DNA of 63,440 bases, filler included, from Rhabdomonas costata (taxonomy: Eukaryota): NCBI GenBank assembly GCA_019059605.1. It is 45 parts of 45 records of this genome, joined end to end, with 100 filler letters (N's around TTAATTAATTAA, not from the genome) between each part and the next. Parts side by side here need not be neighbours in the genome. Positions count along the whole stretch, not along the records: positions 12,707 to 14,019 come from JAHMHO010019741.1; 44 more parts are not named here. The stretch is one strand, 5' to 3'. Shown in pieces: positions 1 through 63,440 of this stretch. Within the stretch, counting starts at the first letter, position 1. Each line of letters begins with the position of its first letter. Under the pieces are notes generated by a model. It worked only from the letters and a program-made list of their open reading frames with translations, searched no databases and was not told where the DNA came from. The position numbers were made by a program, and so were the translations under genes.

Positions 1-31
1 GTGGTGGGTGCCTTGTGTGGCATTTGCTTCC

Positions 32-802
32 CAGGCTGGGGGCCAGACACAGCCCCGTGCAAGTCGCCGGAACGGGCCATTCCTGGAAAGCAAATGCCAC
101 ACAAGGCACCCACGGTACCCTCAAGACACCCTCGGTACGCTCAGGACCTCAAATACTCCGATCAATTATTGCAATCGCCCTTCAGCAGGAATGGTTGCCG
201 CCTTGCCGCGCTGTAGATAATTGTCCTGCCTCTTGGAGGTCTGCTCAACGGTAATCCATTAGAGTGCGCACGTGGGGATGAGGTTGCAAGACCATGTCGA
301 TCCCATCGATCAATGGAACACAGGCAACAAAGAGCAAGAGAGGAGTGCAAAGGGGCCCCGGAGTGAAAGGCAAAGCAGGAACTACCTCGGAGGCCGAGCC
401 CGCGTGAATCTCTTTGGGAAGCAGCGAGAACACATTGAGGTGCAGCAGCGAGAAGCTACCGCAGATCCTGTGGCAAAATGCGCGAACCCGCGGAGAGCCC
501 ATAGATTATCTAACGGTTTCTGTGGATTTTAAAGCGCAGATTGGGAAGATAATGACAAGGTACGGGAAGGTACTGGCGAGTGTGAAGTCCTAAAAGCAAT
601 AATTTGATAAATTCCAGATGGAGCCGAGGCGGACACAAATTAAAATCCGATTGCATAATTGGCGGACCGGAGTGTGCACGAAGGACAGGGGTGGGGGTGG
701 GGGGTTGCGCGCGCACTTGAAATCTAGCACTCCCTCGCGGTCCAGACAGACCAGGGCACTGAACCGGCCCTCCGGAGAGATCTCCAGGTGCGGCCGCCCC
801 GC
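32..802 (-). CDS. APC4: Probable anaphase-promoting complex subunit 4, internal fragment (exons 802-717, 467-386, 82-~32)
   Basis: Phase-consistent GT-AG splicing gives AGRPHLEISPEGRFSALVCLDREGVLDFKICGSFSLLHLNVFSLLPKEIHAGSASEEWPVPATCTGLCLAPSL. This resembles the APC4 segment RFxxLxxGDxDGxxxFSIFGxFxIGxINI...I.xVxLSxDL. Confidence 0.5.
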
Positions 803-1313
803 CTGGTGACCCCTGGGATGAGAGAGCGCGCTCAGTTCAAGACATGAGAGAGCGTAATTCACCCATTATCCTCAGCTTGCCATGATTCTCCGCATTGGAG
901 CAACATCATCCCATTAAAAAGTTCCGATCCCCAGTGACTCAAGTTGACTCACGAAGCTTCAAGCATACAATGGATGACATTGGCCCCTTCGCCCACATAT
1001 GCACCCCAAATGAAAAGCGCGCGTCCACGACGTTTCTCAGGAAGCATTCGGAGTTGAGTACAAAGATAAAAGGAGCAGTGTGGAGGGAAACAGCTGGGAA
1101 CTCACACGACAGGGATTCGGGGTAGCGACGCTGTGTATATGTATGTGGTTCCATGAAGCATACATGTCCCAAAGGTCAACCTCGGGTATGGTTAGCCTCC
1201 AACTGGCGTCGCGGTCACCCTGTACCACAGAAAAAAATACGAACAAGGACAAGGGTTGCGCCATAACTCGACTTCTGCACAGGTATACACTTTTGTATGG
1301 AAGCTTTTCCCAA

Positions 1314-1413
1314 NNNNNNNNNNNNNNNNNNNNNNNNNNNNNNNNNNNNNNNNNNNNTTAATTAATTAANNNNNNNNNNNNNNNNNNNNNNNNNNNNNNN
1401 NNNNNNNNNNNNN
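1314..1413. other. Artificial 100-bp contig linker N44-TTAATTAATTAA-N44 (first of 44 copies, about every 1.41 kb; last at 62029-62128)
   Basis: An identical palindromic six-frame stop cassette flanked by 44 N recurs between contigs of near-constant length (about 1303-1314 bp). This indicates size-sorted concatenation. Confidence 0.99.
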
Positions 1414-2650
1414 GGTGGGTTGGACATTCCACCGGAGGTGCGATGAAGAGCGCATTCAGTATTTCACTCAAGAGATCTCATCCCTTACGAGACAAGAGCG
1501 CTTGATTACGTGGGAATGTTACCAGAGGATGAGGCATACGGCCGTAAAGATCCAAGGGACAGCGTTAAATATGATGAAGGAGGAAGTGATGATCCATTCC
1601 CATCCACATGTATAAGTGTAGTTCCAGGGAAGTTAACAGAGGTCAAGATCCAAGCCTAGTGGAGGACTGACTCCATTGCGGAGTCATGATTACGGAAAAG
1701 ATGACGACGAAGATGAAAAAGTTCGATGGTCAGACCCAGTCAGGAGTCCTTGCACAGAGGAAGGTGAGGTGGTTCCAGAGAATTTAGATGTTACTGCTAG
1801 ACCAGAGGAGTATTACCTGGAAGCGGAGGACGAAGCGTTCACAGACGCAGAGCTTTCGGAAGGGGACGAGGTTTTTGCAGCCGAACCAGAGCAGTACCAT
1901 ACTCTCCAGAACCAGATCTGTAGGAGATAAGTGAATACGGCTCAGAGAGTGGATGTCCGGAAGATGGCGAACAGTTTACAGAGCATCTGCTGTACGTGGA
2001 ACCACAGGTGGTGGAGATTTCCACCAAAGCCAGAGCTTGTGGAGACAGTATGGCGGAGCGTTTCAGAGAGTTACAGAGGAGAGCGGATGAAAGATCTGTG
2101 CAAGAAGCAGTTCAATGGCCCCGCGAGTGGTATACTGATGTTTTGCGAGTACATTTTGAGGACTTTCCATAGGGTGTGACGTATGAAAAAAGTTTACAGG
2201 ATGATGCTTACTGAGAGATAATGTTGCGTCCAATTGTAAGACAAGCCTATGTCTAGAGTTTGGTGCGGAAGAAGAAGTTAAGTTAGAGCCGAAAATTTTA
2301 TAGCGATGTGTTACAATTTGATGGTGACACATTGCATTAACCTGTTTGCTTCAGAGAGGCACCATACAGTAGAGGCATTAGTGGCATTGGGCCATAATGC
2401 TCTTGCTTTTGTGTGAAGTCCAGGTGTGTGCCTGTACGCCAAACCGCCGTGGTGCATCATTGCTTACGTGCTGGCGAAAGCATGTCGGGAGAAATCTCGG
2501 CTGATGCTGGTGACTCCAGAGTGGCCAGATGCACCGTGGTACTCGACGCTGAAGGAGCTGACGGTGCAAATACAGCGTTGGAATGGAAGGTTGTACCTTG
2601 ATTCCACAGGGCGTTGAGGTCAAATCCCAGCTGGATACGCTCTTTTATTA
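1414..2650 (+). pseudogene. Decayed retroelement-like polyprotein ending in a Dam-like DNA N6-adenine methyltransferase domain (~2268-2640)
   Basis: Intronless and purine-rich. ORFs at 1415, 1676, 1931 and 2426 share one frame, broken by stops. The C-terminal part reads INLFASERHH...NALAFV*SPGVCLYAKPPWCIIAYVLAKACREKSRLMLVTPEWPDAPWYSTL, matching the IDLFAS...W...YANPPW...LVxPxWxxxxWY pattern of DIRS/LTR-element MTase domains. Confidence 0.7.
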
Positions 2651-2903
2651 CGCGGTTGAAAGAGCGTATCCAGCTGGGATTTGACCTCAACGCCCTGTGG
2701 AATCAAGGTACAACCTTCCACACCAACNNNNNNNNNNNNNNNNNNNNNNNNNNNNNNNNNNNNNNNNNNNNTTAATTAATTAANNNNNNNNNNNNNNNNN
2801 NNNNNNNNNNNNNNNNNNNNNNNNNNNGGTTGTGACCTGAGTGGGGTGGGTATGGGATGGGGATGGGCCTTGCAGCGTGGATGTGGGAGGGTCGCGAACC
2901 GAC

Positions 2904-3929
2904 AAGCAAGTCCACCGCACAGGCCGAGCACAAGGTGTGCCCGCACTCCAGGAATCGCGGCAGCCGCTCCGCCATCACGTTGCTGAAAAAACATTGCAGC
3001 AGGTTTTTTGAAACCAACAGATTCGTATGGTATTTGCTCCAAATCTTGTCACGTGTCCCAAAATGCATTTCTTGTGCCTGGGGGTTATGCATATGCTTCA
3101 CAATGACGTCCACCAGCGGTCCGTAAAACCGGTTGAGCGGAAGGCGGACGGGAGGGGAGTGGGGGGTCGATCTTTCGACTTTCTTCATAGAATACAGAAT
3201 CTTCGAATCTTCTCACGCTAACTCATTTAAAATCACGTTTATTCACGTTAAACCCGCTTCATCACATCAAACCACCTAAATCACGTGCAATGACCTGGGC
3301 GCGATGGAAGCTGGGGGACGGGGGACTTTTGCTCATTTACCCAATTACCCACAAATCAGTTATCATTTGACCAACGAGCCAATAAAACAACTTGTAAACG
3401 ATTGATGAAACCCGACAGCACGCCGGACATCACTTGGTTTTTGTGAATCTTTTGATTGAAGGGGTGAGATAAACTTTGCTGGTGCTCCGTTTTTGAGTGT
3501 TATAGCTCAGCAGCTGGAAACTTCTTTGGGTATGGATATGGCCGGACGAGTAGGTGACAGCATTAGTTTAGGGGCGAAGTCCCCAGTCCCAGTCCGCAAC
3601 GCGGAGCGGGCGGCTGCGGCGGGCACGTGACCTGGGGGGTTTTCAACGAATATTTTAAGACATACCCTCAATAAAACCCCCCCTCAAATTCCAGAACACA
3701 ATAATCAAAAGCAAATTGAAGCGCGGGGAACCGTGAACCTCCTCCCAATCATTTAACATTGCTGTGCACCCAGTCCTATGGAAAACCACAGGTCACCCAA
3801 TTCGAGGGAAGAAGCGAGTGCGGCGCAGGGGGCAGGAAAGGCGGACTTGTAGGGCTGAAGGCACCGCGGGCAGCGAGTCCCGGACACAGCCGCTCCAAGC
3901 CCAAGCCCAAGTCCAAGCCCCGCAGGGTC
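2904..3929 (-). CDS. RING-type zinc finger protein (E3 ligase), fragment (exons 3929-3847, 2982-~2904)
   Basis: Splicing out an 864-bp GT-AG intron gives CPRCLQPYNNVMAERLPRFLECGHTLCSACAVDLL (CxxC...CGHTxCxxC). Confidence 0.8.
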
Positions 3930-4369
3930 CTGCAAGAGGGAAGGGTGCATGTACAGGGGGAGAGGCGTTCGAAGGGGTGAGGAGCGGAACACATTAGACT
4001 TTTCAACCAACGCCATTTGTCAGGTCAATGAAAAAATGTCCAAACGCAAATGCAAAAGACTTTGCGCACGCCTCAGCCCGACACATCTGCACGTAAACCT
4101 AAAACCTAACCCCCCCTCCCCACAACCGCAGGCTCTGCGCNNNNNNNNNNNNNNNNNNNNNNNNNNNNNNNNNNNNNNNNNNNNTTAATTAATTAANNNN
4201 NNNNNNNNNNNNNNNNNNNNNNNNNNNNNNNNNNNNNNNNATCCACACCTATGTCAGAGCAGGCGCGAACACATGGGGCTTGACGCCCCGGAGGAGCAAG
4301 ACGAACAGCACCGGCACGAGCACGAGCACCATGACCCACCCCATGGATGTGGATGGCGTCGTGGTGGCA

Positions 4370-4394
4370 TTCTTCTTCTTCTTCTTCTTCTTCT

Positions 4395-4432
<38 letters not shown>
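4370..4432. repeat. Compound microsatellite (TTC)n(TGC)n
   Basis: Directly visible trinucleotide runs. Confidence 0.95.
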
Positions 4433-4515
4433 GAATTGAAGGTACTAGGGTTGCCGCTTCGAGTGTACTGTTGCCCGCCGGAAAAAGCACTCAACCCCAC
4501 TCCAATTTAACTCAG

Positions 4516-5430
4516 GGGCCATGGCACCTACGTCACGGAGAGTGGAGAGATGCTAGCCAGTCTGTGCGGGGTCCTGGAGCGGGTTAACCGCCTGGTCACC
4601 GTGGTGCCTTTGAGGGCGCGCTACATCCCTCGGGTCGGGGATGTGGTGGTCGGGCGGGTTACCGAAGTTCAGGTTTCCCTCCTCCTCCCCTTTGGCTCTT
4701 CTCATTCACGGTTGACTCTGCTGCAGCACAGTGCGACACAGTGGGTGGGATTAAATCAAAGATTCTGTCATAGACCTCATGACCTGCTCTATAACCACGC
4801 TTGCCTCCTGTTCATTCACACATAGGCTCAAACCTAATGGTTATTAAATAACTCAACACTTTGGAACTCTTTTCCTTAGAGTTCCAAAGTGTTGAGTTCT
4901 TTAATTACCATTAGGTCATTCCTTGCATTTCTTGCTGCCGACTGACGTCATTCCGTGATGCACTGCTGTGGTTAGCCCAAGCGGTGGCTGGTGGACGTCA
5001 ACAGCCTGCAGGACGCTGGGCTCAACCTGAACTCCATCAATCTCCCCGGCGGCGAGTTGCGGCGCCGCAAGGACGTTGACGCCCTGAACATGCGCATGAT
5101 GCTGGAGGAGGAGGATGTGTTCAGCGTAAGTCCGCCTTCCCCCCAAACAGAAGCAGTCGCATTGTTGCTGCACTACTCTTCTTTCTTCCCACGCAGCAAC
5201 TCTATATGGAACTTCCAGAAATTGTCTTGGGGTGATTGTTTATTTTTTGTCGCACGTCTATCATGAGGGTGCGCATTTCCTGGCTGGATGGCGGTGTCAG
5301 TGTTTGTGATCCCGGTCTCCTAAAGCACGCTGTTGCGCTGCGCTGCTCTGGTCGCTTTTTTCAGGCTGAGGTCCTGGAGGCTGGCGAAGGGCCTGCCAGC
5401 CTGCATACTCGCAGCGCACTGTATGGAAAG
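4516..5430 (+). CDS. RRP4: Exosome complex component RRP4/EXOSC2, fragment (exons 4516-4672, 4976-5125, 5365-5430)
   Basis: Spliced product GHGTY...LASLCGVLERVNRLVTVVPLRARYIPRVGDVVVGRVTEVQPKRWLVDVNSLQDAGLNLNSINLPGGELRRRKDVDALNMRMMLEEEDVFSAEV...SLHTRSALYGK carries diagnostic RRP4 motifs. Confidence 0.95.
4832..4916. repeat. 85-bp AT-rich palindrome (39-bp arms, 2 mismatches, 7-nt loop) in an RRP4 intron; MITE-like
   Basis: acctaatggttattaaataactcaacactttggaactct pairs with agagttccaaagtgttgagttctttaattaccattaggt. Confidence 0.85.
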
Positions 5431-5654
5431 GTTGTTCACCCCGCCCCCAACTTCCACAACATCCCATCACACCGTTCACCTGGTTTAATCGACGGCGACT
5501 ATGGGTTCAATGTCATCACGCGAAGTATTGGGATGAGCTTCTTTCTCCCTTGAGNNNNNNNNNNNNNNNNNNNNNNNNNNNNNNNNNNNNNNNNNNNNTT
5601 AATTAATTAANNNNNNNNNNNNNNNNNNNNNNNNNNNNNNNNNNNNNNNNNNNN

Positions 5655-6703
5655 GGTGGGCGCCCGCAGGGACCATGGCGAGCGACTGCGGAGGAGGGCT
5701 GCGCGAGGGGTCGCAACGCTCCCCCATCATGCACACTCCCACGCTGCTGACATGGGCACAGAAGTCCTAAGGAAGGAAAGAAAACCCCACGGCAAAGTGA
5801 AACCTAACCACAGCAGGATCAGAGTGTGGTGACCTCGGCAGAAAGCAAAACATTCTTCATACCAGTAATATTTCCGATTGCCGACTGCAAACAACCAAAA
5901 AAATGCTTCTTGTGTGTATTTCAAGTTTCGGGCGGATTGCAGTTGGGGAGACCAAAGCTACCAAAAATAACCAATGTTAATTACAATTTGGATGTGCGTG
6001 GTGGTGGTGGGGGCGTCAGATAGCAATGCACGTGCCCCATGGGACTGTGATACAGTTCAACTACAGGAAGGATCTGACATCCCGGATTCCTAGTTGCTTA
6101 TACAACTTGCTCTTTGAGACATTTCGAGAAAAATGAAGAAGAAACCAGATCTGCAAAATGAAGGGTGTGTGACGAGACCAAGCTGAATGCAACTTCTTGA
6201 CGAGCACACCTCCAACGATATCCAAAACGTTCCGTCGTTCACAACTTCCACTTGCAGGAGCTGTGCGGGAGCAACATTTGAAAAACCAACCGAAACAGGC
6301 CTTGAATTTTATCATGAAACACCACAAACCACGGCATAACGCAGTTTTAGCCTGCTTTTTTTTTTGGAAGCTCGATCCACAAGTGCATATGAAAAGACCC
6401 GACAAACCACAGAACAGCAAGGCTGGTGAAAGCGGGTGCGGCTGCGTGATGAGAAGCTACCTCCGTAAAATTGGCTGACGTATGCTGCAAAACAGATACA
6501 AATCCACCTGAAGGTCCACTTCGCAGGCAGAGGGAAAACGCTGAAAGTACGAGCTAAAAATGAACTGTTCCCGTCGCGCACACTTCTTTCAGCTTGGGGT
6601 GCTGGGCCCACCCCGGCCAATGGTCAGAGTATCGCCCCTGCCACTCCCCATGGCCATAAGGATTCCGCAGTTTGAAGAACAGGTTGCTCTCGGCTTGAGT
6701 TAT
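5655..6703 (-). CDS. Calpain-family cysteine protease, C-terminal part of the catalytic (CysPc) domain (exons 6703-6584, 6260-6210, 5766-contig edge)
   Basis: Spliced product ITQAESNLFFKLRNPYGHGEWQGRYSDHWPGW...KLKE|LLQVEVVNDGTFWISLE|DFCAHVSSVGVC contains LRNPxG (catalytic Asn) and DGxFW motifs. Confidence 0.9.
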
Positions 6704-7105
6704 CTGAGCCCCAACGCCAAGCAACTCGTTCTCCCATTTCCTTCGAAGTCGAAAAGACGAAACGGAAAAAAGCTGCTCCCACCAAGCTCCCATCAAGAAA
6801 GGTTTTGGTATGGTCTGATTTCACGGAGTCCAGGAAAGACATTCACACCAGCAACGGATCCATCACGGCAAAAAAATCCCGGCAGATGACAGTCTGCACC
6901 CTCCCCTCCCCTCGGATCAGCTGCGCATTGCAGAGCAAGTCCCTCGTTAAGATCCAACAAACCCNNNNNNNNNNNNNNNNNNNNNNNNNNNNNNNNNNNN
7001 NNNNNNNNTTAATTAATTAANNNNNNNNNNNNNNNNNNNNNNNNNNNNNNNNNNNNNNNNNNNNGGGGTTTGGCGGGGATTGTTGAGTTGTCACTGGTCT
7101 CTCAG

Positions 7106-8377
7106 ATTGATGTCACACATACCCTGGCGCTGTACGACCACGTCAACTTTCAGGACTTCGGCACCTCTCTGCTAACCTGCTACGTGATGTCCACCGGAGA
7201 GAACTGTGTGTCTTGTGGTGGTGGTTTTTTTCCTGAATGATGCGTCGTGTTTACACCAGTTTCAATCCATCATGCCATGCCATTGTTGGTGACAAGGTTT
7301 ATTGACCAAAGTTCAACCACAGAGCACGACGTGCCGAAGCAGAGGAAATGCATGTCGCAGAGGAGGTGTGGGCCTCCAGCAGGATGTGTGCGAAACAACG
7401 CGAGCGTCCGCGTGAGAAATTGGGGACATCTCCTCTGCTTCCATCCGCTGAACAGGGCCGGGCATCATGAGCGACCTGATGGCCACCGGCCCCCCGTTCT
7501 GCGACCCCAGCCTGGACAACTGCGGGCAGCCCTGGGCTCCGCTGTTCGCGCTGGGAATCCAGTTCGTGATCAGCCTGGTGCTGCTGAACACCTTCATTGC
7601 GATCGTTGTGGACACCTTCTACCGCATGCTGCAGCAGGAGAAGCACATCACGGCGATGGAGCGGAGCATCGACGAGTTCTGCCGGCTGTGGACGCAGCTC
7701 GACCCCACGCACACGTGGTGGGTGGAGGTGACAGATTTCATCGAGCTCCTGGATGAGTTTCGGGACACCTGGGACAACAGCACCGAGGGCAGCGCGGTGT
7801 TCCGCGCTGGAGGGGAGGCCGCGAAGGAGGAGCGGCATCGCTTCCGCCTTCAGAGAGCGATCGGGGCGCTGCAGGTCCGTGGACGAGGTCCTTAGGTTGG
7901 GTTCTAATGTAATTGATGTGTAGGAACCTCTGGGGTGGAGATGCAGATGACTCCACCCCACTCGACCCTTTTCTTTCCCCAACACGAAAGTTTGTGTCTG
8001 TTGTTACGTCGAGGTGGTTGTGGTTTTGTCTCCATTCAGTCAAAGGCAGTCTTGCTGAAGTGTGTGTTTGTGTGTGTTTGTGTGCTGAAGTATGAGTGAT
8101 GAGTGGCTCACCGCAGGTGCGGAGCAATCACGTGTATTTCGTGGACGCGATCACGATGATGTTCTACCAGCGCATCGGGGACCAGCTTCCGCCCCGCCTG
8201 GAGGCTGACCTACGCTCCCACGGGGTGCGCCGCCGGAACTCCCAGGCCTACGCCGTGGGCGAGCCTGTGCCCTTCCGTGCCACCTTTGGGATTGTCCTGG
8301 CACAACGTCGGTTCCGCGTCCGCAACGTCCGCCGCAGAGCCCTCCGCCAGCGCCCCTACTCCCCGGAGCGCGACCCG
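7106..8377 (+). CDS. Voltage-gated Ca2+ (Cav/Nav-like) channel alpha subunit, last pore loop, S6 and C-terminal tail (exons 7106-7205, 7456-7874, 8117-edge)
   Basis: Reads NFQDFGTSLLTCYVMSTGENW|PGIMSDLM...NCG...LLNTFIAIVVDTF...FCRLWTQLDP...VYFVD, followed by an IQ-like AQRRFR segment. Confidence 0.9.
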
Positions 8378-8949
8378 NNNNNNNNNNNNNNNNNNNNNNN
8401 NNNNNNNNNNNNNNNNNNNNNTTAATTAATTAANNNNNNNNNNNNNNNNNNNNNNNNNNNNNNNNNNNNNNNNNNNNGTCCAGTGGGCACTGCGCGGAGT
8501 GCAGCGAGGGAAGGGTAGAGGCGCCTGAGGGGAGCAAGGGAGCCGCGGGAAGCACCATTATCTGGTGATGTCATTACTGTCGAAACGGTAAGGATGGCTC
8601 TCCCTATGGCTGCTTACGAATCTCCATCCAAGCAGGAGGCAGACGCTATGGAGGGAATGGAGGAGTGAGATCGGTTAACTCAGTCGTGTGATCCTTTGGT
8701 GAACGCAGAACTTTGAATCTAGTCATGGGAGTGCTTTGCTTTTTAATCTTTCTTCTCTGGGGGTGGGGTGGGGGTGTTATTCTAACCCACATACAGACGT
8801 GCTGTGCTTCTATTCTTTCTCCCGTGTGGTTCCTGTTTTGGCTGCGTCCTCGCTTTGTTTTTCTGTGGGCGCATGGGCGCGAGGGCTCGTCCCTCGCTGC
8901 CTACGTTTCTCGCCGGGTTCTCCCTTCGCTGCTCGTTTTCCTTCGCATA

Positions 8950-9400
8950 ATGAGCGGAGGCATCCATCCTTTGGAAGAGTCTGGGACGCTCACCAACCTG
9001 TACTTCTATTTGTGGAAGAAAAGAGCCAACACAATTGAGGTTTGCCCACTTCTGTCACCTCCTCCCCGTACACCCTGGGATTTAGTTAGAGGAGCGATGC
9101 TGAGTTGCGAGTTCACACTGTTGAATGCAGACGGTCAGTTTGGCGTAGTGGAGTGGAGTGGAGTGGAGTGGAGTGGAGTGGAGTGTATAAGAACTTTCTC
9201 TGCAATGATCAAAGAAGGAGAGTGAGAGAGAGGTGGCCGCCGCCTGGGTTGGCATGGCCTTGGCATATTGTTTGGATGCAAGCATTTGGCGTGTCTTCTT
9301 TCGTCATCCGTCAGTCGTGGATTCAGGCATTTCTTTTTGCAGAGTGGGCTTGAGGTGAAAGTTCCAAACACTGTGGTGTACGAGCACAACTTCCCCAAAG
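8950..9400 (+). CDS. Hypothetical protein, N-terminal exons (8950-9039, 9343-9400)
   Basis: ATG plus an in-phase GT-AG intron gives MSGGIHPLEESGTLTNLYFYLWKKRANTIE|SGLEVKVPNTVVYEHNFPK. Function unknown. Confidence 0.6.
9147..9185. repeat. (GGAGT)n pentanucleotide microsatellite, intronic
   Basis: Directly visible. Confidence 0.9.
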
Positions 9401-10122
9401 GTAAATGAACTGTTTTTTCTTTTCATGCGTTACCTGTGTGCTGTGTAGACCCTACCAACTCTGTGTGGACAGTAAGTCAAACCTGAATCTGAACGTCTCC
9501 AATGAAGCCATCTGTGAGACCACAAGCGTTTTGGAAGTAAAAAAGAAAGAAACAGATATCCCCAAGTAAAAGATGAAAGACCAGAGAAAGACGGATATAT
9601 TTGGAAGGAGAAGCCCCTGTGACGACTGGCATCTAATCCTATTTATATTCATCCGGTCGGCCTCTGCTGCCTCCACACTTGCTGTCTGGATAATGCAATC
9701 GGTTCATGTATCTGGTCATCCTCTGCGAAGCTCACCTGCTGCATTCCTGAGAAGTACCTTTGCCTATTGCCGGGGTGGGTACACCACCACNNNNNNNNNN
9801 NNNNNNNNNNNNNNNNNNNNNNNNNNNNNNNNNNTTAATTAATTAANNNNNNNNNNNNNNNNNNNNNNNNNNNNNNNNNNNNNNNNNNNNGGGGTTTTTG
9901 GACCCGGACCCTCTGTATCCTGAGAGTTTCGCTTGCCGGGGTTTCTCTCCAAAAATCCAAGTCTCGAATCAGATAGACGGCAGAAGACGTAAATCACTGG
10001 CAATAGAATGCATCACAAAAAGTAAACGCACGCTCACAGACAGGCGCACAAGCAGCTCCCACCGCTTTAGGACGACCCACTGTGTGCGTGTGCGCGCCTG
10101 CGTGCGGGGTTGGGTTTTTTAC

Positions 10123-11095
10123 CTTCTTGCAAAGCTCCTCGAGCATCTTCTTCTCGTTCGACGCAAGGAACTCTTCCTGCAATCCGGAAAGGGACAAAGA
10201 AGGTAGGCCACGGGGAAACTGTTTGCACGTCACTGATGGATGGGGACGGGGTCTGCCAAAAAGCTTGGCCGCGACGCCAGAGAGAAGCTCAATGGAAACC
10301 AACAATCTTTCAAAACTATATTGCAATACAATTCGAAACACTTCATGTACACACGTCTTTTCCAAATGTACACAACATTAACTTATTCCGATTTCCGTGT
10401 TGGAAATGGTTGATCATCTCACGTGCGGAGTTAAGAAACACCAATAGTGTCGTATAACTGCTGCCAACTGGGCCCAGGCGAGCGAGCGAGAAAAGAGACA
10501 GGGGACATGTTGGGACTTGAACTGAGGGGGGGGGGGAGACGGCGTGGTAACCTTGGCGTACATCCTCTGCTCATGGAACTCGTGAGACTCGTTCAACATC
10601 TTCATCACGTCCTCCTTATTGTCGAGCATCTGAGGGGTGGGCAGCAGCACGCACCAATCCAACCACACCAACCCCTCTCTATTGCATCTGCAAGTGACGA
10701 TCTCGGTCTCTAAATTCCCAGCTCACAACCTCTAAACGAGTAATTGAATAATACCATGACAGCTGAAAGATGAAGGGCGAACAAGAACGTACGTGTATTT
10801 TCCCTGCAGCCCTGCTTTCAGTGGGGTGAGAGTGGCATCCTGCAACCTCCAACCTCTAACTTCTTTTGCACTCGTTGTCGCCTTAACCGCCCTTCAGGCT
10901 CTGAAGAGCACAGACATATGTTTTATCACCACTAACCGCAAGCGTGTTGCCCCGTAAACAGGCACTCCACCGCCCACATAACATCACACACCAAATAGTG
11001 CCAAAGCAGAGGAGAGGGGTAGAGTGCGGTGAGGGGTGGAGTACCGCGAGGACTTGCTTGTGGCCGTCGTCGCCCACAAAGAGGTCAGAGTTGGC
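10123..11095 (-). CDS. DRC3: Probable dynein regulatory complex subunit 3 (DRC3/LRRC48), C-terminal coiled-coil exons (11095-11045, 10629-10552, 10176-10123)
   Basis: Three phase-0 exons give ANSDLFVGDDGHKQVLA|MLDNKEDVMKMLNESHEFHEQRMYAK|EEFLASNEKKMLEELCKK. This resembles the DRC3 pattern LxDKDxxxxxxxxSHDxHxxxIxxxEDxL. Confidence 0.55.
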
Positions 11096-11789
11096 CTACG
11101 TGAGGACGACAAGAAAACAGGTGAGGCAAAAGTGGTGCCTCCAACCCTCAGCCAACTTTCTAGGAACGGGACAGGGAAATGGCTCGAGAAAAGACAAAAA
11201 ACCNNNNNNNNNNNNNNNNNNNNNNNNNNNNNNNNNNNNNNNNNNNNTTAATTAATTAANNNNNNNNNNNNNNNNNNNNNNNNNNNNNNNNNNNNNNNNN
11301 NNNGGTTGGGGGGATGTCTACGGACCTCGCAAAGTACATCGCTGAAGAGCCAGCACCTCGGTTACCCTCCTCAATAGCAAATGTACTGTGTCTTTCTTGC
11401 CTTGGTATTCCTCTGCGTCTGTCTCCCCGGGTGCCAAATGCTTATGCAATTGACGGTGGAGACCGTCGCCCGTGGTAGCACCGCAGATACACGCGGATAC
11501 ACGTGGTCATGGCCTCTTCAAGGTTGTGTTCCGTTAAAAATTTTAAAAGGCGAGTGCCCCGGTTATGCGCAGTCTTGCGCTACTTGTGGCTGCTTTTCAA
11601 GCAAAAAGAAAAATTAAGAGCGCTTCTGTGCGTTTTTCGCTGGATGTTTGTGCTGAAGGGTGGAGTGGCTGGGCGACGTGTCGCCGGGAAACGGGCCCTG
11701 GAATGCACCCTCTACAAGGCTTTTGGTGGTGCTCAGCGTTGTACTTCATCTTTTATTTGGTTATGGTGAGTTGTTGGGTGTGCACACAG

Positions 11790-12527
11790 TCCCAAGCCCG
11801 AACGGTGGTGGACCCGCGATCGCCGTGGTACGCGCAGTTCCGGGCGCTGTACCGCCGCAGCGGCCTGGGAGCAATCTGGCGAGGGCTGAACGTCACCCTG
11901 TGGAGGGACGTCCCCTTCTCCATGATTTACTGGTGTAAGAGCGAGTGTGGGGTGAGCATGGCATGAAATCCATGAAATTCGTGTTAGGCACGCCACCTGC
12001 CCAGCCTGTTGTGTATCAGCTCTCCTTTGGCAGCTTCTGAACTTACCGCACTCACTTCTTGCAACATCCGTGCGTGGTGGTCGAATGCGCTGCCGTCGAC
12101 AAAGGGCTGGCTTACTCTCTACCCTCGGGTGATCGTCCTCAAGGTCAGCGACTTAGCTGTGCACGTGCCGACTGTTGTATCGTCGATAATACGACTCTTT
12201 GATCGGACACAAGAAGCACCGCAACGCGTAAACAAAGAGCTCACCTGGCCCATGACAGCGTTCGGAAGGACTTGCTGCTGCCGTCTGCACTTGTAGGAGG
12301 AGGAGAGAGGAAACTGTGAGAGAGCAATGAGTGTGCGGACCCCTCAAGGCGACAAAGACTGCACACAGTTTTCGGTGCGTTTGAGATGTTTGTGAGGTTG
12401 TAGGAGTTGAACGCATGTCAGTTTTTTTCCTTTTGGGTCAGGAACGGCTATGAGACCTGCAAGGCGGCGCTCACCCCGGCGGGAGTGGCCACTCCCCCTG
12501 TTTGGGTCTCCTTCGTGGGGGGCGCCG
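11790..12527 (+). CDS. Mitochondrial carrier, SLC25A39/40 (Mtm1)-like, fragment (exons 11790-11932, 12442-~12527)
   Basis: Reads GLGAIWRGLNVTLWRDVPFSMIYW|NGYETCKAAL...WVSFVGGA; the LWRDVPFSxIYW motif is typical of this subfamily. Confidence 0.85.
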
Positions 12528-12706
12528 CCTTGCAGGTCTCATAGCCGTTCCTGACCCAAAAGGAAAAAAACTGACATGCGTTCAACTCCTACAACCACAC
12601 AAACACNNNNNNNNNNNNNNNNNNNNNNNNNNNNNNNNNNNNNNNNNNNNTTAATTAATTAANNNNNNNNNNNNNNNNNNNNNNNNNNNNNNNNNNNNNN
12701 NNNNNN

Positions 12707-14019
12707 ATTTATTAATTCAAAATGTTGTTTTATTTTTTCTTCATCTTTAGCATCAATTAAAAGTAAATCTGTTTGCACACCATAACATGGTATATCAATG
12801 TTTTTAAGTTGTCTATAACGTTGAAGATTCTTTAATCTTTGATTGATGTAAATGTAATGTTTTATTGGGAGCATATTTTCTTCTAAATTACATGTTTTTT
12901 CAATGACAACTAAATATATTGTTCTTGGTGCACTACTGCTTATAAAGAAAGGATCAAATAAATGTTCAATAAACACATCATCATCATATGTTGTATCATC
13001 ATTTATTTTTAATGTTCGTAATGGATATGCAATGCCATTGTATTTATTAGCATAATATTGTGCTTCGTCTTTTTTTAGATATATTTTTATGACGCTTTTA
13101 TTATTTTCTATTTTACCACATTTTCCAATTAAAATATTAATAATATCCTTTTTATGTTTTTCATCTAAATCACTTGCATAAAGTTCATCAATTATTCCTT
13201 TTGAATTGCTTTCTATTATATTTGACGGTCTTAAATATTTAAGGACTGTAAATGGTAAACTACATTGTTTTAAGTGAATCCCGTATACGTTCGCAATATT
13301 TGAACCAACAAAAATAGTAGATTCAATACTTTCTTCAAATTGTGCATTATAAATAACATAATCTTCAAGATCATGATCATCATAAACAACAAAATTATCA
13401 AAAACATTAAAAATAGGTATATACTGCATATTATATAGATTGGCTGTATATGCTTTACATTCGTCAAGTCCAATTAATTTTGTAGGAATATCCAATTGAA
13501 AATAGCCAGTTTGCGGCATAACACAATATTTGTCAATTATATTTCTTGTCTCTGAATTAAATTTTGATACGAACATATCATTTAATAGCCATTCACTAAC
13601 TTTATTATTGTACTTATAGAATGTATCGAAATCTTTTTCATCTATAATATGTAAAGAATCTGACGCCATGCTTGAATGTTGTATTACATACTGACAATCA
13701 TTAATTTTAAAATATAAACCTTTAACTGTAATATCCTTAAAAATTACATCTGGGATGTACTTAGAGTTTAACATTTCAAAAAGCATATCTTGTATAGATC
13801 CATCATAAATAAATTTTATATTACTGTCCTTATTTTCATTAATTACATTATTCACAACATCATTCAAACAATTTATAAAGATTCTCTTGTGATCCACTTT
13901 CTCACTTTTGAACGTTGGAAATTTTGATGATGCTTCAAGCTGTTCGTGTTGCTTTTTTATATCACATATGACTTGTTGAAATGATTTATCATCACAATTT
14001 AATCTTTCGACATGATTAT
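12707..14019 (-). CDS. Divergent family B (protein-primed-type) DNA polymerase of a Polinton-like virus or virophage-like element; open at both contig ends
   Basis: The contig is strongly AT-rich and intronless, with one frame open throughout (about 437 codons). Motifs occur in the correct order: A-like LIGLDECKAY (Asp at 13465-13463), B-like KKDIINILIGKCGK, C-like CYGVQTDLLLI. Confidence 0.75.
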
Positions 14020-14142
14020 NNNNNNNNNNNNNNNNNNNNNNNNNNNNNNNNNNNNNNNNNNNNTTAATTAATTAANNNNNNNNNNNNNNNNNNNNNNNNN
14101 NNNNNNNNNNNNNNNNNNNGGGTTGTTTTTTCAATCCTCTGA

Positions 14143-14896
14143 ATGGAATCTCAAATGGCCGCTGAGTCGCAGTCGCTGCAAGTGGTGGTGGATTCCCTCG
14201 CGGATTGCTTTCCTCGAGTTCCTCGCCAGGCACTAAGAGACACCCTGCTGCGCTGTGGAGGTGACCACAACTTGGCTGTCAATGAGCTCATTCAGGTTAG
14301 CAGCCTGGCAACCCAAGGCGCTGAGGGTTTCCTTCGCGACTTCCCATGTTTTCTTCCCATGTTTTTTATCCAAGTTGTACATGAAAGTTGTTTCCTGAGC
14401 AGCAGTTGCCGTGACGGCTTGCGAGCTGCAACAGCGACCTTTCCCGCTCCGGTTTAACTCAAGCGCGTTAGGGAGGGAACTTATTGCGTACTTTTTTTGG
14501 GGGGGCCAACGCTACGAAAGTGGGCCAGCTTGTTTTTGCGTTTCTTCTGGGACGCCGTGACTTACAGAATTCGTTGTGCGTTCCTGTCAGGTTCGGTCAA
14601 TATATTGCTTGCCGCCTGCCTCCCAACGCACGCTAGTCCGCCCTCATTACTCATGCAGATGTCTCAGCTCGCCGAGCAAGAGTCCGATGACGACGACGTT
14701 ATCATCATTGACAAACCTGCCAGTGCAGCGCCTCCTCGACCGCCGCTTCGCCCTCTGCCGCAAGTGAAGGTGGAAGCATGTACAGCCCCCGCGGTGTCCT
14801 CGAACCCCCAGGAGGGCCCTAAAGGCTGCGCTGCGAATGCCCCGACCTCATCATGTGCAGCCTCTACGAGCTTTTCGTGCTCTGCACCCGAATTCT
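14143..14896 (+). CDS. CUE-domain protein with a SIM-like motif, N-terminal exons (14143-14295, 14659-14896)
   Basis: VDSLADCFPRVPRQALRDTLLRCGGDHNLAVNELIQ matches the CUE pattern (FP...I..L...g.xxxAvxxLl). It splices to the acidic segment DDDDVIIID. Confidence 0.7.
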
Positions 14897-16101
14897 GTGA
14901 GCTTGTTTCGGCATCCCGTTTGGCAACCTCCATCCATCATCTCGAAACTGCAACGAAGTCCTGTTTTAGCGGAGTGCTGTGTGCACCATCATTAGTTGGG
15001 TATTAAGCGTGTTTTTTAATTATTAAGCGTGCTCGCACGTAAGTGAACGCTTCACAGCACTATATATCCAGCCTATGAGCCCAGCAGACTTAGCCCAGTA
15101 TAACGCCGTAATATGGTACTGCGTCGAGCAAATGTATCAAATGTTTGAAAGGCCTCGAACGCGGGTTTTTGGAGCTGAAAGTGCGAGGGGTGTTGGACAA
15201 AAATTAGGGAACTACTAAACGGCGTTTTTCTGCTTTTGTTCCTCTTCCTTTTTCGATAAATTTCTTTGGGTTCCTCGGCCTTTAATCCCTGCTATTTTCC
15301 TGAGACAGCGACACCCGTGGCGGATTCTATTACCGCTCGTAAAAATTCCCAACCAGACGAGGCTGGATGAGAAGAACCGAGACTATGAAGACGGGGAGGG
15401 AGCACAAAAAAACGAGCGAATACCCACACCACNNNNNNNNNNNNNNNNNNNNNNNNNNNNNNNNNNNNNNNNNNNNTTAATTAATTAANNNNNNNNNNNN
15501 NNNNNNNNNNNNNNNNNNNNNNNNNNNNNNNNTTGTGGTTTGCCTCCTGCCTGTCGTTGCTTGAGCGAAGAAGCACTTTTGCTGAGCGGTGCCCCTTGGC
15601 CACCGCTTGCTTCTTTTCTGTTTTTTTTCCCTTTGCTTCGGTTGCTATCCACCCTTCGCATTTGTCGCTATTAGGTATCTCTGTCATTATTGCTTTTATT
15701 TTATTTCAAGGACATACAAGGAAATTCTCGTGGAGGCGTTTTGGGAAAGCGCAGTGTTGAAGCGATTGTTTTTGTTTCAGATAGAGTGGGTTACGCGGAG
15801 GTGCGCCGCTGTTAAAGTAGTTTTTTCGTGGTGGTTTTGTTCGCATCTGGTCAGGCTCTGGAGTTCAGATGTGAGTTGTCATTGGTTTTGATTTGCCGTA
15901 GAGTTAGTGAAAGCCGCAGCCGTTTCAACGTCAAGTTTCCCAAGGAAAAAACTAACTTTCATCCCATAATGTGCCTCTTTTTCTTTTCGGGCGGCACCCT
16001 CCTCTCTGTTCTTCTTTTTTATGAAGACTTTTTCTTCCCCCCATCGTCTACGCGTTTGTGCCTCCCATATTTCGAGGAAAGAAAATGCGGGCTGATTGCA
16101 G

Positions 16102-16264
16102 CATCACATCCCATGAACCTTGGCTGGACCCCCTCCAGTTTGCTCTGGGCAAGCTCCCGGGTCACAGCCCTTTACATGGTTTTTGCCGTAGCACAGGGGT
16201 GGAACTGCCGCCCGTGTTATTGAACGGGCAGTGGAAGTTTTGCCTCCTGGACAGTCCGAGCCAG
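16102..16264 (+). CDS. Possible GH2 beta-galactosidase (LacZ-like), N-terminal exon
   Basis: WLDPLQFALGKLPGHSPLHGF...LLNGQWKFCLLDSP resembles WxNPxxxxxNRLPxH...SLNGxWKF. Bounded by AG and GT. The downstream exon was not found. Confidence 0.55.
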
Positions 16265-19200
16265 GTAGATCTGTTGCACTCTTGCCTGTGTGTGTTTGTG
16301 TATGTTGATGTGTGTATGTGTGTTTAACTGTGCTCGGTGTCTGTTGGTGTCCCAGGCTGATCCCGGGACTCTGTAGCACTGAATCCTGTTGCGCGTCTCA
16401 ACCCCGGATCCCCGAGCTCCTCCCACTCCAGTCGGAGCGTGAGGCGCCCACTATCCACCCTCGGTAGCGCGGACTCCACCCGGGCTCGGCCTCCAGGCTG
16501 TTTTATGCAGCATCCAGCTGGAAGGGCTTGTGTGACTTTCTCTGCATGCTTTGCCGAAGCGAAGCGGTGCTGTCCCACAAGAGGACGATTTAACATTATT
16601 GCGACCTCGGGACCGTAAAAGATCCCCAGGAAGTTCACAATAGATCGACTCACATCGCCTCTGCAACCACAAACTCGCACCCTCCGGAGTGTAGGATGAG
16701 GCAAGGATCCATGGACCCTTGGACAGGCCACTCTGGACGAATCGTTTGGGAGGAGGTTCCCATTATGACTTGCAGATCCCCTTGCCAATTTGTGTGGATG
16801 CCTGACTTTCACAAAGAGAGAGAGAGTCAGGCATCCACACAACACNNNNNNNNNNNNNNNNNNNNNNNNNNNNNNNNNNNNNNNNNNNNTTAATTAATTA
16901 ANNNNNNNNNNNNNNNNNNNNNNNNNNNNNNNNNNNNNNNNNNNNGTTTTTGGGTTGAAGTCATTTCATACACTATCCTTGGTGCTGCTCATCTTCCTGC
17001 CTGCTTATAATTTTTTCAATTGACTCTCATAAATCCGGCATGAGGCTCACACAGCCGAAGAACGATATTGTGAATAGTATAAGCAGGCAGGAAGATGAGC
17101 AGCACCAAGGATAGTATATGAAATGACTTCAACCTAAAAAAGGGCTCGCATCTTTAGACCAAGCAAAAACTACGAGATAATCCAACTGAAAAAATTCACA
17201 CCACAGCTTGATCGCTTCTTTGCAAGACGTGTTTCCACCAGCTGTGTCACGGCCAGCCATGGGCAAATTAAGAAAAGCGTAACCTGTTTCTTTTCTTTTG
17301 CTTCGCTGTAGTGAGGAAAGGAAGCGGAGCTGGACATATGAAAAGAAGACAAGAATAAAATGCGACGACGTTGCCCTGCCACATGCTCTTCTGTGATTAG
17401 GTCGTTGTTGGTCAAACACATCATCCAAATGAGTGAGTAAGCCCCTCCCGTTGGATTAACTAGTGCTTCCACATTGGCGATCTGCGATTGGTGAGCAAGG
17501 GAGAACTGCAACTCAAGAATGAAATCGAGGGAGTACAGGGAACAAGTGTACATAATTTGAAAGCAAAAGTGTCACCCTCCCACAAGAGTGCACCCCAAAA
17601 TGTCACCCAAAAACCTCCAATGGACAGAAGAGGGAAGGGATATGAAAGAAGTGATTGGAGTGTCTCCTTGCGTGTGCGTAGATCGACGATGAATGTCGTA
17701 ATGTTGCTGCAATGGACATGGTGGGTGCAAAGGAGGCACACGAAAGTTACCGTGTATTAAGCGTGTAAAAATTTAGCTAAAAACTGCGAAATTCCCTGCT
17801 CAAGAACCACACGAAAGCAGTACCCTAAACTCACGACGTTGACTAAATCTTAGCCAATGCTCGCCAAGAGGTGCCTCCAGGTGTGTTTTCTTTGCAAATC
17901 GCATGGAATTTCCTGTCTTTGAAAAAAGACTTTTTATTTTTAGTTATAAAATTTAAATGTACTGGGAACAAACCTGGGCTATGACGCATCGATGTTCTTC
18001 TGTAGAAACTGCGTGAGCAAATGTCCTCCTCACCACGTTTTTGCGTGATGTGACCTCAACAAAAACCAACCTTGGGGTTTTGTACTAGTCCATGAATTTC
18101 AAATTACAAGCAGGACACATGAGGATGAGGCGGTCACTGCTGTCATTGTCGCCTTGTGGTCAGGGAAAGTCAAAGTTTTTTTTTGCTGTTCTTTCTCTTG
18201 AACTTTGAATTTGCACTTGTACTTGGAAAGTACTTGGAATTCATGGACTAGTACAAAANNNNNNNNNNNNNNNNNNNNNNNNNNNNNNNNNNNNNNNNNN
18301 NNTTAATTAATTAANNNNNNNNNNNNNNNNNNNNNNNNNNNNNNNNNNNNNNNNNNNNGGGTTTTTGTAGAGTTGGAGTGCCTGAGGCTCAATAGGAAGC
18401 TGGGCGTGGTGGGAAAAGAATAGAATTAAGCAGAAAGTTGAAAGCGGATGAATTTGCGTTTGTACGTTTGTACAAGAACTACCTTGAAATAATTCGACGA
18501 TGAGAACGCTGTGGAGCAAATATTTCCAAGATGTTTGAATAATCTCATGAACGATGTGATGATGGTCAAGATTGCCGCGGATTTTGAAGAAGATTACGTT
18601 GAGTGGAATCTTGAAGACTTTCTACAATGAGTTGAAGAATCAAAAGGGGCTTTTTATGTGTTTTGTTGGTTTTTGCCCTGACGTGTTGGAGTAGGAGTTT
18701 GGCGATTGCGTCAGGCAATGGGTTGAAGTGTGGTGTGTTTAATTTCCTCCTTCTTGCATTTGTTTGTGGTTTTCTTTGGGGCGTTGAGTTCGTGTGGTGC
18801 CGCGCAAGAGGTTTTGTGAAGGTTTGGGCGGTGGAGCTGTATCGTAAGTCGTGCAATTTTGGCTATACCTTTGCCTTTTCTTGATTCGTACTCTTTGTCT
18901 GTTGCTGTGCTCACATTGCATGCTTCTACGCACAAGCCGGTAATAGGGGAAAGCTGTGAAATCCCAAAGAGCACACTCACACCCATGAAGTGCGCGTGTT
19001 AGAAGTGGAGAAGCAAAAGTACACCACAGGCATCAGGCAGTCGAAATCACACCCTCCACGCGTAATGGCATCCCACACGCAGGCAGTTTGCCAATAGGGT
19101 TGGGTTTTGGAGTTGAAGCTTGAGCGCCATCGCACCCTCGTAGCCCCACAACCACAGAAGGAGGAGAAAGCACCACAACTTCAGGTCACCGAGGAAAAGC

Positions 19201-21251
19201 GGGAGTCGCGAAGGACCCCGCCACGCGCCGCGAAAGGCGGCTGAGTGTAATCAAAGCCAGTTACTTGGTGTATACCAATGTAAGCCACGGCAGCTCACAA
19301 AGCGCGTCACAGGCGTTCGGGAAGCGGTGAGCTCCAAGCCGGGTCCGCAGTCAAGAACACACCGGGACAGGTAAGTGGCCAGGCAGAAGGCTGGGCCGTC
19401 ACATGTGGTAGCAGAGATTTGGTTGAAAAATACCCTGTGTGGTGCAAAGCGCGTAGCGCTCTTTGTCGCAACAAGTCGTCTCGTGGTAGCAGAGTCTATT
19501 GGGGAGAAGTTTCGTACGAGTCAGGTTCGTATAATACCGCATGAGGCAGAGAGCCTGCCCGCGACACACAAAGCGTTGATCGCATTGATTTGTATAAGGC
19601 GGAGAATGGACCTGTATTACAGAGTGTGTGTTGTGTCCCTGACCCGAATCATAGGTCAGAGCAAAAACACCNNNNNNNNNNNNNNNNNNNNNNNNNNNNN
19701 NNNNNNNNNNNNNNNTTAATTAATTAANNNNNNNNNNNNNNNNNNNNNNNNNNNNNNNNNNNNNNNNNNNNGTGGGAGGGGACATGTATGTTCTCCGGGT
19801 GATGGGGGGGGCTCGTCATAAACTGGGAATTGTAAAACAATTGGAATTGGAGTGACAATCAGCTGGTTTTTAGCTCTGTTCCTGTGGTTGTTGAGTAGTT
19901 TCTTAGAGAAATGTCGTTTCTGGTGTTTAAGAGACGATTCCTCACTTTCGCGCTCGCACTCCCCTATTTAGTTCTCAGTCGTTGTTTTTTTACTGAAACC
20001 ATGCGGGCCCATCCCTGAGGTGGTGACTCCTCTTCGGGCCTCTCGGTTCCAGCGATTGTGCTTAAGTGTGAGGAAGATGCGTCTGGCGCATGTTTATCGG
20101 AGACCGACCTCGCTGTAATCAGCGTCCTCCCCCCTCCCCCATTCCTAATCCTTCTCAAAGCCATAGTATCTCTCCCAGGGAAGGACACACTAATGAGCCA
20201 CCTATGCCCCTATGCCCGCTGAAGCAGTCACCCCTCCGAAAACATCATGTCAACAGATCACTGCATCAAGCAATTTTTCGAAGTGGTGGTGAAACGTGAG
20301 TGGAGTGACTGGAGGCTGGATTTGGATATTTTAGTTGGTTGTGTTGAATGAGAATGGGAACAGGAGCTTATGCAGACAGGGATTGCCCCCAGCGTGAAAA
20401 CGAAAGCTGTTATGAAACATAACGGACCGATGAAGGTGTTTTTGTAAATCACTGCCTTTTGTCGTGTTGCACCACAGTGTCATTATCGATTTGTGTTGTC
20501 GCCCTCTTTTTACTGTTGATCAAACCATTGGCTTGGAAGAAAACGTCTTTGCCATGCTGAATGATTTGCAGCAGCCAACGGCAGCGCTTTGCAGGGCCTG
20601 TTTCCCGACTGGGTGATCGCCTTTTCTCTGGAGTTTGCGAAGCTCCCTACGACACTGGCGTCAAAGAGACCGTCCACCGCGGTATCTTTTTGCCTGTAAA
20701 TGTTGAGGAGCCGTGGGATTGGCCTTGGCTCTGAGCCCGTAGGATTCATCTCCAGTGTTATCCTCCCGCTCCCTCGTGGCAAGGAACGTGGTGAACATTT
20801 ATGTTGCCGACATGTAAAGGTTTTTTCGAGTGGCTGCTCTTTCCTTCCACACAGGCGCGCACGCAAAGCGAGAACAAAAGGGCGTCCGCAGTCCTTGACT
20901 GATTCATACCTTCGAAATTGGTTATGCTACCGACATTTGCGAGTGTGGACCGATTATCGTGGTCCGAACGAACGGCGCTAGAAAAAATGCAAGATCATGA
21001 ATCTAGAGGAGGGCATATCACCCCCTGAATCCTGGCGAGGATTCTAATTCAAACCTGCGGTGACGCTGCCTAAGACAAAACCCCNNNNNNNNNNNNNNNN
21101 NNNNNNNNNNNNNNNNNNNNNNNNNNNNTTAATTAATTAANNNNNNNNNNNNNNNNNNNNNNNNNNNNNNNNNNNNNNNNNNNNGTGGTGTTGTTCGGGA
21201 GGTGATGGTGGTGATGGTGGTGGTGACGGGGCATTGTCTTTGTTCCTTCAG

Positions 21252-22316
21252 CGGAGGTTTCGCGGGTGGTGGCCCTTGTGGAGGATGATCACGTCCAGGG
21301 CTCCGCCGCGGAGCTGGTCCGCCCTCAAGCCGTGCCCCAGGCCGAAGAGCTAGAGACCCAGCTTCTGCGGATGGCCCAGGAGACCCTCCAGTCCGTCACC
21401 CCGCAGGGCGCGGCCCTTAACGATCGGGTTTTGGCCTCCTCGCGCTCCCCCCCCCCCACACACACACCGCAAAAAAAAATCCAAACTCTTAACGGTTAGT
21501 ATCATGTACGTTTGGGAGTAGGGCGTCTAAAGGCTCCTAACCCCGGGGTAGGATTCCCCTCCCCCCGCATATGCACCACCTTCTAAGGGAATGCCAGTAA
21601 TGTCTGCAGAGCCCCAACGCCCTCTAATTCCCTGCAAAACTTCTCCTGGGATTCCCGTCTCAGTGCCCTCCCTATAGATGACGGTCTCCATTACACGACA
21701 CCCCCTCCGCTGTCACTGTGCATCCCCCAAGTTTTGCATGGATGGATAAATGTTTCAAGCTTGTTGGGACAATGGTATTTGGGGGAGGGCGCTGTGTATT
21801 TTGTTCATGGTTCCGTGTCCTTTGTCGGGTTTGTGCACACTGCTTGCAGCTCTATGAGAGTTTTGTTTTCTCGCTCCCAGGGAATTCTTCTGAACTTTGT
21901 TCCAGGCACACATGGCTGCTGAAAAAAATACAGCTCACGGTCTAGCCTCAATAGAAGCACCTCAACCGGGAGCCGAGCTGATTCTCACACCCTCAATTGC
22001 CCCTTCGCTCTTCCGCCTTTCGCTGTTCACACTGAGCGCTGTCCCACGCTGGGTTTGCAGTCCTTCCCCTGCAGAACGCAGGGAGAAAGCGGGAAAAAAA
22101 CTTTCTTTCCCTGGGGCTTTGCGATTTGCTTGTGGTTTCCACTGGTTTCTTCACAGGTGCTTTGCCGTGCTTTGGATGACGGAGTGACCCCGCTGCAGAA
22201 GGAAGCGGCGGCTGCGGCGGCAGGGGCGTCGTTTGGAGCCGGGGAGGGCGAGATGGTGAGCCCGGACGACCTTGTTCTGAGGGTCTGCCGCCCCCCTCCG
22301 CCTCCTAGCCCCCTTG
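21252..22316 (+). CDS. Hypothetical protein, two internal exons (21252-21427, 22157-22316)
   Basis: GC-rich open segments with AG/GT boundaries in consistent phase. No recognisable motif. Confidence 0.45.
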
Positions 22317-23607
22317 GTACGCGTACCCGCACCGAGCACGCTCGTATCTACATCGCGTCGTGCTGAAGTGCTGCTTTGCGCGGTGTTTCTTATGTTTGTA
22401 TGCCGTTCCGTATTCTCCAGAACTCTTCTTCTCTTTCTTTCTGCGCTGTTGTTGTCTGGACTTTGAACACTGGAAAGTGTGATGAACTGCACAAACCNNN
22501 NNNNNNNNNNNNNNNNNNNNNNNNNNNNNNNNNNNNNNNNNTTAATTAATTAANNNNNNNNNNNNNNNNNNNNNNNNNNNNNNNNNNNNNNNNNNNNTTT
22601 GTTTGGTTCAGACTGGAACCACCAAGCTCTAAGCGCCGCTATGGGGTACTCATTTTGCGCAGAATATTGCCCATTCAATACGAAAGGTTAGAGGTGGAAA
22701 AGTGTTCCCAAAATGTTACCTTATTGGAATTCCAGGGGGTTTCCGTTTCCCCAGTGGGTTCCGGTGGGTTTAGGGAACGTAAGAAGTCTCACTTTGAAAC
22801 CCTGTTTGCACAGTTGCAATTGAGTTCCTTGGTTCCGGTGCAGGTGATACTTGCTGTACCTTCTCGTCTTCCATACCATGTTTAGTAAGGTATTTAGTAA
22901 GGTAACACGGCATCTGTTTATCCTTCGACGAACACGACATTTTAGCTTTTGCGTGTGCTGGGGCATCTTTTTTTGGGTTCATATTTTTAGGGTGATCCGT
23001 TATTTTTCCGCTGTATTTAACCGCTCTGGCGCCCTTTTCAACCCTCTTTCAATCTGTGAAATCTTGGGTCTCATTCGCTGCTGACCGCCTGCTGCAGATG
23101 CTTTCCTTCTTGGTGTGTGTGTGTGGACTTTTTGCAGAGTGGAATCGGAATTTCGTCTCCTCGCTTCGCTAAGAAATGACGTGACTTCGTCTTTTCGTAA
23201 TTATTGGTTCCTGTAATGGCGACGTGGGTGCGTCATTCTCGTCCCTCAAGCAGATTGCAATTATTCCCCGCTCTGGGGAAAGAAGCGGCAGAAAATAAAA
23301 AAGTAAGATCTATTTAGGGGCATGAGTGAGTGAGTGAGGAAGGTGCCACACAGCGTTTCGGGAGGCCCACAGTACATAGAACATGAACCCGGGCCTGCTT
23401 CACCAACAGGAAAAGTGGGCAATGCAGTAAGTCAAATCAAAACATCATCAAATCATCAACAGTCAAATAACACAAAGAATGCCTCCTAATATTTGATTGT
23501 TTTGTGTTTTGTGGAAGTCGCAGACCTTGTTGCTCTTTAGCCGAGGAGCCGGTTTCTTCAACCCAAAGTCGTCGGACACATGTTAATTTTCCTGGACGGA
23601 AAACGTC

Positions 23608-23789
23608 ATGATGGGGCACATCACACAACAGCGTACCCGGTGCGCTGCGGTCTGCGCCAGGCCGGCGGCCCGGAGGTTCAAGTCCGCCAGCCCGGCCGAC
23701 CCCGAGGCCTTCGTGCGGTCCACTATTAAAGGCGCCCCAGTCGTGGTGTTCTCGAAGTCGTACTGCCCGTACTGCAGCCGAGTGAAAAA
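23608..23789 (+). CDS. Dithiol glutaredoxin (CPYC), N-terminal exon, possibly with an Arg/Ala-rich targeting presequence
   Basis: Reads FVRSTIKGAPVVVFSKSYCPYCSRVK. The exact start and donor site are uncertain. Confidence 0.9.
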
Positions 23790-24439
23790 GTTTTTGCTTT
23801 GCGTTTGCTTTGCAACACTCTCTCTATTTTCTGTTTCTTTTGGATACTTTAAAGAAGGAAACGTGGGGATGGAGAGTGAGAGGTGGAGGTAAAGTGATGC
23901 CACCACACCCNNNNNNNNNNNNNNNNNNNNNNNNNNNNNNNNNNNNNNNNNNNNTTAATTAATTAANNNNNNNNNNNNNNNNNNNNNNNNNNNNNNNNNN
24001 NNNNNNNNNNTGTTGTGTGAGGAATGAACACGAATCACAAGGCCAAAAAAGAACCGCGTGAAGAAATACGTAGTACACGCACAGACAGAAGCCAAAAATA
24101 CAGAGCGATGTCCAAAGAACAAAATGTCACAAAATATCCCATGGAACCAAACACAGGTGTAACCCTTCTTGGTCGCAATAAATACATAACCATATCGCAA
24201 GCCAGACGAAGAAACAGTAAACGAAAAAATTAGGGCTGAAAAAAGAGATGCCTTCAATTCTCACCGAAAGACCAGTAAAACACGAAAGACTAAGAAAACT
24301 TCGCTTGACCGCAATAATAACAAAACCCTGTCGCAAACCAAACTCAAGGGGGCTATTGAAAAAGAAGGGCTGCAACAGCGAGGGCGCCGGACATGCAGAT
24401 ACCCTATCAGAGCAGTTGAAGGGCGAGCTAACAAACATC

Positions 24440-25322
24440 TCTCCCGTGCGGTTCGTCCAGTCCGCGTCGGACCACAACCCACGCTTCACCGCAGGGCAGG
24501 CACCGCATTCCACAGGGACCTCCTCCTCCGTCGTGGCCGGCCACCCCACCAAGACATTCCCAGAAGCGTTGTTGCTGACCTCCCAGAACAGCTTCCCTGT
24601 CACCACGTCAGTGTCCACTCCCAGCACCTCGCCCGAGCCCAGGCCCAGGGCCATGAAGGCGCCGTGCGAGAGCTCCGAGGTGGTCATCATTCGGGTCAGC
24701 AGGAGCTTTCGGAGCTCCAACGGGGTCGGATCGTCTGCGGTAAAGAAGACCATCACACTTCGGCGGGCTCAAGTAAGGTTGGGGTGGGGGGAGTGCAAAA
24801 AGGTGACTAAACGAGCTGAGCCAGACACAGCACAGATCTCTATATGAGTGTTTTCCTTTTGCATTTGCACCCCCAAAAACTACAGTGGGCATGCACTAAC
24901 CTGCTACCGGGATATGCGCGAAAGAGCGGGATATATCAATAAGTTCATGTGGCGGCCAGGGCGGGAACGTGACCTATGTGTGAGGGGCATCAAAAGGGCT
25001 TTATTGTGGAATCACTTTGTTTACACCAAAGCGACGGGGCCTTTCATGGTACCTCAACTCCACATGCACTAGCATGTCAGAAAAGCACCGATATTCTCAT
25101 CGGAAGGTTTCAAAGGCCACACCTGGGCCCACAGGGGAGGCCGCGGCGTACACCGCCAGCTGCCGCGTCGACTCCACGAGGCTGGTCAGGAACCCCACCA
25201 CCTGGCTCTCCACCGTGGCGCACGCCAGCTGCCGGTATTTCACCCCGACAAAATTGATCGCGTCCTCGCTACCCAGCTCCGTCAGCTCAAAGGCCAGCAC
25301 TCCAACCACCCCCCCAAACACA
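24440..25322 (-). CDS. Membrane-anchored protein with a probable extracellular sensor-like region, fragment (exons edge-25123, 24767-~24440)
   Basis: A hydrophobic segment is followed by a long amphipathic helix and beta-rich segments, in GC3-rich exons. The joining intron requires a GAG acceptor. Family assignment is tentative. Confidence 0.45.
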
Positions 25323-26103
25323 NNNNNNNNNNNNNNNNNNNNNNNNNNNNNNNNNNNNNNNNNNNNTTAATTAATTAANNNNNNNNNNNNNNNNNNNNNN
25401 NNNNNNNNNNNNNNNNNNNNNNGGGGGGGGTGTGTTATTCAAAACGGCCTGGAGTTGCACGCACAAGCACACACGTTTACATGCAAGCGGGGTCACACAC
25501 GCAACCTCTACGGTGTCCGGCTCCAGGAGATTACCAGCACGTACAATTTATCCCCAGAGGGTGAATTCTGTCAACGAAAATTCAAAATGGCACCCGCTCC
25601 GCTCATGTCGTGGCGCTAGCTTCCGCTTCCTATTCCAAGGCTGTGTCCCACTCATCCAAAGCCCAGCATCAAACTCGTTCTTAGGCAGCATCACACAAAT
25701 CCACCGAGCAAAGTGTCTCAGAACAAGCATTTGGAGGGCGCTGGAACTCATTCACTACCAAATTCAAAATTCTGAATTCAATGTTCTGCTGTCACGTGTA
25801 ACTGCCACCAACAGCAAGGTCAAGTCTTGATATGTGACCACGATGGATCGGAAAAGCATGCGGTTGCAGAGACAAATTTGAAGAAAAGCCGAAGGGAAAC
25901 GAGGCAATCACGGTCACGCGCAACAGGAGAACAGGTACTCGTGACTCAATTGCAGACTATTGAAAACCACAGACCAATGAACCACACCACTTCTTTTCAG
26001 TAAACGAAGAAACTGTGAACGTTCACCACATTACTTCCATTCCAAAAGCAAACCAGCCATTGCGGCCTGCGAGTGCGTTTGGTGCGTTGGGCGCAACGGT
26101 TAC

Positions 26104-26507
26104 CTCAAAGAAGACGGACTCCTCCTTCGAGTGGTGCCCACGGTCCATGTACTGTGAGAGGAAGAAGGGATCGATAGAGGTACGTTCCAACCGCGCATCT
26201 GGCGTTGCACCAGAAAATAATGATGGCATCCTCTCTGATTGCATTCCGAGCGAAAGCTGCAAAAACAAGTGCGTTTACGAGGAAAACAAAAATCCAGAGG
26301 AAAGAGGAATCAAAGAGTCTTCTCAAAGACTGAGTGTGGACTGGAATTACGGATGGCGGAATCCCACTGCCAACTCCCTGAGGTTATGGGTGGCAACGGT
26401 GGTGATGGATGAAGGTGTGGGTGAGGCCAACCTCACGAAAGAAGGTCGTGAACTTCTTCAGATCATCCTTGTCAACCTTGTGGCCGCGGTCGATGAGAGT
26501 GACGTAC
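26104..26507 (-). CDS. Hemerythrin/HHE cation-binding domain protein, fragment (exons 26507-26432, 26151-26104)
   Basis: Spliced product YVTLIDRGHKVDKDDLKKFTTFFRE|YMDRGHHSKEESVFFE matches FFxxFxDxxHHxKEExxLF. Confidence 0.8.
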
Positions 26508-27223
26508 CTGTTATTTCAACAGCCCAACAGAATTCCCGCACGAAATTCACCGCCGCCATATGAGAACGAGGCCCCTCAGCAACATTCCCCCAACCACACG
26601 AGGCATCACTACAGTGTGTGCCGTGCCTCCACCTCAAGGCCATGTATGCATGCCCTCTGTACTGCTCAATTTCATATTGCCCCAAACGCGTGAGGTGCTT
26701 TTTCGGTTTTCAAGGGAAGTGCATTACACACCACCNNNNNNNNNNNNNNNNNNNNNNNNNNNNNNNNNNNNNNNNNNNNTTAATTAATTAANNNNNNNNN
26801 NNNNNNNNNNNNNNNNNNNNNNNNNNNNNNNNNNNTGTGTGTTGGTGAAGGTTGGCGAATGTTGGACCTTGACCTTGGTTGACCTGTGCCTAAGTGACTT
26901 GATGGTGAAAGACGTTACCACTAAATCGTGTTCGACAAGGATTCTAAATGTGCTACGTGCAGGCAGTATGCTTCCTTGAAAATTCGATGAAAAGATCAGT
27001 GGGGGAGAAGGGTGCGTCAAACTGCAGGGAGACGGCTCTGCATATCTAAGCAAAGATGCCAAGCAGAAGGTTAATGAAGGGAATGGATGGAGGAAATGAA
27101 GGGTTAAGGGGGATGGGATGGAGGGATAATATGTAAAGGGAAGGAGAAGAAAAGTTGAGCACAGAGCCCTTCCACTGGTTTCCATTCAATCCTGCAACCC
27201 ACCCCGTGGTCCCGCGCACGCAG

Positions 27224-27486
27224 GGATGCCTCGCTGCGTGGGGAGGAGGTCCTGGAGGGTCCCGTGCCAGAGGAGTACTCCCGGCAGTGTGCGGGGTACC
27301 GGGGGGAGCTGGTGTTGGCGGACGTCTTTGTGCGCCTGTACCTGAAGCAGCCTAGCTACCCTCTGGAGCACCCCGCGCAGTTTGTAGTGCATGCTCTGAG
27401 GTGGCTTCAGGACAACGGCGCGGTGCTGGCCCTGCGGCCCTCTGAGGAGCCCCCCTGCGGAGACGCCATGGAGAAGTCCGCAGCAG
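27224..27486 (+). CDS. RME-8/DNAJC13-like protein, C-terminal region exon
   Basis: GELVLADVFVRLYLKQPSYPLEHPAQFV matches the RME-8 pattern ELxVGGVYVRLFLKxPxFPLRxPxxFL. Confidence 0.7.
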
Positions 27487-28384
27487 GTGTGAATTAATGC
27501 GGAGTGCGGGACAAAGATGCCGGTGTTGTGGTTGCAAATGAAAATGAACAGCACTCAGGTTTCCCTTTTGGTTTGTTTGGGAGTCGAAAAGCCTTTGTGG
27601 CATCCGAAACGCTGGATCCTGTGTAAGTGATTGGCATAAACTAATGCAAACGTGGCGGTGGCATTTTGGCAATCAACAACGTTTTTATATGTTCTTTTGG
27701 TTACGTGTTTGTGTGTTTGGAAATTTGCCGCTATAAATGGCACAGAATTGCATAATTTGTACATGCTTCTTGTGCCACCACTTTCTTCGCCCTTCGTGCG
27801 TCTTAGCATTCCTCCGCCGTCGCTTTGTTCGTTTTCCTCCTCACTTTCTCTTCTCCATTCTCCAGTTCTCCCCCTCCCTGATTCCCCACTACCTTCCTAC
27901 CTACCTTCCCCACTACCTGTTTATCCTCCTTTGCGCTCCTTACAGGCTGCAGCCGCGCCCTCTTTTTGTGCCCTCCACTGCAACCTCCGATTTCTCTTTC
28001 CAGTTTCACTCCGTTTTTGTCTTTTGCTTCTGGCCGTTTTCCTCTGCTTCCTTTCTCTGTCTCTCTCCCACTTGTCTTTTGTAAATTTTCTTTTTGAAGC
28101 TGTCCCGGCACCTCAGTACCTTATGCGCCCTTCCTCACCCCACCCAACNNNNNNNNNNNNNNNNNNNNNNNNNNNNNNNNNNNNNNNNNNNNTTAATTAA
28201 TTAANNNNNNNNNNNNNNNNNNNNNNNNNNNNNNNNNNNNNNNNNNNNGTGGGTGGTGGTATGAGGAGACAGTGCCCTCACATTGTTTTTGTGCACTTCC
28301 GGTGCTATGCCGGAATTTCTTTCTGGCTGTGCGTGCGTGTCGTTGTGTAGTTGTTGTGGCTGGCCGTGCGTGGCGTGTGCGTGC

Positions 28385-28591
28385 CTTCGCCAGAAGGAGC
28401 AGGCCGGTGACCTCGGCCCACCCGTGGTACGCCGCGTTGTGCAGCGGAAGCACCCCTACTGCGGACTTCTGCGCAGGGTCAGGGCGCCTCGTCGTCAGAA
28501 GGTCCAGTGCCCCGTGAAAGTCCGCCTCTTCAACTGCCTTGGACAGCTTCCGCCCCTCGGTCACCGAGCGGGGTGGAGACGACTGCTGCCG
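28385..28591 (-). CDS. Ankyrin-repeat protein exon
   Basis: Reads LSKAVEEADFHGALDLL...GVLPLHNAAYHGWAEVTGLLLLAK. 69 codons between a ttttcag acceptor and an apparent GC donor. Confidence 0.8.
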
Positions 28592-29739
28592 CTGAAAAGC
28601 ACAACGCAGCATTACTATCAGTGAGTGCACCTGAGATAAAATCAGACCCGACATCTGCTTCTCCTTCCTGAAATCTGTCGGGTCAGGTTGACGCGACCTG
28701 TTGAAGCTGTGCTTTCGTTGTCCTAAGTGGTGAACTCTCACCCGCTAACAGTTTGAAAGTGTGTGCTTGTGTGTATGTGTAAGTATGTGTATTGGGTGCA
28801 CATGGCGTGCTGGCTTTAGCCTGACTGGTTGTTGGTGATCGCTTGATCGCCACGCGCTGTTGGCAACACGGGTGCTCGCGAGAGGGACCTTCCCAGCAAA
28901 CGGTGCCGTGGGGTACCGCGATCACCGCCGAGCCACAGTTTTAGAACCTCTCTTCTGGCCCATGGGTCCCGGGCGTGTGGCAATGTTGGGGGAGGATCGA
29001 CATCTCGTCTTTCCTTGCATTGTAAATTTTTTCAGCGCAACTGAAACCAAACTCCGCTGCTCTCTGCAGGAGGATGGGGGGGGGGCGAAGGGTTGCCCAT
29101 GTAACATCTCCGTTGAATTTTTATGGGTCCGGTGCTGGTGGACCACCAAACCGCCACGTTGAATTTCTTTGGGTCACCACGGAGAGCACGGAGGGATGCA
29201 ACACCAATGTCAAACGATCAATGGAGATAAAGCCCAATCATTGTTGCGGTCGTCTAAAACGCGCCGCCGCCTCCAACAGCGTCCAGAAAAACTTTCAAAC
29301 ACCGCCCTTATAAGAGCACCATTCCGGACTCTGGTTCCGGATTCAACGCAGGGCGTCGGTTGAGAGCGCGGGAATGGCGCATGTCAAACCTTTCCAAGAG
29401 CGAAGGGAATCGCGCTGCACACCTCTGGAGGACCACTCTGTGATGATGGGGAGCAGGGCGAGGAAACCCTCGGCGGCTCAGGCTGTAATGAAAGGATGAG
29501 CCCACCCTCCATATCATCCCTCCACCCCGAGACAACTTCCTCCCATTTTGGCGTTGTCAGNNNNNNNNNNNNNNNNNNNNNNNNNNNNNNNNNNNNNNNN
29601 NNNNTTAATTAATTAANNNNNNNNNNNNNNNNNNNNNNNNNNNNNNNNNNNNNNNNNNNNGTGTTTTTGTTCAAGGTGGCCGTTGCTGTATCATCATCGG
29701 GCAAGATCGATTCTGTGGCAAGGGCCTCCCCAACTTCAG

Positions 29740-30887
29740 GGATGTTGTGTAGGGACTCTGCCTCGAAAGCCTCCAAAGTGGACAGTGTCTTCATCTACAT
29801 CGACGGACTATTGCCGATTCTCTACCACCGCGAAAGCGAAGTTTACGAACCTCCTCCATGCCTGTCAGTGTCGGTGTGTGCATTTTGTTTGTATGCTGCT
29901 GCTTTTCTGTCAGTGAACCCAGCACTTTTGATTGAGCCCATTATGTCTGCGTGGACGCTAGTAAGTGGCCGAATCCGGCTCATCTCGTGGGAACCACACT
30001 GGGACTGGTTCATTTTTAGCGCAATGCCATGAATGCCATGGATTTGTTCTTGGCTATTCCCTGGATGCTGTCTCGCCCCCATATACGCAATATTTTTTTT
30101 TTGGGAGAGGTAAATGGAAAGTGCGTTTCTGATTCGTTTAGGCGCCATTCTCTGTGTAGTCTGCTTGTTATTTTCCCCGTGTGACGTGGACAGATTCGAG
30201 CCCGCAGTGAGCTGTTGCTGGTTGGTGCGCTCACTGCTGAGCTGCAGCACCACCTATCGCAGTGGCACTCCATCGCGGCGCAATCCGAGACCAGCGCCGC
30301 AGAGGCCAACGCACAGTCTGATCTGGAGTTCTCTACTTTGGAGCAGGTGCCCCCTCACCTACCCTTCTCTCACCTCCCGTCGAACCCTCTGTTAGCTCCA
30401 GCAGTGTTGCGTTGTGACTGTGCGATGCTGCTGCTGTGATTGTGAGTGTGAGTGTTGTTTATAATGTCTCCTGTCTTCGTATCCTTGTTATGGCGCCCCT
30501 GTGGAACCCTAGTGCTTTGAGGCCGAGGCTTGCACTCGGGTTGGGAGGAGGGGTGCTGGAATATTGATTTTTCCTGAACTACTCACCGATCATAAAAAAT
30601 TCGGGAAAATCGGGTTCGCGCCCATCCCAGGGGGTGAGGTCAGTTTCTGCACGAGTTGCTCATTCTCCGGGAAGCGCCAGGTGCTGATGGGCCTGGCTGG
30701 TGTCCCACTTCCCCCTCCCTCGCTTCGCTTTGCCAAGGAGTGGGAGCAGCTCGCGGATCTGCGCTCAGAGCTCAGCGCAGCAATGCAGGGCATAGCCGGA
30801 GAGATGGCCGCCGCGTTCCATGAGCTGTTTCACCACTTCTTCTTGCAGCGCAGCGAGGAGCTGTGGGAGATTCTCCTCGGAGGCAAG
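29740..30887 (+). CDS. Hypothetical alpha-helical protein, internal exons (~29740-29840, 30194-30346, 30681-30887)
   Basis: GC-rich phase-0 exons with AG/GT boundaries. No recognisable family. Confidence 0.5.
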
Positions 30888-33800
30888 GTCTTTGTTTTTA
30901 CGAGGAACCGTCTCTTGAGGGAATTTTGGTCGCCCCTCCCCCCCCCCGCTCCACATCCGCATTCGCTCTTNNNNNNNNNNNNNNNNNNNNNNNNNNNNNN
31001 NNNNNNNNNNNNNNTTAATTAATTAANNNNNNNNNNNNNNNNNNNNNNNNNNNNNNNNNNNNNNNNNNNNCATTGGAGGTGAACTTGATGGAGTTGGAGA
31101 GCAGGCTGAGGGCGGCGGCGAAAAAGTAAAGGATGGGTAGCTTGTTCAGCTGCACATAACCATTCCATGCAAGACCTCCCAAATCAGCGGACTCTCAAGC
31201 AGGCAGGCCCTGGTGAGGGCATCAGGTCCCTATGCATTCTAGAGCACGCAGCGCATTTCGCAACACTATATACTCTAAGTTTCAAATATCATTGACTCTT
31301 GTCCACATTTTTTAGTTGAGGCAGGTTGGTTTACAACGGTCTGGAGCAAAACCTTCCGTGGGTACCTCCATGACACCATGATAACATGATACCATGATAA
31401 CATGGTACGTGGCCAAACTTCCGAAACTGGTCATTGGTCAAGTGATTGCGAAGCAAACAACTATTTAATTGAAAATACAATGTGTACACTTCAGAAGCGC
31501 CTGCTTCAGCCGCGAGGGGTCCCCCACCACCAGCGGGAGCTGAGGTGGGCACCGCAACCCCAGCGCCACCCCCTTCCGGCTGGCCACGTGGTGCACCATG
31601 GCAGCGTCTCCTGGCACACTGTGCGGAGCGAGAAGGGCACCTGCTGCAGAAGCACCTGATTCTGGCTCAGCCGGGCATTCTCCTGAGAGTGGGTCACAGG
31701 CCACCAGGGTATATCTGACTCATTGTTTGGGGATCTGGTATGTGCGAAGGAAGGGGAATCATGGTGGTGTGGGAATCATGGTGGTGTGGTCCGAGCATGG
31801 TAGTGCCGAGGAGCTCGAATGACAGTATTTTTCAGTTGGATCGGAGCCCCTTATGTTTGTCCCACCTCAGCCCGTAAAGACGTCGCGGGGGTAGGATTGG
31901 CTGTCGACACACGTTTCCACGTTTTTACGTAGACCCGTGCGTAGCGAGCATTCGCAGTTTTTAAATGACGTAGCGAGCGCTACGCATGTTCACGATAGGG
32001 ATTCGGGAAGATCGACACGAAAGTGCCACGGATCTTGGGCAGCGGAGCGCAGCGGAGGCGGAGCAACGTGCATCCCCGAGGCGGAGCTACGTGCATCCTC
32101 CTAACCTCCCTGCAAAAGCTTCTATTGGAATCCCAGGGGGCACGTCCATCGCCTCCCGACCCCATGGAAGACAATCGCTGTGCAAAAAGAGAGTAACGCC
32201 GTTTCGCAGTTAATAACCATGTTTTAACCTGGGGGCATCTACCGTAATGTAACGGATTCATTCTGCGGTGGTAACGCATATTTTTTCTTTTTACGAAATT
32301 TCCTCTAGACGGGAAGTTCAATTTCCGCCTTTTGGTTGCACCAATACCAATTCCAAAACTAAATGACCCAAAACACAAAACANNNNNNNNNNNNNNNNNN
32401 NNNNNNNNNNNNNNNNNNNNNNNNNNTTAATTAATTAANNNNNNNNNNNNNNNNNNNNNNNNNNNNNNNNNNNNNNNNNNNNCGCAAAGTAGTGCTGATG
32501 GGCATCCGCCATCACCCACCCTTATCACCGCCCCCCCCCCTTCCCTTTCCTCTTACAGATGCTGTGTGTTTGCTGAAAAGGCGGTCCACAACGGTGGGGA
32601 TCATCAAGCCTGACACCATTCCCCCTGAGCTTCGCCGCACTAGTGCGTGTTCGCGTTGCTGTGTGCATTGGGAAAAGATGCTTGTCCTGAATCCCTCCAG
32701 CTGTGTAAACTTCTCAACGCAGTATTTACTTCCTAGGCATTGGCATTTTGTTGTTCTTGGTTGGGATAAATACCAGGTTAAGCCGTCAGCCCGATCTCCT
32801 TGTTTTAATCGCCGTATCCAGCTGGATAGTGATTGCTATTCAGCGGCCTGGAGTGTGTGTGTGTGTGTGAGGGGGGTCATTAAAGAGATCAAACCCTTCA
32901 AGTGGTAATTCTCCGGTTATGGGGGAATAGATAGACGTAGAAGTTGAGGGGCGGCCTGTGTTTTGCAATAATTCTTTGGGGTGAGGTGGACTCCGTCCGA
33001 ATCGGTCAGGGGTACGTCATCGACGCTGTGTTCTATATCATCTGCGATTGGCCGAACAGGCTTTCTTTTGTGGCAAATAGAACCTGATTTTCATGTTTCA
33101 CTTCACCTCAGAAACGCAGGTGATTCCATAAGCAACTGTCAGCGGTTACCCATGTCCCTCTCCCCTCTCTGCACACACTTCCACAGTTTCATTCTCGTGC
33201 TTTGTGGTGCACCACAGTCAGCATCTGTGCTCTCACTGCGCTTATATTTTGGTATCCTCCCGAACGGTTAGCACTGCTGCCCCATATTCGGAACTATCTT
33301 ACATGAGCGTTGCGGTGGGTATGGAGCTAACTGGGGTTTCGTGAGAAACTGAGTTGTCGTCTGTCCGAGACTGCGCCATGGCGCCATCAAACCTGTGTGA
33401 CAGCGTGGCTACCGGCCGTAATCATGATGGCAAACTTGCGTGTCTGTGCGTTGCAAGCAGGTGAGTGGATCAGTGAATCAGAACCATGTAGTGGTGGTGG
33501 ATTTCTGTGTGCCTGCCTCAGATAGTGTGAGTATGCCCATACCGACCCCTCACCAGCCCGGCCTTCCCGCAGAGGAGGCCATGCCCGCGACCTCTGCTGT
33601 GTCCTGCCCCATGCCCCAGCACTTCACGGGCTACACGGAAGGGAAGCTGCTGAGCACTTTGACATCCTTTTCCAGGGCTGCAATGTGAAAAAAATGCCAA
33701 TATATCCCCCAATGAGGGCACATCCTAGTATCCGGATACGCTTTGGCAGAGCATGAAGCATATGCATCCTAAACTCAGAAATTTGTGATTCGATNNNNNN

Positions 33801-34435
33801 NNNNNNNNNNNNNNNNNNNNNNNNNNNNNNNNNNNNNNTTAATTAATTAANNNNNNNNNNNNNNNNNNNNNNNNNNNNNNNNNNNNNNNNNNNNGGGGTG
33901 GTTGCACCGGTGCCTCAGTGGTGGGAGAGGTGCCGGGAGGGCTGTGGGGAGCCCCCAGGTCCGCAGAAAGGGCAGGGGCAACGGGAACGGAGCATTCTGT
34001 GGGGCAGCTGGCCTGTAGGGGGGCCTCCGCTGTGACTTTCCATGATCTCAGTTCAGCGGATGGGAAGAAAGAGGGCCGGACGGGCTGGCACAGGGCCAAC
34101 TCCTCCTGTGCGGGTGACGCCCGTTCCCAATTCCCATAGTTTGTGTGCGCAGAGCATGGAGGGCAGGCGTTTGTTAATGGAGTGACTTGGTTTGCGTTTG
34201 GGTTTACCGCAGGCTGGACTGGTTCACACTTAACATGGCTCCACTAGAAGGGGGGTGGAATAATTTAACCCCAAAAGTTCAGCAGCGAGTTAGGCACGCC
34301 TATCCCTTGAAACAGAATCTGGGTAAGCTTCGGGTGTTCGCAACAGTGACGGGAAAACACCACCACCTCTACAAGCTTTCCTGATTTTTGCTGCTGTCCC
34401 CATGAACGTGCACTGAACGTTGAATTTAACCAAAA

Positions 34436-34544
34436 CGAACTGAACTGAACTGAACTGAACTGAACTGAACTGAACTGAACTGAACTGAACTGAACTGAAC
34501 TGAACTGGACTGGACTGGACTGGACTGAATTGAATTGAACTGAA
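34436..34544. repeat. (TGAAC)n microsatellite with TGGAC/TGAAT variants
   Basis: About 21 pentamer units directly visible. Confidence 0.97.
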
Positions 34545-35516
34545 GCAAACTTGAACTGCCAGCTCCTGCGCTGACCGGGACGACCAAAAGGGAAGTGGAA
34601 GTCGTCGAAACTCGAATGGAACCAACCTGGCCGTGATGTCGAGCCGGCTTCACCACATCCGAGAAGAGCTAAAAACGTTTCTCCTTTTGCTGAAAGCATA
34701 CGCCCATCAATTGATATATGTAAAGCTGGAGGCCACCTTGTCTCGACCTTAGGAGAAGTTGAAAACTTGCTCGACCCAATATCTCGTGCCTGTCGTATCT
34801 TTGGGATACATCTGAGTATTCCACCGAGTGAAAAACAATGAGATGAAGATCACCTCGTCGCTGGGATGGCAGCATTGCTTAGCCCGCGTATGAACTTTGA
34901 CCCAGGATATCCTTGATTTTTGACGTTTGCAACGGTCGTAACACAGAACTTCGAATTGGACTTTAAACTGTTGACAATGAATGAATTAAATGAAAATTTG
35001 CAACCCTGCCCATGAAATGTCCGACCATTTCGACTGCGGACCTGCATTTGAGTGTACTCTGCGTATGCCGAAGCCCACTCCTCCTCCTCCGCCGCTTCAA
35101 GCGCCTGCCTCACACAGCATAGCTCAGTCTCCAGAGCACCGTACCTGTGACAGAGGACATACATCCGTGCAGGCAGCCGCATCTCTCCACTGGGAAAAAC
35201 CAAAANNNNNNNNNNNNNNNNNNNNNNNNNNNNNNNNNNNNNNNNNNNNTTAATTAATTAANNNNNNNNNNNNNNNNNNNNNNNNNNNNNNNNNNNNNNN
35301 NNNNNCGCTACGCACGGGCCTGCGTAATCGGGGGGGGGGCGTCTAGTGTACAGCGCCCAATGCTATCGGTTGGATTTGCTTGTGAGTTACAGTGGATGAA
35401 TTCTAATCAACTGTGCTTCCCTGATAAATGGAAAAAAGCAGCGGGCTGCAAATTTAAAAAATACTTTGTCCCAGCCCCAGGCGCTCGCCACAAAGAATGG
35501 GAACGGGGGGGTATAC

Positions 35517-36410
35517 CCAGCCCGGAGCATCTCATCGATGAAGAACACCTTGTCGGCCTTCTTGACCATGGTAAAAAGGATTGGCTTCCGCTCCGCCACG
35601 GCTAGCCGAAGAATCTCCTCCTTCAGGGGCTTCAGCAGGGCGCTGACCAGCGCCTGGGAGTCTGTGAACCCAACCCTCCGGCCTTCGGCGGTGCTGAGGC
35701 CCACCATGGCCTGCCAGCCCTGGTGGTGGATCCGAAGCAGATCACCGTCGATGGTGACAAAGTCTTCCAAACGCAGCCCCAGCTCCTGCAGTATGACCCC
35801 CCGGCAACTGGACTTTCCTCCCGCAGCGGGGCCAGCCAGAAGCACCCCGACAGGGCGGTCCACGGAGGGCTTCGACAGGACCACCTTGGCAAAAACCTGA
35901 GCAATGCGCAACAACGAGAAGATAGCCGTAAAGCCCCGAAAAGCGTGACAATCGAGGATTCCAGCTTGATGGGTTTGTCCGATAGGTTAACTCGGCAGGT
36001 TGGTTCACAGAAGTACGGGATTTGGGAATTACCTTCTCAGGGGTTTGCAGGTTGCAGGTTGCAAATCTGTACCAAGCAAACGCCTCCACCGGCAACAAAG
36101 CGAATTAAAAAAGTTGGGGGCAAAACTGAAACTCAACCCCCCCTCCCCGGTGAACCACCGGTCCGTTACTTAACCTCAAGACAACTGAAACGCTCAGGCG
36201 CATGTCTTCCCGGACCAGCGAACTTCGGGAAATCTCCGAGCAAATCACCACATCACAACAAACCACAAAAACTCCATACCGCGGCCTTCTCCTCGGCTGA
36301 GAATGGACGGGATGCGTCCTCCCTGGCCCTCACCCACTCCGGCCGAAGCGAGTCCTTGGCTGGGTCCACCCAAAGCCGAGGATCGCTGTCATCCGACGCC
36401 AGCTTGCAAG
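35517..36410 (-). CDS. Zeta-toxin-like P-loop kinase, fragment (exons ~36410-36280, 35896-35517)
   Basis: Reads PFSAEEKAA|VFAKVV...RPVGVLLAGPAAGGKSS...FVTIDGDLLRIHHQGW...EILRLAVAERKPILF. It has a Walker A motif plus the IDxDxxR motif of the zeta-toxin family. Confidence 0.75.
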
Positions 36411-37054
36411 CGGCGACAACAGCGCCCAAATGCACGACAGCAACCGAAAGAAAAACAGAAAACGACTGAAAAATACAAAAAAGCAGTTCGGCACCAGCCC
36501 TGCCATACATATGCCATACATGTGCTCCCCATCAAACCAGGCGATTCCTCACCACTTCCTTAGCCAACTTCTATTTACCAATCGCTGCTTCTCTTGCTCC
36601 CATGCGGACAAAAAAAANNNNNNNNNNNNNNNNNNNNNNNNNNNNNNNNNNNNNNNNNNNNTTAATTAATTAANNNNNNNNNNNNNNNNNNNNNNNNNNN
36701 NNNNNNNNNNNNNNNNNGAAAGTGAATTGTGAGCCCGCTGGCGTGAACAAGCGAGGCTTTATGTTTCGGGGAACGTGTGTGTGGTTGGGGGGGGAGGGAT
36801 GTTTTGAAATAGGACAGAGCAGGTTGGGGTTGACCTGTCAATGAAGTCAGTAAATGTGTAATCAGATTTTTTTCTTTTTGTGCATGGACCCAGAAATTGA
36901 AACCGCCCTTGGATGTCGCTACGTTGCTTTTGTTTTGCAGACACTGGTTCTTTTTGTGGTTTGAGGCATTGGCTGGTGAGAAAGTAAAAGCTTGGAAGTG
37001 TGCAGGTGGGAGTGGGGTGGGGGGTGGGCTCTCTGTTTAGCCTCGCCTCTCCAG

Positions 37055-37240
37055 TGCTGCCTGGGGCTCCCCTCAGCCTCAGCGGAGCCTCCCGGGCCCG
37101 CCTGGCGGTGGCCTTCACCAGCGGCCGCCTCACCGTGTTCTCTCGCCTCGCGGACACGAACACCCTGCATCCCCTGCTCACCTTTGCGCCGCCCGCCGCG
37201 CTGCCCTCTCGCCCTGTGTCCAAGCTGACTCACCCTGTGG
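37055..37240 (+). CDS. Hypothetical protein exon, beta-propeller-blade-like
   Basis: GC-rich AG..GT exon encoding RLAVAFTSGRLTVFS. Confidence 0.45.
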
Positions 37241-38270
37241 GTGCGTACGTGGTTTTGTGGTTGTGTTGTTGATTCACCTTCGTCTCTCTGGTTGTGGTGG
37301 AGCAACAGACTCTGGAGAGTTTTTTGTGTGCCACTTATATTGTCGTCCCCTTTTTCTTCGCGTGTTTTAATTAGTTACAGATCTTCCTCGTGGAAAAGTG
37401 GATAATCTTCCCTCACCTTCCTTCCATTTTACGTGGTCCTACTTCCCTTCTGTCCTTTGTTCCATTGCACTCTCTGTACAAAACCCGTCTTTCCGCTTCT
37501 CTTTCTTTCCTTTCTGCTCGTCACTGATCATGATAAAAATGATCTTCAGCAACGAGCGCCGGCCTTCCTGATGAAAATATCGAGGAGGCTCGGCCAGCCC
37601 ATCTTTCTATCGCTGTGCCGTCCTGGCAGGAACCCTTGTCCATTATAAAACAGTGTTTTCCAATACTATGGATTCCATGGATATTTTTAGGTTTTCTATT
37701 TTACGTTTTTTTTCCCTTAATATGGGTGCCGCCATCAAACCCTCCTACTTCAGCGGGCAAGAAGTGGCACAAGATTGCACAATATACATGAGCCGCCAAA
37801 AATGGAATTGACTGACCCGGGGTGCAAGGACCAGGCGCGCGGCCGTTTCCAGTGCGTCCAGTGCGTGAGTTAAGCCCGTGTTTTTTTATTGCTGGGTATT
37901 TGATCTCAGCAATGGGGCACGCTGAAAAGCTAACCACCTGTAGTCAATTGCACGGCTTAGTTCAGCAGATATCTGCCGAGGGTGGCAGGTCTTGCAGCTC
38001 TCTTGGGGTCTACTGCATTAAAAAAACAANNNNNNNNNNNNNNNNNNNNNNNNNNNNNNNNNNNNNNNNNNNNTTAATTAATTAANNNNNNNNNNNNNNN
38101 NNNNNNNNNNNNNNNNNNNNNNNNNNNNNGTGGTGGGTGTGTTTGGTGGGTTTGTTTCTCTTCTCGTGTGCTCTGTTCCCTGTTGAATTGTATTGCATTA
38201 TTCGCATTATTCGGGAGGTTGTCGCGGAGGATTTTTGTGGTGTGTTGCATTGTTTGACTTTCTGGTGCAG

Positions 38271-39138
38271 CTCGCTCCACTGCCCTCGGAAAGGACCTGA
38301 CGGGCGTTTCACGAGCTCAGCGGTGCTGCTCGTGCACGGGCTGGCGCGGGACGTCTACTCCGTCTCTACTCTTGTGCTCACCTCCCGAGGCACGACACAC
38401 CGCTGCTTTGCGCGATAACAGACGTCAGTGTCCTTTTCATAGCCGGACCGAGCAACGCGAGCGCCTTTACCTGCGTTGCTTGTGAGCTGTAGATACCGGT
38501 TTGCTGTCGATGGGAATTTCGTGACGATATTGTATGTATATATGATCGTCCAATTCACGAAGCGCCAGCCCTTAGTGACGCCCCTCCGCTCCACAGGGTT
38601 GGCCACCACGAAGGAGCACAAGCAGGGCTTCGAGCTTGGCTTTGCCGAAACCCAGGTCCCTCCTCAGTGGTATCTGCTCGTGGGAGGAGCGTTCATCCGC
38701 CCAAGTGCGAGTCCGTCATTGCGCCCGTGTCTGCACACTTGGTACAGTTCATGATCCGGTTGCGCCCCGGGCGGCTGGGTTAGGTTCTAAGTAGCACAGG
38801 GCTTTAGTGCTTTGAAGCTTTGCGAGGCAGGCAGAGCCCCCGACTTAACTTAAATTCAATTGAGCCGCTTGTTGTCACTCGACGGCTTTGTTTTCCCAGG
38901 GACTACTCAGGGTATTTTGAAGAGAGTTCAAGAAGGCCTGACATTTGAGTAACCGTGTGCGTCCCAAACCTTTGCGGAAAATCCTTTCGTTGGATGTGCG
39001 GCTGTGTGCACTTTCGGGCTTCCTGGGCTCTGTTCTACTGCGTAGGGTTTACGGCTTCGCTACGGTTGAGGTGGAGCTGGGTCCTGAGGCTATGAATGGC
39101 TCCGCTCCTGACCTGGGAAGGCTTTTCCAGGCCACTCA
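38271..39138 (+). CDS. Hypothetical protein, three short internal exons (~38271-38361, 38597-38655, 39046-39138)
   Basis: Phase-compatible GC-rich exons. Product unrecognised and boundaries approximate. Confidence 0.35.
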
Positions 39139-39783
39139 GGTTCGCATCGCCCGCCGTTGCATACCGCTACCCAGGCCAAAGCTCATGCCAATTGGATCGT
39201 TTTCTGTCAGCCAGGAAATACTGTGCCGTTTGAGTTAACTCCCGCCGTGATACTTGCCGACTTTGTCAGCCAGCCATTCTCAGATTTTTGTTGCCCCGTC
39301 TGGGGATCGAGCCCTTTTTTTGGATTTTGATATTTTAAAGAGAATCGCGAGCTTTCTTCGTTTTGTGCTCTTAGAAAGATCACTCACACACACATTATAG
39401 CGGTCGTTTAAACCTCCAAAGTTCCCATTTGATTATTTAGANNNNNNNNNNNNNNNNNNNNNNNNNNNNNNNNNNNNNNNNNNNNTTAATTAATTAANNN
39501 NNNNNNNNNNNNNNNNNNNNNNNNNNNNNNNNNNNNNNNNNGTGTTTTTGTTGATCTACAAAGTACGAGAACGCTATTACTATTTTTTTTACTAAGGTGG
39601 CACATTTCTCCGCTTTGCTCGCGCTTCCATCTCGGAGGCACCACCTCCCCCATATGCCACTCTGTGTAGGTGGCAGAGAAATGGGGAGCGCCAAACAGAG
39701 CCGATGAGTGCTGTTGTTTTTCTGTCAAACACGGATAACTCATCAAAGGCAGTCACTCACTCACTCAGGTAACCAGCCTTCAG

Positions 39784-40354
39784 GCCAACCTGATGGCCCG
39801 ACGGCTGTGGAGGGAGGAGGGCATGTCTGTGGGAATTTCCTCGGGCGCCGCCGTGCACGCCGCAGTGGAACTGGCGAAGCGCAACGACCGCGAGGGGGTG
39901 CTGATCGTCGTATGCCTCCCTGTCTTCTTTCTTCATTATTATCCCCACTCACCCACCCTCTTCTGTGGTTTTCCGCGGAGCACAGTGAAGAATGCTGACT
40001 CTGGTTTTCCTTTGGTTTGAGAAGCCTTTCCAGAACTTTATACACCCCCCCTCCCATAAGCAACGCAGTAGCTGCATACTCAGGCGAAAGCTCGGTACTT
40101 GTTGCGGATTTACGACTGGGACTTACCTTTGCGGTTCGACTGTCGGGCACACGCGGCTCTTTTTCTCCTTTGAAGGTGTGGGAATATTTAGAAAGAGTGG
40201 CTCTCAAAGTCTCAAATGGCAACCTAAAAATCGCCCACAGGTGATCATTCCTTCGTACGGCGAGCGCTATCTCTCCACTTCGATGTTCGACGACATCCGC
40301 GAGGAGTCCTACGGGCTCTCCACCCACGATGTCATGGAGCCCCTCGAGGGTTGA
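39784..40354 (+). CDS. cysK: Cysteine synthase (O-acetylserine thiol-lyase), last two exons (39784-39909, 40241-40354)
   Basis: Reads MARRLWREEGMSVGISSGAAVHAAVELAKR...GVLIV|VIIPSYGERYLSTSMF, ending at TGA. Confidence 0.93.
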
Positions 40355-41353
40355 TAAAGGCCCCACTTTTTGTGGCGGGTGGGGACCCTGTGGTAGTGGT
40401 GGGGTAATCGTTGCTGCTAGATGGTTGGTTTTGTGTGGTGACAAGCTTCCCATTTGGGTAGCCATTTGTTTTTATCTTTGGAGGGGCTGCGGCCGAGAGC
40501 CTGAAATTGGACTGACTGCAGAGGAAAGGGAGGGGAGGGTGGGAATGGCGGGATAGGAGTAGAGCACAGTGGGTGGCTCGGAGTGTACGGCGACCTTCAT
40601 TCCGCAGCCCCTTCACTGGCCTGTTGCCTTCCTTATCATCTTGCCCAAACCCTGTGACTTTCTGCCCCATGCGGATGTACTTGTTGTTCTGCACCGAAAG
40701 TACGTTTCGACCGCAAGACAGCGCTTCAGGCCAAGACGGGCCTGAGAAGATTCTTCAACTCTTTGCCCTCTATAAGTACTTCTCTCAAGAATCGCCCTTC
40801 CTTTTTCTCGTGCCATTTTCCTTTTATAAACATTTGCAAAAAAAACCACCACCNNNNNNNNNNNNNNNNNNNNNNNNNNNNNNNNNNNNNNNNNNNNTTA
40901 ATTAATTAANNNNNNNNNNNNNNNNNNNNNNNNNNNNNNNNNNNNNNNNNNNNTGTGGTGGGTGTGGTTGGTGTTGGGGGGGTGGCAAGGGTTCAGAGAC
41001 AAAAAGACAGTTTGCACCAAGGAAAGAGAGCTCTGAGGTGGAATGCAAACGACAAAAAACCTGAACCATTTTTTCTTTGGGATGGATGTGCGAGGCAGTT
41101 GGTAGATAGAAAAGGACAGGCGAAGCAAATGGAAGAAAAGAATGACCAAATGTCGAACCACAACCAATCAAAAAATGCGCCACTTGGCCAACTGAACGTT
41201 GCGAGTTTTAAATACCGGTATCTGACACAAACAGATAATGAAAAATACCTTCGCCAAACTGGGAAAGCCCCTTTCCAAACACTTCATCCAAACGAGAAGT
41301 TAAAGACAGCTTCTGGGGACAAGAAAGGTGAAAACAGCTTTGCACCCACGCAC

Positions 41354-42185
41354 CGGATAAAGGTTGCACTGAATGGTAGTGGAGTTCAGCACAATGAACT
41401 GCGGGCACGGGAAAGCGCCCATTGAGAGCGACGCCATTGAGAGCTCCGTGAAGTACAGGCCTGTACACCAAACCATTTTCTATTTCTTCCCTCCTTCCCT
41501 CAAAAGCACTGGATTTGCGGATTCAGGATCAACCAACACAGGATGGCGCATGAGGAAGGCACCCCTCGGGGCTGGGCCCCACGCCCGGTTTGAAAGAACG
41601 GTTTTAAATTCTGCCTGCAACTCGGTTGGACTAATATCCTTCCATGTGCTTAACTTGACTGACCAAGCAAGCCTGCACACACAAAGTCAATGCACAGCGC
41701 TGAAAGTATGAGATGGTGCATTGCTGGATGCATTGGGTTGACAGGGATAGAGAGGGTAGAAGCACAGAGGGATTCTATCCACCAATCTTTCTTCAATCTT
41801 TGCCGGTCCCCTTCCCATCTTTTCTGCAATGTACTGTGCATTGTGCCTTTTTATACTTTGAAAGTGATGGACACTATGTACAATCCCTCTCTACGCTGAT
41901 CCCTTTCTGCTCCCGACCACTCCCCACTGAAGATGCATTCCGGCTTCTCATCAATTTTTTGTTCCGTGCATGTTGTTTGCTGTTAGCTGCTTTCTGCCCA
42001 CCCGAAAAACTCCTGGATGTTAGGGACAAGGGCCCACACTCAAGCAGTCAGGAACACATGCAAGCAAATACACGAGCTTGGCAAACCTTGTACGATCACA
42101 GGAGCGGTGCCATTGGTGGGGCAACGCTTGGTGTGCGTGGTGTTGCTGTTGTCCTTGCAGCCCCACACCCCAGTCACGACAGGAA
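41354..42185 (-). CDS. IPT/TIG-domain surface protein, fragment (exons 42185-42087, 41460-41354)
   Basis: Spliced product PVVTGVWGCKDNSNTTHTKRCPTNGTAPVIVQG|LYFTELSMASLSMGAFPCPQFIVLNSTTIQCNLYP fits the TIG pattern PxxG...ITIxGxNF...VGxxxC...TxIxCxxP. Confidence 0.75.
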
Positions 42186-45100
42186 CTGCAAAAGCAGCGG
42201 CGCAGAGTATGAGGGGGAGTTCCTGTCGTGACTGGGGTGTGGGGCTGCAAGGACAACAACACACNNNNNNNNNNNNNNNNNNNNNNNNNNNNNNNNNNNN
42301 NNNNNNNNTTAATTAATTAANNNNNNNNNNNNNNNNNNNNNNNNNNNNNNNNNNNNNNNNNNNNTGTGGGTGGTGCAAAAATATTTGCGGCCTTCACAGA
42401 GTGAGTGCGATGGGGAAAGCGTCATTTTTTCATAGGTTTCTTGCCCTCAATTTTTCCTGTCTACGTTTAGTTTGCACTTTCTTCCCACCCTTTGTCATCC
42501 CCGTTTTCTAAGAAGGTGACCTGCTGTTTTTAGCGCTGCTTTTGAGCTTGATACCCCGCGTCAAGTTTTGAATAATCGGGGGGGGGGGTATAGTCTTTCA
42601 GAAAGAATCTTTATGAATGTATTATGAAAGAATCTTTCAGAATGCTCTTTATGGAAAACATGTGAGGACAGCTCAGCCAGTGGTTTGGTCCGCGAGTTGG
42701 AGCCCATCTGTTTTCCCTTCCTTCACAATGAAGATGTTGCAGTGAAACCGAAGCTCCTCTTTTCTTTCAAAAAAAAAGTGAAATAAGGTTAGCTCCATCC
42801 GGAAACGGAGTGATTTGTCTGTGACATTCCGATTTGAAGTCTTTTGCCCTATATTTCTGCCGCTGGTCTCGGATGAGTGTCTCTGATTGGAGGTGTATAA
42901 CCCCCCAGTCGCCGGTGTCGCTTGACACACAATGAATGTGTTGGTTTGCGTCGCGCCAGCTTTTATGGGGCGTAGCCATTTGCCTCAATCCAGCATCGAA
43001 TTGGGAACGCGGTAGACGCATGGTTTGGACCGATAACCTGTAGAGTTGTAGAGTTGAGATGGAGCCCACTATGTAAAGAAGGATACCGAAACGGCCCAAA
43101 CGCACAAGGCAAGGCTGAAAACGGACGGTAGGCTGCAGCAGTGACCTTGTGCTGCCTGCGTCCGACACTGACAGATTCGTAGGCGGAAATTTGTCAGGGC
43201 TCCCGGCAGCATTGGTAGTAGCACTGCCCGCTAAAAAGAAACATGCTTGACAAAGAGACGCAAAGAGATGATACGCTTTCCAGCACCACGACACTTGCGA
43301 GCTGGGATTCCATTCTTAGCACCCTTTTTGTTTATTAACAGACGGTTTCCCTCAATGTTTTAAAATGCTCAATGAAGGGGAGGAAGCTCTGAAAAAAGGT
43401 TGCCATGCTCATGCTTCCCTTTTTATTTTATAATTGTTAAACCATTTACTTATTGTTTGCAGCTTTACCTCAAATCGCTTTGTAACTAACTCAAAAATCC
43501 CCAAAAAGCCTGCTTTTCCTCCAGTGACTGATTTGAGGTGGCGAGTCCGAGAAACGGTCCAAAACAGTGTAATTTTGAGCATTCTGAACACCACAATACT
43601 AAAAAAACATACAACGGGACATACTCTGCACAAGACATTGATTTTTGAGCTGATGCCCGAACACCCCCCCCCAAAANNNNNNNNNNNNNNNNNNNNNNNN
43701 NNNNNNNNNNNNNNNNNNNNTTAATTAATTAANNNNNNNNNNNNNNNNNNNNNNNNNNNNNNNNNNNNNNNNNNNNGGGTGGGGTTGGTCTAGCAGAAGG
43801 TCATTTGGCATAAGTCAGGGGGAAATGGGGTGAAAGCATGGGTTGTTAAGAATATATGTTTCCCGGAGAGGGTACCTTGGCCATGAATCTGTTTCTGAAA
43901 ATAGGAGGACCCTTGCGCAAATCAGACGAAAAATCGGAACATACGCTCGGGATGCGCGCTGAGTTGGCCAACGAATCCTGGGGTACGGAATGCGCGGAGA
44001 AGGAATGTGAGGAATGTCTGGCTCTAATAGCCCTGCTCTCGGGGCAGTTACCCCACTTCAAGGCACAGTCATTGAGGCCCGCTCCAGTCAAACCAGAAAC
44101 CCCACTTTCACAAGCGATGCCCATGACAAATTTTTAGAGTGGGTTGCTTGGTGATGTCTTTAACAAAGCTTGGCAACAATCAGGGTGTATCTGAAGGTGA
44201 TTAAGGTAGTCCTTGGGAAAAAGGATCGTTTTTTAGAAACTATTATGCCGCCCAAGGTAACAAAAACGGGCACACAGATCCAGAGAAGGGGTCGTATATG
44301 AATCCTCGATGTCTTTCACTGCTGTTTCTCATTTCGAAAAGGAACATTCCTTGAAGCACTCGCAATGAAACAATGACATACACGGCGACGGTGTTTGCTT
44401 TTTGGCATCCATGTAACAACGTGGGCGCTGCCCCACACACAAAGACTCGGTACAAAAAAGAAACGCAGCGTGTGAGGGGGAGGATCCACCCAACCATCCA
44501 AACAAATAAAGAATAGAAAGCAAGGTCAATGAAAAAATGAAAAGAAAATCAATGCCGTTCCACCGACACGGAGACGGCTTCCGCCAATACCACCACAAAA
44601 ACAGCTAGTCAGGCTCCACCACAAAATGAGAACCACTTGGAATAGCAAAGGATCAAGGGCTACATGGTACACAACCGGGTCCAATACTTTTTTTTGGGGG
44701 GGGTGTTAAACACTAATCGAGGGAGCTACAAGTTTGCCTCTTTTCGTGTGCAAATTCCCTCAACTATTTGCCGAAACTTTGCAGGAATAGAAATTTTGCC
44801 ATAAAAATCACGGTGCATCTGGCGCGCGAACGCTCATTTTCCACAACGAACTATTGCATTGCTAAACCTTGAACTGAGGGTTTATCTACACACACAATAC
44901 GGCTTCTCATTTCTTCCCATACATCAGTTTTGAAACCAGCTGCATAAAAATAGGGATACAGATCTCTCAGTTTGCGGGTGAAGGTATCAGAGGTGCAGTG
45001 CTTCTCATATTGCTCAGTCATGGGCCAAAGAAGCGCATCTACTCTGATATTATTCTGCCCGGAAAAGGCCAAAATGCCGCAAAGAAGTNNNNNNNNNNNN

Positions 45101-45791
45101 NNNNNNNNNNNNNNNNNNNNNNNNNNNNNNNNTTAATTAATTAANNNNNNNNNNNNNNNNNNNNNNNNNNNNNNNNNNNNNNNNNNNNGTGGTTTTGCTA
45201 TGGTCTCAGTGTGTTTTGTCTTGCGCTGTCTTGCGCTGTGACAGTGGTTGGGCCTCGTGATGTGCCTTCCTCCCTCTCTCTGCGCCTCTGAGAGATCTTA
45301 AAGCCCCGGCGTGCGTTTCCCTCCCTCCATCTCTCCCTATTGCCCACTGTCTGTACCGCGCTCTTCCTGCACTTGGATGGATGATGGCCTTTCGTTTCCC
45401 GCGGTGCAGGATTTACGCTGGTGGCAGAGTTGGTAGTAGAAACCTTTTTATCACAAAAACACAGTACGGCATGGGCCCTTTATGCATCATGAAGTTAGTT
45501 CTTGGCTACGGAGTTTTCTAATTGTTACGTTGTGTGCTTTCTCTGGGTGTGGGTTTTTTCTTTGACTTAGGAACAGTTGTTTCTGTTTGCGATTGTGTAA
45601 GTATTGTGCGATGAAAGGACGGAAAAGAAACACACACACACGTGAAGGAGAGCGATGATAGAAAGAAAAGTTTCCCCTGGAGCGTGTGTTTTACGGCAGT
45701 GGATGCCTCCACAGCATTATCATTGCTGCTGCTGCTGCTGCTGCTGAGCTAGTGTTTGCTTCTGTCTGTTGCAGTGCATCCTCTATGTGCT

Positions 45792-46473
45792 ATGATGGCT
45801 GATCCAAGCCCGTGCGACTCCGTCTGCGAAGACACCTGCCCTTTCCTTGCTCTCTCATCAGAAGTATGCGTTTTCCATGAGCCTCGTTTCGTTTTGGGTG
45901 GGGGCCCGGCCCAAGATACGCACATAATGTTTAGAGTGTGAATCGTTCAGGACAGATATGAACATTTTCAAGTTTCAAATCAGGTTCTAGGTGTTACCCT
46001 CCTCTTCCTTCTTACCTGAAGCTAAGGGAAAGCGTTTTGATCCTCTGGCAATTTTTGGTAGGTTGGCACGAAGAAGAAGCGGATATCCCATACTAGGAAT
46101 TGATGTTCCTTGGATCCTCAGTTCTGGTGCCACGCCACTGCCGTCGGGTCGTTGGGCTTTTCAAATCACCAAGTAGCTGCCATCTTGCCCCCATGTGACG
46201 TGTTGGTGTTCTAGGCACTGGAACTGTTCTCGAGTTGACCAAACAAAGGATGCAAAGGGATGCTTTACTTTATGCACACGGGTTTGTAGGCCTTCGTGGG
46301 GGCGTCGGTACCCCGGGTTGACTTTCGGGGGCTGAGTGCGCTGCGGTTCTGCCGCGAGTTCGTGGCCCTCAACCGCCCCGTGGTGCTGACCAACGCTCTG
46401 TCGGACTGGCCTGCACTGCGGCTGTGGAGCCCGGGCTACCTCCGCCAGAAGCTGGGCAGCCATGCCATCTCCG
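45792..46473 (+). CDS. JMJD7: JmjC/cupin-8 hydroxylase, JMJD7-like, N-terminal exons (45792-45863, 46290-~46473)
   Basis: Reads VPRVDFRGLSALRFCREFVALNRPVVLTNALSDWPALRLWSPGYLRQKLG. Confidence 0.8.
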
Positions 46474-48012
46474 GTGCCCCCCCAAACCAAACACACCACA
46501 NNNNNNNNNNNNNNNNNNNNNNNNNNNNNNNNNNNNNNNNNNNNTTAATTAATTAANNNNNNNNNNNNNNNNNNNNNNNNNNNNNNNNNNNNNNNNNNNN
46601 TGTGTGTGGTTGCCACGTTCTGGCCTGCCCTGTACTGGAGGGCCCTAGCCTTGTGTGTCCGTCTAGAATCTTGGTGACGGGCGGGGACCCCTCCCCTACC
46701 GGTGTTTTCCGTCAATGATAATCGATCCCCTGATGGACCAGTTACCAAAGTGTCCAGCACGTGGCAACTACAATATCCTGTCTGCAGCCGTTGGTGGCCG
46801 ATCCCATCAGGTAATCGCTAAATCATATGGGCATGTTGGCGTATTCAGCCCAACGCGAGCGAGAGAGGCGTTTCTCTGGGTGTTTCATTTCACTTCCCAT
46901 GTAGCCCGTGGGCCCCTCGAAACGCTGTGTGACCGGTCTTTGCAACCTCAGGCCGGTACCCACCGTGCTCCTTGGCCGCTATTCCTTTTTATCGTGTGCC
47001 GCTTGCAGCTTCCATTACCAGCACAGCGGAGGGTCTATTGACGAAGAGATCAAAAATCATGGGATGCCCTCAGACTCGATGTAACTGCAGTCATCACCCC
47101 AATGCAGCAAAGGCCGCAGCGGGAGTCAGTTTCTCGGCCAGCAACCCATCTCGCGGGCAGCAATGTAACCAGCCCCAAGTGTTCATTGACACCCTTCAAA
47201 CAGCAAAAGAACGTCATTTCAGTACTTCGGTACTCCAGAGGAATTTCAGCTCCGGACGATTATGTTCCAAAGAAGGCTGCAAGGGTGCTCTCGCAATTTA
47301 GCTCAACACTGGCGACAACAAGATGTAAAAAAAAAACGCGCTCTGAAAGGAGACGCCAACCCAACGAAGGGCTCGCCATTTTGTTTTTAAAAAAAAACAC
47401 GGATAACTGAAGGGCACAATACATCGGCACGTTTCGCGTTTGAAGACGAAGCCGAAAACAGGCGCGTTTTTTTAGCATATAATAGGCCTTCCAGAACGCC
47501 CATCTGTATGAAGAAAATTGATAAGCATGTGAGTTGAAGAAGCACAGGCTCGCACTGCAACCTTGTCGTCAAGGTCAACAAAGGTGCAGGTGATTGAGCA
47601 GAGCACAAAGCTTGCAGCTGTGAAGCTGGTGCAGGGAGAATGTGCCAGGGTAGGAGCTCAGATGCGCTGAAATTGGACTATCGTGGGCACGCAAGCAAAG
47701 GTGAACATAAACCACTGCAAAGGGTGGAGTGAAACACAATAACAAACGGTGTGAGAGGGAAGAGGAGTGAAGCAAAGGCAAGAGGGAAGCCAGGAGCTGT
47801 ACCGAGGGAGAACAGCACACCGTCCGGCCTCTTCACAATTGATGCATCACCTAAAATCCGATCATGCCGCCCTTTCCCATCCCTCCCATGCCCATTCTCA
47901 TGGCCCCCATCGNNNNNNNNNNNNNNNNNNNNNNNNNNNNNNNNNNNNNNNNNNNNTTAATTAATTAANNNNNNNNNNNNNNNNNNNNNNNNNNNNNNNN
48001 NNNNNNNNNNNN

Positions 48013-48354
48013 GTGGGGTGGGTTGTTTCAGACAGGCTGCGCGCTTACAGGACCAATCTCTCTGCTTTGGGTTACAAACACATTGCTCTCAATCACTCCG
48101 AGGCCGGCCGCGTTTGTTCACCCTCTCACCATGGTACTCACTCTCAAACTATGGAATGGTCATGGGCTGACATGAAAACACACTTTCGTGCTATGCATGG
48201 TGTGATCTCCTGCAGGGTTGAGCTCCATCTTTATGAGTGGATGTGGCGCCGAAACGTTCTCTCTTCCTCCGCCTGCTCTTTCCACTCCATTATGCTTCTC
48301 CTTGAAAGAAAGCGTCTCTTTAGACACGCTGCTACTTCTTGGCTTCTGGCTTAG
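48013..48354 (+). mobile_element. Merlin (IS1016/IS1595-like, ISXO2-type DDE) transposase, C-terminal half
   Basis: VVSDRLRAYRTNLSALGYKHIALNHSE...GTHSQTMEWSWADMK...HG...LHLYEWMWRRN matches SDxWxAY...GYxHxxVNHS...GxHTQxIExxWxxxK...YLxEFxWRxN. Intronless. Confidence 0.85.
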
Positions 48355-49423
48355 ACGTGATGTTTCTTGCAGCTTATTCCAGGAGTGCATGGGGATGCAT
48401 GTTGTATACTTGGGTAGTGGTGGTCGTCGTATACGAGCGCCATAAATATACTAGGAACAATAACACATTATTGCACACAATAACAGAAGCAGAAAATTTA
48501 CGGTACACACTCAATAGCAACCAAACACTTTAGTCCAAAAATATGGTTCTGCATATGATCTTTTGCCCACAAATTGTTCACTGTGCAAAGTCAACCACGC
48601 AAAAGAAAACAGTGAGTGACGAGAACAACCAAACGTAGCACAAATTAGGAGACACTATGCACAGGCAATGCAGAAAATAATGGAAGTGTACATTCAAATA
48701 TTGAAGAAATACAAGGGACAGAGAGCAAAATTGGCAGCCGCAAACTGTGATACTAAGTCGTACACATCGTAGAAAGACATATCGTGGAAATAAGAAGCAC
48801 CGCACGAGGAGCTCTGGAAGGCAGCGGACTCTAGGACGTGAGAGGGCCAAAATAAAATACAAGAAATGAGTTGTATAGCACGTGCAACATTGAAGGCATG
48901 AGGGCTGAAAATGGGTGGGTATCAGGCTACTGGGTCGATGGAGAAGAAGGGCGATATCATCACCTAAAACAACAATTTATCGAACTGTACACACTTCATA
49001 GCAACCAAAAACGTTCACAAAAGAATGTGCTTCAATACTGATAGTTGAAATGAAAACCTGAACCAAACAGAAATTTCTGGATTACATAAATTTACACGAA
49101 AACATCATTACCTACACTTGCTTTTAAAGTAGACTACACGTCTTGTCAAAGCACAAATGGAGCACTAACAACAGTCGACAAATCAATGGCAACCACAAAA
49201 AATACACATAAAAATCATTGAAATTACAACTACAACTTTAACACTTAGCACAAGCTTCAATCAAAACCAGCCGCTACAATCCACATCCGTAACAAAAACC
49301 AAAGTACACTAATAATCATATAANNNNNNNNNNNNNNNNNNNNNNNNNNNNNNNNNNNNNNNNNNNNTTAATTAATTAANNNNNNNNNNNNNNNNNNNNN
49401 NNNNNNNNNNNNNNNNNNNNNNN

Positions 49424-50503
49424 GGTGGTGGGGGACATCGCGGTGCGAGACGTGTGGTTTGTCGTGATGAGTTTTCTGGAGGTTGACTCCTGGAGCTCCG
49501 CTGTGGAGTGCGTGAACAGCGACTTTGAGCTGATGTGGGACGGGAAGTGGCGGCAGCTGCTGGAGAAGGCCCTGCTGGACCCCACGCTCACCGCTGAGGA
49601 GAGGGAGCAGTACCGGGCGCGGGACTCCGTGAGCCAGAGCCTGGACCTCGAGGAGGCCTTGGAGGAAACTTTCTTGCGCAACGCGGATTGCGTCAGTTTG
49701 AAGAGCCTGGGCATGTGTGTGTGTGTGTGCGTACGCCACGCCGTAGGACGCCAGCCCTGCGAGGCACGAGAGAGTGGCGTGAGACAGCGAAGCGCGGAGC
49801 GGAGAGAGAAAGCGGCCCGATGAGCCCATGCCGCATCGAGGGTGGGAGATTCCAAGACGGAAGTGAATCGCGGGTCTTCCCCAGAAAAATACGCCGCCGC
49901 AAAATGCAATCAAGTCTGTGTTCGTGCATTTGTCCGTGTGCGTGTGTTTGCGTTTTCCTGACTGGGTGCGTGGGCGGTTGTGGGTGCGACTTCGCGGTTG
50001 GTCATGTATCGCAATCTGGGCTGGTCAGCTATTTATGAGCGAGGCACCGTGCGTTATGTACTGACTTTCACTCATTGCCAAGAACGCAAAGTTGTTCATG
50101 TGGGCGTGGGCACCCATGTACATGAATGTGCATTGCTGCGTGGCCGCGGAGGCCCAAGTTGGCAGCGGGAGAGGGGCATATGAATCCAATCACCACTGAT
50201 ATGCTACAAAGAGGAGTCCATATAATATGTTGCGGTCTTTAGGTTTAACATTTGCTTTGCCGTAGTTCGCCGTCATTTGCCATTTGTCCCTTTGTCATGG
50301 CACAGACATTAACGCTTATTCAATTGCCACACAATGCCACCCACCCTCCCTGGTGGGTCACTGTCCTGCGAACTTCCGTTGTTCCCTCCCATCTCTCAGG
50401 TGGGGTGGCTGCTAACCGCACTGTGCTGGCGAAGCTTCGGCGGCGGATGGCCCGGAAGTACCGCGCGGCAGGACACGGGCTGCAGGCACTGCACCCCGAG
50501 CAG
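49424..50503 (+). CDS. Hypothetical protein with an F-box-like start (exons edge-~49710, 50400-50503)
   Basis: Reads DVWFVVMSFLEVDSWSSAVECVNSDF...W. GC3-rich exons; donor position ambiguous. Confidence 0.5.
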
Positions 50504-51700
50504 GTCGCCTCCTGTTTTGGTTGGCCTCATCGGGGCAGTCGCTCCTGCTGCGCTGTGCCAGAAGTCCATGTGGTGAGGGGTAATCTGCAGACGAAATTAC
50601 CCATGTGCGCTTTTTCTGGATTCTCGATATACTCATTTGTTCAGTCCAACCCAGTTCAACACAAGAAAGTATCATCTGCAGGGAATATAGTTAAAGCGCA
50701 CATGGGTAATTTCGTCTGCAGATTACCCCCCACACNNNNNNNNNNNNNNNNNNNNNNNNNNNNNNNNNNNNNNNNNNNNTTAATTAATTAANNNNNNNNN
50801 NNNNNNNNNNNNNNNNNNNNNNNNNNNNNNNNNNNGGGTGGGGGGTGGCGGAGGGGTAATGTTGCGCGGCGCAGTGGCTTCCACCGAGTGATTGTGTGGC
50901 GGCGTCGAGCCACCATCTGTTCCAAAAAGAGAGAGATTGACCGTTACACGGCCCCATCGGTTTTTTTCCGTAAGAGTTGCGCAAGAGTTGTCTCATAAGC
51001 TGTTTTCTTGTGGGCAAATGGAACACATACAGCTGAGTTTGTCAACGTGCCTACAAAAGTCACGGTTTGGTTTAGAAACGTTTCCAAGGGGCAGGCAACC
51101 AAACTTGCCCCTCCCCCCAGTTTTCGAACTGCTTGCGCCCTGTGCAAGGCATAGAAAGGTTCGAAGCCATCCTTTAAGAACAGGTCTTGTCAATTTGCAC
51201 TTCATTTTGTCATTATTTTACCGGAAACGTTCGAGGGATGATACCCTTTTGAGAGAGGACCAATTCCTGTCACCTCACCGTCTCCAGTTTCCATCGGCTG
51301 CTTCAGGCGATACTGGTGTCACCTTCCCACGGCATGAAATCCAGCTTCAGGTCGAGCTCAAGCCCAACTTGTAACCCTTCGAGATTGCAGCAAGCAATAG
51401 TTTTGAGCGATGCAAGCCATAACCGCATGCCATGGAGTGTGTGGTGAATGGGGCACGGTAATACTTGGGGCGCTCTTAAGTAACGGCTTTCTTTACGCCG
51501 GGGGCATCACTCAGGGTATGGAATGTGGGGAGGGCTCAGCTAAACCCGTAGTGGCGTAAAATACAATACATGCAGTCATCATATATGCATTCAACAAATG
51601 TGCAGCACAACGCACTGCAACCAGTGTTACAGCGTTGCACTGAGGGGTTGGGGTTAGGGTTAGGGTCCACATGTCCACATGAAAAGGGTGTGAGGAAGAC

Positions 51701-52147
51701 CCGAGTCAGAGACGCCCGGTGGTGGGGTGACCACATCTCGAGCGCTGCCCGGAGGAGCCTCAGCCGCCCCCGGCCCGTCCATCCCCCGCCACGCCATGCT
51801 GGAGCCCTTCAGCAGAATCTGCACCACTCCTGTTGATCGATTTTTGGGCGTTTGGGGAGAGTTGGAAGAAACCTGAAAGATTACACAGGGATTCGCAATC
51901 GGCCCCAACAAAACTTTGTCCCACATTAGCATGGAATGGATTTGTTAGGGTCCAAACAACCCACCAACAGGATCGGACAAGCAGAAAGGGACGTGGGCGC
52001 AGAAGAAGGCGGGGGTCATTGGAAAAAAGACCCACCTGCTTTCTCCAGAAGAAAGGCCATCCGGCATGGCAGCTGAAGCCTTTGCCCGCATTTCATCGGA
52101 AGCCCCTGCAGCTCATCGTAATCCCGCGTAAACTGCACCTCCACCTG
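51701..52147 (-). CDS. Hypothetical protein, two exons (edge-52036, 51829-~51701); weak resemblance to a GINS B-domain
   Basis: A phase-1 GT-AG join gives VEVQFTRDYDELQGLPMKCGQRLQLPCRMAFLLEKAG|VVQILLKG. Confidence 0.4.
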
Positions 52148-52886
52148 NNNNNNNNNNNNNNNNNNNNNNNNNNNNNNNNNNNNNNNNNNNNTTAATTAAT
52201 TAANNNNNNNNNNNNNNNNNNNNNNNNNNNNNNNNNNNNNNNNNNNNTTGTGTGGTGAACGAGTGGGCTGGACGAGCAGATGCGCCCTTACCCCTCACCC
52301 AGCCCACTCGTTCACATGCACACAATCAAAAGACTCTCTCTTTTCCACGCGCAGCAGCTTCCCCAGTTGATCAACGACCGCAACTTCCAAAACGAATCTC
52401 TGGCCTGGATTGCTGGCTTTCAGGCGGCGGCGTCCCCGCCCTTTTCAGTTTTTCCCCAACTCGGTCCGTTTTACCCACTATTCTGGTTGGCTTTATGGAA
52501 ACGTTTGAAAAGAATGGCACTGACCACGGGGTATTCTCGTTTTTGCCCATTTTTTCCCTTCGCAGATTTCAGGGTGTTCTCACTTCGGCACCCATGTAAT
52601 ATTTCTTTTTTGGATCGGAAACCTTTCTTTTTCTTGGAACCAAAGCTTACTTGTGGGTAAAGGAGGCAGTGAGATTCAGACTATTTTGAGCCTCTTTCAA
52701 TGCCTTAATAAGTTCTAGACAAACGACGAGGATCTTCTTCTGAACAGCCCCACTAAGCACACTCTCCTCAGCAGTAAGATGGACGGGCACCGTGTGGATG
52801 CACTGCGTCGGCAAGAAATTACACCGATGAACGAGGGACAAACCACTGGGAGAGAGAATGAGGCAGAGAGGTGCCGCAGCCGGCAC

Positions 52887-53120
52887 CTTCTCACAGCTCA
52901 GCCGAGAGCCCAGCTCACAAAACGAGGGCTTCGTGGAGTAGTGCAGCACCACCAAGTACACTGCGCAGGCCATTCCCACCGCACCCATCGCCAGCATGCC
53001 CAAGGCAAGCCTCTGCAAAGCGGTGCGGGTGGCAGAAGAGGGCGGGGGGGCCCCACCCTCCTCCTCAGCAGAATGGAGGTCCACTACCATGGGGGACTCG
53101 CTATCTGCCGGGGTGTGCAT
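52887..53120 (-). CDS. Vitamin K epoxide reductase (VKOR) family protein, first or near-first exon
   Basis: A TM helix GAVGMACAVYLVVLHY is followed by SFCELGSRLSCEK|V, the VKOR loop cysteine pair CxxxxxxSCxxV. Confidence 0.8.
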
Positions 53121-55102
53121 CCTTCGTGGGGTGGGTCGAGGGTAATCCAGCGAGAGGGTGCAAGTGGGGTTCTGTGCGTAACCTCTACTTCAGGGAATAA
53201 ACTGCAAACGGTCTGTGACGAGAAATACTCCAAGCTCTCAAAAACAGCTGCCCCCAAAGTAAGAGAAGGAAGAGGTAAGCCCCAGGATATCAAAACGTTC
53301 CGATACCCATATAATTCTGGATCAGACATCTGAACTGGAGATGGAATCGAGTAAGGCGCGTGGGAAGCTTTGGAAATTTGTGTGGCTATAAGGAGCCAGT
53401 TTCCCGACCCAGGGAGGTTATTCAAATCAAACAATAGTGCTTGAATAGAAGGAAAGTGCTGCCTTTCTTCCGGTCCTTCTGCATTGCTCTGACCAAAGCA
53501 GTTCAATGAAAATAGGGCGGCGGCGCTGGTGAAATATACGCCCCCCCACCATCGGATCANNNNNNNNNNNNNNNNNNNNNNNNNNNNNNNNNNNNNNNNN
53601 NNNTTAATTAATTAANNNNNNNNNNNNNNNNNNNNNNNNNNNNNNNNNNNNNNNNNNNNAACTCCACTGCCCTGCCATGCGCACATCAGGTTGGACGAAA
53701 TAAATCACCCAGATGCTATCGCGGTGGACACTTTTATTTGGCGAACTCAAAAGTCGTTTTGTGAGCAATCTAGTGCACACCAAACACCAGTTTCTCCCCT
53801 GTAAAACTCCTGAAAACCCAAAGTCAGACCGAAAATGTTAATACGGTTGAAAAGAGACTCAAATCAAGATAAGGGCGAAGTTCAGGTGCTTTGGGATGCC
53901 AACGAGCTCGGTTGACAATGTTTTTGGTTTTTTTGCTTTTCAGAACAAAGAGAGGTCACCGCCTTTTTGTAGGTCAGTGTAGATATTTCTCCCCCGAAAA
54001 ACCTCTAGTAAGTCCGAAAGTGTCTCTTTTTGGACAAAAAGGCACACCAAACGAGAGCCTCATAAGTTCGCCAAATAAAAGTGTCCACCGTGACATAAAA
54101 ATGGCAAATAATTCCGAAACTTTCTGGCACTCCTGGCCGAGGGCTCTTTTTGATCCTGAGACACGTGAAATTCCTTCCTGCACAACGACCTTGCCTTTCT
54201 TTGTGCGGCTGTGAAGTCTCCAGGAGGCTTCCCCCCCCCCAAAGTCAAATTTAACCTAAAACGACCATGAAAAACACAAAAATAACCAAAATCTTTGTCC
54301 CAACACTGACCCACGAGGGCAAGATGGGACAAAGATGCAGTTGCCTTTTTGGGGTCCTTCTATTTTGAGTTTGTCAGAGGTTGTAAATACCGGGCGCAGG
54401 GTGCTCTACAAGGGCACAGAAGCCCCATTCCTGGATTGCGGTTCTGTGGCTCAATTCTTCTCTGCACACCTGTCTCGTGTTCCTTATCCCAAATCCACCA
54501 GGACTCTTGCGTCCGATAATAAAACCTGCACTTCACAAGGCAACTTCTTAACAGACGAAATGTTTGAATTGCTAATTGTGTGTGGGTAAAGTGAACCTTG
54601 CACCCCGTTACGACTTCGGACTTGCTGAGAAAAAACTGGCAAAATGAGATTTCGTTTCACCACACAAGGGTCAAAAAAGACCGGTCATTCCCCTCGCAGT
54701 CTTTGTGGTTTAAGTTCTCACTCAGAACTTTTGAAATTGGCACTGAACATAACCATGACAGGACCAAGGACCAGCCACGCAGCGTTTCGGGAGGCCTGGT
54801 GTACATACAAAAGACCCAAGGCAAGCTTCGGCTTAGCCCTCTCAGGAAGTTTACCATGACTTCACCATTATCGGGGGGGGGGGACCAAAAGAGCAAAACG
54901 CACAGCATGTGGCCACACGAAATTTTCACGATGTCAGCGCCGCCATGGCAATGACACACAACACACACCANNNNNNNNNNNNNNNNNNNNNNNNNNNNNN
55001 NNNNNNNNNNNNNNTTAATTAATTAANNNNNNNNNNNNNNNNNNNNNNNNNNNNNNNNNNNNNNNNNNNNTGTGTCTGGTTATGGTTCGAGCCGAGAGCC
55101 CC

Positions 55103-56382
55103 ATTTGCCCGCCTCGGTTCAGCTCTGGCTGTACGGGCTGCGGCCCCTGCAGGACACAGTGTGGGACCTGGCGAAGCTGCCTCACCACCGCAGCTGGGAG
55201 TCCTGGTTCCACCGCTCTGGGAAGCTCCCCAGGCTGCCCCGCGAGAAGCGCGGGATGCTCCCGGCCTTCAGCGACTTAATTGTGTTTGACTACATCCTGG
55301 GTGTGCACCACACGTCAGCTCTCTGCTGCCCGTGTCCTGATGCCACCCTGATGCTGCTTGGCCGTGTGCGCATTGGGCTTCTTGACTTCTCTCAAATGAG
55401 GCTCTCGGCTCGAACCATAACCAGCTTTCTGTTTCTTTTTGTTATATGAAAAAGGTAAAGGAACCAAACACCGGAGTCTGCTGTGGTGTGCGTGCGATAG
55501 GAATTAGAGAAAAAGAGATAACATTTGGTGTGAGTCTACTAACGTACCTTCCAGTGTCCCGAACCCAACAAAGCCCTGCCTAAAGCCAGAAATTTAGCGA
55601 CAGCGTCCATTGTCTGTAAAGAACGTATAGAAAACGGGCCGGGATGTAGAAATCACTGCTGATCGGTTCGCGTCCATTTGTGGCGTATTTTTCGTTTTGG
55701 AAAGTTTTGAGCGGCTGCACACACACAGGCAACCCCAACCCCAAGGTCACGAAGAACACGTACGTCTTTGGGGGGTGCGCGGTGGACTGTGAGGGCGACG
55801 ACCCCCACCACGCCGAGCCCGCGGCGATGATTCACTTGGACCAGGGCAGCAGTTTCTACACCCGCCGCGGGCCCGAAGGGAACCCGCTCAGCGAGTCGCC
55901 CTCCCGCTTCTGCCGCTTCCGCCGCTCCACTGTGGTCTCTGCTTAGCCTTCCAGAGGGAAGTGAGGAGAATGGCTGGTTGGCAGTGTACCTTCCCCTGCC
56001 TAAGATTTACGGTCTCAGCTCCCGCACACGGCGATTACGGCATTTTCGAGGGCTATTTTTTTTTAGATGTGGCTTTTTTCAAGTTGATTCTTAGCTTAGG
56101 CAGAGCTAGGCATGAATGCGATTCCTTTTTTTTTGCTGATCTTCCCATCCCCCAACTGAAAAAATTGTTAAGGCCTTTTCATCATCAAATGGGCTGACAG
56201 GAGCAACAAGGAACGGCGCTGTGGTAGGCTCACTTTTGTGCTGCATTGCTAAGGAGGCTGGTAACCATAATCCCTCTTCCCATCCCGTCCTCCAGGAAGC
56301 CCTTCGCAGGTTGGCGGGTGGCAGTGGCAGCGCGGCCCTGGCGGGGATGAGTGCCGGCCTGATTGGTGCACACCCAACCACC
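55103..56382 (+). CDS. Fam20/four-jointed-like atypical kinase, fragment (exons ~55103-55300, 55729-55934, 56296-edge)
   Basis: Reads ASVQLW...SDLIVFDYILG|NPNPKVTKNTYVFGGC...MIHLDQGSSFY...FCRFRRSTV|EALRRL. This follows the SDxxxFDFLxGNxDR...LxLDxG...CxFRxxT layout. Confidence 0.7.
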
Positions 56383-56834
56383 NNNNNNNNNNNNNNNNNN
56401 NNNNNNNNNNNNNNNNNNNNNNNNNNTTAATTAATTAANNNNNNNNNNNNNNNNNNNNNNNNNNNNNNNNNNNNNNNNNNNNGGTTGTTGGGGTGGGCAC
56501 GTAGGCTGGCCCCCCGGTCTGCACAACAAAGGGGTGACCAAAATAGCCGGTAGGGGCGTTCTCCCACGCCAAACCCACAAACCCACCCAAAGTCAGTGGG
56601 TTTGTTATACCATTCTCTATTTTTTTTACAAGGCTTCTTCCCGGTTGCAAGCAGCCCACCAGTGTTCAATGAACACAGGCAGGACAGAAGAGAGAATAGG
56701 GAAGAGAAGGACCAAGCATGAAGCAGGAGAGAGGTTTCTCCGAGCATTCAGACAGGACAGCACTTCAGCACTTGGTATTTGCCTGTGCCTGTGTCTTTTG
56801 TGCATTCCCTGAAATGTGCGCGTGTGTGTTCTGC

Positions 56835-56995
56835 CTGCACGGCGGAGATGGCGCCGACCCAGTCCAGAGCCTGGGCGGCCGTCTCGGCGCGGAGGTGCAG
56901 GCACTTGCCCTGGACGGAGGTCAGAGTGAACCGCGTGCCCTTCCCGTCGATTTCCACCAGCGCCACGCTGCCACCCATCACGCTGAAGGCACCCA
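56835..56995 (-). CDS. PH-domain protein exon
   Basis: RFTLTSVQGKCLHLRAETAAQALDWVGAISAV shows the C-terminal PH strands and the helix with its invariant Trp. Confidence 0.8.
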
Positions 56996-59900
56996 CTGCG
57001 GAAACGTTTGTGTGTGCGTGTGCGTGTGCGTGTGCGATGTGTTGAAGACTAAGCGCACTCGCTGAAGGTGATGCCTATGTACCGTGATATCAGCTTTCTG
57101 AACTTTTGAGCTGCGTATAAGCCCCGCCTTTTGGTGCTCACCGCCAAACCCCACTGTCAAGCGGAGTGCCCTCCCCCGGAAACGGGAGTGCAAGCACTCC
57201 CCAACTCCCTAAGTTCATCGGGTTCTCTGATGCTGCAGCGCGATTGCCCCGGTGCGACCCATTGTCATACAATGCCTCTAACGCTACGAGGATAACAACT
57301 CGCCATCCAGTGATAGAAAAGCAATCGTACGGCTCAGCAATGTCCTCTCCAACCACCTCAAGCAAATGGCATTCCCTCCAAACGTCCCTGAGCGAGCGTG
57401 GAAGCTCGAAAGCAATCACATACTTGAGATAAACGAAATAGATGAAGGCAAGTGGAATAGACTAGAGGGTACCACTAAAGCTTCTCAACTAAAGCTTCTC
57501 AAAGCTGGTCAAACAAAAGGGGACAACCACGGTGGCATCTCTCACGTTCACTGTGTCTGCTTGACAGATAGCAACACAGTAACACAATAACCGCTTGCCC
57601 GAGACGCAATGGTCTGGGTTTAGTGATTAATTCCCAGGGAAAGCGGCGGCCACCGGATCAATTCCTGATCAGTGAAAAGCAGGAGAACAACACCAGTGAA
57701 AATGAGATGCATTGCTTGATGCACCGTGAGAGAGGTCGCCGAAACTAAAGCTCAATGGGGCCCTGAACTTCAGAAAAAACCACCCCACACCCCNNNNNNN
57801 NNNNNNNNNNNNNNNNNNNNNNNNNNNNNNNNNNNNNTTAATTAATTAANNNNNNNNNNNNNNNNNNNNNNNNNNNNNNNNNNNNNNNNNNNNGTGGGGG
57901 TGAAAAGCGGCAACTATCCGGTCCTAGAAGGTGGTTTCCGAAAAGGTGATAGATGACGTTAGGTGGTCAAGGCCCTCCTAGAGGAGGTGTACACCGAAGC
58001 GAAGAAAAAGCATCCTGAGAATGCAGAAATCACACATAAGTGAAGTAATCAATAAAAAATGCCTGGGAACTTACACCAGATCGGCTAGCCGTGATCGGCT
58101 TTCAGGTAAAATTTGGTGAAAAAACATATAGGTGTTGACAGCAGCATGCATTCTGCATAGAACCCCAGGATCATCCTCGCACATGGTTGGCAAGAAAGCC
58201 TCACCAGTGACGTCAACTTCATTGCTCAAAAAGTCGCCCACACAATTCCACGGTATTTCGCCGGAGAAAACCTTAGTCCTTAAACATGCAAGCTTGTTTG
58301 GCACTTGGGGTGCTTCTCATATCATTGCCCACCAGGTCATGAAAAAACGACACATCAATGAGTAAGTACGCGAATGTTTAACATTTTTGGCCGCTCGGGA
58401 GGAGAGGTATCACAAAGTGAGCTAAAGGGACAACGCAGCGCTCTCCCAGATACCCACGAAGTGGCGTGGGCAGGAGGTAAACGAGGGGTTCCGGAGGGAC
58501 CAACCATCCCCAGAGCTGATGCGAGAGTGGATTCCGAACAGACACAGCTTGGCATGGTTACCAAGCAAACACACAAATCCGGCACGTCCCACACCCAATG
58601 CAACACAAGCACAAAAAAAACCACCCCAAAACACGAAAAATGACAAAAATAACCCGTTGCTAAAGCATTACACACGCATCAGCGCGTACAAAGCCTACGG
58701 GTATTAGGACCATGGGTGCTAAATGCGTGTGTTTTATTACCGGATTGTTGGTGTAAAGTACTCCGCTGTTTTTAAAAAAATCACCAAAAATAACCGGTTT
58801 TTTTGCCTTTTTTTTTTTGGAGCTTTTGAAAAAAGGCCTGCTCTGGCTGATGTGGATACGATTTCGTAGGGTGTTGGAATCCGAGCCTAGTGGGGGTCAA
58901 AAAACCCAAACCCGCGGCGAAAAACCCAACTTTGTGAAAAATGCCGATTTGATACCCCCACAAGAGCTCTGAGCACTGCGGTGCCGGGGCCGGGGCCCGA
59001 ATCGGAGATAGGGCCGCTCCTAATACTCTCAAAATGCAAATGCCCTTTCGCACAATTGAAACCCCAAAATCACAACGGCCTGAAAAAGCACCCATACTGG
59101 ATCAAATAAAACTTTGTTTAAACCCATGGCAAATCAAATTTTCTATTGCTGCTCTTCTGGATCAATTCCGCCCTGCAACGGCATTTTTTTGTAATGCAAC
59201 AAACNNNNNNNNNNNNNNNNNNNNNNNNNNNNNNNNNNNNNNNNNNNNTTAATTAATTAANNNNNNNNNNNNNNNNNNNNNNNNNNNNNNNNNNNNNNNN
59301 NNNNTGTGTTGGGGGGGGGGTTTCAGGGAGGCTTGGTGATGGTATTGTTAACAGGAAAAGGAGGGACGGATTTATCCTCCCGGATCGGTGGGTAGAATAC
59401 TGATCGCAATGACGCCCGCAAATTGTGTCTTGGCACAAGGCATGAAGGCGCAGGTCCCATGTCCAGAGAGTTTTCTGAACGGAGGCGGGCGCACACGCCA
59501 AGGCGCGGTCACAAGACAACACGACAAGGAAGGACAGGGAAGGCTTCCAAACAGAATGCAAGCACAAAAGATCTAGACACCAAGGATCTACACACCAAGG
59601 GGTACATTGCAGAGGCCCCCTTCCCCCGGTTTCCCCCATTTCTCTCCGGCTTTTTCTTTCGCGCACAAACGTATACAAACTTATACAAACTTATGCACTG
59701 TCCGAGTCAAACCAAAAGCATAAAGCTGTGGTAACACAACGGACACTCTGCTCCCAAAGCGCCGAATGCACTGAAGAGTGTCTTCCAAGTGGGCGGGATC
59801 TGTGGGCGCGAGAGAGCCGGCGGGACCCCAACCGCCCGAGGCGGCCACCCCCGCCGTAGCGGTAGCCGCCATTTTGCTGCAGGGGTTGCACCACAGTGGC

Positions 59901-61269
59901 GAGAATGACCCCGGTCAAAGCCAGTAGACCAGCAATGAGGGGGTTTGCGCAGGGCAAGGGGGGACTTTCTACCGCTTCGCCAAAACCCATTCTCACCAAA
60001 ACTCCACGAATCTGAAGAAATACCGACTGCTTTAGAAATTTTGGAGAAATGTGGAATATTTTCGATTTAAAAAAAGGTAGATTTTTCCCTTGCTCCAAGA
60101 GTTGGAGCCTAACTTGGATCCGCAGGGATCTCACCACATCCCTCTGACCCTCCCTCCCCACTCCTTTCCCTCATGTTTCATGCAGGGGTAGTAGTGTAGC
60201 GTATCGTTTATTTTTAATAAAGCAGGCCACCACGGCAAAGAAAAAAGACCACCCGCCATCCCGCACGATTTATTGTCTTCGGTTCACCATTGGCATCGGA
60301 TCACCATACATGACAAACAGCAGTAACCCGCATGTCCCCCAGACGGCTTAGAGAGCAGGGTTGGACCGCCACATCCACATACGGATGGGTACCCTGTGAT
60401 CACGGCAATGATTTGCAGGGCGTGCTTAGAGCGTCGTACCGTCCCTGCCGTGCTGAGTGCAGCAGAGCATGGGGTCCCCCAGGATGTCCGCCTTAGCACC
60501 GCAAGACTGGCGCTGAGCAGGAGAGAAACCATACCTCTTTTTGAGCGGAAACCAAGGGGCGTGCCTTGAAATAACGAGGGAAAGACTGGACTCACACACA
60601 CGCACACACACAAAACNNNNNNNNNNNNNNNNNNNNNNNNNNNNNNNNNNNNNNNNNNNNTTAATTAATTAANNNNNNNNNNNNNNNNNNNNNNNNNNNN
60701 NNNNNNNNNNNNNNNNTTGTGGTTTTTAATGCTTATGTAGAGTGTGCGCATAAGCAAAGAAAGAAAAGTCCAATAACATGGAAAAGACTTCCGACCGACG
60801 AGTGATTCGGCTATCAAAGAGCCAGTTTCATATTTTTTTTGGCGTATAAGTTTCTTTTCGGGACCTCTGCATTTTCGCTTCTCTTCAACTCTATTATGTT
60901 TAATTTTGGCGTTTGACTTTTACTTTCACTTATCAATTTTTCACGAACAACTTAAGTTTCTGTACCTGGGGCGGCTTTCCAGAGCAGGCTGTTGGTCAGT
61001 ATTGTCCTAGCCAGGTTCATCACACATCACTGGAATCAAGTACCCATTTGGAAAACGAAAACGGTCCCCTCATTTCTTCTCAGGTCCATGTATTCATCAG
61101 ATGCAATTCAATAATGCTGTTTGTCAAAACACAAACAGCTTCACACAAACAACTTTGTTTGACGCCAAGCTAATGTGGAAGTTGGGTCTTTTCAAGAGAC
61201 ATGAATCCTCAGTGCCGCGGTTCCAGCTTTTCCAACAGGGGTCATGAGAAGAAAGGCAGAGAGGAAGGT

Positions 61270-61385
61270 GTGCCAGGCTGCCTGGTCCTCGTTATCCTCG
61301 GGCATCTCAGGGATCTTGGGCTCACCGTACTTCACCACGTACGCCGCCCAGTTCCCCCCGGCCTTCAGCCACCGGACGAGGTTGC
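61270..61385 (-). CDS. Hypothetical protein exon
   Basis: A GC3-rich segment after a pyrimidine tract and CAG reads NLVRWLKAGGNWAAYVVKYGEPKIPEMPEDNEDQ. Donor unclear. Confidence 0.45.
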
Positions 61386-62166
61386 TGAGAGGGGAAGAGA
61401 AATAATGGGAGGGATGAAGTCAGGCGTTGACTGTGTGAATGCAGCTGCCTCGCCTTGCGTGTTTTACGCCAGATGTCACAGGAAGTTCCCTTTATGTTAC
61501 GCAAGTTCCATGGAAAACGAAGGAGGTCTGAATCATTTCATGATCATGATCATGGAGGAAGAAAGGCAGACCGCTGTTCACCCGAGAAATTGAGGAAAAT
61601 AAAACATGTCACAAGAGAAGGAAAGCTCTTGCACCAGCTGTTCTCGGTGGTCAAAACGTCTTGAACTCTTGAACTCGTTTCTAGTCCACAGAGTACGTGC
61701 ATGCCCCGTACCCCATGTGCAGAGGCGCTTTGACACACCCAGCAGTGCTGCGGCATGCAGTCCCAGAAAGAGTCTAACCACTGTACTACGAATAACGGTG
61801 GGCATCGCTCGTTGCGCCCTACCTGCTGAAAGGTTCGTTAGGGTCGCCTTCCCTCTTCTGAAAGGGAAAGGAAAGCTTTGGAGCAGTGGAAGTGTGAGTT
61901 GTTCCCCTTTACCTTTTTTCTTGTCTGCAATTTTGCCACCCCTCTCTGCATTCTCCTCAGGTCAGTGCAAAGATCAAGGAGGAATATGACCCCGCCCGCT
62001 ACATTCAGAACTTGAAGGACCCACACACNNNNNNNNNNNNNNNNNNNNNNNNNNNNNNNNNNNNNNNNNNNNTTAATTAATTAANNNNNNNNNNNNNNNN
62101 NNNNNNNNNNNNNNNNNNNNNNNNNNNNGGGTTGGGGGGTCGTTCCCACCCGCGCCCGCGATGTAG

Positions 62167-62363
62167 GCCGCGCCTACGCCTCGGGCGACGGGGTGGAGCA
62201 GAACCCGGAGCTGGCCATGGAGTGGTACCGCAAGGCCGCCTCCCAGGGCTTCATTGCAGCGCAGCACAAGTTGGCCCAGATTTGTCCCTCGGACAAGGTG
62301 GAGGCCGCCGGAGGGACCTGCGTGAGCCCCGTGGAGGCGCTCCCTATGGACGGCGGCCTGTAA
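62167..62363 (+). CDS. SEL1-like repeat protein, last exon
   Basis: Reads GRAYASGDGVEQNPELAMEWYRKAASQGFIAAQHKLA, ending at TAA. Confidence 0.85.
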
Positions 62364-63047
62364 GAGAAAGCGAGGCCGAGGACGCCGTTTCGCTTTTTGG
62401 GGGATGAGCAGGCTATCATGACCCAGACTCCGGCGCAGGGTCCATGAGCTCGCGCGCCACGAAAGCGATGGGCTAGGTCTGCCAGTCTGACACCTGGGCT
62501 GTTTGGGCTATGTGGGCTTCAACAGTTGTGACGCTGGTGGTGCGAGATACTTGGGTTGGCCTGACTGCGGTGTTCTGGGGCCTCCATCACGCATGTCATG
62601 ATGCTCAGGAAGAGTGCCAGCGGGGGGTCGAAGTGGCCCCAGAACACCGCAGTCAGGCCAATCCACAGCCCTGCACCCCACCGCACAGTATGGTCAAAGG
62701 GCATTACGTCCCACCCAAAAGCACTGGAAGCCTAACCTCAAGAAAGCCAATGAAAGGTGAATGCGTGGGACCAACGGACTGGGGCTGAAGCTTTTACTGC
62801 CTTCCAAGGCTTCTGAAACCCTATTTCCCGTGAAGCGCTCGTTCAGAGGTTCTCTGCGTGACTTCCGGTGACATAAAGGCCATTCTTGCATGGCAAACGG
62901 ACAAGAGGAGTACCGTGGATCTGAGAGCAGACGCCAGAGCAGACGCAAGCATAGCCTGACAAGCAAATCTACACAGGAAACCCCATTGAGAAGGGACCAG
63001 CGCACAGGGAAGGGAGGGTGCGCAAGATGCAGTGGTGGCCCCCACAC

Positions 63048-63161
63048 CAGCCCACAGCAGAAGGAACAGGATCACCACCTTCAGCTGCTCGTCGAACTTG
63101 AACACCATCTGGGTGGGCCACAGAATCCCTCGAACCAACTCGCCCTTCGTGGTGGCCATCC
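63048..63161 (-). CDS. P5-type (ATP13-like) cation-transporting ATPase exon, end of A domain and TM3
   Basis: GMATTKGELVRGILWPTQMVFKFDEQLKVVILFLLLWA matches TGFxTxKGxLVRSILYPxPxxFKF. Confidence 0.8.
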
Positions 63162-63195
63162 CTGAGCGACAGCAGAGGACATTTACAGAAAGAGA

Positions 63196-63250
63196 AGAAT
63201 AGAATAGAATAGAATAGTATAGTATAGCATAGTACAGTATAGCATAGAAT
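63196..63250. repeat. Degenerate (AGAAT/AGTAT/AGCAT)n microsatellite, intronic
   Basis: Directly visible. Confidence 0.85.
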
Positions 63251-63440
63251 AAAACAGAGAAAAAAAAGGGAAGAGTGTCGCCAGCAGCCTTTCCTAACTT
63301 CACAGCCACGGGTGACTCAGAGCTTCTGGTATTCGCCGAGCCAGAAGGCGGGCAGCGCTCGACCGCCTCCCCCACCTCGTTATTCCGCCTTCCCAACTCC
63401 AGCATGACCTCACCGCAGTCGATGTCCGAGATAACAACAA

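Follow-up and report, generated by a model that had tools for sequence, protein, structure and literature searches.

An AT-rich contig in the Rhabdomonas costata genome assembly most probably encodes an internal part of pPolB-S1H (Tlr1-like helicase), a replication protein of polinton-like viruses and Tlr1-type elements

Results

An uninterrupted coding fragment on an AT-rich contig

The window analyzed is a stretch of 63,440 nucleotides (filler included) from the Rhabdomonas costata assembly GCA_019059605.1 and consists of 45 contigs of 1303-1314 bp each, joined by runs of N and the linker ttaattaattaa. The contig at positions 12707-14019 contains a reading frame on the minus strand (12707-14017) which is open from one contig edge to the other, with 437 codons and 0 stops, compared to 21, 33, 34, 35, and 73 stops in the remaining five frames. 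At the base composition of this contig, the chance of finding 437 stop-free codons is approximately 7e-20, and the frame is therefore taken as a maintained coding sequence which is cut at both contig ends. The original prediction had described a frame open from end to end on a contig that lacks introns; the first statement is correct, and the second is borne out only insofar as nothing interrupts the frame. It had also doubted that position 13897 is the true start, rightly so, as the GTG at this position is residue 41 and the frame runs on upstream, beginning NHVERLNCDDKSFQQ. In relatives, the part corresponding to the 437 codons is preceded by approximately 500 further residues.

With a GC content of 25.4%, the contig is far more AT-rich than the 44 others in the window (42.2-59.0% GC), as had been noted before. 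Among 106 open reading frames of at least 110 codons in these other 44 contigs, no match to capsid, packaging ATPase or integrase families was found at E ≤ 1e-5. The one match at this threshold among the 106 reading frames was to an IS1595-type transposase.

The features of the contig are listed below, with residues numbered along the 437-residue translation.

12707-14017, minus strand: open reading frame fragment of 437 codons, most probably an internal part of a pPolB-S1H gene (translation with 67% identity to relative P0002)
14012-14017, minus strand: Asn-His, residues 1-2; His2 is invariant (69/69 relatives)
13493-13891, minus strand: alpha/beta domain, residues 43-175, with the order b-a-b-a-b-b-b-a-a in the secondary structure of the model
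13448-13465, minus strand: motif A, DECKAY, residues 185-190 (D185...Y190), with palm strand 181-185 in the model
13163-13432, minus strand: region between motifs A and B, residues 196-285, at the TPR1 position and within the span aligned to phi29 polymerase (label given by position and after PMC11161782)
13112-13150, minus strand: motif B, KDIINILIGKCGK, residues 290-302, with fingers helix 286-300 in the model
12788-13111, minus strand: region between motifs B and C, residues 303-410, at the putative TPR2 position and including palm elements
12767-12784, minus strand: motif C, YGVQTD, residues 412-417, in a hairpin of strands 411-415 and 418-422 in the model

Polymerase motifs are conserved among 69 relatives

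The three motifs are present as they had been quoted in the original prediction, and their conservation was counted over an alignment of 69 relatives (alignment A1). In motif A, D185 and Y190 are both found in 69/69 relatives and K188 in 61/69. Motif B is conserved to a similar extent, with K290 and G298 in all 69 relatives and N294 in 68 of them. In motif C, T416 (67/69) and D417 (68/69) are kept, and in the protein encoded by the contig Gln takes the place of the first Asp of the canonical DTD. Loss of this Asp, noted already in the original prediction, extends to the relatives: no Asp occurs at position 415 among the 65 rows listed, which contain Lys (49), Asn (8), Arg (5), His (2), and Gln (1), the single Gln among these rows being that of the contig. 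From the conserved motif B Lys to the motif C Asp the distance is 127 residues, in line with the more than 100 amino acids noted earlier. The region between these motifs (residues 303-410) is longer than its counterpart in phi29 polymerase, and residues 340-360 within it are modeled with low confidence. Because the residues of motifs A and B and the Thr-Asp of motif C are nearly invariant across 69 diverged relatives, their conservation argues for a maintained active site.

The predicted structure resembles protein-primed DNA polymerases

Searches with the sequence of the fragment alone gave no significant match in Pfam (best match C2_ITFG1 at E 0.038) or PHROGs (E 0.19 or worse) and 0 matches in the PDB at E ≤ 10. 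The Pfam family DNA_pol_B_2 (PF03175) did not match the fragment even at E ≤ 10. An AlphaFold2 model was built with the 69-sequence alignment A1 and has a mean pLDDT of 90.8. In a Foldseek search of the PDB with this model, all nine matches at E ≤ 0.001 were phi29 DNA polymerase (E 9.1e-7 to 4.3e-5), and the tenth match only reached E 0.024. VIA-align superimposed the model on phi29 polymerase with Z-scores of 11.9-12.8 over 327-332 aligned residues (model residues 42/43-437 on chain residues 5/6-478); the best alignment has a Z-score of 12.8 and an rmsd of 4.5 over 327 residues (model 43-437 on chain 6-478). For the remaining family B polymerases, Z-scores were about 7.5 or less.

A search of the viral structure library BFVD gave 30 matches at E ≤ 0.001, of which 22 are named DNA polymerase or PolB. 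These 22 come from phi29-like phages, tectiviruses, adenoviruses, bidnaviruses, mavirus and adintovirus, all of them protein-priming groups, and the top match is an unnamed protein of 999 amino acids (E 2.1e-12). In the ESM Atlas, a cluster with DNA_pol_B_2 ranked third (score 0.94), which serves as a lead only. Because of the Foldseek, VIA-align and BFVD matches, the palm fold of a protein-primed PolB is well supported for the modeled fragment. A protein-primed PolB had been predicted from the motifs, and the structure search with the AlphaFold model (phi29 polymerase at Foldseek E 9e-7 and VIA Z-score 12.8) bears this out. Phi29 DNA polymerase is the best structural match and has the identical order of motifs A, B and C; the fragment differs from it and from other canonical pPolBs in its low sequence identity (~10%), the missing DNA_pol_B_2 match, the absence of exonuclease catalytic residues, the lost first Asp of motif C, and the helicase which is fused downstream in relatives.

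The alpha/beta domain at residues 43-175 occupies the place of the 3'-5' exonuclease of canonical pPolBs and lies inside the span that aligns to phi29 polymerase when the whole model is used. Among the 69 relatives, no acidic position is invariant within residues 30-180; the highest count is at position 53, which is acidic in 57/69. The domain is without conserved catalytic carboxylates, and by this sequence criterion (0 invariant acidic residues) a functional 3'-5' exonuclease is absent, in agreement with the earlier remark that no clear Exo motifs are visible. When folded alone (pLDDT 88.1), the domain aligned in VIA-align to phi29 residues 5-185 with a Z-score of 5.2 over 95 residues, and glyoxalase-type b-a-b-b-b modules tie with phi29 (Z-score 5.7 over 56 residues). 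Foldseek found 0 matches at E ≤ 0.001 for the domain alone. The order of its strands does not clearly correspond to an RNase H-like exonuclease. Judged from the model, the domain may be a decayed exonuclease remnant; in the published account, the exonuclease domain was lost in the pPolB-S1H family (PMC5499653, PMC11161782).

Full-length relatives carry a C-terminal helicase

In public metagenomic protein collections, 455 representative clusters of relatives were found at E ≤ 0.001. Among the 150 representatives listed, most are 1,200-1,500 amino acids long and match the fragment in the middle of the protein. The closest relative, P0002 (1483 amino acids), is 67% identical across 100% of the fragment, which aligns to about residues 497-930 of this protein. 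P0003 (1503 amino acids) and P0004 (1355 amino acids) are 58 and 46% identical to the fragment, respectively.

In the relatives, a SF1B helicase lies C-terminal to the polymerase part, beyond the edge of the contig. The A1 profile matched the PDB entries of Pif1 (Bacteroides), RecD2 and Dda at profile positions 833-1181 (E 8e-11 to 4e-9), and its very C-terminus gave a weak match to the HNH enzyme PacI (E 0.34). Pfam helicase domains (AAA_30, AAA_19, UvrD_C_2, Viral_helicase1) were detected at E ≤ 0.01 in 30 of the 35 relatives scanned, and a second Pfam scan at E ≤ 1 gave helicase-type matches in three out of four. The original prediction had pointed to similar DxxKxY/xTD variants fused to a C-terminal SF1 helicase, and this proved accurate.

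At the other end of the fragment, His2 is invariant, and the upstream part of the relatives, which lies off the contig, contains a nearly invariant Cys in a NSC motif. His2 is probably the catalytic His of an upstream vOTU-like protease domain, an assignment that follows PMC11161782 for the vOTU domain and sequence conservation for the residue.

No source name among the relatives found links them to Tlr1, a named polinton-like virus (PLV) or a transpoviron. The names seen are MAG hypothetical protein, 'McrA', and 'hypothetical protein', and a profile search for named relatives returned ten proteins, none with an informative name. In a scan of the viral_contigs collection with P0002, no relative was found among the two pattern matches returned. 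A related cluster includes one partial member which has been deposited as a protein of an Alphaproteobacteria MAG.

An integrase gene adjoins the gene in related loci

A scan of metagenome contigs identified 51 related loci. The loci closest to the fragment are L001 (49% identity, 3975 bp) and L002 (46% identity, on a contig of 5094 bp). In both, a rve integrase gene is located directly downstream on the same strand (E 1.3e-15 in L001; E 1.7e-6 in L002, where it is cut by the contig end). The same arrangement was found in L003, L005, L008, L009, L010, L016 and L021, and a rve integrase gene adjoins the replication gene in L040 as well. Homologs of the L001 integrase are present in 24 further loci among the 51. 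An A32-type packaging ATPase gene was found only in L008, L009, L010 and L021, which are more distant relatives, and GIY-YIG nuclease genes in L005 and L008. No terminal inverted repeats were detected, either at the ends of the 40 loci longer than 2.5 kb (best 19 nt) or inside L002, L005, L016 and L033; the contigs may lack the ends of the element.

In a quick maximum likelihood tree of 45 rows with midpoint root, the protein of the contig is sister to P0002 (SH-aLRT 99). Both fall inside an eight-row clade on a long branch (support 100), which holds the contig's protein, P0002, P0003, P0004/P0179, L001, and L002/P0156. The gene neighbors (rve integrase and A32 ATPase) and the placement in the tree indicate that, by sequence, the nearest context of the fragment is that of Tlr1-type, integrase-bearing polinton-like elements. 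The PLV-type setting which had been proposed earlier is in accordance with these loci.

The five closest clusters comprise 69 members, and the 55 listed are all on contigs of 0.6-9.0 kb, many of them 5-7.4 kb; P0179 and P0182 are encoded on contigs of 8.4-9.0 kb. In the closest clade no contig exceeds 9 kb and none carries capsid or packaging genes, so that for this clade a virus is one possible reading beside a capsid-less element. The contigs of cluster 5, from the same source, are at most 8.7 kb, yet contigs of 13.7-16.5 kb are seen for its clade mates L008, L010 and L013. Small contigs were considered as a sign of small elements and rejected as such; contig size is given little weight because cluster 5 has the same limit despite clade mates of 13.7-16.5 kb.

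Discussion

The contig is an internal fragment of a pPolB-S1H gene with high probability

The features described above match a published protein family. Krupovic, Yutin and Koonin described in 2016 a 'Tlr1-like helicase' in which a pPolB-like domain bearing motifs A, B and C is followed by a C-terminal SF1B helicase (PMC5499653). According to the same source, the protein is without exonuclease motifs and occurs in polinton-like viruses, Tlr1 elements and transpovirons, and a HNH end is reported there for the PLV versions and not for those of transpovirons. In a PNAS paper from 2024, the layout was refined to TP-vOTU-palm-S1H (PMC11161782); the Tlr1 elements which give the family its name come from Tetrahymena (PMC11161782). 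Retention of motifs A and B together with replacement of the first motif C Asp is a family-wide pattern (PMC11161782, PMC5499653). The change in motif C was taken as inactivation in the 2016 paper (PMC5499653), and polymerase activity of pPolB-S1H is a published prediction of the 2024 paper (PMC11161782). The motif conservation in our alignment fits this prediction of activity better than the earlier reading as an inactivated enzyme.

We consider it highly likely that the contig encodes an internal part of the replication protein pPolB-S1H ('Tlr1-like helicase') and that the gene belongs to a polinton-like virus or Tlr1-type element. Since sequence searches with the fragment alone gave no match, the family assignment rests on the fold and on unnamed relatives; and since none of these relatives carries a name tied to the family, membership rests on the match to the published description. 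The fragment shares with the family the pPolB palm with conserved motifs A and B, the replaced first Asp of motif C, the lack of exonuclease motifs, and an invariant His where the putative vOTU domain would end, and its full-length relatives share the SF1B helicase and a HNH-type C-terminus. With Tlr1 it has in common that a rve integrase gene adjoins the gene in relatives, and that A32 ATPase and GIY-YIG genes are present in more distant ones. It differs in that the contig holds 437 of about 1,480 residues and that its closest relatives are unnamed metagenomic proteins of at most 67% identity. In addition, its clade is separate, well supported and on a long branch, and Gln is present at position 415 compared to Lys in 49/69 relatives.

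The contig's replicase had been ascribed to an undescribed PLV-type element. The replicase type is already described, being the published Tlr1-like helicase or pPolB-S1H (PMC5499653, PMC11161782) with 455 clusters at E ≤ 0.001, and the contig adds a further fragmentary member. Nothing specific to virophages was found in support of the virophage which had been named as an option.

On this assignment, the fragment would begin just before the vOTU-like protease domain ends and would itself end 20 residues past motif C, where the contig stops. In between would lie the exonuclease-position domain without catalytic residues, followed by parts of the palm, TPR1, fingers and TPR2. Judged by homology, what is missing upstream would comprise variable N-terminal domains with a terminal-protein-like region and the protease Cys, and the missing downstream part the thumb, the SF1B (Pif1/RecD/Dda-like) helicase, and a HNH-like zinc-finger end. 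From what is proposed for the family, the full protein is predicted to replicate a linear dsDNA element by protein-primed synthesis. The vOTU protease would release the N-terminal terminal-protein-like part, the palm would polymerize using the Asp of motif A and the surviving Asp of motif C, and the fused SF1B helicase would unwind the template ahead of the palm. Insertion into host DNA would fall to the rve integrase, whose gene would lie just downstream.

Alternative origins of the fragment

A transpoviron-like element, i.e., a capsid-less linear DNA of approximately 6-9 kb which depends on a giant virus, would be an alternative to a polinton-like virus. Transpovirons are linear, Mimiviridae-associated elements of about 7 kb which have terminal inverted repeats and lack integrase and capsid genes. 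They encode the same pPolB-S1H protein (PMC5499653, PMC11161782), and their helicase is counted in the fusion family in these papers. Like them, the contig at 12707-14019 is AT-rich and its closest relatives are on similarly small contigs, with 0.6-9.0 kb for all 55 cluster members listed above. This argument from size is weak, as clade mates are 13.7-16.5 kb and L008 and L010 carry an A32 ATPase gene. One difference is the rve integrase gene which adjoins the replication gene in the closest relatives L001 and L002 and in L040, whereas the transpoviron core set pairs a helicase and a zinc-finger protein with a third protein whose function is unknown (PMC7031253) and includes no integrase; the word 'integrase' has 0 occurrences in the text of that paper. 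The HNH-like end found in the relatives is a second difference, a HNH end being reported in PMC5499653 for PLVs only. We regard a transpoviron-like origin as quite unlikely. It is also unlikely, if somewhat less so, that the clade of the contig represents small, self-replicating and integrating elements of at most ~9 kb, placed between PLVs and transpovirons, in which the capsid module was lost and only pPolB-S1H and rve were kept. If so, this contig would for the first time connect such a lineage with a eukaryotic assembly.

Were the contig a contamination, it could stem from the cell of a bacterium or of an AT-rich eukaryote, for instance a ciliate with Tlr elements, and would have no link to the sequenced organism. 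The GC content of 25% compared to 42-59% in the other contigs could be read in this way, as could the partial member of a related cluster in an Alphaproteobacteria MAG and the origin of Tlr1 in Tetrahymena. Set against this are the fold, the fusion partners, and the rve and A32 neighbors, all of which are traits of eukaryotic polinton-like viruses. In the Tetrahymena-type code, TAA and TAG are usable in frame. The frame at 12707-14017 contains no in-frame TAA or TAG, which speaks against a Tetrahymena-type code and against an origin in a ciliate that uses one. Low GC alone is not a sign of contamination because endogenous PLVs of ~25% GC are found inside the 58% GC genome of a dinoflagellate (PMC12721341). 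One of these, from Oxyrrhis marina, offers a further parallel in that it encodes a protein of ~1,500 amino acids with SF1 helicase and pPolB and combines ~25% GC with a GC-rich protist genome; it differs in that the helicase comes first, the pPolB is complete with exonuclease, and the authors call the fusion independent (PMC12721341). Contamination is thus considered very improbable.

A stand-alone canonical pPolB with working exonuclease and no fused helicase, as in Polintons/Mavericks, virophages or linear plasmids, is scarcely credible: the fold is phi29-like and the N-terminal part aligns over the phi29 exonuclease region, but this domain alone reaches a Z-score of 5.2 to phi29, tied with unrelated folds, and has 0 invariant acidic residues, the first Asp of motif C is absent, DNA_pol_B_2 gave no match at E ≤ 10, and the full-length relatives examined run on into a SF1 helicase.

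For the pPolB-S1H fragment of a polinton-like virus or Tlr1-type element, which we prefer, several routes into the assembly can be envisaged. The contig may be integrated in the sequenced organism, may belong to a virus in or on the cell (free or co-amplified), or may be a contamination; it may also stem from an environmental virus without link to the sequenced organism.

Implications

The gene family, its domain layout and the peculiarity of motif C are all in print already. The practical value of the assignment lies in the correct annotation of the contig as a fragment of a PLV-type replication gene and not as a new kind of polymerase. Protists harbor polinton-like viruses in abundance, yet for most of these the only source is metagenomes that reveal no host. 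The main value of the find would be a host link, if real: with a pPolB-S1H fragment present in the assembly of one organism, a clade known so far only from unnamed environmental contigs may gain a host.

Composition of the window and features outside the polymerase contig

The window is a chain of 45 contigs of nearly equal length (1303-1314 bp each) that were joined artificially, and the runs of N with the linker ttaattaattaa mark the joints between them. The adjacency of contigs in the window carries no linkage information. Two features were found in contigs other than the one that encodes the pPolB-S1H fragment.

Features in other contigs of the window
12387-12605: foldback in the terminal part of contig 11304-12606
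48013-48351, plus strand: open frame resembling the C-terminal end of a DDE transposase of the IS1595/ISXO2 type (Pfam match, E 1.8e-6)

The foldback, in the contig placed directly before the polymerase contig, consists of two arms of 92 nt each that are 96% complementary and separated by a 35-nt spacer, and its appearance suggests a chimera formed during amplification or assembly more than a genuine biological feature. The transposase-like frame lies at the edge of contig 48013-49323 (42.2% GC). Of the 106 long open frames in the 44 contigs besides the polymerase contig, it alone gave a Pfam match at E ≤ 1e-5.

Related proteins and loci

The top viral structural match of the window's protein in the BFVD library was H6WBE3 (E 2.1e-12, 999 aa, 17% identity), an unnamed entry which in this structure search was far closer than every named polymerase and which may be a pPolB-S1H family member from a known element. 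Related sequences were also found on metagenome contigs. The partial protein P0183 (446 aa, a member of the P0156 cluster), which belongs to this virus-type family, is encoded on a 2553-bp contig and was deposited under an Alphaproteobacteria MAG as a hypothetical protein; this contig is probably viral and mis-binned into the MAG. In the closest related locus, L002, the replication gene is in two pieces, reflecting either a gene break or an assembly error. In a further locus, L016, an integrase adjoins the replication gene and carries a chromodomain at its end, an arrangement shared with the chromatin-targeting integrases of some retroelements.

Features in the related loci
L002, 792-3323 and 3392-4711: replication gene, two open frames (844 and 440 aa)
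L016, 7529-8458: integrase with C-terminal chromodomain (Pfam Chromo, E 2.3e-9)

Motif C and the domain at the exonuclease position

Features in the window's protein
12773-12775, minus strand: residue 415, Gln where motif C has lost its first Asp
13493-13891, minus strand: alpha/beta domain (residues 43-175) in the pPolB exonuclease place

Among the 69 aligned relatives, the window's protein alone has Gln at residue 415, and 49 have Lys. Two weak structural likenesses of the alpha/beta domain tied with each other: one to residues 5-185 of the phi29 polymerase, with 95 residues aligned at Z 5.2, and one to glyoxalase-type modules, at Z 5.7. In the published descriptions, the exonuclease domain of the pPolB-S1H family is reported as lost (PMC5499653, PMC11161782), whereas the window's protein has in its place a domain which may be a decayed exonuclease remnant.
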